A stretch of DNA of 46,757 bases, from positions 1-46,757 of the forward strand of contig JAADFO010000063.1 in NCBI GenBank assembly GCA_013152815.1, given 5' to 3'. This document shows positions 1 through 46,757 of this stretch, one piece after another (the first letter of the stretch is position 1; the number at the start of each line of letters is the position of its first letter). The position numbers and the translations under genes were made by a program. The stretch comes from Nanobdellati archaeon (lineage in GTDB: Archaea > Nanobdellota > Nanobdellia > Woesearchaeales > JAADFO01). The notes below the pieces were generated by a model. That model was not told the origin of the DNA, did not search any database, and was given only the letters and a program-made list of their open reading frames with translations.

Positions 1-59
1 TCCGGCAAAAGCAAGGAGGACGGTCTGAAGAATCAAGACTCCTCCGAAGAAAGGGCACA

Positions 60-1799
60 TCACTCGCTCGTATGGCCGATGAGGATCTCCATCATGGCGG
101 CGAAGGCAGGTCTCGTCACGAAGACGCCGAAGGTGATGCCGAAGATGGTGGTCAGGGCGAAGCCTTTGAGGAGGCCGGCACCGGCGAACCAGAGCGGCAG
201 CATCGCAACCACCGTGGTGAAATAGGCTGCCATGATGATGAAGAAGGCCCGCTTGATCTTCTGTTTCCAGGTCAGCTGCATCCTGTGCTTCCTGGCGATG
301 ATCTCGTCCGCGATGACGATCTGGTCGTCCACTCCCGTACCGACGGCGATGATGATCCCTGCGATGGCCGCAAGGTCGAGGTTCCATCCGATGAGGGCCG
401 CAAGGCCCAGGAGCAGGGTGACCTCGGAGAGCATGGTGATGGCCGCAGGGATGATGATGACTGCCCGCCTGTACCTGAGGAACAAGACCGTGACGACGGC
501 GAGGATGGCGACCAATGCCATGATGAGCGTGTTCTTGACGAACGCTTTCCCCAGGAGCGGTGAGAGCGTGTTGGTATGGACGATCTTGAGCTTGACCGGC
601 AACGAACCGGTGATGAGGATGGTCTGGAGCCGTTTCATGTTGGTCAGTGCGTCGGTGACCGCATCCTGCCGCGTAGGTCCCTTCCCTGAACCGGAGATGG
701 AGATCTCGGTGACGGCCTTGCCCTTCAGATCACCGGCGACATTCAATGAGTCGACCAACGAGTTGTCAAGATAGAGCTCCATCTGCTGATCGAGATATCC
801 TGTCTTGCTTCCGTCATCATAGTTGATCGGGATGTCTTTGGTGATGTTTGCCTGCCGCTGTGCTGCCTCCGGACTCAGGGATATGCCGAACCGGAAGCTG
901 CATACCCATCCCTGCTGCGCCTGCCGGCATCCCCGCTGAGGATCGATGCCTGCCTTGTCTGCGCTCCTGGCGACATAGGTGATGTCCCTGCCTCCGACGA
1001 ACACGGTCTTGTTGCCTATCTTGGCCTCGAATTTTCCCTGTTTCTCGAGAAGGTTCTTGACCTCCTCTTCATTGACGCCTGCAATCTCCACCAGGATGAA
1101 CTGGTTGCCTTCCAGGTCGACCGATTCTCTGATGGTCAGGTCAGAGAGGCCAAAGACGTTGAGCCGTTCCTTCATGTTGTCTATGAGGAGCGCCATGTCA
1201 TCAGAGGATATCTTCTCTTCAGGTTCCAGCAGGACCCTTGTCCCTCCGGTGAGGTCGAGACCTTTCTTGATGTTGGTCCAGGGGGTGTTGAACACACGGA
1301 GTCCGATGTCTTTTATCCCCACCACCTCCACCTCGGTCTTGGGTACTGTGATGGTGCTGTTGACGGTCTCTTCGATCTCCCTGGTCGTGCCGTTGATGGT
1401 CTGGTTGACCAGGATGGTCTTCTGGACGACCTTCTCCATGGTCTCGTTGGGGATGGTGGTGATGACGCTGATCGGCTGCGCCGTCACCTTATACAATCCT
1501 CTGTCTGTGGCGATGCTCATGACATCTCCTGGCTTGAGGTCGTTGATGATCTTATAATAGTCGTCCGTATTCCTGATGGGCTGCGTGTTTATGGAGATGA
1601 TCCTCTCCCTGCTGGTCAGCCGTTCGTTGGCCGGCGGGTTCTGGATTCCTGCCAGCTCTGCAGAGGAGTTCGAGATGACGTTCCTGATGGAGACTCCCTC
1701 GATGCCCGGTCTCGGCGAGATGGCGATGATAGCGAGGATCAGGAGGACTATCAGGAGGATTATACGAGGATTCCTGAGGATTTTCTTCAGATCACTCAT
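60..1799 (-). CDS. secD: Protein translocase subunit SecD with an N-terminal PDZ-like insertion
   Basis: KKGLDLTGG motif, ERLNVFGL, GSLPV, six C-terminal TM segments including IAVGTGVDDQIVI and GFALTT; overlaps secF. Confidence 0.95.
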   Translation of the reverse strand: MSDLKKILRNPRIILLIVLLILAIIAISPRPGIEGVSIRNVISNSSAELAGIQNPPANERLTSRERIISINTQPIRNTDDYYKIINDLKPGDVMSIATDRGLYKVTAQPISVITTIPNETMEKVVQKTILVNQTINGTTREIEETVNSTITVPKTEVEVVGIKDIGLRVFNTPWTNIKKGLDLTGGTRVLLEPEEKISSDDMALLIDNMKERLNVFGLSDLTIRESVDLEGNQFILVEIAGVNEEEVKNLLEKQGKFEAKIGNKTVFVGGRDITYVARSADKAGIDPQRGCRQAQQGWVCSFRFGISLSPEAAQRQANITKDIPINYDDGSKTGYLDQQMELYLDNSLVDSLNVAGDLKGKAVTEISISGSGKGPTRQDAVTDALTNMKRLQTILITGSLPVKLKIVHTNTLSPLLGKAFVKNTLIMALVAILAVVTVLFLRYRRAVIIIPAAITMLSEVTLLLGLAALIGWNLDLAAIAGIIIAVGTGVDDQIVIADEIIARKHRMQLTWKQKIKRAFFIIMAAYFTTVVAMLPLWFAGAGLLKGFALTTIFGITFGVFVTRPAFAAMMEILIGHTSE

Positions 1800-2796
1800 G
1801 ATGCTTCTTCTCCATATACCAACGGATGATGCCCACGTTCTGGATCCAGGTATTTATCATATCGATGAGCAGGCCTATGAACAGGATGGTCATGATCTGT
1901 CTCAGCACCTCAGATTCAGAGAGCAGGAACGCGACGCTGACCGCAGCCAGTGTCGTCATGTTCATCGTAAGGCCTGTCTTGATGGCCCCATAGACCCGCT
2001 CCATGACCGTACCCTCCTTGTTCTTGAGGACCCGCATGGTCAGGAGGATGTCAGTGTCCACCGAATAGCCGATGAGCATGAGAAAAGCAGCTATGCCTGC
2101 CGTCGATACGCGGATGCCCAGGAGGTTGACGATGGCGACGGTCACCAGCATATCTGAGAACGCCGAGAGGATGACCGCTCCGGACGGTACCGGTATCCTG
2201 AAGTAGAGGAAGACCACGATGCCCATGAAGACAAAGGCGATGAGGATGGCGATGAGTGTCTGTTTGAAGAACTGGGCGCCCAACGAGGACCCTATCTCCT
2301 CGATGGAGATGGTCGACCTATCCACTCCGGTCTCCTTGACCAGGTAGGCGATGAAGCCATCCTGTTGGTCGTTACCCACATCGGCGCTGATGATGATGCC
2401 GATGGGCTTGCCGAAGGAAGACATCTGACGCAGGGTGAACGTGGCGTCGCTGAACCGTGCCTTCAGCTTGGTCTCCAGGGCGTTGAGGTCGAAAGTCTGT
2501 CCAGAAGGGATGGTCACCGTGAGCCCTCCCTTGAGGGAGACATCTTTGCTTATGAAATCTCCTGTCGTCGCCTGCTGGATCCCTATCTGGAGGATGGCGG
2601 CAAGCAGGAGGATGAACGGGATGAGCAGCAGTTTCTTGTATTCCTGCTCATAGATCCTTTTCCAGCCGGTGGAACTGCCCCTGGAATGACCATGGCTCGT
2701 TTCGACCTTCTTGCTGGTCGTTTTCTTTTGGGCATGCTGGGCCTGGATGGCTTTCTTGAGCATGAATCCCTGTCTTCTTTTAGAACGCTTGCTCAT
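1792..2796 (-). CDS. secF: Protein translocase subunit SecF
   Basis: DVSLKGG, IGSSLG, IAAFLMLIGYSVDTDILL motifs. Start placed at ATG 2796 (MSKRSK) because an AT-rich TATA-like tract lies ~20-30 nt upstream; ORF track extends to 2871. Confidence 0.93.
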   Translation of the reverse strand: MSKRSKRRQGFMLKKAIQAQHAQKKTTSKKVETSHGHSRGSSTGWKRIYEQEYKKLLLIPFILLLAAILQIGIQQATTGDFISKDVSLKGGLTVTIPSGQTFDLNALETKLKARFSDATFTLRQMSSFGKPIGIIISADVGNDQQDGFIAYLVKETGVDRSTISIEEIGSSLGAQFFKQTLIAILIAFVFMGIVVFLYFRIPVPSGAVILSAFSDMLVTVAIVNLLGIRVSTAGIAAFLMLIGYSVDTDILLTMRVLKNKEGTVMERVYGAIKTGLTMNMTTLAAVSVAFLLSESEVLRQIMTILFIGLLIDMINTWIQNVGIIRWYMEKKHHE

Positions 2797-2879
2797 CGGC
2801 TTTGGTGGTTTATATCTCTTTAAAAAGGTTGTGTCTTCCTTCACTGGGGATTCAGACAAAATGACCGTCACAAGGCAGC

Positions 2880-3788
2880 TTATCCGCTGATCCTGTCCAT
2901 GATGACCTTTCGGGGAGAGAGTTCTGTCAGGTAGGCTGTCTTCACGGCGATGGCCGGTCTCTTGGCCCCATCTATGTTATCCTGGTACTGGGTCGCATAT
3001 ACTGCGTCTTTTACGCCTTCCTGATGCATGATGCGGGAGACCGTCTCCCGTCGATATCCCATCAGCCCACCGAGCTCTGTCTGGGAGATGGGAAAAATCG
3101 TATATTCTCCCCTGATCTCGCCTGAACGTTCAGCGAGGTGCCTGAACACATGCTGGAGCCGTAGCACCCTTTTCTCTGATATGGTCATCCTCTGCTCAGG
3201 AGGAGTGTTGAGCCGGTTCTCTATGGGCAGGTTCTTCTTTCTATAAAGGTAGTTCTTTGTTGTGGCCCAATCCTCAGTGGCCTGGGTCTGTTGCGCATAG
3301 CCGGCAAGGAGTTCTGTGAAGAGCCGACCATGGGGCTTTTCCAAGCTCTCTCCTCTCTGGTCTGCTTCTATGAGCGCATCGATGGTCTCCAGAGAGATGT
3401 AGGAAAGGACGGTCTCGTTCTTCGCCTTGAGATGATGGATGATCTCTACTTTTCCTTTGGCGCGGGGTCTCTTGTCCTTGGGCGGGATGAGCGCAGAAGC
3501 CTCCATCGCATATCCCTCGCCGATGAAGATGAGGTCGTTCTTGCCATAGGCAAAGGTCGGTGTCTCAAGGACAAGCGGAGGAAGGACAAGCTTGCTCTCT
3601 TCGCTCTCATCCAGATCGGCTTCATTGTCGCTCCATCTTGGCGGGATATAATCCAGAAGCAGGCCTCTCTGTACAAGGTAGATTCCTGCCGGAAGAAGAA
3701 CGGTATTTTTGGTATCAAACTCTTTATCGTGCAGGGCTCTGAATGAGAGGAGTTCTCCTGCCTCGTCGAAGAGGTCCGGGTAGGGCAT
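2880..3788 (-). CDS. Crp/Fnr-family-like transcriptional regulator (degenerate cNMP-binding-like N-domain, C-terminal HTH)
   Basis: C-terminal FPISQTELGGLMGYRRETVSRIM matches the Crp HTH consensus (lTqeelA..lG.tREtVSR); N-terminal GIYLVQRG and FIGE resemble cNMP beta-barrel strands. Confidence 0.7.
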   Translation of the reverse strand: MPYPDLFDEAGELLSFRALHDKEFDTKNTVLLPAGIYLVQRGLLLDYIPPRWSDNEADLDESEESKLVLPPLVLETPTFAYGKNDLIFIGEGYAMEASALIPPKDKRPRAKGKVEIIHHLKAKNETVLSYISLETIDALIEADQRGESLEKPHGRLFTELLAGYAQQTQATEDWATTKNYLYRKKNLPIENRLNTPPEQRMTISEKRVLRLQHVFRHLAERSGEIRGEYTIFPISQTELGGLMGYRRETVSRIMHQEGVKDAVYATQYQDNIDGAKRPAIAVKTAYLTELSPRKVIMDRISG

Positions 3789-3808
3789 GTTCGGGTGGGT
3801 CTGGACAG

Positions 3809-3826
3809 CCCTATATAAATGTTTCG
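3809..3826 (-). promoter_or_regulatory. BRE-TATA promoter of the Crp-like gene
   Basis: Minus strand reads CGAAACATTTATATAG about 25 nt upstream of ATG 3788. Confidence 0.6.
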
Positions 3827-3865
3827 TTACTGGATAGTGGTTATAGTATATTCCCAGAAATCTAA

Positions 3866-5605
3866 CTATTTAGGGGCAAGGCAGGCCCTGACAAAGCCGA
3901 GATAGAGCGGGTTCGGAGAGAGCGGCCTGGACGTGAATTCCGGATGGAACTGGGTGCCGACGAAGAACCTGTGGCTTGGCAGCTCGAGTATCTGCATGAT
4001 GGGATGGTCCGGGGCCTTTCCTGAGAAGACCAGACCAGCCTTCTCGAACCGCCCGATGTATTCGGGATTGCATTCATAGCGATGCCTGAACCGTTCCCGT
4101 ATCCTGGTCTTTTTGCCGTAGAGCTCCCATGCCCTTGTCCCTTCCCTGACCTCGATGTCCCTTCCGCCGAGGCGCATGTTGGCTCCCAGACCTTCGATCT
4201 TCTTCTGTTCAGGAAGGATGTCGATGACCGGGTGCGTTGTGTCGTTGGAGATCTCGGTGGAGTTGGCGTCCTTGAGCCTGAGCACGTTTCTGGCAAACTC
4301 CACCAGTGCCATCTGGAAACCATAGCATAGTCCGAGATAAGGGATGTTGTTCTCCCTTGCATACCGGATGCACTGTACTTTCCCTTCTGCGCCGCGTTTG
4401 CCGAAACCGCCCGGGACGATGATGCCTGCGATGCCGTCGAAGGCCTGCTTGAGGGTCAGTTTGCCTTCCTCGATGTCCGTCGTCTCGATCCACTTGATGC
4501 TGATCCTGGCCTGGTTGTGGGTTGCCGAATGTTCCAACGCCTTGATGACTGATGCGTAGGAGTCGCGAAGTCCAGTGTATTTTCCGATGATGCCGACCGT
4601 GATCGTCTTCTTGGGGTTCTTTATCCGTCGTATATATCCTTTCCATTCCTTGGAACTTTGGACTTCCCTGTGTTTGAGCCTGAGCTTCTCGAGGATGTTG
4701 CGGTCCAGGCCCGTCCCCTTTATCTCTTCGGGGATGAGGTAGATGGAGTCCACATCATGCACGGAGATGACGTTCTTCAGCGGCACGTTGGAATAGATGC
4801 TGATCTTTGATTTGACCTTTTCGGTGGCCTCGTTATGGCATCGGCAGGCGATGGCGTCGGGCTGGATCCCCAGCTCCATGAGACGCCTGATGCCCAGCTG
4901 GGCTGCCTTTGACTTCTGCTCGCCCAGGAAACCTGGCTCGAGGATATAGGTGACATTGATGAAACAGCAGTTCTCTTTTCCTTCCTCATACATCATCTCC
5001 CGCAGCGCCTCGAGGAAATACTGGTTCTCGATATCTCCCACAGTCCCCCCAACTTCCACGATGACGATGTTGGCCTTGCTCTTCATGGCCAGTTCCCTGA
5101 GAAAATGCTTGATCTCTCCGGTCACATGGGGGATGAACTGCACATCCCTCCCGAGGTAGGAGCCCTTCCGCTCTGCCGTGAGGATGCGGCTGAAGATCCT
5201 GCCCCCTGTCAGGTAATTGGCCTCGCTGAGATCGAGATCGAGCATACGCTCATAGGTGCCCAGGTCCATGTCGCATTCAAGGCCGTCATCGAGGACAAAG
5301 ACCTCGCCATGGCGGAAGGGGTTCAATGTCCCTGCATCCACGTTGAGGTATCCGTCGAACTTGATGGGGCTGATGCGATAACCCTGTTCCTGCATGAGCT
5401 TTCCGAGGGATGCGGCGAAGATACCCTTTCCCAGGCCAGACATGACCGAACCGGTAACAAAGATGTATTTCTGCTTGCCCCGTTCATAGCCCTTCGGGAC
5501 TGGGGTGAAGAACTCTTCTTCTCCAGACCTGCGGGCGAGCTTCTTGAGCATGTCCTTGCCGTTCTCAGCAGCCAAGAAGAATCGCCTCGTGCGTCGTTGA
5601 GCCAT
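3866..5605 (-). CDS. pyrG: CTP synthase
   Basis: KYIFVTGSVMSGLGKG, GTLNPFRHGEVFV, GLCYG glutaminase Cys, RHRYE, QFHPEF; true start may be ATG 5551. Confidence 0.98.
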   Translation of the reverse strand: MAQRRTRRFFLAAENGKDMLKKLARRSGEEEFFTPVPKGYERGKQKYIFVTGSVMSGLGKGIFAASLGKLMQEQGYRISPIKFDGYLNVDAGTLNPFRHGEVFVLDDGLECDMDLGTYERMLDLDLSEANYLTGGRIFSRILTAERKGSYLGRDVQFIPHVTGEIKHFLRELAMKSKANIVIVEVGGTVGDIENQYFLEALREMMYEEGKENCCFINVTYILEPGFLGEQKSKAAQLGIRRLMELGIQPDAIACRCHNEATEKVKSKISIYSNVPLKNVISVHDVDSIYLIPEEIKGTGLDRNILEKLRLKHREVQSSKEWKGYIRRIKNPKKTITVGIIGKYTGLRDSYASVIKALEHSATHNQARISIKWIETTDIEEGKLTLKQAFDGIAGIIVPGGFGKRGAEGKVQCIRYARENNIPYLGLCYGFQMALVEFARNVLRLKDANSTEISNDTTHPVIDILPEQKKIEGLGANMRLGGRDIEVREGTRAWELYGKKTRIRERFRHRYECNPEYIGRFEKAGLVFSGKAPDHPIMQILELPSHRFFVGTQFHPEFTSRPLSPNPLYLGFVRACLAPK

Positions 5606-5810
5606 GCATCAGAAAGAGGGAATGATCGAAAAAACGGCCTTTTCGCATTGTCCATCAGATTTCCAGATAGTATATATATTTTTCTTATATTTTTCTGAAC
5701 ACCTTTTCTCGCTCGTTTTCCTGAAATATCCTTCGCTTCACTTCTCTCACTCCTCTTTAAGCTAAATTTTATGGCCAAATTTTATATAAGGCAAGGCTTT
5801 CAGGCCGGTC

Positions 5811-6473
5811 ATGCGACCGATAAGCAGCCGACAGCAGTGGTTTCCGGGATTCCGTATGAGAAGTGCCGTGATCCCCATCATCGGGGTGAACATCCTCTTC
5901 TTCATACTCCAGCAGACGATTCCCGGCTTCACCGATGCTTTCATCCTGGTGGGCAGCGACATCTTCACCCGGCCCTGGATACTCCTCACGCACATGTTCC
6001 TCCATGCCAACCTCAACCACATCTTCTTCAACATGTACGGCATCCTGCTCTTCGGGCCTCTTCTCGAATCAAGGATCGGCCCCAAACGCCTGCTCGAGGT
6101 GTACCTGGTGTCAGGTCTGGTGGCAGGGTTCTTCGCAAGCTTTGCCTATGCCCGGGCATTGGGTGCGAGCGCCGCCCTGATGGGACTCATCGGTGCGCTG
6201 ATCATCATCATGCCCCAGCTTCGGCTGCTCTTCTTTTTCATCATCCCCATGCCTCTCTGGCTGGCAGGGCTTGTCTGGGTGTCCATCGATGTCTTCGGCG
6301 TCTTTTTCCCTTCGGGAGTCGGCAATATAGCCCATCTTTTCGGCATGGGGACCGGCATCCTGTTCGGTCTTTACTTTCTACGGCAGCGGAAAGGGCAGCA
6401 GGAGACCTTTGCCCAGACCACCCATCTGGATGATGCTGCGGTGGATGACTACCTGCGTTCAGGGAGGTTCTGA
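5811..6473 (+). CDS. Rhomboid-family intramembrane serine protease
   Basis: HMFLHANLNHIFFNM, GASA catalytic Ser, AHLFG catalytic His, multiple TM segments. Confidence 0.93.
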   Translation: MRPISSRQQWFPGFRMRSAVIPIIGVNILFFILQQTIPGFTDAFILVGSDIFTRPWILLTHMFLHANLNHIFFNMYGILLFGPLLESRIGPKRLLEVYLVSGLVAGFFASFAYARALGASAALMGLIGALIIIMPQLRLLFFFIIPMPLWLAGLVWVSIDVFGVFFPSGVGNIAHLFGMGTGILFGLYFLRQRKGQQETFAQTTHLDDAAVDDYLRSGRF

Positions 6474-6514
6474 CTGAGAGGCTGTTTGACAGATTGATTA
6501 TCGAGGTGAAACGC

Positions 6515-6958
6515 ATGGCTGACATCAAGAGGATCATACGGAAAGGGGACAAGGTGGCTGTTACCTACACCGGAACCCTTGACACTGGCGAGATATTCGA
6601 CAGCAATGTGGGAAAGACACCCTTTGTCCATGTGGTGGGAGACGGCCAGACCATCTCCGGCTTCGACGAGAACATCATCGGCATGGCAGAGGATGAGGAG
6701 AAACGTTTCACGGTCCTTCCGGAGAAGGGCTACGGCCAGTACCATGAGAAACTTGCCTATCAGATCCCCCGAAAACAGCTCGGTGACATCACTCCCCAGG
6801 TGGGGACCGAACTGCTGCTGAAATCAAATGCAGGGAACAAGACCACGGCAAAGGCAAGGATAACCAAGGTCGAGCAGGATAAGGTGACCCTCGATATGAA
6901 CCATCCGCTCGCAGGAAAGAACCTCACGTTCCTGGTCAGGATAGATCAGATCTTCTGA
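6515..6958 (+). CDS. slyD: FKBP-type peptidyl-prolyl isomerase (SlyD-like, no His-rich tail)
   Basis: YTGTLDTGEIFDS, GFDENIIGM, PEKGYG, LDMNHPLAGKNLTF; GAGGTGA RBS before ATG 6515. Confidence 0.92.
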   Translation: MADIKRIIRKGDKVAVTYTGTLDTGEIFDSNVGKTPFVHVVGDGQTISGFDENIIGMAEDEEKRFTVLPEKGYGQYHEKLAYQIPRKQLGDITPQVGTELLLKSNAGNKTTAKARITKVEQDKVTLDMNHPLAGKNLTFLVRIDQIF

Positions 6959-7028
6959 GAAACTGAAACTCTGCTTGTTCTTTCTTTATGGCTCTTCTCT
7001 CTTCTCCACTCTTCTTCTCTATTCCCTG

Positions 7029-7859
7029 TTATTGGCAGCCACCGCCATACTTGAAGTACTGGTTATAGACCATGGTCGGTCCTGAGGTCAATGCATAGCT
7101 CGTGAACTTCCTGAATCGCTCATGGATCTTGCCGTTGATCCTGAAATATGCGCCATCCCCGTCGTCGACAAGCTTGATGATGCTGACCGAGAATGTCTCA
7201 TCTCCCATCATAAAGAACCGGGAACGGTCGTCAGTCACCCGTTTGCAGAGCTCCTCGCCCTGGAAATCCATGCAGACATTCACTGCCTCTCCTGAGGGCT
7301 GGCAGTCCGTGGCTCCTCTGCAGTCAGCACCATCACAGCAATTTCCCATAGGTATGCATCTGCTCTGGAAGTCACACCAGGAATATCCCTGCTTGCAGCC
7401 GCAATCGCCGGTGTCAAGACAGACCTTGTTTGATCCGCAGGCAAGCAGGTCACAGCTGCTCGTCTCTTGGTTTCCTTTCGGTGCCTGTGCTGAGGTATTT
7501 ACTGAGGTATCTTTCTCTTTTGGGTTTTCTTTCACGGCCGTGCTGCAGGCATGATCGACACAGGTCCCTGATGCGCATTCCTGGTCAAAGCAGCATCCTT
7601 CCTTGGGGATGCATCCGTTCATGCATGTCCGGTAATTCTCGGCACAGTAGCACGATCCATCGCGACAGACCTGATTGTCTCCGCAGGTCACGTCTCCGCA
7701 TGTCGCTTTCGCGCCGCCGGAGACCACCAGCTTCACCGTATCGCCTGTGGGCAGGATAACCTGTTTCTCGAGCGGTTTGTAGGTCACGATGACTAAAGCT
7801 ACTATAAGCAGAACGCTTAGTGTTATGATAACCCTCTTGATAACCCTCTTCTGAGTCAC
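7029..7859 (-). CDS. Membrane-anchored cysteine-rich surface protein with two internal Cys repeats
   Basis: N-terminal hydrophobic anchor; two similar Cys-rich modules separated by a low-complexity linker; GTG start with GGGG RBS. Confidence 0.75.
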   Translation of the reverse strand: MTQKRVIKRVIITLSVLLIVALVIVTYKPLEKQVILPTGDTVKLVVSGGAKATCGDVTCGDNQVCRDGSCYCAENYRTCMNGCIPKEGCCFDQECASGTCVDHACSTAVKENPKEKDTSVNTSAQAPKGNQETSSCDLLACGSNKVCLDTGDCGCKQGYSWCDFQSRCIPMGNCCDGADCRGATDCQPSGEAVNVCMDFQGEELCKRVTDDRSRFFMMGDETFSVSIIKLVDDGDGAYFRINGKIHERFRKFTSYALTSGPTMVYNQYFKYGGGCQ

Positions 7860-7985
7860 TCGATCCCCCTGGGAAGAGGATGTGCCTGTTCTTTTTATAT
7901 ATTGCCCTCTGTCGCTCTCTTGAAGGAGTCACATCCGAGGGGCGAATATGCAATACCTCTCCTGCTTCGCCTCCTGAGGACCCGT

Positions 7986-8017
7986 TCTTATTGGGAACAA
8001 TCTTATTGGGAACAATC
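7986..8017. repeat. Intergenic 15-bp tandem duplication TCTTATTGGGAACAA x2
   Basis: Exact copies at 7986-8000 and 8001-8015, each containing imperfect palindrome ATTG-ggaa-CAAT. Confidence 0.85.
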
Positions 8018-8170
8018 ATGAGGTCTTGCTATCTTTTTTTCTCATCCCGGACAGGTGATGCATGCCAGATGAAAGCTGCTGTCATGCCGTCATCCTTTTC
8101 TCTTCTTTTTGTCCAGATGTCCTTCCGGCCTTCACAATCTTTATTAACATCGGTCCCTGCCTCATCTGTC

Positions 8171-8536
8171 ATGACAACGCTCATCGCCATCATCTCGACA
8201 GGAAAGGGCACCTGGTCAGAGGTCAGTCGGCTCATGGACCAGGCGGAATGGGACCATATAGTGCTTGTTACCTACCCCTATGGCAAGGAGCATTTCTCTC
8301 ATCCAAAGAACTTCTCGATGGTGGTCACTGATTTCTCTACGCCGATGGCCCTGCTCTGCGGTGAACTGACCGGACAGATCGGAAAGCTGGTCCCCGGAGG
8401 ACTGGCAACAGAGGTGGCCCTCAACCTTTCATCGGGTTCAGGGAAAGAGCATATGGCCCTGATCGGTGCTGTCCTGAAGAACGGTCTTGCTCTGCGGCTG
8501 GTCGTGCCCGGAGAGAAGGACATCCAAGAGGTCTGA
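8171..8536 (+). CDS. Small alpha/beta protein, possibly a stand-alone CARF-like (Rossmann) domain
   Basis: 121 aa from ATG 8171; LIAIISTGKGTW ... DHIVLVT ... VALNLSSGSGKEHMAL pattern; the upstream part of the 218-aa ORF looks non-coding. Confidence 0.6.
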   Translation: MTTLIAIISTGKGTWSEVSRLMDQAEWDHIVLVTYPYGKEHFSHPKNFSMVVTDFSTPMALLCGELTGQIGKLVPGGLATEVALNLSSGSGKEHMALIGAVLKNGLALRLVVPGEKDIQEV

Positions 8537-8559
8537 GAGACACACCCATCTACACCCAT

Positions 8560-9345
8560 CTAAGAGGCAGCTATCGGTCCTGCCGGCATGATGCCATACC
8601 AGGTATAGAGAAAACGGTCCACTGCCCTGAGCAGTTCCAGATCCTTGCCTTCAAGGATAATGCAGTTCTTCTTCTTGGTTATCTTTGCAGGTCCCTCATT
8701 GTCGATGATATAGATGACCTGCTGGTCTGTGTTGTTGCAGGTGATGACCGGTACGTCTCTGCAGGCATCGCTCTCGTTCGTGATGCAGCCGACGACAGGT
8801 ATGACTCCGATGACCTGGATGAGGCTGATGGAGAGCTCCGTATTTGCGAGTGCCAGGTATTGGAACTCGTCCGACAACGGGTTGAAGGTGACATAGGTCT
8901 GCGTCCGGTTGCTTGTCCTCACGATCCAGGGAAGGGGATTGCCTTCGATGGTCACATCCCCAACATCCTTTGGCCCGAAATGCATGGGGATGTCATAGAG
9001 CTCTCCTGTGGCAAAGCTCCTTATCCGTGTCATCCATGACCCCTGATAGTTGATGAAGGCATAACCACGATACATATAGCCATAATCTGAATCTCCATTG
9101 TTCACAACAGACATGAACATCTCATCGGGAGTGTCGATGGTCTGGGAGGATTTTCCTGAGAACATGAAGATGAGGATGATGATGGCGACGAAGACACCGA
9201 TGCCTATGAGCACATACATGATGCTCTTCCCTTCAGTGACCGGCTCTTCCTTCTCTTCCTCTTCGGCCTCCTTCTTCCTGTGCTTTCTCGACTTGGCAGA
9301 GGATTTCTTCTTTGCCGCTCTCACTCTTTTGGTCTGTCCTGTCAT
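8560..9345 (-). CDS. Single-pass membrane protein of unknown function (paralog of adjacent gene)
   Basis: Basic/acidic N-tail, TM segment, C-terminal PVITCNN...NCIILEG...AVDRFLYTWYGIM; ORF track starts at 9357. Confidence 0.75.
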   Translation of the reverse strand: MTGQTKRVRAAKKKSSAKSRKHRKKEAEEEEKEEPVTEGKSIMYVLIGIGVFVAIIILIFMFSGKSSQTIDTPDEMFMSVVNNGDSDYGYMYRGYAFINYQGSWMTRIRSFATGELYDIPMHFGPKDVGDVTIEGNPLPWIVRTSNRTQTYVTFNPLSDEFQYLALANTELSISLIQVIGVIPVVGCITNESDACRDVPVITCNNTDQQVIYIIDNEGPAKITKKKNCIILEGKDLELLRAVDRFLYTWYGIMPAGPIAAS

Positions 9346-9383
9346 CTGGGGTCTCACCCGGTCATTTCAGATGTCGTGCTTCT

Positions 9384-9989
9384 TCATATGATGCCATAGA
9401 GTCCGTAGAGTATCCTGTCTGCGAGGAGATAGACGTCTGCCTGGTCCCTTGCTGTCGCGATGATGCAGTCGCCCTGCTCTTTGAGGAGCGTCTCGTTGCC
9501 GCCTCTGAAGAGCAGTACCGGCGTTGTGCTGGTGGCATTCTCACAGGTTATCACCTTCTGGCCGTAGGTGTTGGGGAACGCCATGCCTCCATCGACAAAG
9601 ATGTCAAGGTTCGGCTGCAGGAGCCGCTGGAAGTCATACTGGACCAGGGCCATGTCAGAGATGAAGTCGGAATCGTTATCATAGCTCATCAGGAACATCT
9701 TGGTGTTCTTGAGCCGGGCCACCGGGTCTCCCTGTATCTTGACCTGCGCTGCAGCATCGGGTTCATAGATGAAGTCGAGATTGATGTCGTTCCAGTCGGT
9801 TTCCCAGAAGTTCTTGCTCGGGATGAAAGTGAAGGTGTACCCGTTGTATTCCCTCTTGTTTGCTGACGTGTTGTTCCTCGTGACCAGAAAGCCCGCGATG
9901 GAGAGTACCATGATCATGACGATGAATATCGATACTGCGTTCTTTTTGGAGAATAATTTCGATTCTTCCGGACGTCCGCGTCGTCGCAT
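9384..9989 (-). CDS. Single-pass membrane protein of unknown function (paralog of adjacent gene)
   Basis: TM segment, EYNGYTF, C-terminal VITCEN...DCIIATA...LADRILYGLYGII. Confidence 0.75.
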   Translation of the reverse strand: MRRRGRPEESKLFSKKNAVSIFIVMIMVLSIAGFLVTRNNTSANKREYNGYTFTFIPSKNFWETDWNDINLDFIYEPDAAAQVKIQGDPVARLKNTKMFLMSYDNDSDFISDMALVQYDFQRLLQPNLDIFVDGGMAFPNTYGQKVITCENATSTTPVLLFRGGNETLLKEQGDCIIATARDQADVYLLADRILYGLYGII

Positions 9990-10207
9990 GGGAATCAAAA
10001 GCCCCGGGCTCTTTATAATCTTTACGGTCAGGGACGGGGCTCTTGGGCGTCCTCAGTATATATCGATTACGATATGCTGGAGAAGATACATCTGTATCGA
10101 TATATTCTTTTACCGATATATTTATATAGATATAACGATAACGACATATCGGCTCTGGATGTCTCTCCCGGGAGATCCGTCCCTTCAACCGGTCGCCCCG
10201 CTCTTAT

Positions 10208-10244
10208 TTACACAATTACACAAAATTACACAGAAATTTACATA
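10208..10244 (+). repeat. Short direct repeats TTACACA x3 plus TTACATA immediately before the padR start
   Basis: Copies at 10208, 10216, 10226, 10238. Confidence 0.7.
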
Positions 10245-10246
10245 AA

Positions 10247-10771
10247 ATGGCAAAAGGACATCTGAAATATGCATTGCTGAAGTGCCTCTCCCAGGAGCCG
10301 CTCTCGGGCTACGGGCTGATGAAGAAGATAGAGGCCAAGGCCGGCGCATGGCATCCCAACTGGCGGCCCAGCTTCGGTTCGATCTATCCTCATCTGAAGA
10401 CGATGCAGGAAGAAGGGCTCCTGAAGAGCAAGAAAAAAGGCAGGAGCATCGTCTATGAACTCACTCCTCCGGGAAGAGCCGCCCTTGACGTCCTTTCCCG
10501 CGAGCAGAAAGGCCTTTTCATGGAACTCATGGCCCGGATGAAGGTCTTCTACAATACCGACGATCATTTCGATACGAAGGCGCTGAAGATCTGGGAGCTG
10601 GTGATGCAGGGAGACGATCCCTTCAGCGAGATCAACGACCATATCATCCGCTTCAAGAAAGCCATGTTCGACCTTGCCGACAAGAACATCATCAAGAAGA
10701 ACAAGAAGGAGATAACAGCGATCCTGGAGACCGCGACCAGAGGGATGGAGTCCATCAGGAGACGCAGCTGA
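10247..10771 (+). CDS. PadR-family transcriptional regulator
   Basis: LKCLSQEPLSGYGLMKKI...WRPSFGSIYPHLKTMQEEGLL...YELTPPG winged helix. Confidence 0.92.
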   Translation: MAKGHLKYALLKCLSQEPLSGYGLMKKIEAKAGAWHPNWRPSFGSIYPHLKTMQEEGLLKSKKKGRSIVYELTPPGRAALDVLSREQKGLFMELMARMKVFYNTDDHFDTKALKIWELVMQGDDPFSEINDHIIRFKKAMFDLADKNIIKKNKKEITAILETATRGMESIRRRS

Positions 10772-10816
10772 ACGACAAGCAGAAGAACATCGACCACCAA
10801 CAAATTATCGACTACC

Positions 10817-11593
10817 ATGAGCAAAACAAACAAAGATATCCTCATCAGGCTGCAGAACGTCTGGAAGACCTACACCATGGGGGCGAACAAGGTGCATGCC
10901 CTCCGGAACATGAACTTCGAGGCGAAACGGGGAGAGTTCGTCGCCATCATGGGCCCTTCGGGGTCAGGGAAGAGCACCATGGTCAACCTGGTCGGCTGTC
11001 TGGACATCCCCACCAAGGGAGAGATCTTTCTCAAGCACCAGAACATCGCGCACCTCTCTGAATCCAAGCTGGCCCAGATACGAGGGCAGACCATCGGCTT
11101 CATCTTCCAGCAGTTCAATCTCATCCCCACCATCAGCGCCCTCGAGAACGTCATGCTGCCCATGACCTTCCAGAACATGGTCCGGAGCGAACGGGAGAAG
11201 CGGGCGGCGAAGCTCCTCGACCTCGTCGGGCTCGGCGACCGGCTGCACCATCGTCCCACTGAACTTTCAGGAGGTCAGCAGCAACGGGTGGCCATCGCAA
11301 GAAGCCTCTCCAATGACCCTGAGCTCATCCTTGCCGACGAACCGACCGGGAACCTGGACAGCAAGACCGGGGTGAATGTCATGTCCTTCCTCGAGAAGCT
11401 CAACCGGGAGCAGGGCAAGACCATCGTCATGGTGACCCATGACGAAAAGCTGTCTCATATCGCAGAACGGGTCGCCCATCTCATGGACGGACAGATCATC
11501 AACGAGACCAGGCCGACAGCAAAGGAACGCAGGCAGAGCTTCCTGCACAGCGGTCTTGCACCAAAGGAAAGTTCCATCTCAAAGAAGTCATGA
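10817..11593 (+). CDS. ABC transporter ATP-binding protein (LolD/MacB type)
   Basis: GPSGSGKST Walker [14 protein letters not shown] signature, [16 protein letters not shown]. Confidence 0.96.
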
Positions 11594-11719
11594 TCACTAT
11601 ATGCTATATATGCACATATATGCCTGCGTCGTGAACCGAATTAGGATGAATAATCGAGGATGATACCCATGAACACAAAAAGACAGACCGGGAAAGGAAA
11701 CAACAGAAAGGTGGTGCAC

Positions 11720-13018
11720 ATGAAAAAGAGCATGCTTATGATTCTTCTTGTCTTTGGCTTGGCTTTCGGACTTGCTGCCAATGCCATGGCCGCGGGAAGC
11801 GGCGAAGTGGTGGACTCCTACAGGATCAAGGTGAGCCTCCTTAACCAGGACCCCGACCCTGTAAACCAGGGAAATTTCGTCGATCTCCGTTTCAAGTTCG
11901 AGAACTACGGGCTGAGGGAAGCGGAGAATATCGAAGTCCGTCTCCCTGATCAGGGACCCTTCAGCATGGTACGGGAGGCAGACCGCCTCCAGGAAGTAGG
12001 GACCCTCACCGGCCGGCAGACCGAGGTGGACGGAAAGGTCATCAAGTATCGGGTCAATGTGGCGAACAATGCCGGCGAAGGGGACTACGATGTCAACATC
12101 CAGTACCGTATCGATGGCGGCGCATGGCAGGAACCGTCTCCCTTCACGGTCACGGTGCGACAGACCCGGCCACAGCTCGCTGTCCTCAAGGCAGTCACCG
12201 AACCAGGACGAGTTGTACCTGGCCAGGATGCGACCCTCACGCTCACTCTCGAGAACATGGCCGAGAAGGATTTTAAGGATGTGCGGGTCACCTTCCAGGT
12301 GGTCTCGTTCACGACCACGACGACAACCATCTCCAAGGAAGAGCTGCCCTTCTCTCCTCTGGGGACCACCAACGAGCTCATCGTAGGGACCATGCCCCGA
12401 AGATCGCAGAAAGAGGTCGCCTTCTCCTTCACGACCGACCCCACCGCAGACATCACGGTCTACAAGCTGCCGGTGCTCATCTCCTATGCCGACTATTTCG
12501 GGAACAACTACTCCACCACCCAGTATACCACCATCGTCCTGGAAGCGAAACCAGAACTCTCGGTCACCGTGGACAGCAGCGATCTCAGCAAGCCCGGACA
12601 GAAAGGGGACATCACCCTCAAGTTCGTCAACCGGGGCATCGAGGACATCAAGTTCCTCACGGCCGATCTTCATGACGATGATCATCTCACCGTGCTCTCC
12701 TCCAACGAGGTCTATGTGGGAAACATCGATTCAGACGACTACGAGACCGCAGATTTCACGGTCTATCTGAAAGACGGCTGCTGCGAGGACGGCACCTTCT
12801 CCCTGCCGCTCTCCATCCGGTTCCGTGACGGTTCCAATCGGGCATATGCCGATGAGCCGAAGGATGTCAATCTTCGCATCTACACCGAAGAGCAGCAGGA
12901 GCGGTTCGGCATCCAGCAGAGCAGCAGTTCGGTAGGGATCATCATCGTCGTCCTCATCGTCGTCCTCGGTCTTTTTGTCTATCTCTACCTGAGAAGACGG
13001 AAAAAGAAGAAGAAGTGA
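11720..13018 (+). CDS. Secreted, C-terminally anchored S-layer-domain (COG1361-like) protein
   Basis: Signal peptide MKKSMLMILLVFG, repeated Ig-like modules (NQDPDPVNQG, YVGNIDSDD), C-terminal TM plus basic tail; typical partner of archaeal MacB-type ABC operons. Confidence 0.82.
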   Translation: MKKSMLMILLVFGLAFGLAANAMAAGSGEVVDSYRIKVSLLNQDPDPVNQGNFVDLRFKFENYGLREAENIEVRLPDQGPFSMVREADRLQEVGTLTGRQTEVDGKVIKYRVNVANNAGEGDYDVNIQYRIDGGAWQEPSPFTVTVRQTRPQLAVLKAVTEPGRVVPGQDATLTLTLENMAEKDFKDVRVTFQVVSFTTTTTTISKEELPFSPLGTTNELIVGTMPRRSQKEVAFSFTTDPTADITVYKLPVLISYADYFGNNYSTTQYTTIVLEAKPELSVTVDSSDLSKPGQKGDITLKFVNRGIEDIKFLTADLHDDDHLTVLSSNEVYVGNIDSDDYETADFTVYLKDGCCEDGTFSLPLSIRFRDGSNRAYADEPKDVNLRIYTEEQQERFGIQQSSSSVGIIIVVLIVVLGLFVYLYLRRRKKKKK

Positions 13019-13081
13019 ACCCATCCTTTTTCCATGTTGCCTGCCCGGCGTCAAGACGGCCAGGAACACGATGGACCTCCC

Positions 13082-14305
13082 ATGATAAAGGACTACTTCC
13101 GGTTGGCGGTGAACGCTCTTCTCCAGCGCAAGCTCCGGTCCTATCTCACCATGATCGGCGTCTTCATCGGGATCGCAGCCGTCGTCTCCCTCATAGGTCT
13201 CGGTGCAGGTCTGCAGAACGCCATCATGGGCCAGTTCGGCAGCTTCTCTCCCGATGTGTTGAGCATACAGGCCGGAGGGGTCCAGGTGGGTCCTCCCGGA
13301 AGCGGCGCTGTCACGCCTCTGACCAGGGATGATGCCGATGCCTTGCAGTCGGTGAAGGGAGTGAAGCTCATCATCCCACGGATGATCCGGACAGCAGAGA
13401 TGACCTTCAACGGCAGGTCACAGTACAATCTTGTCGCTTCCATGGTCAGCGGAGATGCCCGGAAGGAGATAGAACGGGTCCTCCAGCTGGAGATCGCCGA
13501 GGGACGGGCCCTCAAGGACAGCGACCGGAACAAGGTCGTCCTGGGCGCTAATTTCGCCGAGTCCGGCAACGGCTTCGGGAAGACCATCAGTCCCGGACAA
13601 CGGGTGTCGATCAAAGGAAAACTCTTCGAGGTGGTCGGCATCAGCAAGAAGCGGGGCAGTTTCATCTTCGACAACATCGTGCTGATGAACGAAGGGCCCA
13701 TGATGTCGCTTTTCGACGACCACACCAAGGTCGATATCATCGCTGTCGTGGTCAGTGACCAGAATGAGATCGACAGGGTCCAGGCACGCCTCGAGAAGAA
13801 GATGCGGCAGTTGCGCAAGGTCAAGGTCGGTGAAGAAGACTTCGAGGTCACCTCTCCCCAGAACACGCTGCGCACCATCGGGGACACGCTCTTCGCCGTC
13901 CAGCTCTTCGTCTATATCATCGCAGGCATCTCGCTCCTGGTGGGTGGCATCGGCATCATGAATACCATGTACACGGCCGTCCTGGAACGGACCAAGGAGA
14001 TCGGCATCATGAAATCCATCGGTGCCCAGAACTACGTCATCTTCACGCTCTACTTCATCGAGTCCGGTCTCATGGGGATCCTGGGCGGCATCATCGGCAT
14101 CCTTCTCGGCATGGGCCTCGCTTCTGGCCTCGCTTTCGTGGGACGGATGGCCCTGGGTTCAAACCTCATCCAGGCATCATTCTCCCCCTTCATCCTGTTC
14201 GGTGCGCTGCTCTTCTCCTTCCTGCTGGGAAGCGTCGCAGGCCTCACCCCTGCTCTGGGTGCAGCGAAGATGAATCCGGTCAATGCGCTGAGGTATGCGA
14301 AATGA
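13082..14305 (+). CDS. ABC transporter permease (MacB/FtsX type)
   Basis: RKLRSYLTMIGVFIGIAAVV, GIGIMNTMYTAVLERTKEIGIMKSIGA, C-terminal PVNALRY. Confidence 0.95.
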   Translation: MIKDYFRLAVNALLQRKLRSYLTMIGVFIGIAAVVSLIGLGAGLQNAIMGQFGSFSPDVLSIQAGGVQVGPPGSGAVTPLTRDDADALQSVKGVKLIIPRMIRTAEMTFNGRSQYNLVASMVSGDARKEIERVLQLEIAEGRALKDSDRNKVVLGANFAESGNGFGKTISPGQRVSIKGKLFEVVGISKKRGSFIFDNIVLMNEGPMMSLFDDHTKVDIIAVVVSDQNEIDRVQARLEKKMRQLRKVKVGEEDFEVTSPQNTLRTIGDTLFAVQLFVYIIAGISLLVGGIGIMNTMYTAVLERTKEIGIMKSIGAQNYVIFTLYFIESGLMGILGGIIGILLGMGLASGLAFVGRMALGSNLIQASFSPFILFGALLFSFLLGSVAGLTPALGAAKMNPVNALRYAK

Positions 14306-15516
14306 TACGGGACATCATCACCTATGCGGTGAACAACCTCAGGAACAGGAAGATGCGGAGCTGGCTCACGGTGCTCTCCATCCTCATCGGCATCGCGGCG
14401 ATCTTCACCCTGGTCAGTTTCGGTCAGGGCCTCTCGAGCTATGTGAACGGCCTGGCATCCAAGATGGGCACAGACAAGATCATCGCCCTCTCCAGCAAAT
14501 CCCTGACCAGCGGCATCAACGAGGAGCTCTTCTTCACCCAGGACGAGGTCAATCTCCTGGGCAAGGTCAAGGGGGTCGCCGAGCTCAGCCCGAACTATCT
14601 CAAAGGGGTCCAGGTCACCAAGGACAAGAAGGTGGTCTATTCCTTCGGCATCGGCATGAGCACGGGAAAGGACCGTCGGCTTGTGGAAGAGGTCTTCACC
14701 GTCGATATCATCCGGGGGAGGGCCCTCAAGACAGGGGACCGGAACAAGGTCGTCCTGGGATACAACTATCTGGTCCCCGACAAGATATTCAAGAAGCCGG
14801 TCAAGGTCGGAGACAAGCTGGACATCAACGGCAGGCTGTTCGAGGTGGTGGGCTTCTTCGACGAGCTGGGCAATCCCTCCGATGACCGGAACGTCTATTT
14901 CACCTATGCAGGTTTCGAGTCGCTCTTCCCTGACCTCAAGGACCGCTACTACCAGATCATCATGCGTTCCTCCGCCGACACGGTCCCTGCGACGGTGGCT
15001 GCGCGGGCCAAGGAGAAACTGAGAAAATACCGTGGCCTCAAGGAAGGCGAGGAGAATTTCGACATCCAGACCTTTGAGCAGGCGCTCCAGACCTTCACCA
15101 GCATCATCACGGTCATCAACAGCATCCTCCTCCTCATCGCGCTGGTCTCGCTCATCATCGCCGGCGTCAACATCATGAACACCATGTACACGGCCGTCCT
15201 GGAACGGACCAAAGAGATAGGCATCATGAAAGCGGTCGGTGCGCAGAACAAGGACATCCTGGTCATCGTCGTCGTCGAGTCCAGCCTTCTCGGTGTCATC
15301 GGAGGCATCATCGGGGTGATGCTCGGCTGGGGAATCTCTTCCCTCGGCGGGAAGATCGCCGCCGGCGCCGGCTATGCTCTCCTCAGTCCTGTCTTTCCCC
15401 TCTGGCTCATCCTCGGCTGCATCTTCTTCGGAGGAGGCATCGGCGCCCTGGCAGGCTATTTCCCTGCGCGGTCCGCTTCCCGGCTCAGGCCGGTGGACAG
15501 CCTACGCTATGAGTGA
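14302..15516 (+). CDS. ABC transporter permease (MacB/FtsX type), second paralog
   Basis: RKMRSWLTVLSILIGIAA, IMNTMYTAVLERTKEIGIMKAVGA, PVDSLRYE; ATGA overlap with previous gene. Confidence 0.95.
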   Translation: MIRDIITYAVNNLRNRKMRSWLTVLSILIGIAAIFTLVSFGQGLSSYVNGLASKMGTDKIIALSSKSLTSGINEELFFTQDEVNLLGKVKGVAELSPNYLKGVQVTKDKKVVYSFGIGMSTGKDRRLVEEVFTVDIIRGRALKTGDRNKVVLGYNYLVPDKIFKKPVKVGDKLDINGRLFEVVGFFDELGNPSDDRNVYFTYAGFESLFPDLKDRYYQIIMRSSADTVPATVAARAKEKLRKYRGLKEGEENFDIQTFEQALQTFTSIITVINSILLLIALVSLIIAGVNIMNTMYTAVLERTKEIGIMKAVGAQNKDILVIVVVESSLLGVIGGIIGVMLGWGISSLGGKIAAGAGYALLSPVFPLWLILGCIFFGGGIGALAGYFPARSASRLRPVDSLRYE

Positions 15517-15681
15517 ACCGCACCCTTCCTCTCCCCCCCACCTGCCCACAGGCGTTCGTCCTTCCTTCCTGTTCCTGGTTTCATCATTCTTCTGGTCTCA
15601 TCATTCTTCTGCAACCCCTGCTTGGTCCAACCTATACTCTGTCTCAACAATCTATATTAATGGAGAGGGCTCTGCCGCTCC

Positions 15682-15885
15682 ATGGGACAGACACATTGGG
15701 GGTGGATAGCATGGTTCCTCATCATCGCCTCATGGACCTATTCCCCGATGGTGGCGCCGGCAGGTGTCTTCTCCCCATTCATCCTGGGGCTTCCCTTCAC
15801 CCTGTTCTGGTGGATGGTCCTCACCCTCATCCTCCTCGTCAGCGTCATCCTTTTCGCGAACAGAGCATTCGGTGATGGCCGATGA
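15682..15885 (+). CDS. Small two-TM partner protein of the sodium:solute symporter
   Basis: 67 aa, two hydrophobic segments with ILGLPFTLFWW; ATGA overlap with the SSS gene, a common arrangement. Confidence 0.75.
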   Translation: MGQTHWGWIAWFLIIASWTYSPMVAPAGVFSPFILGLPFTLFWWMVLTLILLVSVILFANRAFGDGR

Positions 15886-17336
15886 ACCTCCTCGCCCTGG
15901 GCCTTCTCCTGGCATATCTCCTGGTTCTTTTGGTCTTCGCCTACTATGGATTCCGGCGCCGGGAGGATACACTTGAAGATTTCTTCGTCGGCAGAAGGGA
16001 GATAGGGAAATTCGTCGCCTTCATGACATTCTCCGCGACCCTCTTCTCCTCCTTCACCCTCGTCGGCATGCCCGGGTTCTTCTACACCCACGGCATCGGC
16101 TCATGGGTCTTCATCGCCTTCGCCGACGTCTTCATGGCAGTGATGATATGGTTCTTCGGGTACCGTATATGGGCCCTGGGCAAGAAGTTCCGCTACATCA
16201 CGCCGACAGAATTCCTCAGGGACCGTTTCGACAGCAACAGTGTCATGATCATCGCAGGGCTGATAGGCATCCTCTTCCTCCTGCCCTACATCTCCATCCA
16301 GCTGGTGGGCGCGTCCATCCTGCTCTCCACGGCGGGATTGCCTTCGCTCATCGGCTCTCTCGGTTTCGTCCTCGTCATCCTCGTCTATTCTGAGTTCGGC
16401 GGCATGAGGACCGTCGCCTGGACCGATGCCTTCCAGGGAAGTCTTTTCCTCCTCATCGGCCTTCTCATCGGCGGCCTGTTCCTCGCCTGGCACCCCGGCA
16501 ACCTGTTCCTCGACGTCCTTCGGGTGGACCCAGCGCTCCTCTCTGTGCCTGGCCCGGCAGGCCTGTTCACCTATCCCATGATGATATCGTTCTTCATCAT
16601 GATCATCTTCATGCCCGCGACCCAGCCTCAGCTCACCGTGCGGTTCTTCCTCCCGAAATCGAAGAAGGTCCTCAAGACCATGATGATCGCCTCTCCCATC
16701 TTCGCCTTCCTGGCCATGCTGCCCACCCTGGTCATAGGCTTGGGGGCAAGACTCATCGACCCTGCGCTGGCATCAGGCGACCTTGCCCTGCCGACCGTCC
16801 TCACGGTCCTTCCCGGCTTTGTCGTCGCCCTCGCCCTCATCTCGGTCATCGCCTCTTCCATGTCGACGGTGGACTCCCAGATCCTTGTCCTGAGCTCCAT
16901 CATAACAAAGGACCTCTTCGTCAATCTCCGGAAGAAGAAGATAAGCAGGAAAGCCAGGATGTGGATAGCACGCCTTTCCATGTTCCTGCTTCTCGGAGCA
17001 GCGTTTCTCATCTCGGTGAAGCCGCCCAAGCTCATCGTGACCCTCTCCATCCTCTCCTTCGCCGGGACCCTGCAGCTTCTTCCCGCCATGATGGGTGCAT
17101 TGTTCTGGAGAAGGACCACCAAATGGGGGGCTCTAGCGAGCATGGTGGTCGGTGTTGCGGTGCTTTCTCTGGCCCAGTGGGGCGGTTGGAGACCCTGGTT
17201 CGGCTTCCATGGCGCCATCTGGGGACTTGCGTTCGGTATGCTTGCTCTTGTCCTGGTGAGTCTCGTCACCAGACCACCGACAAGGAACGGCAGGAAGGTC
17301 GTCGCTTTCCTGGAGAAGGAGTTCGGCATGCTGTGA
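15882..17336 (+). CDS. Sodium:solute symporter (SSS/PutP/PanF family)
   Basis: DFFVGRR, FSSFTLVGMPG, GGMRTVAWTDAFQG, SSMSTVDSQ; ~13 TM segments. Confidence 0.93.
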   Translation: MNLLALGLLLAYLLVLLVFAYYGFRRREDTLEDFFVGRREIGKFVAFMTFSATLFSSFTLVGMPGFFYTHGIGSWVFIAFADVFMAVMIWFFGYRIWALGKKFRYITPTEFLRDRFDSNSVMIIAGLIGILFLLPYISIQLVGASILLSTAGLPSLIGSLGFVLVILVYSEFGGMRTVAWTDAFQGSLFLLIGLLIGGLFLAWHPGNLFLDVLRVDPALLSVPGPAGLFTYPMMISFFIMIIFMPATQPQLTVRFFLPKSKKVLKTMMIASPIFAFLAMLPTLVIGLGARLIDPALASGDLALPTVLTVLPGFVVALALISVIASSMSTVDSQILVLSSIITKDLFVNLRKKKISRKARMWIARLSMFLLLGAAFLISVKPPKLIVTLSILSFAGTLQLLPAMMGALFWRRTTKWGALASMVVGVAVLSLAQWGGWRPWFGFHGAIWGLAFGMLALVLVSLVTRPPTRNGRKVVAFLEKEFGML

Positions 17337-17361
17337 TACTGCTGTGGTGTGTTGGACTTAT

Positions 17362-18384
17362 TCAGGTGCGGATCCCTCTTCGCCCTGTCTTCTTTCCCTT
17401 CCCGTCCTTTTCTTCTTGTCCCTGTTCCCCTTTCATCATCCCTTTCCTCTTCCGCATGTTATGAAGATAGTTCTCTGTCCTCTTCCTGACCTTCTCCCTT
17501 CGTGCCTCGTCGACATCCAGCGATGCGATGATGTCCTGGACCTCCTGGTCATCGATGCGGAGGAAGGTGCTCTGGAAGTCGACGCCTGCCTCGCCGACGA
17601 GCCGGTGGTAGGCTTCTGCTTTTCGGGAGCCAAAGTACTTGATGGCCTGGAACTTGGTCAGCCCGTCGGCCCCTGCCTCCAGCAGGGCAGGGATCTCCTC
17701 TATCCGGTCCGACCAGGAGCCTGCGATGATGTCCAGGTCAGGAAAGGCCTTCCTGGTCTCCTGTATCCATCGGCAGTAGTATTTGGTGGCAGGTCCTTCA
17801 CCGAAGGGCGTCCCGGGGTGGGGGATGAGACGATAGAACGTGATGCGGTCGACGGCATGCTTCCTGATGAACTCCAGCAGCAGGGGAATGTCCTCTTCGG
17901 TCTCCCCGAGGCCGACGATGAGGGTCATGGCCTTCCGGAGACCCAGCCGGTCGCAGAGGCCGAACATCCTCTTTACCTCAGCAAGCGGCTTGTCCGGACA
18001 GACCTGATCATGGATCCTGGGGTTGATGCATTCCACTGTCCCGGTCATCCCCTGCACATAGGGCAGGAAGCGTTCCAGCGCATGCTGGTCGAAGATGCCG
18101 AAGTTCAGCCATTGCTTCTCGCCCATGATGCTGCTGACCTGCCTCGTGATGTCCACCAGCTCCTGGATGCTGTGGCTGTGGATGCCTCCCGAGAGGAACT
18201 CTATCTTCCACCCGCAAGCTTTCGCGATGACGGCTTCGGTCAGGATGCTCTCCGGCCGCCTCCTCGCTCTCCTGGGGTCGGTTATCTGCTCCTTGATGGT
18301 CGACATATAACAGAAGGTGCAGGTGGGCCTGGCGCAATACCAGGACAGGAAGATGGCACGCTCGAAGAAGACAGGTCGTCTCAT
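17362..18384 (-). CDS. Radical SAM protein, BioB-like, with atypical Cx4Cx2C motif
   Basis: FERAIFLSWYCARPTCTFCYMS, EFLSGG, IVGLGET, LIPHPGTPF; start at ATG 18384 overlapping the DUF192 stop. Confidence 0.88.
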   Translation of the reverse strand: MRRPVFFERAIFLSWYCARPTCTFCYMSTIKEQITDPRRARRRPESILTEAVIAKACGWKIEFLSGGIHSHSIQELVDITRQVSSIMGEKQWLNFGIFDQHALERFLPYVQGMTGTVECINPRIHDQVCPDKPLAEVKRMFGLCDRLGLRKAMTLIVGLGETEEDIPLLLEFIRKHAVDRITFYRLIPHPGTPFGEGPATKYYCRWIQETRKAFPDLDIIAGSWSDRIEEIPALLEAGADGLTKFQAIKYFGSRKAEAYHRLVGEAGVDFQSTFLRIDDQEVQDIIASLDVDEARREKVRKRTENYLHNMRKRKGMMKGEQGQEEKDGKGKKTGRRGIRT

Positions 18385-18848
18385 TTTCTTGCCGGAAGAT
18401 ATGTTACGGTATCGTTCTTTTCTATCTGGTGCTTCTCGGTGAAACCTGCGTTCATCTCGATGACATAGCGGGCAGGGACGAGCGAGCGGTAGATGGGACA
18501 GGGGTCTTTCTCGCAGGGCTGCACTTCCCTGAAGATGTCCACGATACGCCAATCCCGGTCGATGAACACCATGTCGAGCGGGATCAGCGTGTTCTTCATC
18601 CAGAATGCTCTCGGCTGCTCATCCTGCCAGACGAAGAGCATGCCTGTGGACTTGTTGAGCTGTTCCCGGAACATGAGTCCCTGCTGCCTGGTCTCTGGCG
18701 TGTCCACCACCTCCAGGGCGATCGTCGCATCCTGTTCTCCATGGAACACCGCCGCGGGTCCTGCGGGACGGTTGCTGCAGGAGGCGATGGTCATCCCGAG
18801 GAGCAGCACCAGCGTCAGGATCAGGAAAGTCCCTGCAGAGCTTTTCAT
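18381..18848 (-). CDS. DUF192-family exported protein
   Basis: GLMFRE, GMLFVW, FWMKNTLIPLDMVFID, YVIEMNAG; lipoprotein-like signal ending IASC. Confidence 0.9.
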   Translation of the reverse strand: MKSSAGTFLILTLVLLLGMTIASCSNRPAGPAAVFHGEQDATIALEVVDTPETRQQGLMFREQLNKSTGMLFVWQDEQPRAFWMKNTLIPLDMVFIDRDWRIVDIFREVQPCEKDPCPIYRSLVPARYVIEMNAGFTEKHQIEKNDTVTYLPARK

Positions 18849-18927
18849 GGCCTCCTGTATTTGGACAACCTTTATATATGTGTGTGCCCTGGGACCGTTG
18901 ACAGGACCGGTGAGGTGAGTTCATCCC

Positions 18928-19278
18928 ATGGTGACCAAGAAAGACGCCGAGAAAGACAACAGCTTCCTGAACACGCTCAAGGGGATCGTGTCCAGTTCCA
19001 TCGTCAAGAACATGAAGGAACGTTCCGAAGACCTGGTGCATCATGCCCAGGAGATCGCCTACCAGACCGCTGAGAACATGATGGAGAAGCTCTTCTCTGC
19101 CGTCCTCTTCGGTGCGGGTGTGCTGTTCATCATGATAGCCATCACCCTCCTCGTCGTCCAATACCTTGACCTTACGCTCGGCTGGAGTTTCCTCCTCATG
19201 GGACTTCTCCTCCTCGTCATCTCCCTGCTCTTCAAGGGACATATCAGACAGAAAAGATATTATCGTTTCAAGAGGTGA
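18928..19278 (+). CDS. Two-TM protein resembling the YqjE/holin-III family
   Basis: N-terminal amphipathic helix followed by two TM segments and a basic tail; GGTGAGGTGA RBS. Confidence 0.6.
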   Translation: MVTKKDAEKDNSFLNTLKGIVSSSIVKNMKERSEDLVHHAQEIAYQTAENMMEKLFSAVLFGAGVLFIMIAITLLVVQYLDLTLGWSFLLMGLLLLVISLLFKGHIRQKRYYRFKR

Positions 19279-19283
19279 GACCC

Positions 19284-19625
19284 ATGGTCCAGAAAAAAGG
19301 AAAAACGGTGGCGAAAAAATCGGTGAAAAAGCCGATGAAGACATCAGCGAAGAAGAAGGTGAAAAAGGTAACCAAGAAGTCTGTGCAGCGGAAGGTCAAG
19401 AAGGTCAGCAAGGTTGCTCAGGCAAAGGCCAACGCACAGGTGAAGAAGGCCCAACAGCAGGCGAGGAAAGCCCTGGCGCAACTGAAAAGGCGATATGCGG
19501 TGGCTGAAAAGAAGGCAGCATCCCTTGTCAAGAAGAACCCCGAGAAGGCAGTGGCCGTGGCAGCGGCCGTCGGTGCGGCCATAGGGGCGGGAGTCATCTC
19601 AGCGCTCAGGAAGAGACGGCGCTGA
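19284..19625 (+). CDS. Lysine-rich tail-anchored protein resembling DUF883 (YqjD/ElaB/YgaM)
   Basis: C-terminus LVKKNPEKAVAVAAAVGAAIGAGVISALRKRRR matches the DUF883 (V.enP..a.giAagvG.l.G.ll.rr) pattern; GAGGTGA RBS. Confidence 0.65.
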   Translation: MVQKKGKTVAKKSVKKPMKTSAKKKVKKVTKKSVQRKVKKVSKVAQAKANAQVKKAQQQARKALAQLKRRYAVAEKKAASLVKKNPEKAVAVAAAVGAAIGAGVISALRKRRR

Positions 19626-19660
19626 TACTTTCTTTTCTCTTTTCTTCTTTTCTCATCTTC

Positions 19661-20137
19661 TCAGTATGTCCGGTGGTCTTCCCTTGCTGCCCAGTCCTTG
19701 AACTGCTTTGCGCATTCTTCCTTGAGGATCCCTCCCTCGATCTCCACCGGGCTGTTCCCTCTCTTCTTCATCTCTTCGTTGGAGATGGTGAGCTCTGAGA
19801 ATCCGGCATCCTTGGCATCCCGTATGCTTGCACCGAAGACTATCCTCCCGATGCCTGCCCAATGGATGGCAGAGAAGCACATGGGACAGGGTTCTGTCGT
19901 CGAATAGATGGTCGCGCCTTCCAGCTTGATGCTGCCGGTCTTCCTGCAGGCCTCCCTGATGGCGACGATCTCTCCATGGGCCGTGACATCGGTGTCTTTC
20001 CAGACCCTGTTGTGTTCACAGGAGATGACTTCGCCGTCCTTTCCGACGATGCAGGCCCCGAACGGTGTCTGGCCCTCCTCCATCCCTTCTGCCGATCTCG
20101 CGAGAGCCAGCCTCATGAATCTTTCATCGTCCATCAT
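19661..20137 (-). CDS. Zinc-dependent nucleobase/nucleoside deaminase (GuaD/TadA-like)
   Basis: PFGACIV, TAHGEIVAIR, EPCPMCFSAIHWA. Confidence 0.93.
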   Translation of the reverse strand: MMDDERFMRLALARSAEGMEEGQTPFGACIVGKDGEVISCEHNRVWKDTDVTAHGEIVAIREACRKTGSIKLEGATIYSTTEPCPMCFSAIHWAGIGRIVFGASIRDAKDAGFSELTISNEEMKKRGNSPVEIEGGILKEECAKQFKDWAAREDHRTY

Positions 20138-20191
20138 ATCATCCCTCCTGCTCTCCTTTTCGTCCCCTCTGGTTCTTTGCTCTTCCTTTAT

Positions 20192-20893
20192 TCATCCCTG
20201 CTTCTCTTTTCTTTCTTTATCTTCTGTTCTCTTCATTGCTTCTCTTTCTTTCGGACGGGAAGGGTGCCTCTCTTTATAGAGGGCGTAAGAATCGGTGAAC
20301 GTATAGGCAACTATCCCCAGGACGGCGGCAGCCATGATCCACAGAGCCGCTCTCGGGAACAGCAGGCCGACCAGGATGATTGCCGCAGCCACCTTGAAGA
20401 GCTTCCCTGCCCGTCGGTGGGTGATGTTCCAGACCTCTTCATCTGCCAATGTCCATGGGGTCCTGATGCCTATGAGATAGTTCTGCTTCGCTTTCCCTAC
20501 CATGATGCCTATGATATAGAACAGGATGGCCAGTGCCGGGATCAGCATGGCTGTGACGTCCATGGTCAAACCTCTGTTCCAGACAAGAGAGATGCCATAG
20601 ACATAGAGCAGGAAGACAAAGAGGGCTGTCATGAACAGGTCATAGGATGGCTGGAAAGTCTTGATGTTCTTCTTCAGCGGGTCGATCCTCGGGATGGCCA
20701 GGTATGCAAGGAACAGCCCAACCAGGATGATCGGCAGAAGGAAGACTCCCCAGAACCTGCCCATGTGGCCGTCCACCTGGCCGGCGGCGTTCCAATGGGA
20801 AGCCATCTGCTCCGGCATCTGGGGATAATAATAGAGTGCAAGCAGGAACGAGACGATGATGATGCCCAGGAGGAACCAGGATGCTTTTCTCAT
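20192..20893 (-). CDS. SdpI/DUF1648-family membrane immunity-like protein
   Basis: PEQMASHWNAAGQVDG, NYLIGIRTPWTLADEEVWNITHR; ORF track starts at 20914. Confidence 0.9.
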   Translation of the reverse strand: MRKASWFLLGIIIVSFLLALYYYPQMPEQMASHWNAAGQVDGHMGRFWGVFLLPIILVGLFLAYLAIPRIDPLKKNIKTFQPSYDLFMTALFVFLLYVYGISLVWNRGLTMDVTAMLIPALAILFYIIGIMVGKAKQNYLIGIRTPWTLADEEVWNITHRRAGKLFKVAAAIILVGLLFPRAALWIMAAAVLGIVAYTFTDSYALYKERHPSRPKEREAMKRTEDKERKEKQG

Positions 20894-21043
20894 GCAGGAG
20901 AATAGCTGTTTCATCGTATAAATAGGTTATGCTAATGGTGCCTGTACTCGAATCTGACATAGGAGATGTAGGCATTCAGGAAAGTGACAGCCAGATGCAA
21001 CCAGGGATTGTCGGCAAGCCTAGTGATGCGCCTATCCTGTCGG

Positions 21044-21517
21044 TCAGGATATATGATGCCTCCTTATGTTTCCATGGACCCTGCGGTCCCCTTTTTCTTC
21101 TTCCCCTGCCTGTTCCCGTATCTTCTGGATGATGTTGCCGAACGTATCAGCCCGGGACTGCAGCTGGGACATGGCCATCCCTGTATTCTCCAGAAATGCT
21201 CTGAGATGCTCTTGCTCCTCTTCGAACTCTGCTCGTGTAAGGCCGTCGATGGCTCTCTTGAGGATGGCGAGGAAACCGCTGATGATGAATGAGTCAGAGT
21301 AACCGTTCAATGTGAGCTTTCCCTGCTTGTCCATGCGTATGTCCACATAGACCAGGGACAGGCAGCCCCTGACCTTGTTCTGCGGAGTTTTTCGCTCTTC
21401 AGGAAACAGAGGGAGATCTTTCGAGAATTCGACCACCTGCTCCAGCATCTCGCGCTGGGAAGGGCAGGCACGCAACTGTTCTTCGACATAGTCAAGGAAG
21501 CCGGACCGTCTGCTCAT
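21044..21517 (-). CDS. sufE: SufE-family sulfur acceptor
   Basis: NKVRGCLSLVY catalytic Cys, SDSFIISGFLAIL, QSRADTF. Confidence 0.85.
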   Translation of the reverse strand: MSRRSGFLDYVEEQLRACPSQREMLEQVVEFSKDLPLFPEERKTPQNKVRGCLSLVYVDIRMDKQGKLTLNGYSDSFIISGFLAILKRAIDGLTRAEFEEEQEHLRAFLENTGMAMSQLQSRADTFGNIIQKIREQAGEEEKGDRRVHGNIRRHHIS

Positions 21518-21711
21518 CGTACCTTGATGGCATATTCGCCTTTCTTCTTGATGTCCAGCTGCTTCGCTATGAATGAGATCTCTGGTTCGAGAATGGTTAT
21601 GCGACCGTTCCAGTTGGTGGTGAACTCGCCTTTCGGAAGCCCCTTTTCCTTGATGACATTCTCAGGGAGGATCTCTTTGGTCCTTTTGTTCGCAAGTTTC
21701 CTTGCCATCAT
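21514..21711 (-). CDS. spt4: Transcription elongation factor Spt4 (RpoE2), lacking zinc-binding cysteines
   Basis: TTNWNGRITILEPEISFIAKQLDIKKKGEYAIKVR matches the Spt4 C-terminal consensus; no Cys in the protein. Confidence 0.85.
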   Translation of the reverse strand: MMARKLANKRTKEILPENVIKEKGLPKGEFTTNWNGRITILEPEISFIAKQLDIKKKGEYAIKVR

Positions 21712-21905
21712 TCATCCCCTTTCTTCTTGAATTCTGTGTAGCCCGAGGCTCCGCAGGTCTGCCTGTTCTTGTGGTCGGCCATGAAGCTGCCGGGTCCTTT
21801 CTTCGGGCTCCACGGGTTCTTCCGGACAAGGGTGTCCCCCTTGACCTCATAGAGCTGCCAGACGCCCTTTTTAGGCTTGTCTTTCTTGGGTTGTTCTTTC
21901 GCCAT
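21708..21905 (-). CDS. rps27ae: 30S ribosomal protein eS31 (S27ae), degenerate zinc ribbon
   Basis: YEVKGDTLVRKNPWSPKKGPGSFMADHKNRQTCGASGYTEF aligns with eS31 consensus CP.CG.G.FMA.H.DR..CG.CGYTE. Confidence 0.9.
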   Translation of the reverse strand: MAKEQPKKDKPKKGVWQLYEVKGDTLVRKNPWSPKKGPGSFMADHKNRQTCGASGYTEFKKKGDE

Positions 21906-21997
21906 TTGTTAAATCACCCTGTTGGTCGACCTTCAGAGATGGTCGGCTCTTTATAAAGGTTTAGGTAATCTATGCAGGCTCCTCTCAAGAAATCTTC

Positions 21998-23071
21998 TCA
22001 GCCCTGGCCGGTGATGATGGTGCCTGAGACCGTAGCGCTGCTCTCTGTCCCATCCAATCCGCTGAGGTCGAGGGCCGGGTTGGTGTCCTGGTCACAGACC
22101 TCCTGGCCGTTCTCACGGTAGGGGCTTCTGGGGCTGGTCGAGGTGTCAGCTTCGGTCGTGGTCTCATGATATCGCTTGCTGCTGAACTTGCGCTCGTAGA
22201 CCTGGACGCAGACATTGACCTGTCCGTTGCTGTCGAGGATGACCGGATATCCTTCCGGCGTCTGAGCAATCGTCGTTCCCCGGACGCAGGAACCCAGGAG
22301 GCCAGATGCACTGCTGTAAGCATATCCCTCAAGCTCTCCGTCTCCGTCGGTATCGACAGCGATCCAGGTCCCGGGACCATAGGTGCTGTCAATGGCATCG
22401 GTGCGGAAGGAACAGGCTCCTGGGACATAGACGCTCGTCCAGCTGAAGCTCACGACGCCCGAGGTCCCCTCGTTGCCCAGTTCATCTTCACAGATGACCT
22501 CCAGTCGGTAGGCTCCATCTGCCAGGGACGGTGAGGCAGGGTCATACCCCTGATCGACCATGGGCAGCGGCTCGATGACTGCCGGGTTCCTGAACGGATA
22601 GCTCTCACCGTCCGAGATGAGCGCGCCGGTCGTGTCATCATAGAACCTGCAGGACAGGGTGTCGGCGTCATTGTCGGTTGCCGAGATGCTGAAGAGCGGA
22701 TAGCTCTGGGCGAGCTTGATGGCCGTATCTTCGATGAGCGGCACATAGGATGTTCCGTCCCAGTAGCTGATGAGCAGGACGGGCTTTGTCTGGTCGATGA
22801 CCGGCGTTGTCTGGTCGACAGGAGCAGGTGCCGTGTCGGTCACATTCCCGATGCAGACATTGTCGATACAGGCCTGGTCCACCGGACAGAGCGGGTTCGC
22901 CCATTGGCAACCTTCCGGCATATCGCCGAAGAGATGCTCTATGATGGCATTGACCCGTGTCAGAAGTATCTCGAGAAGGCGGTCATCTTGGAGCTCCTGG
23001 GCTTTGACCGCCTGATTGACGCCAATCAATAGGATGATGACAACAGTCAGTAGTACTAACAGCTTTTTCAA
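21998..23071 (-). CDS. Secreted acidic surface protein (Cys motif, Ig-like domain, DxDxDG motif)
   Basis: TTG start with GAGGGGGG RBS, signal peptide, CQWANPLCPVDQACIDNVC, LADGAYRLEVICEDELGN, DTDGDGELE. Confidence 0.75.
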   Translation of the reverse strand: MKKLLVLLTVVIILLIGVNQAVKAQELQDDRLLEILLTRVNAIIEHLFGDMPEGCQWANPLCPVDQACIDNVCIGNVTDTAPAPVDQTTPVIDQTKPVLLISYWDGTSYVPLIEDTAIKLAQSYPLFSISATDNDADTLSCRFYDDTTGALISDGESYPFRNPAVIEPLPMVDQGYDPASPSLADGAYRLEVICEDELGNEGTSGVVSFSWTSVYVPGACSFRTDAIDSTYGPGTWIAVDTDGDGELEGYAYSSASGLLGSCVRGTTIAQTPEGYPVILDSNGQVNVCVQVYERKFSSKRYHETTTEADTSTSPRSPYRENGQEVCDQDTNPALDLSGLDGTESSATVSGTIITGQG

Positions 23072-23163
23072 AATAATCCCCCCTCAATGAAACTACGTCA
23101 CTGGTAAGCGAGAAAAATACTTAAAGATAGATGGTACCACTTTTTTCCGTGATTTCTGCAGTG

Positions 23164-23183
23164 CTTCCTTTCGAAGAAGGAAG
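23164..23183 (-). terminator. Hairpin just downstream of the HEPN gene
   Basis: CTTCCTT-N6-AAGGAAG inverted repeat 10 nt after the stop codon. Confidence 0.4.
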
Positions 23184-23192
23184 TGGTGAAAA

Positions 23193-23627
23193 TCATGGTT
23201 TATTCTGGATCAGTTGCTTGACCTCTTTGATGTATGCTTCACAGATATGAGCAAGCTCTTCCAAGTCTTCACCGATGGTTATCTGTTCAGTGGCATACTG
23301 TGCAGTATGTCGAATGGACATTATTGTTTCAAATGCATCGAGAAATATCTCTTTCAGTTTAGGAACAGTCTCAAGAAATCTTGCTATGCAATAATGGCTT
23401 CTTTCCCTGATGCCTTCCTTCCAGAGAACTGCTCTGGAACAATGAAAGAACGCATTGTATAGTGCAATCGCTCCCATCACTTTTTTGTCAGGTAATAGAT
23501 CTTCTGCTTCAGATAAGAAAAATCCTGCTTGTCTCAGATCTTTTACTGCCAAATCCTTTTGAGGGGTTTCCTTCTTGAGCAATCCTTTTCTAAAACAATC
23601 AGCCAATCTTGTCGAAGGTTCCATCAT
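23193..23627 (-). CDS. HEPN-domain protein (putative toxin)
   Basis: LYNAFFHCSRAVL, ERSHYC, IRHTAQY (Rx4Y-type HEPN motif); overlaps the MNT gene. Confidence 0.88.
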   Translation of the reverse strand: MMEPSTRLADCFRKGLLKKETPQKDLAVKDLRQAGFFLSEAEDLLPDKKVMGAIALYNAFFHCSRAVLWKEGIRERSHYCIARFLETVPKLKEIFLDAFETIMSIRHTAQYATEQITIGEDLEELAHICEAYIKEVKQLIQNKP

Positions 23628-24156
23628 TCAGGACAATGAGTTCCTTTGCTAATCTGCTATAAAATTCGTCATCTCTTGTTTTTAGCTGCGCTACTTTCTT
23701 TTTGTTCAGAAGCAACGAGTTGACGGGAAGCCCTATTTCTTTCGAGAGCGCTCTTATCATTCCCCTTACTTCAATGTCTTTTTTATCTGTCCATATCATC
23801 AGATCGATATCGCTGTTTGCATCGTCTGTGCCTTTTGCATAGCTTCCGTATATCCCGACGGTCCCTATCTTTGCAAGCCTTGCGTATGTTCTTGATCTGA
23901 CTATCCTGTGGGTGTTTGAAAGTGACATTATCTTACAGTAGAACTGGCTGTTATAGTTTGGCTTCAAAATGATTCGATTTTTCCGTTTGGTGACGTTGAC
24001 TATTCCATATTTCTCGAAAATTTTTGTTGCTTGGGTTATCTTTCCCGGAGAACATCCAATCTTCTCGGAAATCTCTCTGATTGATAAGTCCTCTGTCTTG
24101 ATGATGTTCAGAATCTCTAGATTCTTCTCGCTCATAAGACTGCTTAACTCATTCAT
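23599..24156 (-). CDS. HTH-fused minimal nucleotidyltransferase (MNT antitoxin-like)
   Basis: LSIREISEKIGCSPGKI HTH; GIYGSYAKGTDDANSDIDL GS..DxD motif; start uncertain (24156 or 24189). Confidence 0.9.
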   Translation of the reverse strand: MNELSSLMSEKNLEILNIIKTEDLSIREISEKIGCSPGKITQATKIFEKYGIVNVTKRKNRIILKPNYNSQFYCKIMSLSNTHRIVRSRTYARLAKIGTVGIYGSYAKGTDDANSDIDLMIWTDKKDIEVRGMIRALSKEIGLPVNSLLLNKKKVAQLKTRDDEFYSRLAKELIVLNDGTFDKIG

Positions 24157-24169
24157 ATTCCTGAGAAAG

Positions 24170-24209
24170 TGTTCATTATATTTAAACATTCTGTTCATTC
24201 TAAATGAAC
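24170..24209. promoter_or_regulatory. Tandem palindromic operators upstream of the HTH-MNT gene
   Basis: Perfect GTTCATT-cta-AATGAAC (24193-24209) and degenerate GTTCATT-ata-TTTAAAC (24171-24187). Confidence 0.6.
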
Positions 24210-24262
24210 GACTGGGGAGAATTGAACTCCCCATCCACAATAACAAGTGCCATCAAGTAAAC

Positions 24263-24880
24263 TTAGGAAAGGACAATGGTTCTATTTTTTTTTGGGGTGC
24301 AGGTGACCAATGCCGAACAATCAAACCTATGCCAACCTTGCGATATTTCTTCTACCCGATCTTCTGCATATTCGAACTCGCACATCTGTAAACATGCCTT
24401 GGTCTCGTTCCTTACAGCTACACATCTGTTGTTTTGGCATTCATGCATCCAACCCAGACGGCTGGGGACAGAACAATACAAGCCGCAAGTGAACATTGGA
24501 CAGTCACTCCTACTGTGATACTTGTTTCTCAGAATCGGCGAGCAACTGCACCCACACGAAGAATCAGTTATGCAATCACTTGCCTGCTTGCAATAGCTCT
24601 TATCCTTAACGAATCCAGGAATAAAGAGGATTCTGACGATGTTGATCACCGGCGGATTGTAGGGTATCCCGAAGCATTTGCTGAGCTTGTAGGTGTTTCT
24701 TGGGTTATCTTCATAGTTAACCATCTTCGATGATTTGATACCTAAACAGGCAGAATAGTATGTTAATGGTTCCCCACCGGGGTCTGGTCCAGAGGAGTAG
24801 TCTGGGTTCATGATCTTCGGGAATAAAAAAATCAGAAGAAGTATTGATCCAATAATAATCCATAATTTCAGGAGTTTCAT
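24263..24880 (-). CDS. Cysteine-rich membrane-anchored hypothetical protein (AT-rich)
   Basis: N-terminal TM; YCKQASDCITDSSCGCSC, CECQNNRC-like disulfide motifs; TATA-like TTTAAATA upstream. Confidence 0.7.
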   Translation of the reverse strand: MKLLKLWIIIGSILLLIFLFPKIMNPDYSSGPDPGGEPLTYYSACLGIKSSKMVNYEDNPRNTYKLSKCFGIPYNPPVINIVRILFIPGFVKDKSYCKQASDCITDSSCGCSCSPILRNKYHSRSDCPMFTCGLYCSVPSRLGWMHECQNNRCVAVRNETKACLQMCEFEYAEDRVEEISQGWHRFDCSALVTCTPKKNRTIVLS

Positions 24881-24966
24881 TAATACTCCCTATAGAATAA
24901 GAATATTTAAAGGTTTGCTAGCAAGAGTAGAAGCAATACCACCGACGTAAAGCCTCCGATGGGAAT

Positions 24967-25150
24967 CCACGCCAGACCCGTTCGCAACCCTTTGAGGGTT
25001 GCTGCACTCTTTCGTACTCAGCAAGCAAAGCTTGCTGGCACCGAAGGATTCTGGAGCCCGAAGGGGGTATTCTCAGCAATCTCTAGATTGCTGGGATACC
25101 AAAAACGCTCCGTTCTTGTGGATCGCTTTCGCTCGAGCCCACAAGACAGG
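24967..25150 (-). ncRNA. Candidate structured RNA or palindromic element directly downstream of tRNA-Thr
   Basis: At least five hairpins in ~180 nt with cUUCGg and GAAA tetraloops on the minus strand; no convincing ORF. Confidence 0.4.
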
Positions 25151-25153
25151 CAA

Positions 25154-25242
25154 AGCCCTCGGTGAGAATTGAACTCACGACCTGCTGCTTTCTGTCCGTT
25201 GAGGATACGAGGCAGCCGCTCTAGCCGCTGAGCTACGAGGGC
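25154..25242 (-). tRNA. tRNA-Thr(CGT) with a 16-nt intron at canonical position 37/38 (intron 25190-25205)
   Basis: Minus strand GCCCTCG-TA-GCTCAGCGGCTAGAGC-G-GCTGC-CT-CGT-A-[TCCTCAACGGACAGAA]-A-GCAGC-AGGTC-GTGAG-TTCAATT-CTCAC-CGAGGGC-T; all stems pair; CCA not encoded. Confidence 0.95.
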
Positions 25243-25278
25243 AGGGTGTGATGGGGCTCAGATGCCCTTTAAAAAAGT

Positions 25279-25941
25279 TTACCTCCTTTGGCCGAAGATA
25301 GCAGTGCCAAGCCGCACCATCGTGCTCCCTTCTTCGATGGCCACCTCGAAATCGTTGCTCATGCCCATCGAAAGGGACTTCACCCCAAGCCTTTCCTGCA
25401 ACCGTCTCATCTCCTTGAAGTGCGGCCGTGTCTCCTCTGCAGGAACGAGCGGCGCGACGGTCATAAGACCTTCCACCCTGATGTTGCGGAAGGTGAGGAG
25501 TTTGCGATGGAACCCTTCTGCCTTCTCAGGTTCGATTCCGTGCTTGCTCTCTTCCCCTCCTATGTTGACCTCGATAAAGACGGGCATGATCTTTTCGGCT
25601 GCATAGGCGCGTTTGTCTATCTCCTTGGCGACCTTCAGGGTCTCCACCGATTGGAGGACGTCGAAATAGTCGACCGCAGATCTTACCTTGTTGGTCTGGA
25701 GATTGCCGATGAAGTGACGTTCAATGCCCCTGAGGTCCAGGCGGTCGAACTTGTCCATGGCTTCCTGGAGCCGATTCTCGCCGATGGCAGTGATGCCCGA
25801 GGCAAGAGCCTCCTGGATCCTGGCAATCTCGACGGTCTTCGTGACGGAGATAAGCTTGACCCCTGAGGGGTCCCTTCCGCTCCTGGCGCAGGCCTCTGCT
25901 ATCCGTCGTCTCACGTCTGCGATGTTCCCTGCGATGCTCAT
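25279..25941 (-). CDS. yggS: PLP homeostasis protein YggS/PLPBP
   Basis: LISVTKT, GENRLQE, HFIGNLQTNK, EESKHG, LSMGMSNDFEVAIEEGSTMVRLGTAIFG; ATGA overlap with lrp. Confidence 0.95.
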   Translation of the reverse strand: MSIAGNIADVRRRIAEACARSGRDPSGVKLISVTKTVEIARIQEALASGITAIGENRLQEAMDKFDRLDLRGIERHFIGNLQTNKVRSAVDYFDVLQSVETLKVAKEIDKRAYAAEKIMPVFIEVNIGGEESKHGIEPEKAEGFHRKLLTFRNIRVEGLMTVAPLVPAEETRPHFKEMRRLQERLGVKSLSMGMSNDFEVAIEEGSTMVRLGTAIFGQRR

Positions 25942-26414
25942 GCTATCCCCATCCATCTTTCCTTGAGGGTGGAGAGCACCAGCTTGGTCTCGGTCCGCTG
26001 GACAAAGCTGTCCTTCTGGATGCGCTTGAGGAACGCGTCCATGCTCTTCCGGTTCTTGAACCGTCCGATGATGGTGGCGTCGAAATGGCCTGTGTTGTCG
26101 TAGACAGCGATGACGTTGGGATTGCTCGCTATCTTCTTCTCCACCAGATGGAGGTTGCCTTTCGCTATCTGTATCTCGATGATGACCGTGATGTCATAGC
26201 CGAGCCGGTCATAGTCCACCATCGTCGTATACCCCTTGATGACCTTTTCCTTCTCCAGCTGTTTGATGCGGTTCATCACCGTGGCAGGGCTCTTCATGGT
26301 CTTCCGGGCGATCTCCCGATAGCTCTGCCGAGGATCCCGGATCAGCTGGTTGAGGATGGCCCGGTCGGTCTCATCGACGCTAACCAGGGCTTCCATTTGT
26401 TTAGTTTCCGCCAT
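25938..26414 (-). CDS. Lrp/AsnC-family transcriptional regulator
   Basis: DETDRAILNQLIRDPRQSYREIAR...RIKQLEKEKVIKGY, VYDNTGHFD RAM domain. Confidence 0.95.
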   Translation of the reverse strand: MAETKQMEALVSVDETDRAILNQLIRDPRQSYREIARKTMKSPATVMNRIKQLEKEKVIKGYTTMVDYDRLGYDITVIIEIQIAKGNLHLVEKKIASNPNVIAVYDNTGHFDATIIGRFKNRKSMDAFLKRIQKDSFVQRTETKLVLSTLKERWMGIA

Positions 26415-26420
26415 GATATG

Positions 26421-26435
26421 GTTTGAAAATCAAAC
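26421..26435. promoter_or_regulatory. Putative Lrp operator between divergent lrp and glnA
   Basis: Perfect 15-bp inverted repeat GTTTGA-AAA-TCAAAC just upstream of the lrp start. Confidence 0.55.
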
Positions 26436-26558
26436 ATCTATTTAAATTTTTCTTGATAATCACTCAGATGTTCAGAATTCCTTGGAAAAATTATATAAGC
26501 GACCCTCCTTCTCACGCCCCCTATCGGACCCATGGTTCGGGCCCTATGAGGTGAAGGA

Positions 26559-27902
26559 ATGACTGCGACATTGACCAAGGAAGATGTGCTGAGACGCGTT
26601 ACAGAAGACAATGTTAAATTCATCAACCTGCAGTTCACCGACATCCATGGCATGGTGAAGAATGTCACCATCCCTGTCGGCCAGCTGGAGAAGAGCCTGA
26701 CCCAGGGGACCTGGTTCGACGGATCCTCCATCGAAGGGTTCACCCGGATCCAGGAGAGCGACCAGCTGCTCAGGCCGGATCCCTCGACCTATGCGGTCAT
26801 CCCCTGGATGGACAGTGAAGAGCGCTCGGCAAGGCTCATCTGCGACATCTACATGCCTGACGGCAAGCCCTTCGAGGGCGACCCGCGATATATCCTCAAA
26901 CGGGCGCTCGCAAAGGCGAAGAGCATGGGCTATAAGTACTACACCGGCCCTGAACTAGAATTCTTCCTCTTCAGGAAAGATAATGGTCACGTGGAGCCTC
27001 TTCCCCACGACAGAGGAAGCTACTTCGACCTCTCCCTCGACAACGCCTATGAGGTAAGACAGGAGATGATGATGGCTCTCGAGAAGTTCGGCATAGAGGT
27101 TGAAGCATCGCATCATGAGGTCGCAGCAGGCCAGCATGAGATAGACTTCAAGTACGACGATGCGCTGCGCACAGCAGACAACGCGGTGACGCTCAAGGCG
27201 ACGTTCAAGGCCATCGCCCAGCGGCATGGTCTCCATATAACGTTCATGCCCAAGCCCATCGCGGGCGTCAACGGTTCGGGCATGCATGTGCACCAGTCGC
27301 TCTGGGATATAAAAGAAGACAGGAACGCCTTCTACGATGCGAAGGACCCCTACCGCCTCTCCTCTGTCGCGAAGTCTTTCATCGCCGGACAGTTGAGCCA
27401 TATCAAGGAGATCGCCGCGGTGACGAATCCGCTGGTCAATTCCTACAAACGTCTTGTTCCGGGCTATGAAGCCTCAACCTATATCTGCTGGGCCCAGAGG
27501 AACCGGACCGCCCTGATACGCATCCCCAAGATCATAGAAGGGAAAGGCAACGCTGCCCGTGCTGAGATACGCTGTCCTGATCCCGCGTCCAACCCCTACC
27601 TCGTCTTTGCCCTGCTCCTGGAGGCAGGACTCAAGGGGATCCGGGAATCGGCCATACCACCTGAACCGGCGGAAGAGGACGTCTTTGAATACACCGATGA
27701 AATGCTCAGGAAGAAGGGGATAGACTACCTTCCCTATTCGCTCTGGCAGGCCATCGAGAAGATGTCGGCAAGTGAACTGGCCAAGCAGACGCTGGGAGAA
27801 CATACCTTCGGAAGATATCTGGCGGCCAAGACCCAGGAATGGGACGCTTTCCGGGTCAGCGTGACAGATTGGGAGAAGGAGCGATACCTGGAGCTCTATT
27901 GA
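26559..27902 (+). CDS. glnA: Glutamine synthetase type I
   Basis: FDGSSIEGF, GPELEFFLF, HHEVAAGQHEI, FMPKPIAGVNGSGMHVHQSL, SYKRLVPGYEA, EIRCPDPASNPYL. Confidence 0.98.
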   Translation: MTATLTKEDVLRRVTEDNVKFINLQFTDIHGMVKNVTIPVGQLEKSLTQGTWFDGSSIEGFTRIQESDQLLRPDPSTYAVIPWMDSEERSARLICDIYMPDGKPFEGDPRYILKRALAKAKSMGYKYYTGPELEFFLFRKDNGHVEPLPHDRGSYFDLSLDNAYEVRQEMMMALEKFGIEVEASHHEVAAGQHEIDFKYDDALRTADNAVTLKATFKAIAQRHGLHITFMPKPIAGVNGSGMHVHQSLWDIKEDRNAFYDAKDPYRLSSVAKSFIAGQLSHIKEIAAVTNPLVNSYKRLVPGYEASTYICWAQRNRTALIRIPKIIEGKGNAARAEIRCPDPASNPYLVFALLLEAGLKGIRESAIPPEPAEEDVFEYTDEMLRKKGIDYLPYSLWQAIEKMSASELAKQTLGEHTFGRYLAAKTQEWDAFRVSVTDWEKERYLELY

Positions 27903-27998
27903 CAGCATCCCTGTCCTTTCCTGTCCGCCTGGGAAAGGCGGTCGTGCGGTTCCTTTTTCAGAGGAAAGCTATATATTGCACGCCATCTTCAGGACGGC

Positions 27999-28721
27999 AT
28001 GCCTGATTCCATGTCCGACCGCTACGCACGTCAGGAGGCGCTCCCTGCCATCGGGAAAGCAGGCCAGAAAAAACTTGGGGAAGCAACCGTCACGATCGTC
28101 GGTCTTGGCGCCATCGGAAGCCATGCTGCAGAGCTTCTCCTTCGTGCAGGTGTGCATAACCTCATCCTCATCGATGATGATATGGTCGAGCTCTCCAATC
28201 TCCAGCGGCAGGCGCTCTATACCGAGAAGGACATCGGCCTCATGAAGGCTGATGCGATTGCCCGTCATCTGCAGGCGATCGACGGCAAGGCCAGGCTCGG
28301 CATCCATACAAAAAGGATGGACGAAGGGAACATGGATTCATTGCTGCCGTCAATGGGCAGGGACGCAGGCAGGGTCGTCCTCGACTGCACCGACAACCTC
28401 GAGACAAGATACCTCATCGACGCCCGCTGCAAGAGCAAGAACATCCCCTGGGTGCATGCCGCCTGCGTCGGCTGGTGGGGCGAGGTGAAAGTCTTCCCTT
28501 CCTTCTCATCTTCTGTCCGGCAGAAGACCTATCAGGACATCTTCCCGGACAAGAAGACGCCTCTGGGCTGTGTCGATGCCGGTGTCCTCAACCATGCTGT
28601 GGCTATGACCGCGGCCATCCAGGTCGGCGAGACGGTCAAGCTCATCCTCGGAGAGCCACCCACAGAAGAGCTGATGCGCATCAATGCATGGAAGCATACT
28701 ATCGAGAAGATACGGGTCTAG
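27999..28721 (+). CDS. ThiF/MoeB-family E1-like enzyme (UbaA-like), zinc motifs absent
   Basis: RYARQ, GLGAIG, DDDMVELSNLQRQ, DCTDN, LGCVDAGVL catalytic-loop Cys. Confidence 0.92.
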   Translation: MPDSMSDRYARQEALPAIGKAGQKKLGEATVTIVGLGAIGSHAAELLLRAGVHNLILIDDDMVELSNLQRQALYTEKDIGLMKADAIARHLQAIDGKARLGIHTKRMDEGNMDSLLPSMGRDAGRVVLDCTDNLETRYLIDARCKSKNIPWVHAACVGWWGEVKVFPSFSSSVRQKTYQDIFPDKKTPLGCVDAGVLNHAVAMTAAIQVGETVKLILGEPPTEELMRINAWKHTIEKIRV

Positions 28722-30106
28722 TCAGGATTCCTGAGTCCGGGTCCGGTCGCTTTCCTGATGAGCTCTTCGAATTGCTGTTCGTCCATGATGCCGTTCTCCA
28801 GGACCAGCTCTCTCAATGTCTTTCCCTGCTCCTGCTCTTGCTTCACCAACTCGGCGACCTTGTCATAGCCAAGGAGCGGGTTGAGTATGGTCGCGAGGCC
28901 GGCGCTCGTCTCAAGATGCTTCCTGCATCTCTCTTCATCTGCTTTGATGCCCGTGATGCACTTCTTTCCGAGGCTCTGCGACGCCTTTGTCAGAAGGCCG
29001 ATGGTCTTCAGGATGTTCCTCCCTACCAACGGCATATGGGTGTTGAGCTCCAGCTGTCCTGCGCCTGCCGCAAGGACGATCGCATGGTCCAGTCCCTGCA
29101 CCTGCATGCAGGCCATGATGACGCTCTCGCAGATGCTCGGATTGACTTTCCCGGGCATGATGGACGAGCCCGGTTCCACCGGCGGCAGAATGATCTCATG
29201 GAATCCGGCATGGGGGCCGGACGAGAGCAGCCGCAGGTCGTTGCAGACCTTCTGCAGGTCAAGGGCGAGCATCTTCAGCATCGCTGAGAATGCTGCCAGG
29301 TCGGTGAGCGATTGGGTCATCTCCACACCGTCGACGGCTATCTGGTACGGCAGCTTCGTAAGGGCTTTGAGCTCCTCGATGATCCTCTGCCTGAAGCCTT
29401 CCTTGGTGTTGAGGCCGGTGCCGACGGCGTTGCCTCCCACTCCCAGTTCCAGGAGCCGTTTCCTCGCTTCCTCGACACGACCGAGGTCCTTCTCGAGCAT
29501 GCGGGCATAGGCGTCGAATTCCTGGCCCAGGGTGATTGGCACTGCATCCTGCAGGTGGGTCCTTGCTGCCTTGATGATGCCTTTGAACGCTGCTCCCTTT
29601 TTCCGGAATTCCAGGATGAGCGACTGCAACTGTTCAAGAAGATTGAACGAGGATTCATAGGCTGCCATCCTGATGGCTGAAGGGACGATGTTGTTCGAGC
29701 TCTGCCCCCTATTCACGTCGTCATTCGGATGGACGAGCTTCTTCTCACCCCGCCGTCCGCCGAGCTTCTCTGCTGCAAGGTTCGCGATGACCTCGTTGAC
29801 GTTCATGTGAGAAGACGTTCCGGATCCTGCCTGGTAAGTATCTATCCTGAAGGAACGGTCCCATCTTCCTGAACTGACTTCCTTGGCAGCCTCTTCGATG
29901 GCACGGGCCTTCTCCTCATCCATGTCTCCCGAGGCGGCGTTGGCCCTGGCGCAGGCCTGCTTCAGCCGTGCCATGGCATGGACGATGGGCAAAGGAAAGG
30001 GCTCTTCTCCGATGCCGAAATTCTCCAATGACCTCTGCGTGTGGATGCTGTAGAGCGCATCATCTGGCAGATCCTTCGTCCCGAGCGAATCCTTCTCTGT
30101 TCTCAT
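28718..30106 (-). CDS. fumC: Class II fumarate hydratase / aspartate ammonia-lyase family enzyme
   Basis: MRTEKDSLG start, GSGTSSHMNVNEV, HPNDDVN, RTHLQDAVP, GSSIMPGKVNP. Divergent mdh favours fumarase, but AspA is not excluded. Confidence 0.8.
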   Translation of the reverse strand: MRTEKDSLGTKDLPDDALYSIHTQRSLENFGIGEEPFPLPIVHAMARLKQACARANAASGDMDEEKARAIEEAAKEVSSGRWDRSFRIDTYQAGSGTSSHMNVNEVIANLAAEKLGGRRGEKKLVHPNDDVNRGQSSNNIVPSAIRMAAYESSFNLLEQLQSLILEFRKKGAAFKGIIKAARTHLQDAVPITLGQEFDAYARMLEKDLGRVEEARKRLLELGVGGNAVGTGLNTKEGFRQRIIEELKALTKLPYQIAVDGVEMTQSLTDLAAFSAMLKMLALDLQKVCNDLRLLSSGPHAGFHEIILPPVEPGSSIMPGKVNPSICESVIMACMQVQGLDHAIVLAAGAGQLELNTHMPLVGRNILKTIGLLTKASQSLGKKCITGIKADEERCRKHLETSAGLATILNPLLGYDKVAELVKQEQEQGKTLRELVLENGIMDEQQFEELIRKATGPGLRNPD

Positions 30107-30184
30107 GGCCTTCTGGAAAGCAAAGACATTTTTAACACTATCGCATGGGAAAAGCATTAAAACAAGGAAGTCTGCCATCCCTCC

Positions 30185-31117
30185 ATGCCCAAGGTGACCA
30201 TCCTCGGAGCAGGGAACGTCGGTGCCACTGCTGCCCATCTCATCCTCCTGAAAGGGCTTGCCGATGTTGTCCTGCTGGACATCGTCCCGGGCATACCCCG
30301 GGGAAAGGCCCTCGACATGCTCGAGAGCATGCCTGTCGAAGGGAAGAACGTCTCGGTCAAAGGGACCGATTCCTACGCAGACACGGCCGATTCTGACATC
30401 GTCATCATCACCGCAGGTCTTCCCCGAAAACCCGGCATGAGCAGGGATGAGCTCCTTGAAAAGAATGCTGCCATCATGAAGGGCTGCGTCGAGCAGGTCA
30501 AGGTGACCTCGCCGAAGGCCATCCTCATCATCGTCTCCAACCCTCTTGACGCCATGGTCTCTGTCGCTTCAGAGGTCTCCGGGTTCCCGAAGAGGAGAAT
30601 CCTGGGCATGGCAGGCATCCTCGATACGGCAAGGTTCAAGACCTTCATCGCCGAGACTCTGGAGGTGTCGGTCAACCAGATCGATGCCCTCGTCCTGGGC
30701 GGACATGGCGATGACATGGTGCCGCTCATCTCAAAGACGACCGTCGCCGGGAAACCCATCATCCAATGCCTCTCTCCGGAGGAGATCGGCCGGCTGGTCC
30801 AGCGGACGAGGCAGGGAGGCATGGAGATCGTCAACCATCTCAAGACCGGCTCTGCCTATTATGCTCCGGCATCTTCGGTGGTCGCCATGGTCGATGCCAT
30901 CCTCAGAGACAAAAAACAGCTGCTTCCTGTCGCTGCCTATTGCGACAAGGAATTCGGTGTCGGCGGATACTTCATCGGTGTCCCTGCTGTCATCGGTGCG
31001 GCCGGGGTGGAGGACATCATCGAAGTGTCCCTCTCAGAAGAGGAGCAGCAGCAGTTCGAGAAGACGAAAGAACATGTCAGGGAGCTCGTCAGGAAGGTCA
31101 GATCCTTGTCGAGATGA
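30185..31117 (+). CDS. mdh: Malate dehydrogenase (LDH-like)
   Basis: GAGNVG, TAGLPRKPGMSRDEL (Arg specificity residue), LDTAR, LGGHGD. Confidence 0.95.
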   Translation: MPKVTILGAGNVGATAAHLILLKGLADVVLLDIVPGIPRGKALDMLESMPVEGKNVSVKGTDSYADTADSDIVIITAGLPRKPGMSRDELLEKNAAIMKGCVEQVKVTSPKAILIIVSNPLDAMVSVASEVSGFPKRRILGMAGILDTARFKTFIAETLEVSVNQIDALVLGGHGDDMVPLISKTTVAGKPIIQCLSPEEIGRLVQRTRQGGMEIVNHLKTGSAYYAPASSVVAMVDAILRDKKQLLPVAAYCDKEFGVGGYFIGVPAVIGAAGVEDIIEVSLSEEEQQQFEKTKEHVRELVRKVRSLSR

Positions 31118-31541
31118 TCATCTTTAATCGCCTATGCATATTCTTCAGGAACGTCAGGGCCTTTGTCGCATACTCAACATCATATGATCTGCCATGGCGT
31201 TTTATCTGATCCTGATGGTATCGCAGATCGTCCATGAAAACAGCGTCTGCATAGGAGAACTGCAGCTCAAGGAGATAGCTCACCTCTGCTTCGTGTGATG
31301 CACCGTCTGGACTGTTGTATCCTTCCATGTGGAGGATTGCTCTGATGAGTTCTATGAGAACATCATAGGCCTGCTCAATGCAATAATTTGCATTCAATTC
31401 GCTCACGCCTGTCTTTCTCAGTATGATGTCAAGAAAGGTCTTCCTTTTTTCAGCCTCTTGCATCAGCGATCTTGCCCGTGAGAAATCAGGAGAGCTCTTC
31501 CTCATCGCTCCTTTCTTCAGATGCGCTGCAAAACGTTTCAC
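31098..31541 (-). CDS. Orphan HEPN-like protein with a degenerate motif
   Basis: PDFSRARSL, AYDVLIELIRAIL..EGY, ASHEAEVSYL, DDLRYHQDQIKRHG; GTG start inferred; no adjacent MNT gene. Confidence 0.65.
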   Translation of the reverse strand: MKRFAAHLKKGAMRKSSPDFSRARSLMQEAEKRKTFLDIILRKTGVSELNANYCIEQAYDVLIELIRAILHMEGYNSPDGASHEAEVSYLLELQFSYADAVFMDDLRYHQDQIKRHGRSYDVEYATKALTFLKNMHRRLKMIISTRI

Positions 31542-32006
31542 AGGTGTGTTCCCCCAGGCAAGACAATCCCTCAAGGCAAAATCCCTTCAAGGATGTTCTC
31601 TCTGAGGTGTTTATGGATGCTCTTCATGTTTTCGTAGAACTATGCGGAACTGTTACGCTCGTGTTGTGGTCTGTATGGTCTTATCCGAAGCCTTTTCTGT
31701 CCCTTCCTGTGGCTGTCAGGCCATATCCGGATCCATCGTATCCTCTCCGCGTGAATAGCTGCCGAACAGAGTGATGGTCGCTCCCGGAAGCGCGTGTTCC
31801 AGATAATCGATATGTCCGATACATGGGAAAGCCGCAGGATCCAGGCACCTCACGCTCTTTTCTCCCCGTCATCGCTGCAAGCGTGTCCGGCACCCGGGCA
31901 GGTCATCTTCCTATCGCTTTCTGCCCTGTCGCCCAATGACGCGGCTCATCATGATAGGTATCGGTCTCACGTCCGTCGCTTAACGACGATCATAACGTCA
32001 TAACGA

Positions 32007-32945
32007 TCATACGATCCCTTTTTCGCGAAGTTCGCGATAGAATGAAAGATTGACGATCTCCTCCTGGATATCCACCAGCAGATTGAAGACCTCTTCCAGA
32101 CCTTCTGCAAGCGCATGCTCTTTGCCTTTCCGTAACGAGACAAGCTGCCTCCCGAAGAGACCTTGGTCTGCCTTCACAAAACCAGGACCCAGACCCCTGA
32201 GCAGATGCTTTATGGTACGACGGAATTCTTCCTGCAGGAACAGGACGGTCTTCTTTGCCTTCTGGAAGGGCAGCCTGGTCTCGGCGAGGTCCTCGATCAG
32301 GTCGTGCACATTCTCCAGTTTCTTCGCGATCAGCACGTAGGACGGTGCATCATGGTTTCTTCCGATCTTCGAGCTTGCCAGCATCGAAGGCTCCAGGAGC
32401 GCAAGAGAGATGAGCTTCATCGCGAGATGGAACAGCCTATCCACCTCTCGTTCATTGGTCTTGATCTCAGACAGGTCGGTCCCTTCCAGGAGTGCGGTGA
32501 ATGAAAGGTTGATGACCAGGCTGATGCGGAAGAGCACCTGGGGAAGATCGCTCTTGGAAAGGTCGAGCAGGCTCGTTATGGTCAGGCTTCTCTCATCCTC
32601 ATAGCTGATCTCTGTCCCGCTCATATGACGCAGGGTCTCTCTTATCCGTTGCTTGATCTCAGCAGGGATCCGTTCCCGATGCTTGATATGGATTGTCCGG
32701 ATGCCAACATAATAGATGGCAAAGAGCACCTGGTCGATGGACTCCCTGTGGGTTTCGATGTCGAGCGTGATCTCTTCCGGCGTGACCTGAGGCTCTTGGC
32801 CGACAAAGAGACGCAACGACCCATCTCTCTGCTCGTCGATCAGCACTTCTTTCCCTTTCTCGAGCTTCTGGCTGAACACCCATCGTTTCGGAAGAGACAC
32901 CGAATAGGTGCTTCCTGCGATGAGCTGGATCTTTCGGCGATGCAT
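32007..32945 (-). CDS. AbrB-PhoU phosphate uptake regulator-like protein
   Basis: RKIQLIAGSTYSVSLPKRWV AbrB domain, YYVG, EREVDRLF, KKLENVHD PhoU-like helices. Confidence 0.85.
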   Translation of the reverse strand: MHRRKIQLIAGSTYSVSLPKRWVFSQKLEKGKEVLIDEQRDGSLRLFVGQEPQVTPEEITLDIETHRESIDQVLFAIYYVGIRTIHIKHRERIPAEIKQRIRETLRHMSGTEISYEDERSLTITSLLDLSKSDLPQVLFRISLVINLSFTALLEGTDLSEIKTNEREVDRLFHLAMKLISLALLEPSMLASSKIGRNHDAPSYVLIAKKLENVHDLIEDLAETRLPFQKAKKTVLFLQEEFRRTIKHLLRGLGPGFVKADQGLFGRQLVSLRKGKEHALAEGLEEVFNLLVDIQEEIVNLSFYRELREKGIV

Positions 32946-33079
32946 CCTGTGAAGAAAGCATCAGGACTATATAAATTAATCGTGAACTATATAGTCTATG
33001 TACTGAAATTATATATCTTGTGCTGCCTACCTTCTGGGAGAAGAGAAAAAACGAAAGAAGAAAAGAGGAGGTGAACATC

Positions 33080-33166
33080 ATGGAAGATATATTCAGAAAC
33101 ACCCGAGAGCCCTGGTTCGACGACTGGTTCTTTCCAGGACCCGAGGACGACCTGAGCGATAAATAA
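33080..33166 (+). CDS. Putative 28-aa small protein MEDIFRNTREPWFDDWFFPGPEDDLSDK
   Basis: Perfect AGGAGGTGA RBS 6 nt before ATG; TATA-like tract at ~33008; below the ORF-track cutoff. Confidence 0.45.
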   Translation: MEDIFRNTREPWFDDWFFPGPEDDLSDK

Positions 33167-33186
33167 TCGGCAAAGGCGGCAACAAT

Positions 33187-33495
33187 GTGCATACAGCGAC
33201 AAAACCATCGATATTGATCGTGAACCTGCAGGAAGGACACGAGTCCATGACCTATGAACAGGGAACGCTTACCGGAGGGATTGCAAGGATGCGCCCGATC
33301 ATGGCCTGTGCCTCAGAAGAGGGTCATCGGATCGTCTTCCTGAACAGATACAGGAAAGGACAACCGTTCGACATGCTTCCTGAGGCAGCAGGAGAGGATC
33401 CCTGTGTGATCGAGACCCTGAAGCTCCCCTGCCCGGGATAATAAACCCTTTGAGATATTCTGGGCACCGACTACTGCACAGTCGATATGCTGTAG
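33187..33495 (+). pseudogene. Degraded isochorismatase/cysteine-hydrolase-family gene
   Basis: N-terminal SILIVNLQEG...ASEEGHRIVF resembles the family start; after three in-frame stops (33439, 33442, 33451) the same frame reads LGTDYCTV, like the catalytic TDxC motif. Confidence 0.55.
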
Positions 33496-33523
33496 CTGAT
33501 AAGACCGTTGAACGAAGAAAGAC

Positions 33524-36028
33524 TCAGCCCATATAACTGGGCTTCTCCTCCTGCATCTGTTTCGCCTTTGCCTGTCTGAAGAAGTTCTCGAGCTGCTTGT
33601 AGTTTTCGATGATATCCTTGGATACGGATGGTTTGACTATCTCCCTGGCCTTGTCGAAATGCTTCTTTGAAATCTTCTTGGCCTTGATGTCATCCCGAAG
33701 GGCCATGATGGCCGCTTCTCTGGTCATCCCCTCGATGTCTGCTCCGACATAGCCTTCGGTGATCTCAGCGAGTTTCATCAGGTCCACGTCATTGTCCAGA
33801 GGCATCTTCTTTGTATGGATATCGAAGATCTTCTTCCGGGCAACGGCATCGGGGACCGTACACATGATGATCCTGTCGAACCGTCCTGGTCTCAAAAGGG
33901 CTGTATCCAGGATGTCTGGCCTGTTGGTGGCAGCGAGGACGACGATGTCGTTCATCTCGGTGAGGCCGTCCATCTCGGTGAGCAGCTGGTTGACGACCCT
34001 CTCTCCCACCCGATTGTCGCCTTCCATGCCTCTTCGGGCCGCGATGGAGTCTATCTCGTCGAAGAAGACGATGGCTGGTGAAGCCTGTCGTGCCTTGTCG
34101 AAGATCTTCCTGATGCCTTTCTCAGACTCGCCGACCCATTTGGAGATGAGCTCAGGCCCTTTGACCAGGATGAAGTTTGCTTCTGACTCGTTGGCGACGG
34201 CCTTGGCGAGCAGGGTCTTCCCGGTTCCCGGAGGTCCGTAGAGCAGGATGCCCTTGGGGGGTGTCACGCCCATCCGGGTGAATGCCTCAGGGTTGGAGAT
34301 GGGCCACTCGACCGCTTCCATGAGGCTCTGCTTCACGTCGGCAAGTCCGCCGATCATGTCCCAGGTCACGTTGGGCCTCTCGATGAGCACCTCCCGCAGC
34401 GCAGAGGGCCTGACGACCTTGAGCGATTCGATGAAATCCTTATGGGTGATGATGAGCTTCTCAAGCGTTTCTTTGGGGATGGGCTCGTCTTCCTTGAGCT
34501 TGAGGTCAGGGAGTATCCTCCGAAGGACGATCATCGCGGCCTCCTTGGCCAGGGCAGAGAGGTCGGCTCCCACGAAGCCGTGGGTACGATGGGCGAGTTC
34601 GTCCAGGTTGACGATTCTTTTGTTGTCGGCCAGCCTGTGCCAGTACTTATAGAGTTTCTCAGAATCGATCTGCTTGAAGAAGTCATTCTTCTCTGGATTT
34701 GACTTCAGGTATTTGGAGACAGCGTTCGTGATGCTTTTCTTTGATGCCTTGCCGTTGGCGTCCATGAATGACATGATGTTCATCATCGCTTCCTTATATG
34801 CCTCTTCGATGTCTGTGGCATCCTTGATGGCCTGGGCGAAGGAGTAGAGCGGCATATAACGGGTATGGATCTGGAGGATGGAATGCCGTCCCTTCATCGA
34901 GGGGACGCCTATCTCGACCTCCCGGTCGAACCGGCCAGGCCGGCGCAGTGCGGGATCAAGAGAGTTCGGGATGTTGGTGGCTGCGATCACCACCACTTTT
35001 CCACGGGACTTGAGCCCGTCCATGATGGCGAGCAGCTGTGCCACCACTCTCCGTTCCACCTCGCCATGGGCTTCTTCCCGTTTGGAGGCGATGGCGTCCA
35101 CTTCGTCGATGAAGATGATGGCCGGAGCGTTCTTCTCTGCCTCTTCGAACTTCTTCCGGAGGTTCTCTTCGGACTGGCCGTAGTACTTGGACATGATCTC
35201 CGGACCGTTGATGACGATGAAATGGGAATTGGTCTCGTTGGCGACGGCCTTGGCGAGCAGGGTCTTCCCTGTCCCGGGGGGTCCATGGAGCAACACCCCT
35301 TTCGGTGCGTCGATGCCCATGCGCTCGAAGAGTTCAGGATGCTTCAGCGGCAGTTCGACCATCTCCCTTATCTTGGTGATCTCCTCCTGAAGGCCCCCGA
35401 TGTCCTCATAGGTGACTTCCAGGATCTTGTGGTCGTCGATCTCCACCGCTTCCGGGTTGAATTCCACCTCGGTGAGCTCAGAGATGAGCACGGCATCGCC
35501 GGGTGTGGTGTCTGCGACGATGAACTTGATGTCGCCGAAACCCAGCCCCACCATGTCATCATCGATGATGTTGAAGATGTCGTTGAAGAACGGGCTCTGG
35601 GACATCGTGTTCCTTCTTCGCCGGGTGCCTCCCAGAGAGACGATGTCGCCCTTGACGACTGCCCTTCCCAGAAGTCCCTGCTTGAAGATGTTGGACGATG
35701 CCCGTATCATGATCCCTTTGGATGCAGGGCCGATCTTGATCCTCTTGGCCTCTTTCACTTCTGCTTTCCTGATGGTGACGTTCTCTCCGATGCCGGTCTT
35801 GGCGTTCCTCCTGATGATGCCGTCGGTGCGGATGATGCTCAGGCCGATATCACCCGGGTAGGCACGGTCCACGATGCCCACGGTCTTCCGCTGGCCTTCG
35901 ATCTCGACGATGTCCCCCGGCCGTACATCTATCTCCTTCATGAATGCAGTGTCGATGCGGACGATGCCCTTGTTCACATCATCCTGGATGGCCTCGGCGA
36001 CCTTGAGTCTTATCTCTTGTCTTCCCAT
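33524..36028 (-). CDS. cdc48: Cdc48/VAT AAA+ ATPase with a helical insertion after D1
   Basis: N-domain plus two GPPGTGKT Walker A, DEVD/DEID Walker B, RPGRFD; C-terminal PSYMG HbYX-like tail. Confidence 0.97.
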
Positions 36029-36213
36029 GGGGTTTCAGCTCCTGTGCATGGTCAAATATTCATAAATATTGCGGTTTTTACGGGCATCGTCCTTTGCCCC
36101 TCCTTTTCACATATCTTCCTCTCATCTGAACCGATGCCGAAAAGGAACACAGAGAAAGGAGAACGTCCATAGCTCAGCAGAGGGTTATCGCCGCAGAGCT
36201 ATCCCTCAGCAGA

Positions 36214-36639
36214 TCATTTCTTCTTGCCGGCCCCTTCCATGTTCACCTTGGGCATGGGGATCGGTGGCGGCAGGTTGACCTCTCTGCTCATCAGCAGGGC
36301 CTCGACGTTGCTCTTGGCAAGGACCGTATTGAGGATGGCTGTCATCTCTTCAGAGGGCACCTGCTTATCCTTCTTCCAGGCGTCGAGGATCCTCTTGGTG
36401 CGTGCCTTGTCGCCGATGAAGAGCACATCCCCTCCCAGCTCGATGTTGCCCACATCAGGATCATAGGTCGATGTGAAGAGGAAGACATATCTCAGGCCTT
36501 CCTGCTTGGCGTCCCCCAGCGAGAGGTCTGCCTTATGGACGTCCTTGATGGAGACGTTGTTGGAGATGTTGATCTTTCCCTTGAGCGGGGTCTTCTTCTC
36601 GACATGGATCTTGGTAAAGTTAAAGCCTACGATGGTCAT
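36214..36639 (-). CDS. Conserved-looking archaeal hypothetical protein, possibly SecB-like fold
   Basis: Four beta-strand-like segments then a long helix and VNLPPPIPMP tail; GGCGGTGA RBS and TATA upstream. Confidence 0.7.
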   Translation of the reverse strand: MTIVGFNFTKIHVEKKTPLKGKINISNNVSIKDVHKADLSLGDAKQEGLRYVFLFTSTYDPDVGNIELGGDVLFIGDKARTKRILDAWKKDKQVPSEEMTAILNTVLAKSNVEALLMSREVNLPPPIPMPKVNMEGAGKKK

Positions 36640-36737
36640 GGTATCACCGCCTTCACGGGTTCTCTAAGGGTTTTTAAATGTTGTGTCTGTGACGGTTGCG
36701 GTCGCTTCTTGCCCGTCAGTCGATGAAGCGGGGGGAG

Positions 36738-36785
36738 GAGAGATGTTGAAATGAGGAGAGATGTTGAGGGGCAGAGAGATGTTGA
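36738..36785. repeat. Three exact GAGAGATGTTGA copies with 18-bp period
   Basis: Copies start at 36738, 36756, 36774; intergenic. Confidence 0.85.
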
Positions 36786-36835
36786 AGAAACAGTGGCTGC
36801 TTTGGCCCTGGATACCGATTGCCTCTGCCTTTTCT

Positions 36836-37219
36836 TCAGAGCCGTTGGCCGCAGACCGCGCAGAAGCTCGCCCGCACCGGCATCCTGGTGCCGCAGTTGC
36901 TGCAGACCTTCACGCCCTGGGGAGCAGGTTGGGTAGGTTCCTGTCTCTGTTGTTGCTGTTGTATCCCCTGTGCCTGTCCTGCCTGAGTTGGCTGGTTCAC
37001 TCTTGTTTTCCGGGCGTCCGGAAAGGGGCTTTTCGCGTTCCATTCAGGGACCTTGAAGCCTTCGCTCTTCTCCCTGCTGATGCGGTAGATGCCGAAGAGG
37101 ATAAGAAATACCCCTGCAAAGATGAAAAGGGCGAACTTGTTCGTCCCGGTCTTGCTGTTGAGGACAAGAGATCCTACCGTAACAAGGATGCCCGCCACCA
37201 GGAGGGTCGCTCCCCGCAT
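36836..37219 (-). CDS. Two-TM protein with Gln-rich linker and C-terminal zinc ribbon
   Basis: Two hydrophobic segments; CSNCG...ASFCAVCG; start placed at ATG 37219 after the serS stop. Confidence 0.8.
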   Translation of the reverse strand: MRGATLLVAGILVTVGSLVLNSKTGTNKFALFIFAGVFLILFGIYRISREKSEGFKVPEWNAKSPFPDARKTRVNQPTQAGQAQGIQQQQQRQEPTQPAPQGVKVCSNCGTRMPVRASFCAVCGQRL

Positions 37220-37238
37220 ATGGCTTCCTGGTCTGCCT

Positions 37239-38537
37239 TTAGGCCTTTTCCTGCTTCTTTCCATTCTTGCCGATGACCGTGATTCCATGCATGTACGGAT
37301 GCAGCGCTTTCGGGATCCCGACAGAGCCGTCCTTCTGCTGGAAATTCTCGAGTATCGCGACCATCACCCTTGTCGTGGCGATGGCTGTGCCGTTGAGCGT
37401 GTGCACTGTCCTGTTCCCCTCTTTGCTCCTGAAGCGGATGTTCAGGCGGTTCGCCTGGTAATCGGTGCAGTTGGACACCGAGACGACCTCTCTATACTTC
37501 TTCTGCACCGGCATCCACACCTCGATGTCATACTTCTTCGCGGCGACGCTGCCGATATCCCCTGTGCAGATGTTGACGACCTGATAGGGCAGTCCGAGCT
37601 TCCTGAAGAGCTCCTCTGCGTTCCTGAGGAGTTCCTCCTGCATGTTCCAGGAGTCCTCAGGCCTGCAGAACACGAACTGTTCCACCTTCGAGAACTGGTG
37701 GACACGGAATATGCCCTTGGTGTCCTTGCCGTGGGAACCCGCCTCCTTGCGGAAGCAGGGCGAGATTCCGGCCAGCCGCATGGGCAGCTGTTCCGGGAAG
37801 AGAAGCTCATCCATGTACATGGCTGCCATGGGATGCTCTGAGGTCGCGATGAGATAGAGGTCTTCTCCCTCGATCTTGTACATGACCTCTTCGAAGTCGT
37901 TGAGGTCGGTGACGCCTTCATAGGGTTGCCGTCTCATCATGAACGGCGGCTGTATCAGCGAAAAACCTTTGTCGTAGAGCTCGTCCAGGGCAAAACGTAT
38001 CAGCGCCTGCTCCAGGAGCACCAGCTCATCCTTCAGGTAATAGAACCGTGCACCGGCAATCTTCGCAGCCCGCTCCAGGTCAGCGAGGTCATGCCGTTCC
38101 ATGAGATCGACGTGGGACATGAGCGGGAAGCTTTTCTCTGTCACCTTTCCTACCTTGCGGATGACCTGGTTGCCTTCTTCGCCATCTCCATAGGGGACCG
38201 ACTCATGGAGGATGTTCGGCAGGGACATGAGGATCCTGCGTATGTCCTTCCGCAGGACATCCTGCTCCTCCTCAATCTCTGCTATCCTCGGGGGTATCTT
38301 CTTTGCCTTCGCAAGCTCTTTCGCTGCATCTTTTCCTTCTTTCTTCAGCCGGGCTATCTCTTTGGTGAGTGCGTTGCGCTGATGACGGAGCTGTTCTGAT
38401 TCCTGTATCAGGGAACGGTGCTTCCTGTCGATGGCAAGTGCTTCATCGATGAGCGCGATCTTCGCGGTATCTTTTCTTTTCTCCAGATCCTTGCGGATGA
38501 GGTCAGGAGATTCCCGCAGCATCCTGATGTTGAGCAT
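37239..38537 (-). CDS. serS: Seryl-tRNA synthetase (bacterial/standard type)
   Basis: N-terminal coiled coil, LIATSEHP, CFRKEAGSHG, FRVHQFSKVEQF, EVVSVSNCTDYQ, HTLNGT. Confidence 0.98.
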   Translation of the reverse strand: MLNIRMLRESPDLIRKDLEKRKDTAKIALIDEALAIDRKHRSLIQESEQLRHQRNALTKEIARLKKEGKDAAKELAKAKKIPPRIAEIEEEQDVLRKDIRRILMSLPNILHESVPYGDGEEGNQVIRKVGKVTEKSFPLMSHVDLMERHDLADLERAAKIAGARFYYLKDELVLLEQALIRFALDELYDKGFSLIQPPFMMRRQPYEGVTDLNDFEEVMYKIEGEDLYLIATSEHPMAAMYMDELLFPEQLPMRLAGISPCFRKEAGSHGKDTKGIFRVHQFSKVEQFVFCRPEDSWNMQEELLRNAEELFRKLGLPYQVVNICTGDIGSVAAKKYDIEVWMPVQKKYREVVSVSNCTDYQANRLNIRFRSKEGNRTVHTLNGTAIATTRVMVAILENFQQKDGSVGIPKALHPYMHGITVIGKNGKKQEKA

Positions 38538-38608
38538 GGGACAAAAAGAGAAAGAGACATATAAATAGGTTTGGGTCAGTTGTCAGTCAGCCCATGAACG
38601 ATCCACCG

Positions 38609-40492
38609 TCAACCCAGGACGCGGACATCCTCCCGTTCGGTCAGGGCCTCTGCGAGGAGCCGTCCTATCTTGTTCTTCTTGCTTATCTTGATCATGCCGG
38701 ACTTGCCTGCCTTCGCCGACATGAGATAGTCGTCTCCCAGAAAGATGTCCACGTCCTTCTTCGCTCCCTGATGGTCCAGCATCAGCTGCACGTGGTTCTT
38801 GGTCATCTTCACCTGATACGGAAAAACCCGTTTTCCACTGCTGTCCTTCGGCGGCCTGCTCTCCTGCAGCGTGTCCAGGGACTTGACGTCGAGCTTGATC
38901 CCCAGCTGGGCTTCCATCTCCTGGATGTTCTTCCCCTGTTTCCCTATGACCGCGGCAATCTTCCCTTCGGGCACGAAGACGACGGCCTTATGGTCGCTGA
39001 TCATGTCGACCTTGACCCTGTCTGAATACCGGTAGAAGCTCTTCTCGATGCTCTGTTCAGCAAGGTGATGGGCAGGTTTCTTTGTATCGCCATAGCCCAT
39101 GACAGGGACCACGACGGTCTCTTCGCCATAGGTGTACAGTTCATATTCTGCCTTGCCGGTCATGAAATCCTGCACGACCACTATCGGGCGGGCAAGGTCT
39201 GCTTCGGTCATGCCGGCAGGGACCTTCACGGTCATGGTGAGCGAGAGTATCTTCTCGGGGTTCCCGTTCTTGATGAAGATGACCGTGTCGATGATCTGGG
39301 GGATGACTCCCAGCTCTATCCTGCCGACAAAGCGCTGGACCGCGTCCACCGGGTTCGTCGCGTGGACGATGCCGACCATGCCCACGCCCGACAGGCGAAG
39401 ATCAGCGAAGAGCCTGAAATCGTCGGTGTTCCTCATCTCATCAAAGATGGTATAGTCCGGCCTGGTCAGGAGCAGGATGTCGTGGATCTCCTGGTTGCCC
39501 CCCTGGCTCATGGAATACTGGGTGACATTGTCCGGCAGGGAAAGGTCGCGGGGAGCCTCGATGGTCTTCACGATCTTGTCCGAGGAGGCATAATGCTCTG
39601 CCAAGGCCTGGGCAAAGGTGGACTTGCCATGTCCTGGCGCTCCTGCGATCAGGATGCCTTCTGCGTGGGAGATGATGCGTTGGCGAAGCTTCTCCGGCAG
39701 TTCATACTCGTCCAGGGTAAGTTTCCTCACCGGTCTCACTGCGGTGATCTCCCAGCCGTCTGAGAATGCGGGTTTGGTGATGACGATCCTGAACTTGCCC
39801 AGTTGGACGATGGTCGATCCCGGCCGTTCGATCTCCAGAAAGCCATCCCGTCGTATCGATGCCTCTTCGATGATCTCCCTTGAGATCTCCTGGATGAGCT
39901 CCCTGGTCAGTTTCTTCTTGTTCACTTCGACGAAGGTCCATTCCCCTGGATGCCCTTTCTTCGCGTAGGGCACCACATTCTCCCGCAGATGGACGCTCAT
40001 GGTGGTCTTGTCGAAGTAGGATTCCAGGAGGAGCTTCTTGTGGAGCTTCTCTATCTGGATGAAGATGATGGACATGCCCTTCGCTATGGCGACTTCCTTC
40101 TGCACGTTGTCTCCGGTGAAAAGACAGCCTCCTTCGTCATAGGCCAGGTCCCTGATGAGCGCATCGATCTCTCCCATATTCGCGAACTTGATCTCTGCTG
40201 CCGACGGCTTCCTGCCGCCGAAGGCCAGCTCAAAGCCATAGGTCGAAGAGAGCTCTCTGAGCCGGGAGATCTCCTTGAGACCAAGATAGCCGGTCTCCTT
40301 GTTCTCGTTGGCCTGATGTTCCAGTTCTGAAAGGACTGCTTCATGGATGATGATCTTCTTTGGCGTGATCTTGCCTTTCTTCAGGTGGTCTGAGACCAAC
40401 CCTTCCACCAGGACAGATGTGTCGGGGATGAGCTTCTCCACCTCTTGCTCTGGCTCTGGGGCTTTTTTTTGTGGTTTTGGTGATTTTGCCAT
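38609..40492 (-). CDS. PIN-domain/PilT-like ATPase/KH protein (PINA family)
   Basis: IPDTSVL PIN start, GAPGHGKST Walker A, FDEMR, AVIGKQGKNI KH motif. Confidence 0.92.
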   Translation of the reverse strand: MAKSPKPQKKAPEPEQEVEKLIPDTSVLVEGLVSDHLKKGKITPKKIIIHEAVLSELEHQANENKETGYLGLKEISRLRELSSTYGFELAFGGRKPSAAEIKFANMGEIDALIRDLAYDEGGCLFTGDNVQKEVAIAKGMSIIFIQIEKLHKKLLLESYFDKTTMSVHLRENVVPYAKKGHPGEWTFVEVNKKKLTRELIQEISREIIEEASIRRDGFLEIERPGSTIVQLGKFRIVITKPAFSDGWEITAVRPVRKLTLDEYELPEKLRQRIISHAEGILIAGAPGHGKSTFAQALAEHYASSDKIVKTIEAPRDLSLPDNVTQYSMSQGGNQEIHDILLLTRPDYTIFDEMRNTDDFRLFADLRLSGVGMVGIVHATNPVDAVQRFVGRIELGVIPQIIDTVIFIKNGNPEKILSLTMTVKVPAGMTEADLARPIVVVQDFMTGKAEYELYTYGEETVVVPVMGYGDTKKPAHHLAEQSIEKSFYRYSDRVKVDMISDHKAVVFVPEGKIAAVIGKQGKNIQEMEAQLGIKLDVKSLDTLQESRPPKDSSGKRVFPYQVKMTKNHVQLMLDHQGAKKDVDIFLGDDYLMSAKAGKSGMIKISKKNKIGRLLAEALTEREDVRVLG

Positions 40493-40551
40493 TTTACCTA
40501 TCTTCTCTTCCTGAGATTTATATAGTTTTAGCAGCGAGACAAGAATGGCAG

Positions 40552-40589
40552 AGAAGAAATAGGAAGAGCGAAGAAGAAATAGGAAGAGC
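40552..40589. repeat. 18-bp direct repeat AGAAGAAATAGGAAGAGC x2 (pyrimidine-rich on minus strand, possible terminator region)
   Basis: Copies at 40552 and 40572, between two minus-strand genes. Confidence 0.7.
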
Positions 40590-40639
40590 AGAGAATGATC
40601 GGTATGGTGGTTGCTTCTTCTGTTCTCTTCTTTTGTCCC

Positions 40640-42736
40640 TTACCTCCGTCTTCCTGCACGGAGGACGATGAAGAGCGTCACCAGGAAGAAGGCCAGCGCG
40701 ACCAGAAGCATGGCCGGAAGATAATTTCCCATGGACCGCAGCATCCTCGATGCCCGTATCTCGACGCTGTCCATCAGATTTACCTTGTCCATCCTCACTG
40801 TTATTTCCCGGTGCGTTCCATAGTCTCGTCCCCGCTCGTCGCTGAAGCCCACCGAGAGGTTGAAGGTGTTGTTTCCTGGTTCCAGTCCCTTGGCCACCAT
40901 GTTCAGGGCGAACTGTTTATCCCCATGGAGTGCGTCCACCTGCCATGTCCGGTCATAGGAGTCGCTGCGGAGCCGTATGGTGAGATTCTTCGGGTCAGAG
41001 GAAGATCCCTTCTTCAGGAGAAAATCGATGTCATAAGGCTGCTTATACTGGACTGTCTTCGGAATCTTCACCTTTTCGATGGAGAGCGCTGGTTCGTCAT
41101 AGACCTCGACGGTCATCTGTTCGAGCATCTCCTTTCCTTCCTGCCCTAGCCGGACGAAGAGCTCTTTCCTTCCCGGAGTGTCGGGGATGTAGGTGAGATT
41201 GCTCTTCTGCTCCTGGGCGATGGGAAGGGTGAAATGGGTGCACCGGTCCAGGCAGAGGGTCATGTTCCGGAGCAGCACATTCCCCCTGTTCTTGACCGTG
41301 CAGCCGATGCGGAGCGTCTCGTTGAGATAGACAAATGATGTTTCAGGGACACAGGTGAGGACGGTCTCCTCTTCAGGGGAAGCTTTTGCTCTGGAGCGTT
41401 CCCGCTCTCTTCCCTGTTCTGCATAGGCCAGGGCATCCTTCTTGCTGATGAACGATCGGCCCTTTCTCGCCCTGAAGATCCCCTGGACGCTGTTGTTGGT
41501 GTTGGTGGCTGCACCGACCGTGAACGTGTAGATGAATTGGTCGTCCAGGGACTGGACCTGGAAAAGGTAATACGCTGTGACAGCTTCCGACGGCCTGACA
41601 AGCACATGCTGGGTCTGTGGCCCGATCAGGGTCACTCCTTTGGAGCGTTGATAGGTCAACCGCAACGGAACATAGGACGACCCGAGGTTCTTCGCCTTCA
41701 CTTCCATGACATTGTAAGAGCCGAGGTCGACCTCCTCCCTGAGGAAAGCCATGCTCAGTGCCACCTTCTTTTCTGACGGGCCATCGAAGCCTGTTACGTT
41801 CACCTGCTCGTCCAGCGGCGATGCCTGAAGGTCGATGTCCCTGCCTTTCCAATGATAGCGGGTGGAACCGGCCTTGGTGTCCTTGTCGTGTTTGAGTTCG
41901 ATGTGGGATGCATCGACGAATCCATACTCCTGATAGCTGATGTCAAAGGGCACCCATCCGAAGCCAGGGAAATAGACCTCTGCCCAGCCGTGGGGGCTGA
42001 AACCTTCGTCGAAGACCTCATAGTCGGTGTAGGCGAGGCCGGAGACATATCTCGCCGGAACTCCGAGGGAGCGCATCATGGCGATGAAGAGCGTCGAGAG
42101 CTCGTCACAGACACCTTTCCTGTTCTCCAATACCCATGATGCCTTCTGGGACGCGTCCGCCGTCAGCGTCGACAGGCTGTACTTGATGTTCTCCTCTACC
42201 CAGGTGGCCACGGTGAAGGCGACATCGTAGAGGTCGTCCTTTCCGGTGGCGAGTTCAGATGCCCTTATCATGATGTCCGGGTCGGCAGCGTCCACATTCG
42301 GCGTCGGCAGGGTATAGCTCTTTATTTCTTCCGAGAGATTTCTCACCGGGAACGCGACTTTTCTGCTTATCCTGGGAAAATGATGGTCTGTGGAGATGTC
42401 CGCGCTCACCGAGAAGGTCAGCCGATCCTGGTCCGGGTCTGAGAACTCGAAGATGAGGTGATCCTTCCCTGTCACCGATCCCGGCCGGGTGACCATATCC
42501 CTCACCTGTTGCCTCTCTGTCTGCCGCGGAAAACTGCTGAGGTTCACCCTTACACTCTGGAGAAGGCTGTCAGCTGATTTTGCTATCACCTTCAGGGTTC
42601 CGGTCATGACGATGGTCGCGTTCATGCCCGACGCGGTATAATACGGTTGTGCTGTCGTGATGGACGTGAAGAGCGTGACCAGTAAGAGAAGAAGCGACAG
42701 CAGGGCCAGCCTATGAGCAAGGGACACCTCTTTCAT
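40640..42736 (-). CDS. Exported transglutaminase-like protein with Ig-like domains and C-terminal TM
   Basis: Signal peptide; GVCDELSTLF, HGWAEVY, WVPFDIS Cys-His-Asp triad; C-terminal TM plus RRR. Confidence 0.9.
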   Translation of the reverse strand: MKEVSLAHRLALLSLLLLLVTLFTSITTAQPYYTASGMNATIVMTGTLKVIAKSADSLLQSVRVNLSSFPRQTERQQVRDMVTRPGSVTGKDHLIFEFSDPDQDRLTFSVSADISTDHHFPRISRKVAFPVRNLSEEIKSYTLPTPNVDAADPDIMIRASELATGKDDLYDVAFTVATWVEENIKYSLSTLTADASQKASWVLENRKGVCDELSTLFIAMMRSLGVPARYVSGLAYTDYEVFDEGFSPHGWAEVYFPGFGWVPFDISYQEYGFVDASHIELKHDKDTKAGSTRYHWKGRDIDLQASPLDEQVNVTGFDGPSEKKVALSMAFLREEVDLGSYNVMEVKAKNLGSSYVPLRLTYQRSKGVTLIGPQTQHVLVRPSEAVTAYYLFQVQSLDDQFIYTFTVGAATNTNNSVQGIFRARKGRSFISKKDALAYAEQGRERERSRAKASPEEETVLTCVPETSFVYLNETLRIGCTVKNRGNVLLRNMTLCLDRCTHFTLPIAQEQKSNLTYIPDTPGRKELFVRLGQEGKEMLEQMTVEVYDEPALSIEKVKIPKTVQYKQPYDIDFLLKKGSSSDPKNLTIRLRSDSYDRTWQVDALHGDKQFALNMVAKGLEPGNNTFNLSVGFSDERGRDYGTHREITVRMDKVNLMDSVEIRASRMLRSMGNYLPAMLLVALAFFLVTLFIVLRAGRRR

Positions 42737-43233
42737 CGGTGAAATCCCCTCTCTGTGGCTATTTAATTGTTTCGCTCAGAAGGACTATTATGAGATCCTC
42801 TGCTTTTTTGCCGAATGCATGATCGTCTGTGCCATCGATGTCAGCATTTCCGACTGAAAGGAGGACAATGATGGCTGGCCAGACGTAATCGACGGGGTTC
42901 GTATACAACGTATACGGTTCCCTTTGGTGCCAGCAACTTGTTGCTGAGCATCGTCGATGGAGTAGGTCATGCATTGGGCATGCTCTTGCAGGGTCTCATA
43001 GCAGCCGCTCAGAAGGATGTTGTAGACAGTCACGCTGATACGTGGCCAGCATCAAGCCGGTCGCAGATTTCCTAATCTGCGGAATGTTTTCCTGGCGAGG
43101 GGTCTTTTCCGAAAGATATTCCTTCCCTTCCGGAAACCCATCGTCCTCGTCGAGAACCTTCTGTCTTTTCGTCAGAAAACCAGTTCTTCATTCCTTTCTT
43201 TCCTCGTTGCCATAACTCTGCGAGGTGCGGGAC

Positions 43234-43839
43234 ATGGAAAAGAGTAAACAGAGTAAACAGGCGATATATCTGATCATGACGACAGAACTGGTCAAGGAGA
43301 AGCAAGAGCAGCCATCGGACCGGCGTGACGACAGCGCCTCTGCATCGACCTCTGCCGGCGAATCAGGCCAGTCCAACGAATCCATCGTCCTCTATGAACC
43401 GATGATCAAGGCGGCGAATCTCAATGATGTGCTGAAGTGGAACATGATCGAGCTGAAGGACTACATGCTCAACAACGAACCAGACCTTGTGGGAGACATG
43501 TATCAGAAGGGACCTCAGGAGACTGCAACTGTTGTCAGGGACTTCTATCAAAAGGTCACTGAGAATCCCGGGCGTTTCCGGGCAGACCTCTATCTCTTCC
43601 CCAAGGATACAGGAGAAACAGTAAAGATCATGGTTCGGCCGTTCGATACGGTGGCTGATTTCGCAGACCGTGTCATCGGTGAACAGACGCCCGACATCGA
43701 TGGAATGGAACTCACCGACAAGGTCCTTGCAGGCATGTTCCTTCTGGTCGACGGTCTTGGCAGTCTTGGCAGTCTTAGCAATGCGCCACGAATGGATGCA
43801 CCCAACCTGTATCGGTTGCTTGCAGCCTACGGGCAGTGA
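43234..43839 (+). CDS. Putative ubiquitin-like (beta-grasp) modifier precursor
   Basis: LYLFPKDTGETVKIMVRPFDTVADFADRV resembles the ubiquitin N-terminus; Gly-rich DGLGSLG and terminal YGQ; first gene of an operon with E2-like and E1 genes. Start uncertain (43225/43234/43276). Confidence 0.5.
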   Translation: MEKSKQSKQAIYLIMTTELVKEKQEQPSDRRDDSASASTSAGESGQSNESIVLYEPMIKAANLNDVLKWNMIELKDYMLNNEPDLVGDMYQKGPQETATVVRDFYQKVTENPGRFRADLYLFPKDTGETVKIMVRPFDTVADFADRVIGEQTPDIDGMELTDKVLAGMFLLVDGLGSLGSLSNAPRMDAPNLYRLLAAYGQ

Positions 43840-43854
43840 GGTGCTTCTCTGCCC

Positions 43855-45210
43855 ATGCTCACCCTCACCAGCCAGACACCGTTCAGCAGCACGCTAGGTC
43901 AGGGGTATGGCTATGTTCTCATGGGATCCCAGCTGTTCACGCTTGATGATAGGCGGAACGGTCTTGCACGCCATGTCTTCACCGATGGTCAGGTCTACTG
44001 GTTTCAGGGCGGTCTCAATTATGATACCCTGGAAAAACGGATCATCACCAACAATCTTCCCTCCATCCTTGCTGAAGTGAACGATCAGCTGGCCGAGGAA
44101 GCAGCCAGCGGAACCAAGGATCGGCTCAGAGCAGACACCATCCGTGCCTCTTTCAAGCATCTCACTCCGCAAACCTATGAGCAGTATATCCTCCAGCACA
44201 TTCTCGGGAGCTATGATGTTCCTCTCAGGGCATCTCCCGGCAGGTGCACATCATCTGCTGCAAATGAGTGGAGGATCACCGGTCGGGATCTGCTCAGTCG
44301 TCTTCCCATCCTCACTCCACCATACCAGGATACTGCTCTCTATTTTCATCAGGACCTCGTGGATCTGTTCTCTCTTCGGAAAACAAACGACACTTCTGTT
44401 GTTTCTTGGCAGACTGCTCGGCAGCAGGTGATGCAGGCGGTGGCTAATCTCATCAGTTCGAAACAGCGGCTTCAGCCTCAATACATCGCTCTTGGTTCTA
44501 CAAAGCTCTTCAGGAAGTCGACCCTGAGCATCGACATGTTCCTGCAGGAATATGAGCAGCGCTATCAGGGGATCCTTGATGATCTCATCCGGACAAGCAC
44601 CGCAAAGGTGGATAAGTTGAAGATGGTCGCTGCTCAGGACTATCAGCAGAGCAGTGACCAGTTGCGTGCGCTCAGTCGGGGACGTGCCCATCAGCAGGAT
44701 AAGGATCCTATCTGGTACGAACGGCTGACTGACAAGACCTTTCATCTTTTCCTGCGCATACCTCCCTTTGTGATGGTCTCAAGCGAGACCTACTATTATT
44801 TCAAAAGACCTGTCACCGTCAGGATGAAGATATCTTTCGCTGATAGCCACGGAAGTGTGGAACTTCCTCGGATCATCCATCCTCTGAAGTATGTTCATCC
44901 GTTCGTTTATTCCCCTTCAGCCGATGTCAAGGGACAAAGCATCTGCTTCAATAGTGGTTCTTCCTTGACTTCCTTGGGGGTCCGGTTGCACGATACCCCT
45001 GTCCACGGCATGGATGACCCTTCTTTTGCAAGGAATGTCCTCCTGCTTCTCAAGAAGACCGTCAACGGCCTGACGTCGGGCTATGTTGAGGGAGTGAAAC
45101 CTGTCCATAACTTGAGCGCTTTCTCTGACTTGGCTGTTCCTCCCTCTGAGATACCTTCCCACGTGCCTGTCTACTATCAGGACACCATGGACTGGGGCGG
45201 TCAGCGATGA
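43855..45210 (+). CDS. Protein with C-terminal E2/UBC-like domain and long N-terminal extension
   Basis: LFLRIPPF...LPRII...VHPFVY...GQSICF (His348-Pro, Cys364) resembles the E2 HPN..G.ICL core; GAGGTG RBS; ATGA overlap with E1. Confidence 0.6.
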   Translation: MLTLTSQTPFSSTLGQGYGYVLMGSQLFTLDDRRNGLARHVFTDGQVYWFQGGLNYDTLEKRIITNNLPSILAEVNDQLAEEAASGTKDRLRADTIRASFKHLTPQTYEQYILQHILGSYDVPLRASPGRCTSSAANEWRITGRDLLSRLPILTPPYQDTALYFHQDLVDLFSLRKTNDTSVVSWQTARQQVMQAVANLISSKQRLQPQYIALGSTKLFRKSTLSIDMFLQEYEQRYQGILDDLIRTSTAKVDKLKMVAAQDYQQSSDQLRALSRGRAHQQDKDPIWYERLTDKTFHLFLRIPPFVMVSSETYYYFKRPVTVRMKISFADSHGSVELPRIIHPLKYVHPFVYSPSADVKGQSICFNSGSSLTSLGVRLHDTPVHGMDDPSFARNVLLLLKKTVNGLTSGYVEGVKPVHNLSAFSDLAVPPSEIPSHVPVYYQDTMDWGGQR

Positions 45211-46691
45211 ATGCGGCAAGCACCCAACTCCGTTTCGACCGCAATATCCTTCTTTTTGGTGAAGAGGGACAACGACGTCTCATGGATACTCACGTCCTCC
45301 TTCACGGGACCAACACCCTCTCCCAGAAGATCGCCCTGTCCCTGATCAGCCTTGGCATCGGCAGGCTCTCGCTCATCGGACCAGAACATCTGCAGGGATA
45401 TGATCCTTCTGATTTCCTGCTGTATCTGAATCCTTCCCGCCCGGCCGAGGGAATGAAGGCAGATGGTCTGCGTTCGACCCTGGAGCAGATCGCTCTCCGC
45501 GGAAAACAGCAGGTCGATTCCTATGGCATCCCCCCTGATCCTGGTTTCCTCTCTTTTCTCTCACCAGACATCATCATCGACGCGACCAATGCTCTGGAGA
45601 GCAAGGATGCCTTGTCTGCCTATGCGATGTCCCATGGGACACATCTCATCTCTGCCAGCGCGACGTCTACCGACGGACTGGCCCAGTTATGCTCCTCAGG
45701 ACAGTCCCCTGTCGACAGAGCATCGCTTGAACGCCTGATAGGCAAGGACTACGGCATCTTCACCGGTTCCATCACCGCGGGACTCGTGAGCAATCTGGTG
45801 CGTCGGATCGCCATTCCCTTCGCAAACGAACAGAAGACCCTGCCTCCTGTCCTGACCCAGTCCTACGCGCTCTCAAGGATTGCCGGCATCACCACACCCA
45901 TCGATGCTCCTGATGCTTTACCCTGGCCCTCTTCAAGGCCCTATGCTGGTGTCAAAGCGCTCGTGATCGGCACAGGAGGCATCGGCAACTTCCTCGCGCT
46001 TGACCTTGCGCTGCTGGGAATCACTCATGTTACCTTGGTGGACCCCGATGTGATCGAGGAATCCAACCTCAACCGGCAGCCGCTGCTCTATGGCCGGGTC
46101 GGAAAGCCAAAGGCAACTGTCATCGGTGAACGCATGGGCCTGATCTATCCCGGAGTATCTGCAAGACCGTTGGTCGACTTTTTCAGCTATAAGCATGATG
46201 ATCGAGGACGGTTTCAGGTCTTGCCTGAACCGCTGGCTTCAGAACACTATGACCTCATCTTCTCCTGCGTGGACAATGAGACCAGCAGGCTTGCCATCAA
46301 CGACTACGCGGTCCAGACGAGGACTGTCCTGGTCCAGGGAAGATTGGGGACAGGCAGCGGACTGCATACCTATGTTCCCGGAAGGAACCGGTGCATCGAC
46401 TGCCAGGAGAACCTGCGCGCATCCCTGGAGAACCAGAAGGCCACGGGCCTTGATGTCGACAAGGTATTGGGCCCCGGCTGCCAGCTCGAGTCCAACCCGA
46501 ACATCGTGGTCCCGAACATCATCGTCGCAGGTCTGATGACAGAGGAAGGTCTGCGTGCGCTCTACAGACCAGCGAGTTTTGCCCGACAGAAGGATGCATT
46601 GTTCTATGAAGGGGTCGGATCGTTCCCTTTCTCCTTCCGGGGAGGCGTCGATCCCTACTATCAAGCCCATCCTTGCATCGATGTTTCCTGA
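45207..46691 (+). CDS. Tandem-domain E1 enzyme (inactive plus active ThiF adenylation domains)
   Basis: Domain 1: RFDRNILLFGEEGQRRL, degenerate loop HGTNTLS, DATN. Domain 2: GTGGIG, DPDVIEESNLNRQ, GKPKA, SCVDN, CIDC, PGCQ. Confidence 0.88.
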   Translation: MNAASTQLRFDRNILLFGEEGQRRLMDTHVLLHGTNTLSQKIALSLISLGIGRLSLIGPEHLQGYDPSDFLLYLNPSRPAEGMKADGLRSTLEQIALRGKQQVDSYGIPPDPGFLSFLSPDIIIDATNALESKDALSAYAMSHGTHLISASATSTDGLAQLCSSGQSPVDRASLERLIGKDYGIFTGSITAGLVSNLVRRIAIPFANEQKTLPPVLTQSYALSRIAGITTPIDAPDALPWPSSRPYAGVKALVIGTGGIGNFLALDLALLGITHVTLVDPDVIEESNLNRQPLLYGRVGKPKATVIGERMGLIYPGVSARPLVDFFSYKHDDRGRFQVLPEPLASEHYDLIFSCVDNETSRLAINDYAVQTRTVLVQGRLGTGSGLHTYVPGRNRCIDCQENLRASLENQKATGLDVDKVLGPGCQLESNPNIVVPNIIVAGLMTEEGLRALYRPASFARQKDALFYEGVGSFPFSFRGGVDPYYQAHPCIDVS

Positions 46692-46757
46692 CCATCAGGA
46701 ACTGCTTGTCCTGAAGCGATCATCATCGTGAAAAGCACATCCCGAAAAGAAGCAACA

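Follow-up and report, generated by a model that had tools for sequence, protein, structure and literature searches.

A predicted Ubl-E2-E1-JAB ubiquitin-like conjugation cassette in DPANN archaea

We find that four linked genes of a Woesearchaeales archaeon, encoding a ubiquitin-like protein (Ubl), an E2-like protein, an E1 and a JAB/JAMM protease, very probably form a self-contained ubiquitin-like conjugation cascade that works without an E3. From predicted folds, motifs, conservation and gene linkage we infer its chemistry, the cut site of the Ubl and the role of the E2 arm. The window, which is the whole stretch of 46,757 nucleotides that was analysed, is the entire contig C63, and its last three genes are co-oriented and tightly coupled, just as the initial annotation had described them (Table 1). 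Genes 1 and 2 are separated by 15 nt (43840-43854), and genes 2 and 3 share an ATGA overlap at 45207-45210. An alternative GTG start at 43225 would lengthen the gene 1 product to 204 aa. The contig ends 66 nt beyond the E1 stop, also as annotated, and the probable DPANN origin proposed at that stage agrees with the named homologues, which are from Woesearchaeota and Nanoarchaeota. Since the cassette recurs across many genomes and its catalytic residues are conserved columns, the locus is more than a chance arrangement.

Table 1. Features of the cassette within the window
Feature	Coordinates	Strand	Basis
GAGGTG RBS-like site upstream of gene 1	43222..43227	+	Sequence; 6 nt 5' of the ATG at 43234
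Gene 1, Ubl precursor, 201 aa	43234..43839	+	ORF, ATG start
GAGGTG site 5' of gene 2, overlapping the gene 1 stop	43838..43843	+	Sequence
Gene 2, E2-like protein, 451 aa	43855..45210	+	ORF; Cys conservation, profile, predicted model
Gene 3, E1, 494 aa	45207..46691	+	Pfam ThiF x2, conservation, profile
Exact 54-nt overlap of the C63 end with the C42 end	46704..46757	+	Sequence match of contig ends

The fourth gene, which the initial annotation did not see within the sequence at its disposal, lies just beyond the window on contig C42 (L009:5314-6855, minus strand). It encodes a JAB/JAMM protein of 513 aa and begins 85 nt past the E1 stop once the two contigs are joined by their 54-nt overlap; across the assembly, contig ends overlap in 26 cases, 23 of them by 91 nt. 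Our assignment of the order Ubl-E2-E1-JAB here rests on this overlap together with the complete JAMM motif of the next gene (E178, H241, H243, S251 and D254), whose Glu, His, His and Asp are kept in 47 of 47 homologues. A single-sequence scan of the JAB protein returned no Pfam family. Its family profile matches Rpn11-like, AMSH and JAMM1 chains in the PDB, the best match (E 4e-12) being an Rpn11-like chain that we take to be from Caldiarchaeum/Asgard, and it also matches BilC weakly (E 0.096). An orthologue is present in genome G002 (33% identity over 298 aa). The gene downstream of JAB on C42 is aspartyl-tRNA-synthetase-like, a label read from its sequence.

We further note that members of the E2 family occur in 77 of the 401 genomes and 69 of the 258 genera of the order, with up to six E2 matches per genome. 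Forty-two loci hold both an E1 and an E2, which is how the set was defined, so that a UBC-fold protein is present in all of them by construction; a JAB accompanies 40 of these and a recognised Ubl 33, which bears out the co-occurrence of the three genes in other genomes. Ubl-E2-E1-JAB is the commonest block (16 loci exactly, and 20 with an additional Ubl or JAB) among 13 gene orders. Overall identity among homologues is 14-34%, with the key residues kept. A RING pattern was found in none of the 42 loci and nowhere in the six frames of the genome (ORFs of at least 50 aa), in line with the initial annotation. Samples of 251 and 201 genomes from two bacterial phyla yielded no match to the E2 profile, in scans without an internal positive control. 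A sigma-70 promoter scan stayed at chance level, and the sigma-70 model does not fit archaea. The 698-aa transglutaminase encoded upstream, at 40640-42736, was considered as a cassette member and rejected: it lies on the opposite strand, differs in architecture and in size from the cassette-linked transglutaminase-like proteins of 190-310 aa, and is absent beside the G002 cassette.

The AlphaFold2 model of gene 1 (mean pLDDT 77) agrees with the ubiquitin-like segment first seen in its sequence. A beta-grasp core spans approximately residues 10-176 and carries insertions, namely a loop of low confidence around 21-50, an additional helix at 92-110 and a hairpin. The best matches of the model against VIA reach Z 6.2-6.3, with Caldiarchaeum/Asgard ubiquitin among the top ones (Z 6.2), and ubiquitin 1ubq gives Z 5.7 with an rmsd of 2.6 over 76. 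Single-sequence scans of gene 1 returned no Pfam, PADLOC or NCBIfam family, and the Ubl family profile had no ubiquitin-like match among PDB sequences. As to the C-proximal glycines, a conserved Gly is present, but it ends a Leu-Gly followed by a tail of 25 residues and not a di-glycine terminus. Read by eye, the last strand ends with a Gly in all 37 cassette Ubls of relatives (Gly-Gly in 30, x-Gly in seven), most of which have a short tail after it. Another genus shares both the Leu-Gly end of gene 1 and its tail motif, and the G002 homologue is 28% identical, tail included. Judged by sequence, the precursor is probably cut at Gly176; the Gly columns of the family offer Gly179 as an alternative predicted mature end, and in a rigid alignment ubiquitin Gly76 falls on Ser177, a shift of one residue.

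In gene 2, the E2-like motif of the initial annotation is present as HPFV at 348-351 and IC at 363-364. These residues belong to a predicted C-terminal UBC-fold domain at about 280-435 (model pLDDT 89.8), in which Cys364 takes the catalytic position alongside His348-Pro349-Phe350. Every homologue row keeps this Cys, both in a set of 40 and in a set of 49. All of the best 50 VIA matches listed for the model are E2 entries (Z 5.1-5.9), and 53 of the 56 PDB matches of the E2 profile are UBC-containing chains, each weak (E 0.19-1.6). Middling as these scores are, they concur, and together with the conservation of Cys364 they support a UBC fold with an active-site Cys. Across the Ubl and E2 models the best Z values are 5.9-6.3, and Foldseek gave no match at E 0.001 or better. 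HPF, the family consensus, stands where canonical E2s have HPN, and a His precedes the Cys in 42 of 49 members and follows it, at the sole candidate column, in 18 of 49.

Upstream of the UBC-fold domain, the E2 family carries an N-terminal arm of 150-350 residues. In gene 2 this part includes two tandem modules of about 80 residues (approximately 5-88 and 187-255), which align as repeats with an hhalign probability of 97.7%. The Ubl and E2 are large, as had been remarked, and their size traces to insertions in the former and to N-terminal repeats in the latter. Single-sequence scans of gene 2 returned no Pfam, PADLOC or NCBIfam family, none of the 49 E2 and 51 Ubl family members matches the UBC or ubiquitin families of Pfam, a word-indexed search with gene 2 recovered gene 2 alone, and an atlas search with the N-terminal region gave no usable match. 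The E2 domain shows a weak structural kinship to uncharacterised phage proteins of 370-590 aa; a pattern scan, tblastn on phages and PHROGs revealed no viral copy of the E2.

Gene 3 is an E1-family enzyme with two ThiF domains, as first annotated (two Pfam ThiF stretches, E 8.5e-45). The N-terminal domain is degenerate and lacks GxGxxG, and the C-terminal domain has the active-site set G255, G257, D279, N287, R290, K302 and D356, with Zn-type residues C396/C399 and C490. Cys425, at the catalytic position in a short crossover loop, is kept in 40 of 41 E1s, the sole miss being a contig-cut gene. Across the 41 aligned rows, 6-26 residues separate the CxxC from this Cys and 9-12 follow it, and a helical CYS domain is absent from gene 3 and from all these rows. 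The best PDB match of the E1 family profile is a two-domain ubiquitin E1 (E 4e-39), and both halves of the profile match UBA1-type chains; gene 3 itself scores 54 bits against NF047750 (cut-off 450 bits). In a tree of E1 domains, a single UBA1 inactive domain groups with the references, apart from the inactive domains of the family (support 71, weak), and the inactive-active layout may possibly have come from a separate duplication. We draw no E1 origin from this quick tree because its deep support is weak and it has no Bil, SAE1 or NAE1 rows. E1 scans of genome and virus collections found single-domain ThiF genes without the E2 or Ubl of the cassette, and an E1-Ubl complex prediction, run without control pairs, scored 0.00.

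In the proposed cascade, the JAMM protease would trim the 25-residue tail of the Ubl and expose Gly176, which the active ThiF domain of the E1, packed on the inactive one, would then adenylate. The Ubl would be taken over as a thioester by Cys425 in the short crossover loop, passed to Cys364 of the E2 and handed by the E2 directly to target lysines. The N-terminal modules and long helices of the E2 may act as a built-in arm for recognition or oligomerisation that replaces an E3, and the JAB could also reverse the mark.

As for the biological role, we tentatively favour conflict, in which the proteins of viruses, competitors or hosts would be modified by analogy with Bil, over proteostasis or regulation. 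This preference draws on the patchy spread, the multiple E2 matches per genome, the 13 gene orders, flanks that differ between two genera of one family, and a GC3 offset (0.60-0.66 in the cassette against 0.70-0.77 in five neighbouring genes). Against defence stand the PADLOC matches in the flanks, which are to generic domains only (11 of 150 proteins, without a background control), and family f90, in which four cassettes have the same upstream gene family and three of them also the same downstream gene, a pattern that looks like vertical inheritance. The suggestion in the initial annotation that the system is possibly defensive has only indirect support and receives no defence-island signal from the flanking genes. 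That the same chemistry instead tags the cell's own proteins, either for unfolding and degradation by the proteasome or for regulation, in a SAMP- or Pup-like manner, we regard as less likely. The genome has proteasome alpha and beta genes and a Cdc48-like AAA gene (33524-36028), flanking genes are mostly housekeeping or of no known function, and the locus is stable in f90. An AAA ATPase, in one case with proteasomal OB domains, lies upstream of three of the 42 cassettes, but the retrieved stretches of the other 39 have no such ATPase, and no PAN-type OB domain was found in this 91%-complete genome. Very fast divergence and gene shuffling also weigh against tagging of own proteins, as does the failure to detect the cassette in roughly four in five of the searched genomes of the order.

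It is improbable that the Ubl serves as a carrier of sulfur or another small group (ThiS/MoaD/SAMP-like), with a small molecule or peptide, and not a protein lysine, receiving that group from the E2-like Cys. Sulfur relays are not known to involve a UBC-fold protein whose Cys is invariant, such as is present in all 42 loci by construction, and the clustered neighbours include no recurrent gene for sulfur mobilisation. The MoeB/ThiF-like active half of the E1 with its short Cys loop would suit such a carrier, as would RimK-type ATP-grasp genes adjoining two cassettes and small transglutaminase-like genes near nine of the 42 (a cluster with one short member that is not a transglutaminase). However, tRNA thiolation is served in this genome by a carrier and an E1 of its own, namely a 65-aa GG-ended sulfur carrier on contig C43 and a single-domain ThiF/MoeB gene at 27999-28721, the latter confirming the UbaA-like E1 placed near 28 kb by the initial annotation. 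Least probable of all is that the cascade family is real and the copy here degenerate, with a long-tailed Ubl downstream of a MITE-like insertion that goes unprocessed. The four frames are all intact, and the Leu-Gly end, which could be taken as decay of Gly-Gly, recurs with its tail motif in another genus and has counterparts in the seven x-Gly ends; the long branch of the local E1 domains and the inserted element about 230 nt 5' of gene 1 are what would favour degeneration. Bil Ubls require just one Gly (PMC10557695).

Full archaeal E1-E2 Ubl cascades have been described for Caldiarchaeum and Asgard lineages, and our literature searches found no description of a DPANN Ubl-E2-E1-JAB cassette. 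A complete predicted cascade in a reduced, symbiotic DPANN order, where about one genome in five carries it, would thus widen this archaeal range, and its Ubl and E2 families are new to the scanned protein-family libraries. The retention of one to several 5-kb cassettes in reduced genomes suggests strong selection. The simple E1, with two adenylation domains and a bare catalytic loop, gives a way to ask about the origin of the eukaryotic E1 layout, and the system should be rebuildable in E. coli, since it amounts to four proteins without predicted partners outside the operon. A broader and more doubtful idea is that these cassettes represent a third, DPANN-specific E1-E2 conjugation branch that is independent both of Bil and of the Asgard/eukaryotic system, with a minimal, eukaryote-like two-domain E1 lacking a CYS domain, an enlarged beta-grasp tag and tandem N-terminal E2 modules acting as a fused substrate receptor, by which symbiotic archaea would modify virus or host proteins. 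If so, the weak kinship of the E2 domain to phage proteins would be one side of an archaeon-virus exchange.

Among known systems, canonical eukaryotic E1s (UBA1, SAE1/SAE2, NAE1/UBA3) share the inactive-active domain order and canonical E2s are the UBCs matched by the cassette E2 fold, but gene 3 has neither FCCH/SCCH nor a C-terminal ubiquitin-fold domain. The Caldiarchaeum/Asgard operon (Ub, E2, E1, small RING and Rpn11; PMC5654768) is likewise archaeal, and its JAMM protease trims pro-ubiquitin; the cassette differs in having no RING, HPF for HPN, a two-domain E1, and a Ubl and E2 unrecognisable by Pfam. Haloferax SAMP/UbaA resembles it in the archaeal Ubl, ThiF-type E1 and JAMM protease, whereas the cassette has a two-domain E1 and an E2, and the SAMP-like gene of the genome lies elsewhere; PMC11354881 describes SAMPylation as proceeding without need for an E2. 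Bub (type 6E) and CBASS Cap2 are also prokaryotic E1, E2 and JAB systems, and the fold matches of gene 2 include the E2 domains of BubB (Z 4.9) and Cap2 (Z 5.1). Bub forms Tyr/Ser oxyesters and is marked by fused genes and DUF6527 (PMC11601596), in contrast to the conserved Cys in E1 and E2 and the separate genes of the cassette; unlike CBASS Cap2, the mapped loci showed no cyclase gene and no E1-E2 fusion.

BilABCD (Bil types I and II), which corresponds to operon types 6d/6c of Iyer et al. 2006 (PMC10557695; bioRxiv 10.1101/2023.09.04.556158), shares with the cassette the Ubl, E2, JAB and E1 genes without an E3 (the JAB here via the contig overlap), an inactive and an active adenylation domain in one E1 chain, and a Ubl precursor in which a conserved Gly is followed by a tail, which the JAB removes in Bil and is predicted to remove here. 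The E2-JAB-E1 order, without a second JAB, is also found in 11 of the 42 loci of relatives. In the table of type II Bil systems, Heimdallarchaeota are represented by a single genome and the names Woese-, Nano- and Pacearchaeota are absent, and solved BilA, BilB and BilD structures are not among the best 50-60 structure or sequence matches listed. Cassette E1s do not have the helical CYS domain of about 80 aa that BilD carries in its crossover loop (PMC10557695), and their inactive domain is ThiF-like, with PF14459 matching none of 42. BilB is marked by a Cys that a conserved His follows (CEHH in type II), whereas the His precedes the Cys in most members here; further differences are the long N-terminal arm of the cassette E2 and a Ubl core of about 135 aa with insertions. 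The PADLOC scan of the flanks, run without a background control, gave no defence-island signal. By these motifs and gene contents, the cascade is predicted to work like Bil, yet with an E1 and an E2 that depart from the Bil signatures.

The initial annotation described the three reading frames of the operon accurately, together with the GAGGTG-bearing 15-nt gap and the ATGA overlap, and its failure to see a JAB gene is explained by the contig break. The window spans the whole of contig C63. A 513-residue protein with a JAMM motif (E178, H241, H243, S251, D254) is encoded by the first gene of C42, another contig of this genome (1.49 Mb, 91% complete), beginning 85 nt past the E1 stop. The last 54 nt of the window are identical to the reverse-read end of C42 and occur on no other contig; most overlaps in the assembly (23 of 26) are longer, at 91 nt. 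The predicted continuation into C42 is supported by the overlap, by the gene order of relatives and by the same-family genome G002, whose orthologues of the four genes are spread in compatible order over three short contigs (Ubl, E2 and the E1 start; the E1 end with an open acidic reading frame; and a JAB, cut at the contig end, with 33% identity over 298 residues to that of C42). The C42 JAB begins with an acidic low-complexity region and ends in a very basic 110-residue stretch (25% Lys+Arg), unmatched among the other loci. JABs of the family range from about 200 to 1033 residues.

Coordinates of features (window positions, or positions in other mapped stretches, L, and contigs)
Feature	Location	Strand
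Gene 1, Ubl precursor	43234-43839	+
Gene 2, E2-like	43855-45210	+
Gene 3, E1	45207-46691	+
JAB on C42	L009:5314-6855	-
Transglutaminase-core gene	40640-42736	-
MITE-like element	42785-43005	
12-nt direct repeat	42773-42784, 43006-43017	
ThiF/MoeB-like gene	27999-28721	
Cys-tailed Ubl paralogues	G000:C57:127-633 (L125), L100:5616-6044, L112:6717-7217, L117:1261-1839, L094:3410-3898, L038:9343-9897	
335-837-residue downstream family (four more members)	L031:4475-5830, L032:618-2117, L094:9383-11416, L098:7707-10220	
Transglutaminase-like and RimK-type genes upstream of Ubl	L093:17189-18774, L105:9592-12311	

Pfam finds the two ThiF stretches proposed for gene 3, and the best PDB match of its family profile is a two-domain ubiquitin E1 aligned over both halves (E 4e-39). 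In the C-terminal domain, G255, G257, D279, N287, R290 and K302 are kept in all 41 aligned cassette E1s and Cys425 in 40, the exception being a gene truncated at a contig end. By profile, the N-terminal domain is also of ThiF type, matching ThiF, MoeB and UBA1 at E about 1e-21; because its glycine-rich loop is gone from most aligned rows, it is, judged by sequence, an inactive adenylation domain. The conserved Cys follows the CxxC at a distance of just 6-26 residues, which leaves no space for the 80-residue CYS domain that the accessible text of PMC10557695 describes for BilD, the E1 of the bacterial BilABCD (Bil) system.

The separate housekeeping E1 postulated earlier is matched by a single-domain, 240-residue ThiF/MoeB-like gene, together with a 65-residue, GG-ended ThiS-family carrier on contig C43, directly upstream of a gene whose sequence suggests a tRNA thiolase. 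The pair can plausibly cover sulfur transfer. The usual Zn-binding CxxC is missing from the ThiF/MoeB-like protein (cysteines at 130, 144, 156 and 191), whose gene lies far from this likely partner.

Homologues of gene 1 are mostly 130-180 residues long, and a Pfam scan of 51 Ubl family members gave no relevant match. As anticipated for a ubiquitin-like protein, the structure lists for its predicted model (pLDDT 77) show beta-grasp domains throughout. The scores are middling (Z 5.7 and rmsd 2.6 across all 76 residues of ubiquitin; Z 6.2 for Caldiarchaeum ubiquitin), and it is the uniformity of these matches that makes the modelled fold persuasive. Read by eye, the last strand ends in Gly in 37 of 37 cassette Ubls of relatives (Gly-Gly in 30), usually followed by 0-16 residues. 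The predicted site in gene 1 is Leu175-Gly176 (alternatively Gly179), followed by a 25-residue tail; the G002 Ubl likewise has Leu-Gly and shares a tail motif. Ubl paralogues outside the Ubl-E2 position lack Gly-Gly and end in Cys-containing tails, and are possibly metal-binding, lipidated or disulfide-linked. They are reminiscent of the membrane-anchored ubiquitin-fold proteins of eukaryotes.

A full HMMER search with gene 2 gave 19 matches, among them gene 2 and a short one that looks unrelated; further homologues were added from mapped loci. Across 40 full-length and 49 domain sequences, Cys364 is the sole invariant column. With an E cut-off of 10, the domain profile matched 56 PDB sequences, 53 of them containing a UBC E2, each individually weak (E 0.19-1.6), with HPF...IC aligned onto HPN...IC. 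Foldseek with the AlphaFold2 model of residues 276-451 (pLDDT 89.8) gave no significant match. E2 entries filled the ten highest rows of the wide VIA search and all 50 rows of a second look (Z at best 5.7-5.9, with rmsd 3.5-5 across about 105-115 residues); these matches of the predicted model and the invariant Cys364 favour the E2-like assignment made initially. Within the N-terminal 275 residues one module occurs twice (97.7% probability in hhalign), each copy ending in a long helix; of 48 proteins, one profile finds it twice in 20 and the other in 19. An Atlas search assigned this region to no family, and a Pfam scan of 49 E2 family members gave no relevant match. As leads only, the best viral-library matches of the domain model (BFVD A0A516KZW4, A0A1B0WLX5, A0A516L9P6 and A0A8S5QTZ6; E 0.008-0.13) are uncharacterised proteins of 370-590 residues, one from a crAss-like virus, and phage hypothetical clusters ranked first (0.86) in the Atlas search with E2.

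Of 401 genomes of the order, 39 matched an early Ubl profile and 77 (69 of 258 genera) the E2 profile, the latter tally taking in two unpublished genomes on which no other result rests. In a phylum sample, 54 of 401 genomes matched the E2 profile, 13 of them from other orders of the class; in two bacterial phyla, 0 of 251 and 0 of 201 did. The homologues that carry names belong to Candidatus Woesearchaeota or Nanoarchaeota, in keeping with the suggested DPANN origin. Among 67 mapped stretches, chosen by E1 or Ubl matches and thus not a random sample, 42 carry E1 and E2; a JAB is present in 40 of these (the remaining two stop at a contig edge), and a Ubl is recognised in 33. Gene order takes 13 forms, Ubl-E2-E1-JAB being commonest. 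Five more complete or near-complete cassettes were found, other orders included. E2-family genes also occur without an adjoining E1 or as stand-alone domains of about 200-260 residues (L097, L149, L038; genomes G070, G107, G390), with up to 6 matches per genome, which suggests that one E1 may serve several E2s.

Several kinds of neighbour recur in the 42 loci: small transglutaminase-like genes (9 loci), an uncharacterised family (8), AAA ATPases (3) and RimK-type ligases (2); this genome has none of the uncharacterised families. The family of 8 loci, with members of 335-837 residues and no Pfam match, lies downstream of the cassettes and was not found in this genome; it is a candidate target or effector. 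The RING gene that might have been expected downstream did not appear in a pattern search of the 42 loci and of six-frame reading frames of at least 50 residues from this genome. PADLOC, run on 150 of the 154 nearest flanking proteins, matched 11 of them, in each case through a generic domain of the AAA, kinase or methyltransferase-like sort. In L093 and L105 the transglutaminase-like and RimK-type ATP-grasp genes directly precede the Ubl; each cassette has two JABs, and kinases lie close by in L093 and L036. Divergent from the operon runs a gene whose 698-residue product has hydrophobic ends and a core matching transglutaminase (Pfam E 9e-28); this is probably a surface protein with no link to the cassette. 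Between them lies a MITE-like element of about 220 nt, bounded by an exact direct repeat, which folds much better than shuffles (z -6.9), has no Rfam match and recurs at 77-96% identity, 7 times near full length, on 14 other contigs.

We consider it very likely that the four genes form a JAB-matured, E3-independent cascade for Ubl conjugation to lysine, and we infer all its chemical steps by analogy with the Bil and Caldiarchaeum systems. The JAB would mature the Ubl precursor and E1 would adenylate it; Cys425 would then form a thioester with the Ubl and pass it to Cys364 of E2, which would conjugate it to lysine without an E3.

As to what the cascade is for, patchy spread, paralogous cassettes, shuffling and low GC3 make conflict our leading, still tentative, guess. 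The proteasome genes of this genome, the occasional AAA neighbours and the stable locus in one family would fit a tag serving proteostasis or regulation, which we hold to be somewhat unlikely. That the Ubl is a small-group carrier is improbable, and that this cassette copy is dead slightly more so.

No publication on such an operon in DPANN was among the listings from our literature searches, although subscription papers, or the supplements of PMC11601596, PMC5654768, PMC1779556 and 10.1101/2023.09.04.556158, could list one. A 2026 preprint covering 208 complete genomes of Nanobdellota has no mention of ubiquitin, JAB, ThiF or Ubl in its main text; the accessible part of a 2024 review mentions neither DPANN nor Woesearchaeota nor Nanoarchaeota; and the operons named in the three supplement files of PMC10557695 include one from Heimdallarchaeota but none from a DPANN group. 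This locus adds a Ubl subtype with a Leu-Gly end and a long tail, a JAB recovered from beyond a contig break, tandem modules in the arm of the E2 and a CYS domain measured as missing. The operon is neither SAMP nor Bub, and it differs from the Caldiarchaeum system in lacking its RING and HPN. It would work in the same way as Bil, but without the CYS-domain and E2-His features of that system.

Follow-up and report, generated by a model that had tools for sequence, protein, structure and literature searches.

A minimal single-chain E1 with one inactive and one active adenylation domain, probably part of a DPANN archaeal operon for ubiquitin-like conjugation

Analysis of the window (the whole stretch of 46,757 nucleotides) revealed, towards its end, an operon comprising a candidate ubiquitin-like protein (Ubl) precursor, a UBC-like E2, an E1 and a JAMM peptidase, the gene of the latter lying across a contig join. 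Since one end of contig C42, read as its reverse complement, repeats the last 54 bases of the window, the two contigs probably join there. None of the annotation libraries scanned gave a name to the operon's parts. Apart from the E1, the operon carries the following features:

43225..43839, + strand: candidate Ubl precursor, 204 aa, GTG start, first operon gene
43768-43770, + strand: conserved Gly G182 of the candidate Ubl precursor, with conservation of at least 90% in A5, an alignment of 13 sequences
43771-43836, + strand: 22-residue tail 3' of G182 in the candidate Ubl precursor
43855..45210, + strand: E2-like protein, 451 aa, predicted UBC-like fold, invariant Cys
44707-45174, + strand: UBC-like domain, about residues 285-440 of the E2-like protein
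44944-44946, + strand: C364 of the E2-like protein, with His-Pro-Phe just before it, invariant in 24/24 relatives
46704..46757, no strand: contig end, 54 bases, reverse-complement match at full identity to the end of contig C42
14855..13314 of L003 (contig C42), - strand: JAMM peptidase, 513 aa, on the same strand as the operon after the join and starting ~20 nt beyond the window end

The E1 is encoded by the ORF 45207..46691 (+ strand; 494 aa), whose start shares 4 nt (ATGA) with the stop of the E2 gene. Pfam ThiF (PF00899) matched the whole protein in two stretches with an E value of 8.5e-45 and 153.2 bits, far above chance level given a cut-off of 28.1 bits, and in the whole-genome Pfam scan each half exceeded this cut-off separately: the N-terminal half (45234-45719) with 43.1 bits (E 1.7e-11) and the C-terminal half (45954-46574) with 112.6 bits. 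The Pfam-type scan of the E1 detected no fused JAB or E2 domain. A search of representatives, each standing for one 50%-identity cluster, yielded >100 full-length relatives, hosted mostly by DPANN archaea; the family alignment and the conservation counts given here cover 84 relatives. Translation of the ORF confirmed the motif coordinates and placed all motifs where the initial annotation had them. The gene product is a very compact enzyme of the ubiquitin-activating type, made of one dead and one live copy of one domain. The N-terminal copy and the linker that follows it comprise:

45207..45821, + strand: E1 inactive adenylation domain (IAD), residues 1-205, ThiF 43.1 bits on this half alone
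45231-45281, + strand: N-terminal helix, residues 9-25, bearing R12
45240-45242, + strand: R12, kept in 79/84 relatives
45306-45323, + strand: degenerate glycine loop G34-T-N-T-L-S39, from the translation
45822..45941, + strand: inter-domain linker, residues 206-245, low-confidence model, conserved Y220

The initial annotation had described this copy as having lost its nucleotide-binding motifs while keeping an Arg-bearing helix, and both parts of the description hold. The glycine loop G34-S39 is degenerate; G34 itself is kept in 83/84 relatives, and an N-terminal GSGxxA/G survives in about half of them (G at column 36 in 43/84). T127 occupies the Mg-binding Asp site of the E1 N-terminal domain, where 77 of the 84 relatives have Thr or Ser. 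A conserved equivalent of SNLNRQ was found in the N-terminal copy of none of the 84 relatives, the corresponding columns being variable. An HMM built from the C-terminal halves of the 84 relatives matched residues 22-166 of the query N-terminal half (E 1.7e-6), aligning D279 opposite G58, D356 opposite T127 and SNLNRQ opposite unrelated residues. Judged by these motifs, the N-terminal domain is catalytically dead and retains the Arg-bearing helix. In MoeB and in the IAD subunits of eukaryotic E1s, an Arg finger completes the ATP site. The linker was modelled by AlphaFold with a pLDDT of 53-57 at residues 211-240, and its Y220 is kept in 80/84 relatives. The C-terminal copy carries:

45942..46691, + strand: E1 active adenylation domain (AAD), residues 246-494 plus the stop codon, ThiF 112.6 bits
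45969-45986, + strand: GTGGIG, residues 255-260
46062-46079, + strand: SNLNRQ, residues 286-291
46110-46112, + strand: K302, invariant in 84/84 relatives
46266-46277, + strand: CVDN, residues 354-357, including D356, invariant in 84/84 relatives
46392-46403, + strand: Zn motif C396-I-D-C399, paired with H488/C490
46479-46481, + strand: C425, catalytic candidate, invariant in 84/84 relatives
46668-46676, + strand: H488-P-C490, second half of the Zn motif

All the ATP/Mg-binding residues (GxGxxG, the Arg/Gln/Lys ligands and the Asp) that are missing from the N-terminal domain are present in this one. Besides the residues listed, G255, G257, D281, N287 and N437 are invariant in the 84 relatives, and R290 and Q291 are kept in 82 and 83 of them, respectively. 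The C396xxC399 pair and the terminal HPC of the initial annotation were both found, with Cys at C396 in 75/84, at C399 in 70/84 and in the C490 column in 70/84. The candidate catalytic C425 is positioned on a loop that AlphaFold modelled at low confidence, within a crossover segment (C399..N437) of 37 residues in the query and 21-39 residues across the 84 relatives. Lack of conservation at this Cys had been named in the initial annotation as an argument against its reading; with Cys425 present in every relative, that argument falls away.

The AlphaFold (AF2) model of the E1 has a pLDDT of 87.5 and a pTM of 0.91. In the VIA structural search, single chains of UBA1, UBA6 and UBA7 aligned with residues 2-494 at Z 32-33 over ~440 residues, and type II BilD (8tyz/8tz0) aligned at Z 30.5 over 389-402 residues; identity in the structural alignment was 16-21% for UBA1 and 12% for BilD. 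The top Foldseek matches of the model were all UBA1, UBA6 or UBA7 (E ~1e-20 to 1e-21, ~600 columns), and the N-terminal half alone matched APPBP1, ThiF and SAE1 at Z 24. Because residues 2-494 of the model can be superposed on single-chain eukaryotic E1s and on BilD, the two ThiF domains are predicted to pack as an intramolecular inactive/active pseudo-dimer, the arrangement that the initial annotation had proposed and had wanted checked by structure prediction. The alignment with UBA1 stops at about UBA1 residue 931, ahead of the UFD. The family tail beyond residue 456 has a median length of 36.5 residues and measures ~38 in the query, where the model shows two short strands and one helix; neither the model, nor the alignment, nor the tail lengths in the family revealed a UFD or other evident E2-docking element.

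In searches against PDB sequences, the active half of the E1 matched SAE2 best (1.7e-11), and residues 8-72 matched SAE1 (2e-4). The family profile matched eukaryotic E1s at 4e-39 to 2e-35, MoeB at 1.2e-34, ThiF at 2.6e-34, MccB at ~2e-32, UBA5 at 2e-29, BubCD at 4e-22, PaaA at 9e-22 and Cap2 at 1e-19, and BilD was not among its best 60 PDB matches. For a profile of the inactive half, MoeB, ThiF and Uba4 were the best matches, ahead of SAE1 and NAE1. In the AAD tree, which like the IAD tree contained no Bil sequences, the E1 family formed a separate clade (SH-aLRT 91) on a poorly supported backbone, Bub E1s formed another (SH-aLRT 99), and a single-domain Heimdallarchaeota E1 (L023) grouped with eukaryotic AADs and not with the DPANN family. 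The IAD tree contained one UBA1 IAD and neither SAE1 nor NAE1; in it the family IADs clustered among themselves (SH-aLRT 99) and not with UBA1, but a single IAD clade uniting the two was not rejected by the AU test (p 0.458). These sequence trees do not place the family as sister of eukaryotic E1s, and the data do not show it to be their ancestor. Of the 'eukaryote-like' architecture put forward initially, the two-domain core stands; the likeness does not extend to a Cys domain or a UFD, both of which are missing, or to a position beside eukaryotic E1s in the trees.

Sequence comparison of the E2-like protein with Pfam, NCBIfam, PADLOC and PDB sequences gave no match. Its AF2 model has an overall pLDDT of 63, rising to ~80-90 at residues 285-440, and the N-terminal part (~280 residues) is poorly modelled and mostly helical. 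In the VIA wide search with this model, E2s or E2 domains occupied 20 of the top 21 rows (Z 6.2-8.1, 112-138 residues), with UbcH10 at Z 8.1 vs UFC1 at Z 6.3; BilB was not listed among the structural matches. Foldseek likewise returned mostly E2s, the best at E 0.035 and no row at E <= 0.001. The protein encoded by 43855..45210 is a candidate E2, an assignment that rests on middling structural scores of Z 6-8. The best single-sequence PDB matches of the candidate Ubl were ubiquitin constructs at a non-significant E of 0.74, and its family profile found no Ubl in the PDB; the 13 sequences of this family carry tails of 2-22 residues beyond the conserved Gly. The peptidase shares its JAMM motif, H240-x-H242-x7-S250-x-x-D253, without change with 20/20 relatives, and conservation at E177 reaches at least 90%. 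The JAMM family profile matched a Caldiarchaeum Rpn11-like protein (1.7e-9) as well as Rpn11 and CSN5, and BilC at 0.22.

To place the operon among its relatives, we compared 29 related E1-bearing loci, mostly from Woesearchaeota/Nanoarchaeota MAGs. The JAMM family was found in 26 of them and the E2 family in 23; an iterated HMM located relatives of the candidate Ubl ahead of the E2 gene in 12 loci, and 12 loci have all three partners. The commonest gene order was Ubl-E2-JAMM-E1, and one locus (L017) shares the Ubl-E2-E1-JAMM order of the window operon; Pfam Prok-JAB adjoins the E1 in 12/13 genome loci. At least one operon of the same type (L090) encodes a single-domain E1 of 254 aa in which the Arg helix immediately precedes the active domain. 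Within the host's order the E1 family occurs in 14/41 genomes, in three of them in 2-4 copies, a patchy, multi-copy spread compatible with an accessory system. The window also holds a separate MoeB/ThiF-type gene of 240 aa (27999-28721, 196.6 bits), and the operon E1 is therefore distinct from the housekeeping MoeB/ThiF-type enzyme. Among the E1 neighbours scanned we saw no rhodanese domain or sulfur-transfer gene and no DUF6527, and among the conserved partners no transporter or immunity gene.

Taken together, 45207..46691 likely encodes the minimal single-chain E1 of an operon with which a Woesearchaeota-like DPANN archaeon would conjugate a Ubl. A dedicated conjugation E1, as suggested initially, is supported by the context: a UBC-like E2 whose Cys does not vary, a JAMM peptidase with its motif intact, a small protein whose C-terminal Gly is conserved, and the separate MoeB/ThiF gene. 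In the pathway that we envisage, the JAMM peptidase would cut the 22-residue tail off the Ubl precursor and so expose G182. The active domain of the E1 would bind ATP-Mg at a site which, by analogy with other E1s, the dead domain would complete through R12, and would adenylate the Ubl C-terminus. C425 would then take the Ubl as a thioester and pass it to the UBC-like E2, whose gene lies upstream of the E1 gene and overlaps it; there C364 would receive the Ubl, which would go on to target lysines. The JAMM enzyme may also reverse the mark. By analogy, the biological role could be virus defence as in bacterial Bil, or regulation.

Were the E1 instead an activator of sulfur carriers of the MoeB/ThiF/UbaA kind, it would adenylate a small beta-grasp protein and help to thiocarboxylate it for cofactor or tRNA thiolation, and no conjugation would take place. 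MoeB and ThiF do lie just under the eukaryotic E1s in the family profile search, and they and Uba4 come closest to the inactive half. In MoeB/ThiF the Cys is carried by a short crossover loop next to a Cys-rich Zn site, and the corresponding elements of the operon E1 resemble these. This function is nevertheless improbable: the canonical 240-aa MoeB/ThiF-type gene is already in the window, sulfur transfer needs neither a JAMM peptidase nor an E2-like partner whose Cys is invariant, the neighbours scanned hold no rhodanese or sulfur-transfer gene, and the accessible parts of the literature do not describe a single-chain pseudo-dimer for this class (bioRxiv 10.1101/2023.09.26.559546, PMC11354881). 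Even less probable, and in our view very doubtful, is an adenylase of the MccB/PaaA kind, acting on peptides or RiPPs, that modifies its small neighbour at the C-terminus and does not ligate it. MccB and PaaA are among the PDB matches of the family profile and the small protein has a conserved C-terminal region, but both enzymes rank under eukaryotic E1s, MoeB and ThiF, the N-terminal half of the E1 has a ThiF fold and not that of a peptide-clamp domain, and the conserved partners comprise an E2-like protein and a JAMM peptidase but no transporter or immunity gene.

A further explanation leaves the E1 role unchanged and concerns descent, namely that the operon belongs to the bacterial type II Bil antiviral family as a divergent archaeal form that arrived by horizontal transfer, and is not a lineage of its own. 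Its gene content is identical to that reported for Bil in the available text of two preprints, i.e. a C-terminally tailed Ubl, E2, JAB peptidase and IAD-AAD E1 of ~500 aa (bioRxiv 10.1101/2023.09.26.559546; Bub preprint), the type II Bil table already includes one archaeon, Heimdallarchaeota LC_3 (Supplementary Table 1, bioRxiv 10.1101/2023.09.26.559546), and the structural match to BilD and the patchy spread point the same way. Against this stand the lack of the ~80-residue helical Cys domain in 84/84 relatives, the presence of BubCD and Cap2 but not BilD among the best 60 PDB matches of the profile, the lower identity to BilD than to UBA1, and the far better match of the JAMM profile to the Rpn11-like protein than to BilC, so that we regard membership in Bil as unlikely, though less so than the two functions considered above. 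For the conjugation E1 as a separate lineage, we tentatively raise the possibility that its dead-plus-live pseudo-dimer arose independently, when a homodimeric E1 was duplicated in tandem within the lineage, in parallel with the eukaryotic stem and Bil; in the family most members show the tandem state, and at least L090 shows the single-domain state.

In the accessible parts of the literature, pseudo-dimeric E1s, whether single- or two-chain, are regarded as characteristic of ubiquitin/SUMO/NEDD8 activation in eukaryotes, and bacterial BilD is described as the only prokaryotic one (bioRxiv 10.1101/2023.09.26.559546, PMC11354881). What is new here is a sizeable, mostly DPANN archaeal E1 family with a pseudo-dimer core, without Cys domain or UFD, in a conserved Ubl-E2-JAMM-E1 operon. 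The family makes it possible to test the contribution of the dead domain in a minimal enzyme and provides a case for testing single vs repeated origin of E1 asymmetry, and it indicates that protein tagging could operate in archaea with very small genomes, possibly in virus defence or regulation. If independent duplication is true, the DPANN E1 would be the smallest pseudo-dimeric E1 known, lacking both Cys domain and UFD, and its family would form a series in nature on which one could study why one of the two active sites has been lost time and again in E1s.

Ubiquitin operons of Caldiarchaeum and Asgard archaea comprise E1, E2, RING and Rpn11 genes. The DPANN operon resembles them in being an archaeal Ubl-E1-E2-JAMM cluster, and the best match of its JAMM family is the Caldiarchaeum Rpn11-like protein; unlike the Caldiarchaeum/Asgard operons, it shows no RING E3. 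Their E1s are reported to contain one adenylation domain with a Cys-bearing insert of ~60 residues (PMC11354881). With Bub and CBASS Cap2 the DPANN system shares prokaryotic E1/E2/JAB conjugation, and BubB and the Cap2 E2 domain are among the structural matches of its E2. These systems, however, use homodimeric fusions (JAB-E1 in BubCD, E2-E1 in Cap2), whereas the DPANN E1 is unfused and its Cys invariant; the Bub E1 is described as lacking a catalytic Cys and as having a DUF6527 protease partner (Bub preprint). MoeB, ThiF, archaeal UbaA and UBA5 share with the DPANN E1 the adenylation fold, the active-site residues, the short-loop Cys and the Cys-rich Zn site, but are homodimers with one domain per chain and two active sites; in the DPANN E1 two domains are fused and one site is dead, and it is encoded alongside an E2 and a JAMM peptidase. 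The DPANN E2 is not specifically UFC1-like.

Type II BilD is the E1 of bacterial BilABCD antiviral operons, with structures from Ensifer aridi (PDB 8TYZ/8TZ0; Chambers et al., bioRxiv 10.1101/2023.09.26.559546), and is described as IAD-AAD-CYS with a mobile helical Cys domain of ~80 residues (bioRxiv 10.1101/2023.09.26.559546; Bub preprint). The DPANN operon is like Bil in combining a Ubl candidate, tailed beyond its conserved Gly, with an E2, a JAB/JAMM peptidase and an E1 in which, as in BilD, no UFD is seen. It differs in that the E1 carries its Cys on the short crossover segment in place of the helical domain, in that the E2 has the ~280-residue N-terminal extension and His-Pro-Phe before the Cys, and in that the JAMM peptidase is nearer to Rpn11/CSN5 than to BilC. 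From canonical eukaryotic E1s (UBA1/UBA6/UBA7; SAE1-SAE2, NAE1-UBA3) the DPANN E1 is set apart by the lack of FCCH, SCCH, four-helix bundle and UFD, and by a candidate catalytic Cys on a loop, like that of non-canonical E1s. Yet it is with the canonical enzymes that it has its best structural and sequence matches, and with them it shares the IAD-AAD pseudo-dimer core and the Arg-bearing N-terminal helix of the IAD.

Translation of the E1 ORF confirmed the position of every motif that the initial annotation had named. The ORF and its neighbours are as follows:

43225-43839, + strand: small-protein gene (candidate Ubl), 204 aa, co-directional with E1
43855-45210, + strand: E2-like gene, 451 aa, its stop overlapping the E1 start (ATGA)
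45207..46691, + strand: E1 ORF, 494 residues
about 85 nt past the E1 stop, on contig C42, same strand as E1: 513-aa ORF

The N-terminal helix of E1 (residues 9-25) includes R12, and the glycine loop of this half is degenerate (G34-T-N-T-L-S39), while the second half carries GTGGIG (255-260), SNLNRQ (286-291) and CVDN (354-357) together with C396-x-x-C399, C425 and a terminal H488-P-C490. Pfam ThiF matched E1 in two stretches (E 8.5e-45), and in a whole-genome scan both halves separately exceeded the curated cut-off of 28.1 bits (45234-45719, 43.1 bits; 45954-46574, 112.6 bits). An HMM made of the C-terminal halves of 84 relatives detected the N-terminal half of the query (residues 22-166, E 1.7e-6). 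In this alignment of halves D279 lies opposite G58, D356 opposite T127 and SNLNRQ opposite unrelated residues, in agreement with the earlier claim that the N-terminal copy has no active nucleotide site. The presence of ThiF in both halves and the mispaired site residues indicate that E1 is an internal duplication of which one copy lacks the nucleotide site. Searching the PDB by sequence, residues 238-400 best matched SAE2 (1.7e-11) and residues 8-72 matched SAE1 (2e-4). PADLOC returned for E1 solely Cap2-type 'E1-E2' models, matching the active half, and no NCBIfam family exceeded its cut-off.

An AlphaFold2 model of E1, calculated from an alignment of 84 sequences (the query and 83 chosen full-length relatives), reached a mean pLDDT of 87.5 and a pTM of 0.91 and was confident except in the linker (~211-240), at residues 422-425 near C425 and at the final residues. 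The top Foldseek matches of the model were all single-chain eukaryotic E1s (UBA1, UBA6, UBA7; E about 1e-20 to 1e-21, ~600 alignment columns). Using VIA, the model aligned with UBA1/UBA6 at Z 32-33 over about 440 residues spanning 2-494, and with bacterial BilD (8tyz_A, 8tz0_A) at Z 30.5 over 389-402 residues. The N-terminal half alone (about 3-228) matched APPBP1, ThiF and SAE1 at Z about 24, so that the ThiF fold ascribed to it was recovered in the predicted structure; the C-terminal half showed 28% identity to SAE2 in structural alignment. Taken together, the end-to-end match to UBA1/UBA6, the match to BilD and those of the separate halves support, as a prediction, the proposal that E1 is an intramolecular pseudo-dimer of an inactive (IAD) and an active (AAD) adenylation domain.

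A word-indexed search found four full-length E1 relatives and no more. An exhaustive search of cluster representatives with E1 retrieved 9155 proteins at E <= 1e-3, 48 of them at E <= 1e-30; more than 100 of the 150 matches listed (cluster representatives) were full-length relatives of 430-580 aa. Public records label these relatives merely 'ThiF family adenylyltransferase'. In the alignment of 84 sequences G255, G257, D281, N287, K302, D356, C425 and N437 were invariant, and R290 (82/84), Q291 (83/84), R12 (79/84) and G34 (83/84) were nearly so. The candidate catalytic Cys proposed initially, C425, is thus conserved throughout. Across the dead half, columns equivalent to SNLNRQ were variable and the Asp equivalent was Thr/Ser in 77/84. 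Among the candidate zinc columns, C396 was kept in 75/84, C399 in 70/84 (with His in four more), and the C490 column held Cys in 70/84, mostly as C-x-C. Since C-x-C is usual there, the H-P-C of the query appears to make its site Cys3His where the family norm is Cys4. The C399-N437 segment, containing C425, measured 21-39 residues (median 28, 84 sequences) and the tail beyond residue 456 had a median of 36.5 residues across the family, indicating that the family lacks a Cys domain and that nearly all members lack room for a ubiquitin-fold domain. A search for longer homologues turned up a single protein, a UBA1-type E1 of 1224 aa; prokaryotic fusions were absent from its results. A linker motif (window 45864-45887, residues 220-227; Tyr 220 in 80/84, Arg at column 227 in 70/84) falls in a low-confidence part of the model.

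The window is an entire contig. Its final 54 bases, reverse-complemented, are identical to one end of contig C42, which carries the 513-aa ORF. Pfam, NCBIfam and PADLOC gave zero matches for the 204-, 451- and 513-aa neighbours of E1. We searched by iterated HMMs the ORFs of 29 loci with an E1-family ORF, taken from public genomes and metagenomes and including one pair of near copies (L085 and L086). Relatives of the 513-family were found in 26, of the 451-family in 23 and of the 204-family in 12, and all three occurred together in 12. The loci without the 513-family were L091 and L103, in which E1 is near the contig start, and L140, which had just one 268-aa single-domain protein. The commonest gene order was small protein, 451-family, 513-family, E1; the order of the window, E1 ahead of the 513-family gene, also occurs in locus L017, which supports the join of the two contigs. 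A promoter/terminator scan revealed nothing exceeding shuffled expectation. In five of 13 genome loci (L006, L009, L010, L013, L015) E1 was followed by Ser/Thr protein kinase and cytidylyltransferase-like genes, in one by a ClpB/Cdc48-type AAA ATPase and in two by TPR proteins (L005:8043-9503, L008:7187-8608, L011:7242-8618); these genes may have accessory roles in the system. Upstream of the operon, on the opposite strand, lie a PIN-ATPase-KH gene (38609-40492, -; 627 aa) and a transglutaminase-core gene (40640-42736, -; 698 aa), for which we saw no connection to the operon.

The 513-family is a JAMM peptidase family, and the member in the window genome was identified because of its relatives and its motif. 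Pfam Prok-JAB matched the neighbour of E1 in 12 of the 13 genome loci and gave no match to the window genome's own JAMM gene; the motif H-x-H-x7-S-x-x-D was invariant in 20/20 and the upstream Glu at least 90% conserved. The family profile matched an Rpn11-like protein of Caldiarchaeum (1.7e-9), Rpn11 and CSN5, and BilC just at E 0.22. The sole invariant residue of the 451-family was C364 (24/24), preceded by His-Pro-Phe. The E2-like model was good solely in the C-terminal residues 285-440, and this part with one earlier helix resembles E2 enzymes in the predicted structure. A structure search independent of Foldseek returned E2s or E2 domains in 20 of its 21 top rows (Z 6.2-8.1), including UbcH10, UbcH5, Pex4, the Cap2 E2 domain, BubB and UFC1, BilB being absent from the matches listed; Foldseek rows were mostly E2s, none of them significant (best E 0.035). 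Searching the PDB by sequence with the single protein and with a 13-sequence profile gave no related entry. In 13 sequences of the 204-family a Gly (G182 here, usually Gly-Gly) was at least 90% conserved, with 2-22 residues beyond it. The best PDB matches of the 204-aa protein were ubiquitin constructs (first two strands and helix) at E 0.74, below significance, and the profile of the 13-sequence alignment gave no ubiquitin-like match in the PDB (best E 0.95, an unrelated protein). ESM Atlas gave no usable feature match for the candidate Ubl, its model being poor (pLDDT 0.41) and the structure neighbours meaningless, and a predicted complex of E1 with Ubl residues 62-182 scored 0.00 with an uncertain partner fold, which is evidence for neither side.

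From the computed fold, residue conservation and synteny we infer a possible reaction path. The JAMM peptidase would cut the candidate Ubl tail back to G182, the active half, helped by an Arg finger (R12) from the dead half, would adenylate the Ubl, and C425 would take it as a thioester. The Ubl would then move to C364 of the E2 and afterwards onto lysines, and the mark would be reversible by the JAMM peptidase. That E1 instead activates a sulfur carrier, or is a RiPP-type adenylase, is unlikely on two grounds, namely that a separate 240-aa MoeB/ThiF-type gene (196.6 bits) is present at window 27999-28721 and that E1 has an E2 and a JAMM peptidase as partners. The gene at 27999-28721 (+) encodes a canonical single-domain MoeB/ThiF/UbaA-type adenylyltransferase and is under every NCBIfam equivalog cut-off. 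A UFM1-type system (UBA5/UFC1) was rejected, UBA5 and UFC1 not being the best matches and E1 not being a single-domain homodimer.

The source genome, 90.8% complete, measures 1.49 Mb. Its seryl-tRNA synthetase found its best named matches in Woesearchaeota and Nanoarchaeota MAGs (62-65% identity). By record title, full-length relatives of E1 occurred at nine loci of Woesearchaeota/Nanoarchaeota MAGs, three of Methanosarcinales and one of Chloroflexota; an Asgard-titled MAG (L073) carries an E2-JAMM-E1 set, and a Desulfobacterota clade of ~414 aa has an active half closely related to that of the E1 family. Among 41 genomes of the host's order, 14, the present one counted, matched E1 at E <= 1e-10, and three genomes had 2-4 copies. 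Viral-contig loci matched just part of the active half in 25 of 26 cases, and L170 matched query residues 9-390.

The E1 family profile matched in the PDB eukaryotic E1s (4e-39 to 2e-35), MoeB (1.2e-34), ThiF (2.6e-34), UBA5 (2e-29), BubCD (4e-22) and Cap2 (1e-19), and BilD was absent from its best 60 matches. In an AAD tree of 75 hand-picked rows, with BilD left out, the E1 family, the Desulfobacterota group and Asgard-titled sequences fell on one side (SH-aLRT 91). The eukaryotic AADs formed a clade (SH-aLRT 86), to which a Heimdallarchaeota single-domain E1 and two planctomycete proteins were nearest (SH-aLRT 89). This single-domain E1 (L023:1840-2847, 335 aa, Heimdallarchaeota-titled MAG), which groups with the eukaryotic AADs, has an extra C-terminal domain. 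The dead-half profile matched MoeB (3e-24), ThiF and Uba4 better than SAE1 (1.5e-12) or NAE1 (1.6e-10). In a tree of both halves 23 family IADs formed one clade (SH-aLRT 99) adjoining the family's own AADs with weak support (SH-aLRT 68), and the IAD of UBA1, the sole eukaryotic IAD included, grouped with eukaryotic AADs (98); a tree uniting all IADs was not rejected by the AU test (p 0.458), so that the asymmetry may be of shared or of convergent origin.

Other domain arrangements were also observed. An operon from a metagenome (L090:4011-6735), of the type described here with E2-like, JAMM and E1 genes, encodes an E1 of a single 254-aa ThiF domain. This E1 has an N-terminal Arg helix of its own that immediately precedes the glycine loop, the family loop Cys and a C-terminal C-x-C; it was placed among tandem forms in the AAD tree. 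L105, L106 and L107 carry single-domain relatives of 226-227 aa (e.g. L106:285-968), L105 being at first labelled E1 family and placed outside it in the AAD tree. L106 and L107 also have a 208-aa weakly ThiF-like ORF ~2.6 kb downstream (e.g. L106:3625-4251), and the two ORFs of each pair could be unrelated or else the two subunits of a split arrangement. Pairs of adjoining ThiF genes (about 385-417 aa; e.g. L053:4434-5633 and 5503-6750) were found in L039, L053, L070 and L145, titled Paracoccaceae, Gemmobacter and Sulfitobacter, L145 being an untitled metagenome contig; against the active-domain model one gene was weak (about 50 bits) and the other good (104-112 bits), and the pair may be a two-gene E1.

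Published accounts (bioRxiv 10.1101/2023.09.26.559546; Bub preprint; PMC11354881) give BilD an IAD-AAD core with an additional Cys domain, mobile, helical and ~80 residues long, place it in operons alongside Ubl, E2 and JAB peptidase, and describe bacterial E1-like proteins other than BilD as homodimers. In the Bil table the single archaeal entry is a Heimdallarchaeote, and we found no DPANN entry there (bioRxiv 10.1101/2023.09.26.559546). Loci L040, L044, L072, L031 and L076, retrieved as E1 relatives, were rejected as Bil operons, all being Bub-type: Multi_ubiq, Prok-E2_E and DUF6527 accompany a fused JAB-E1. The source of one of them is a MAG titled Methanocella. Full-text searches of open-licence papers and preprints turned up no account of a two-domain E1 or of such an operon in DPANN archaea, which is weak evidence that none exists. 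The E1 family might represent a diverged offshoot of type II Bil, sharing with it the gene content and the two-domain E1 core, whereas the DPANN E1 differs from BilD in lacking the Cys domain and is remote in sequence.

Follow-up and report, generated by a model that had tools for sequence, protein, structure and literature searches.

Complete Ubl-E1-E2-protease systems have been described in bacteria (Bil, Bub and CBASS) and in Aigarchaeota and Asgard archaea, and UBE2O and BIRC6 are E2-E3 hybrid enzymes in which a large E2 carries its own substrate-binding region. The Bil E2s are proposed to recognise their targets directly; in BilB a variable loop is proposed for this recognition, and His151 is proposed to stand in for the Asn of the HPN motif (10.1101/2023.09.26.559546). 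For Nanoarchaeota/Woesearchaeales or DPANN, no Ubl-E1-E2-protease system was found described in the literature covered, which did not extend to supplements and subscription journals; the Bil and Bub operon tables, which are bioRxiv supplements, could include archaeal entries. The locus considered here lies near the end of the window, i.e. the whole 46,757-nt stretch of Woesearchaeales DNA that was analysed. Its sequences and predicted structures point to a real, uncatalogued E2 of unusual architecture, probably active, in a Bil-like archaeal operon.

Comparison with described systems

The locus shares several traits with BilABCD Types I/II, as presented by Chambers et al.: a Ubl with a conserved Gly and a tail, a Cys-bearing E2, a JAB peptidase, the lack of an E3, and a single-chain IAD-AAD E1 with the IAD arginine and a crossover Cys. 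According to the same source, BilB has a Cys with a His 13 residues downstream, within CEHH in Type II, whereas the E2 family of the window is 295-605 aa long, has a duplicated stalk and a predicted split UBC fold, and carries HPF rather than CEHH; no conserved His/Glu of the BilB type follows C364 in the E2-family alignments. The E1 also departs from the BilABCD E1 described there in having no helical CYS domain of about 80 aa, the crossover loop being too short in 64/65 rows (7-26 residues from the CxxC position to the Cys, and about 12 after it). A variable gene order, an archaeal host and surroundings in which no defence island was recognised set the system further apart from BilABCD as described there. 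On the basis of these sequence comparisons, the system appears to work like BilABCD, but its E2 is not BilB.

Canonical UBC E2s (UBE2S, Rad6/UBE2A, UbcH5 and UBC9) resemble the window protein in fold, about 125 residues aligning at Z 6.6-7.6, and in the His-Pro...Ile-Cys register, with a His-Cys spacing of 10 in 24/85 members; they differ from it in that the window protein has Phe for Asn, an insertion of about 165 aa between alpha1 and beta1, and a sequence below Pfam UQ_con detection. The Caldiarchaeum/Asgard Ub-E1-E2-RING-Rpn11 operon likewise combines an archaeal Ubl, an E1, an E2 and a JAMM protease, but the present operon has no RING-pattern ORF, an E2 without HPN and a Ubl without a sequence match to ubiquitin (PMC5654768). 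The Bub (6E) operons share the Ubl/E2/E1/JAB components; according to that preprint they form Tyr/Ser oxyesters and have no catalytic cysteines, whereas here the Cys is kept in E1 (C425, 65/65) and in E2 (C364, 91/92), and fusions of the BubAB/BubCD type are absent from the window operon family (10.1101/2024.11.21.623953). The likeness to UBE2O and BIRC6 is one of logic only; neither was matched in sequence or structure by the Foldseek, VIA or PDB profile searches.

An E2-family protein with a UBC-like core

The E2-family protein (43855..45210, + strand; 451 aa), identified from its ORF, motifs, AF2 model and homologues, sits between a 201-aa ORF (43234-43839) and a 494-aa ORF (45207-46691) on the same strand, and its stop codon overlaps the start of the latter, the downstream E1 gene. 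The motifs on which the first-pass annotation based its proposal of a large E2-like protein are all present in the translated ORF, namely LPRI at residue 337, HPFV at 348, QSICF at 361 and FARNVLLLLKKTVNGL at 391, preceded by a helical stretch with EYEQRYQGILDDLIR at 232 and DQLRAL at 268. The spacing of 16 between His348 (codon 44896..44898, +; HPF as the HPN equivalent) and the predicted catalytic Cys364 (codon 44944..44946, +) is likewise as first described, as is the replacement of the HPN Asn by Phe350.

Neither the E2 nor the upstream 201-aa protein is recognised by Pfam, PADLOC or NCBIfam. The E2 has no Pfam match even at E<=1 and no profile match to Pfam Prok-E2 A-E, so that the UQ_con and Prok-E2 profile search proposed at first reading came out negative for this protein; both are also absent among the 25 Pfam families listed for 89 E2-family members, and PADLOC and NCBIfam give no BilB-type match for these members. 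An Atlas lead, at 0.79, to a cluster in which Prok-E2_D makes up 39% is under the bar of that tool.

Profiles built from the family consistently matched E2s, although no individual match is significant. A PDB-sequence profile search returned UBC9 only (4/4 rows, E 1.2), a second one returned E2s in 17/19 rows (E 0.3-1.6), and the alignments set HPFVxxxGxIC against HPNVYxxGxIC, in register with UBC9/UBE2A. AF2 with 18 sequences gave a model with a mean pLDDT of 69 and a pTM of 0.47 (pLDDT 33 from the single sequence), in which several N-terminal blocks fall below 50 and each 10-residue block across residues 281-440 lies at 74-93. The latter region holds the UBC core (residues 286-433; 44710..45153, +), delimited by AF2, the PDB profile searches and structural alignments, and comprises a beta-sheet, the HPFV loop, Cys364, a crossover helix and a PVH motif. 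At E<=0.001 nothing in PDB or BFVD was matched by Foldseek, although E2s make up most of its rows; some weak phage rows of 370-520 aa are leads only. Atlas yielded no structure match that could be used, whether for the E2 or for the Ubl. In a wide VIA search, the first 29 rows are entries with UBC/UEV-fold chains, the best being UbcH10 (Z 7.5, rmsd 4.0, 125 aligned); a further match, at Z 6.0, is to the BubB entry 9eav. A second-look structure search returned UBC/UEV folds in 50/50 of its best rows (Z 7.6-6.6, rmsd about 4 Å; best row Z 7.6, rmsd 4.0, 130 aligned). As Z values below 8 are middling, the case for a UBC fold rests on the consistency of these results, on alignments that span almost the whole E2 domain and on the agreement with the sequence register. 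The initial E2/UBC assignment is supported, as the fold is UBC-like and Cys364 conserved, so that neither outcome named beforehand as a refutation occurred, and we consider it very likely that the window protein is an E2.

A predicted split of the UBC fold by a duplicated stalk

In all 50 of 50 rows, the second-look alignments run from model residues 103-109, which correspond to the beginning of the E2 domain, to 426-437. It follows that the helix at residues 105-120 (44167..44214, +) plays the role of UBC alpha1, displaced upstream, with an insertion of about 165 residues separating it from beta1. The helix shows a conserved amphipathic pattern, and the stalkless paralogues of the family have a similar helix shortly ahead of the core, an alpha1 matrix matching 5/10 short paralogues at p<=0.01, as compared with 0-2/10 at p<0.05 for four control segments. 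The first-pass annotation had placed the UBC fold in the C-terminal ~170 aa, which is borne out for the core but not for alpha1.

Residues about 5-103 and 150-280 constitute a tandem duplication of a four-strand module followed by a long helix (HHalign 97%, E 1e-10; three control pairs against the core, <1%). The first copy consists of repeat module 1 (residues about 7-56; 43873..44022, +), a short helix and four predicted beta-strands supported by AF2, HHalign and a module profile (E 0.0013), and of stalk helix 1 (residues 57-101; 44023..44157, +), seen by AF2 and covarying in length with helix 2. The second copy consists of repeat module 2 (residues about 143-228; 44281..44538, +; alignment, AF2 and HHalign), which is degenerate, carries an insertion of about 30 aa by comparison with homologues, and was undetected by the module profile in its own genome, and of stalk helix 2 (residues 229-274; 44539..44676, +; AF2, HHalign and length covariation). 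The position of alpha1 between the two copies places the second copy inside the E2 fold, and together with the duplication gives the layout module 1, helix 1, alpha1, variable linker, module 2, helix 2, UBC core. The UBC fold is thus predicted, from alignments and models, to be split by half of the duplicated stalk, both long helices terminating at the UBC domain, one at alpha1 and the other at beta1. What was initially described as an unknown N-terminal region of ~280 aa is therefore a repeat pair enclosing the E2's own first helix rather than a single domain, and the supposed helical linker is the second of two stalk helices, part of the duplication according to HHalign and AF2.

The lengths of the two stalk helices covary (Spearman 0.60; 84/89 rows with all anchors filled), and the intervening linker, of 11-176 aa, shows no correlation with them; independent contrasts on a core-only tree gave r=0.64 for the helices, with 0.13 and 0.17 for the linker. 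A sign test (39:22) was no better than one control (44:27), Pearson r fell to 0.10 with one outlier included, and the test had too few supported independent pairs, so that pairing of the two stalk helices is suggested only.

The repeat module occurs in 50/301 order genomes, a tally that includes the unpublished G446, nearly always at E2-family ORFs and often twice per gene; two isolated module ORFs (L132 and L175) each appear to be the N-terminal half of the same gene. No credible PDB relative of the module was found. Designed Kelch propellers (SAKe) came up as candidates, but the match covers only a 14-22-residue hairpin (per-domain E about 100) and the scores are sums over six repeats, and SAKe was for this reason rejected as evidence of homology.

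Conservation and distribution of the family

An exhaustive phmmer search yielded 19 proteins including the query, from which an 18-row alignment was obtained after the repeat artefact P0019 was dropped; word-indexed searches found just 1, 3 and 2 proteins. In the 18 rows H348, V351 and C364 are invariant, and P349 and F350 nearly so. The invariance expected of H348, P349 and C364 thus holds, almost to the last row for the proline, and such conservation across homologues makes the E2 motifs more than chance. A larger set of 105 E2-family ORFs, from about 100 fetched loci, has the His in 96, the Pro in 93, the Phe in 70 and the Cys in 92. Cys364 is kept in 91/92 ORFs of at least 280 aa, the lone exception (L065) ending just past HPF; a further alignment, A3, excludes L065, L131, edge ORFs and ORFs >520 aa, for which reason the Cys appears invariant in it, and the 91/92 count is used instead. 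Besides the spacing of 10 mentioned above, the 85 rows with both residues have a His-Cys spacing of 13-14 in 41 cases and of 16 in 2. In these alignments the spacing of 16 thus appears nearly private to the window E2, and the change of Asn to Phe family-wide.

The 13 short family ORFs comprise 3 fragments and 10 others, 9 of which lack the Cys. Short stalkless paralogues (L045, L047, L049, L057, L103, L104, L110, L114 and L130) originated repeatedly, with 4 changes on the tree, and it is possible that the Cys-less ones are UEV-like regulators.

The 18-row profile matches 43/401 phylum genomes and 64/401 order genomes, the latter tally including the unpublished G526 and G446. With an 89-row profile, the E2 family is found in 61/401 sampled phylum genomes, about 15%, three of these matches being weak (E about 1e-4), including G045, which has no family ORF on inspection. 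Phages and plasmids gave no match with the family member P0017, viral contigs none with alignment A6, and PHROGs no convincing match.

The operon and its surroundings

The E2 belongs to a recurring four-gene operon of Ubl, E2, tandem-ThiF E1 and JAB, with Ubl-E2-E1-JAB and Ubl-E2-JAB-E1 as the dominant orders. Within 4 kb and on the same strand of the 92 long E2 members there is an E1 in 79 cases, a JAB in 74, a Ubl in 63 and all three in 53, contig-edge loci being included and scored as misses. In L104, a complete operon, the E2 has the Cys but no stalk.

The candidate Ubl tag (43234..43839, +; 201 aa from ATG) matches the family profile at E 5e-23, the protein being among the seeds, and has no Pfam, Ubl-family or PDB match. 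Family members carry Gly-Gly in 48/68 rows, followed by a tail of 0-22 residues; the window Ubl has Leu-Gly in this column (Gly179, 43768-43770) and then 22 residues, tying for the longest tail. The pattern of the family by eye suits a beta-grasp, which no library supports, and the Atlas model is poor; the assignment is based on Gly-Gly plus tail and on gene position. A 9-nt micro-duplication lies at the predicted cleavage site (43756-43782), encoding Leu-Gly-Ser twice and then Leu-Ser-Asn, with two candidate terminal glycines, Gly176 and Gly179. Two further members of the Ubl family were seen: an orphan in the same genome (L145, G000:C57:127-639, minus strand; E 2.8e-6), which corresponds to the N-terminal half only, lacks the C-terminal Gly-Gly and is away from the operon, and a 408-aa protein directly after an E1 (L041:4911-6137, minus strand), which combines a Ubl-family domain with a predicted transmembrane segment and a further region.

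The E1 (45207..46691, +; 494 aa) is a tandem-ThiF protein with an inactive and an active adenylation domain (Pfam ThiF in two stretches, E 8.5e-45), whose best PDB sequence matches are SAE2/UBA1/UBA3. It has Arg12, GxGxxG, NLNRQ and a predicted catalytic Cys425 (46479-46481); the GxG, D279, N287, R290, Q291, K302, D356 and C425 are kept in 65/65 rows, and the IAD arginine R12 in 51/65. The window ends 66 nt past the E1, and its last 54 nt (46704..46757, +) match exactly the first 54 nt of contig C42 in reverse complement, and no other contig overlaps the window end in this way. The overlap suggests that the window contig (C63) and reverse-complemented C42 are adjacent. On C42 there is a JAB gene (31313-32854, minus strand; 513 aa, HSHx7Sx2D at residue 241), the ATG of which would fall 85 nt past the E1 stop. 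The JAMM motif is present in 30/32 JABs; sub-threshold Prok-JAB matches were obtained for 3/4 tested homologues and not for the own-genome JAB. A regex search, which variants can escape, found no RING-pattern ORF in the loci or in the own genome.

The genome (1.49 Mb, 90.8% complete) has archaeal housekeeping genes and proteasome subunits. The operon has CDC48 and SerRS as neighbours and, on C42, tRNA-synthetase-like genes after the JAB; CDC48, about 7 kb upstream (33524-36028, minus strand), has 834 aa and exceeds the TIGR01243 model by about 100 aa. A separate single-domain ThiF/UbaA-like E1 in the window (27999-28721, +) is probably a SAMP/sulfur-carrier activator. A sigma-70 promoter scan was discarded as uninformative, the host being archaeal.

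Among the 77 loci that carry an E2 together with an E1, an uncharacterised helical fifth gene recurs near 19 operons, co-directional and mostly downstream (loci including L031, L033, L034, L038, L051, L053, L063, L069, L089, L092, L094, L099, L102, L122, L124, L127 and L137). Its products, of 250-1240 aa with a shared N-terminal region of about 220 aa, have no significant Pfam match, and their PDB matches are only to designed helical repeats; we regard them as candidates for a target or adaptor. Transglutaminase-like genes lie near 11/77 operons (among them L031, L034, L042, L076, L089, L090, L093, L099, L104 and L130); that of the window (40640-42736, minus strand) is longer, apparently secreted and membrane-anchored, and divergently oriented. 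A kinase block occurs near 8/77 operons, and one clade has a conserved downstream Ser/Thr kinase with recurring genes (L059, L067, L111, L112, L117, L118, L120 and L121). A bacterial-type ClpX-like AAA+ gene is found near 8 loci (L042, L051, L053, L058, L068, L108, L123 and L130), within 3 kb at 6/77, and in 16/61 family-positive genomes (11/56 without the five seed genomes) versus 17/340 others, a tally of 33/401 that includes the unpublished G333 and in which kin are not independent; it was not found in the own genome and is therefore not a required partner.

Proposed mechanism and alternatives

From established E1/E2/JAB chemistry and the precedent of Bil (10.1101/2023.09.26.559546), a path can be drawn for the system. 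By analogy with BilC, and consistent with the observed JAMM motif, the Ubl tail would be cut back to a C-terminal Gly by the JAB protease. Adenylation of the Ubl and its attachment to Cys425 would fall to the tandem-ThiF E1, whose relevant residues are conserved, and from there the Ubl would pass to Cys364 of the E2. The two repeat modules may pair as a pseudo-dimeric head on the two long helices, as the suggested helix pairing would allow, and this head would bind the target and bring one of its lysines to the thioester. H418, the His of the PVH motif, may take over from the HPN Asn that the protein lacks, as proposed for His151 of BilB, and lysine conjugation would proceed without an E3. That the protein is an active E2 within a conjugation cascade appears highly probable from its sequence and model. 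The fuller reading, in which it is the E2 of an archaeal Bil-like E3-free operon with the duplicated stalk as a built-in target receptor, has in our view an even chance.

The first-pass annotation had suggested that the N-terminal region could select substrates in place of an E3 or act as a sensor. The former is compatible with the lack of a RING-pattern ORF and with the stalkless E2 of L104, which, bearing the Cys, suggests that the stalk is an accessory and not part of the E1-E2 chemistry; the latter has no specific support. Against a stalk-borne receptor in an E3-free cascade stand the Leu-Gly of the window Ubl, the degeneration of repeat 2 and the chance that the fifth gene encodes a real adaptor.

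One alternative concerns purpose and is compatible with this mechanism: the operon may serve antiviral defence in the manner of Bil, with the head of the E2 recognising a structural protein of a virus. It would fit the same four-gene kit with an IAD-AAD E1 as in BilABCD, the patchy distribution (61/401 genomes), and the high divergence, shuffled gene order and duplications. The operon nevertheless sits among CDC48, SerRS and tRNA-synthetase-like genes, neither PADLOC nor NCBIfam gives a BilB-type match for its E2, and PADLOC at 1e-10 matches only 4/114 immediate flanking genes of 71 loci (three Ser/Thr kinases and one mad2 model), which is weak evidence because PADLOC is bacteria-biased. The housekeeping context slightly favours the tagging of own or partner proteins over antiviral use in a defence island, and we regard an antiviral role as a tentative but serious possibility.

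A bolder version of the receptor reading is rather doubtful: in a DPANN-specific E3-free cascade, the protein would be an E2-E3 hybrid of undescribed architecture, in which an intramolecular pseudo-dimeric beta head on a fixed-length two-helix stalk, threaded through the UBC fold, acts as a molecular ruler capturing targets and delivering them to Cys364, it would tag own or host-interface proteins and not phage, and the Cys-less stalkless paralogues would be regulators.

It can also be envisaged that the E2 is active in the same cascade but that its stalk is an arm for oligomerisation, localisation or scaffolding, with the long tail of the JAB, the product of the helical fifth gene or some structure of the cell as its binding partner, and that the variable His-Cys loop picks the targets. 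The loop, at 10-16 residues, is reminiscent of the variable BilB loop proposed for recognition, the JABs have long variable C-terminal extensions (224-1033 aa in total), and the helical fifth gene accompanies a part of the operons. That gene was, however, not found in the window's own 91%-complete genome (G000), and the stalk falls into narrow length classes while the linker ranges over 11-176 aa, which suits an arm of fixed reach. We consider a scaffolding arm unlikely, and favour the pseudo-dimeric head as target receptor over a scaffold with loop-based recognition.

A non-catalytic UBC/RWD-fold scaffold with a structural Cys, the ThiF acting in sulfur transfer or peptide modification, would accommodate the family-wide loss of the HPN Asn and a Ubl without fold or library support, but is improbable given that the Cys goes with members that are long and linked to the operon, whereas short paralogues standing alone have lost it, that a separate single-domain ThiF/UbaA-like gene is present at 27999-28721, and that none of the recurring neighbour clusters was recognised as a sulfur-pathway gene.

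A system of this kind, kept in about 15% of reduced genomes, would represent an independent archaeal branch in the origin of ubiquitin conjugation. The predicted split UBC fold and the duplicated stalk would offer a direct way to test how E2s chose their targets before there were E3 ligases, for which the stalkless and the Cys-less paralogues are available as natural controls.
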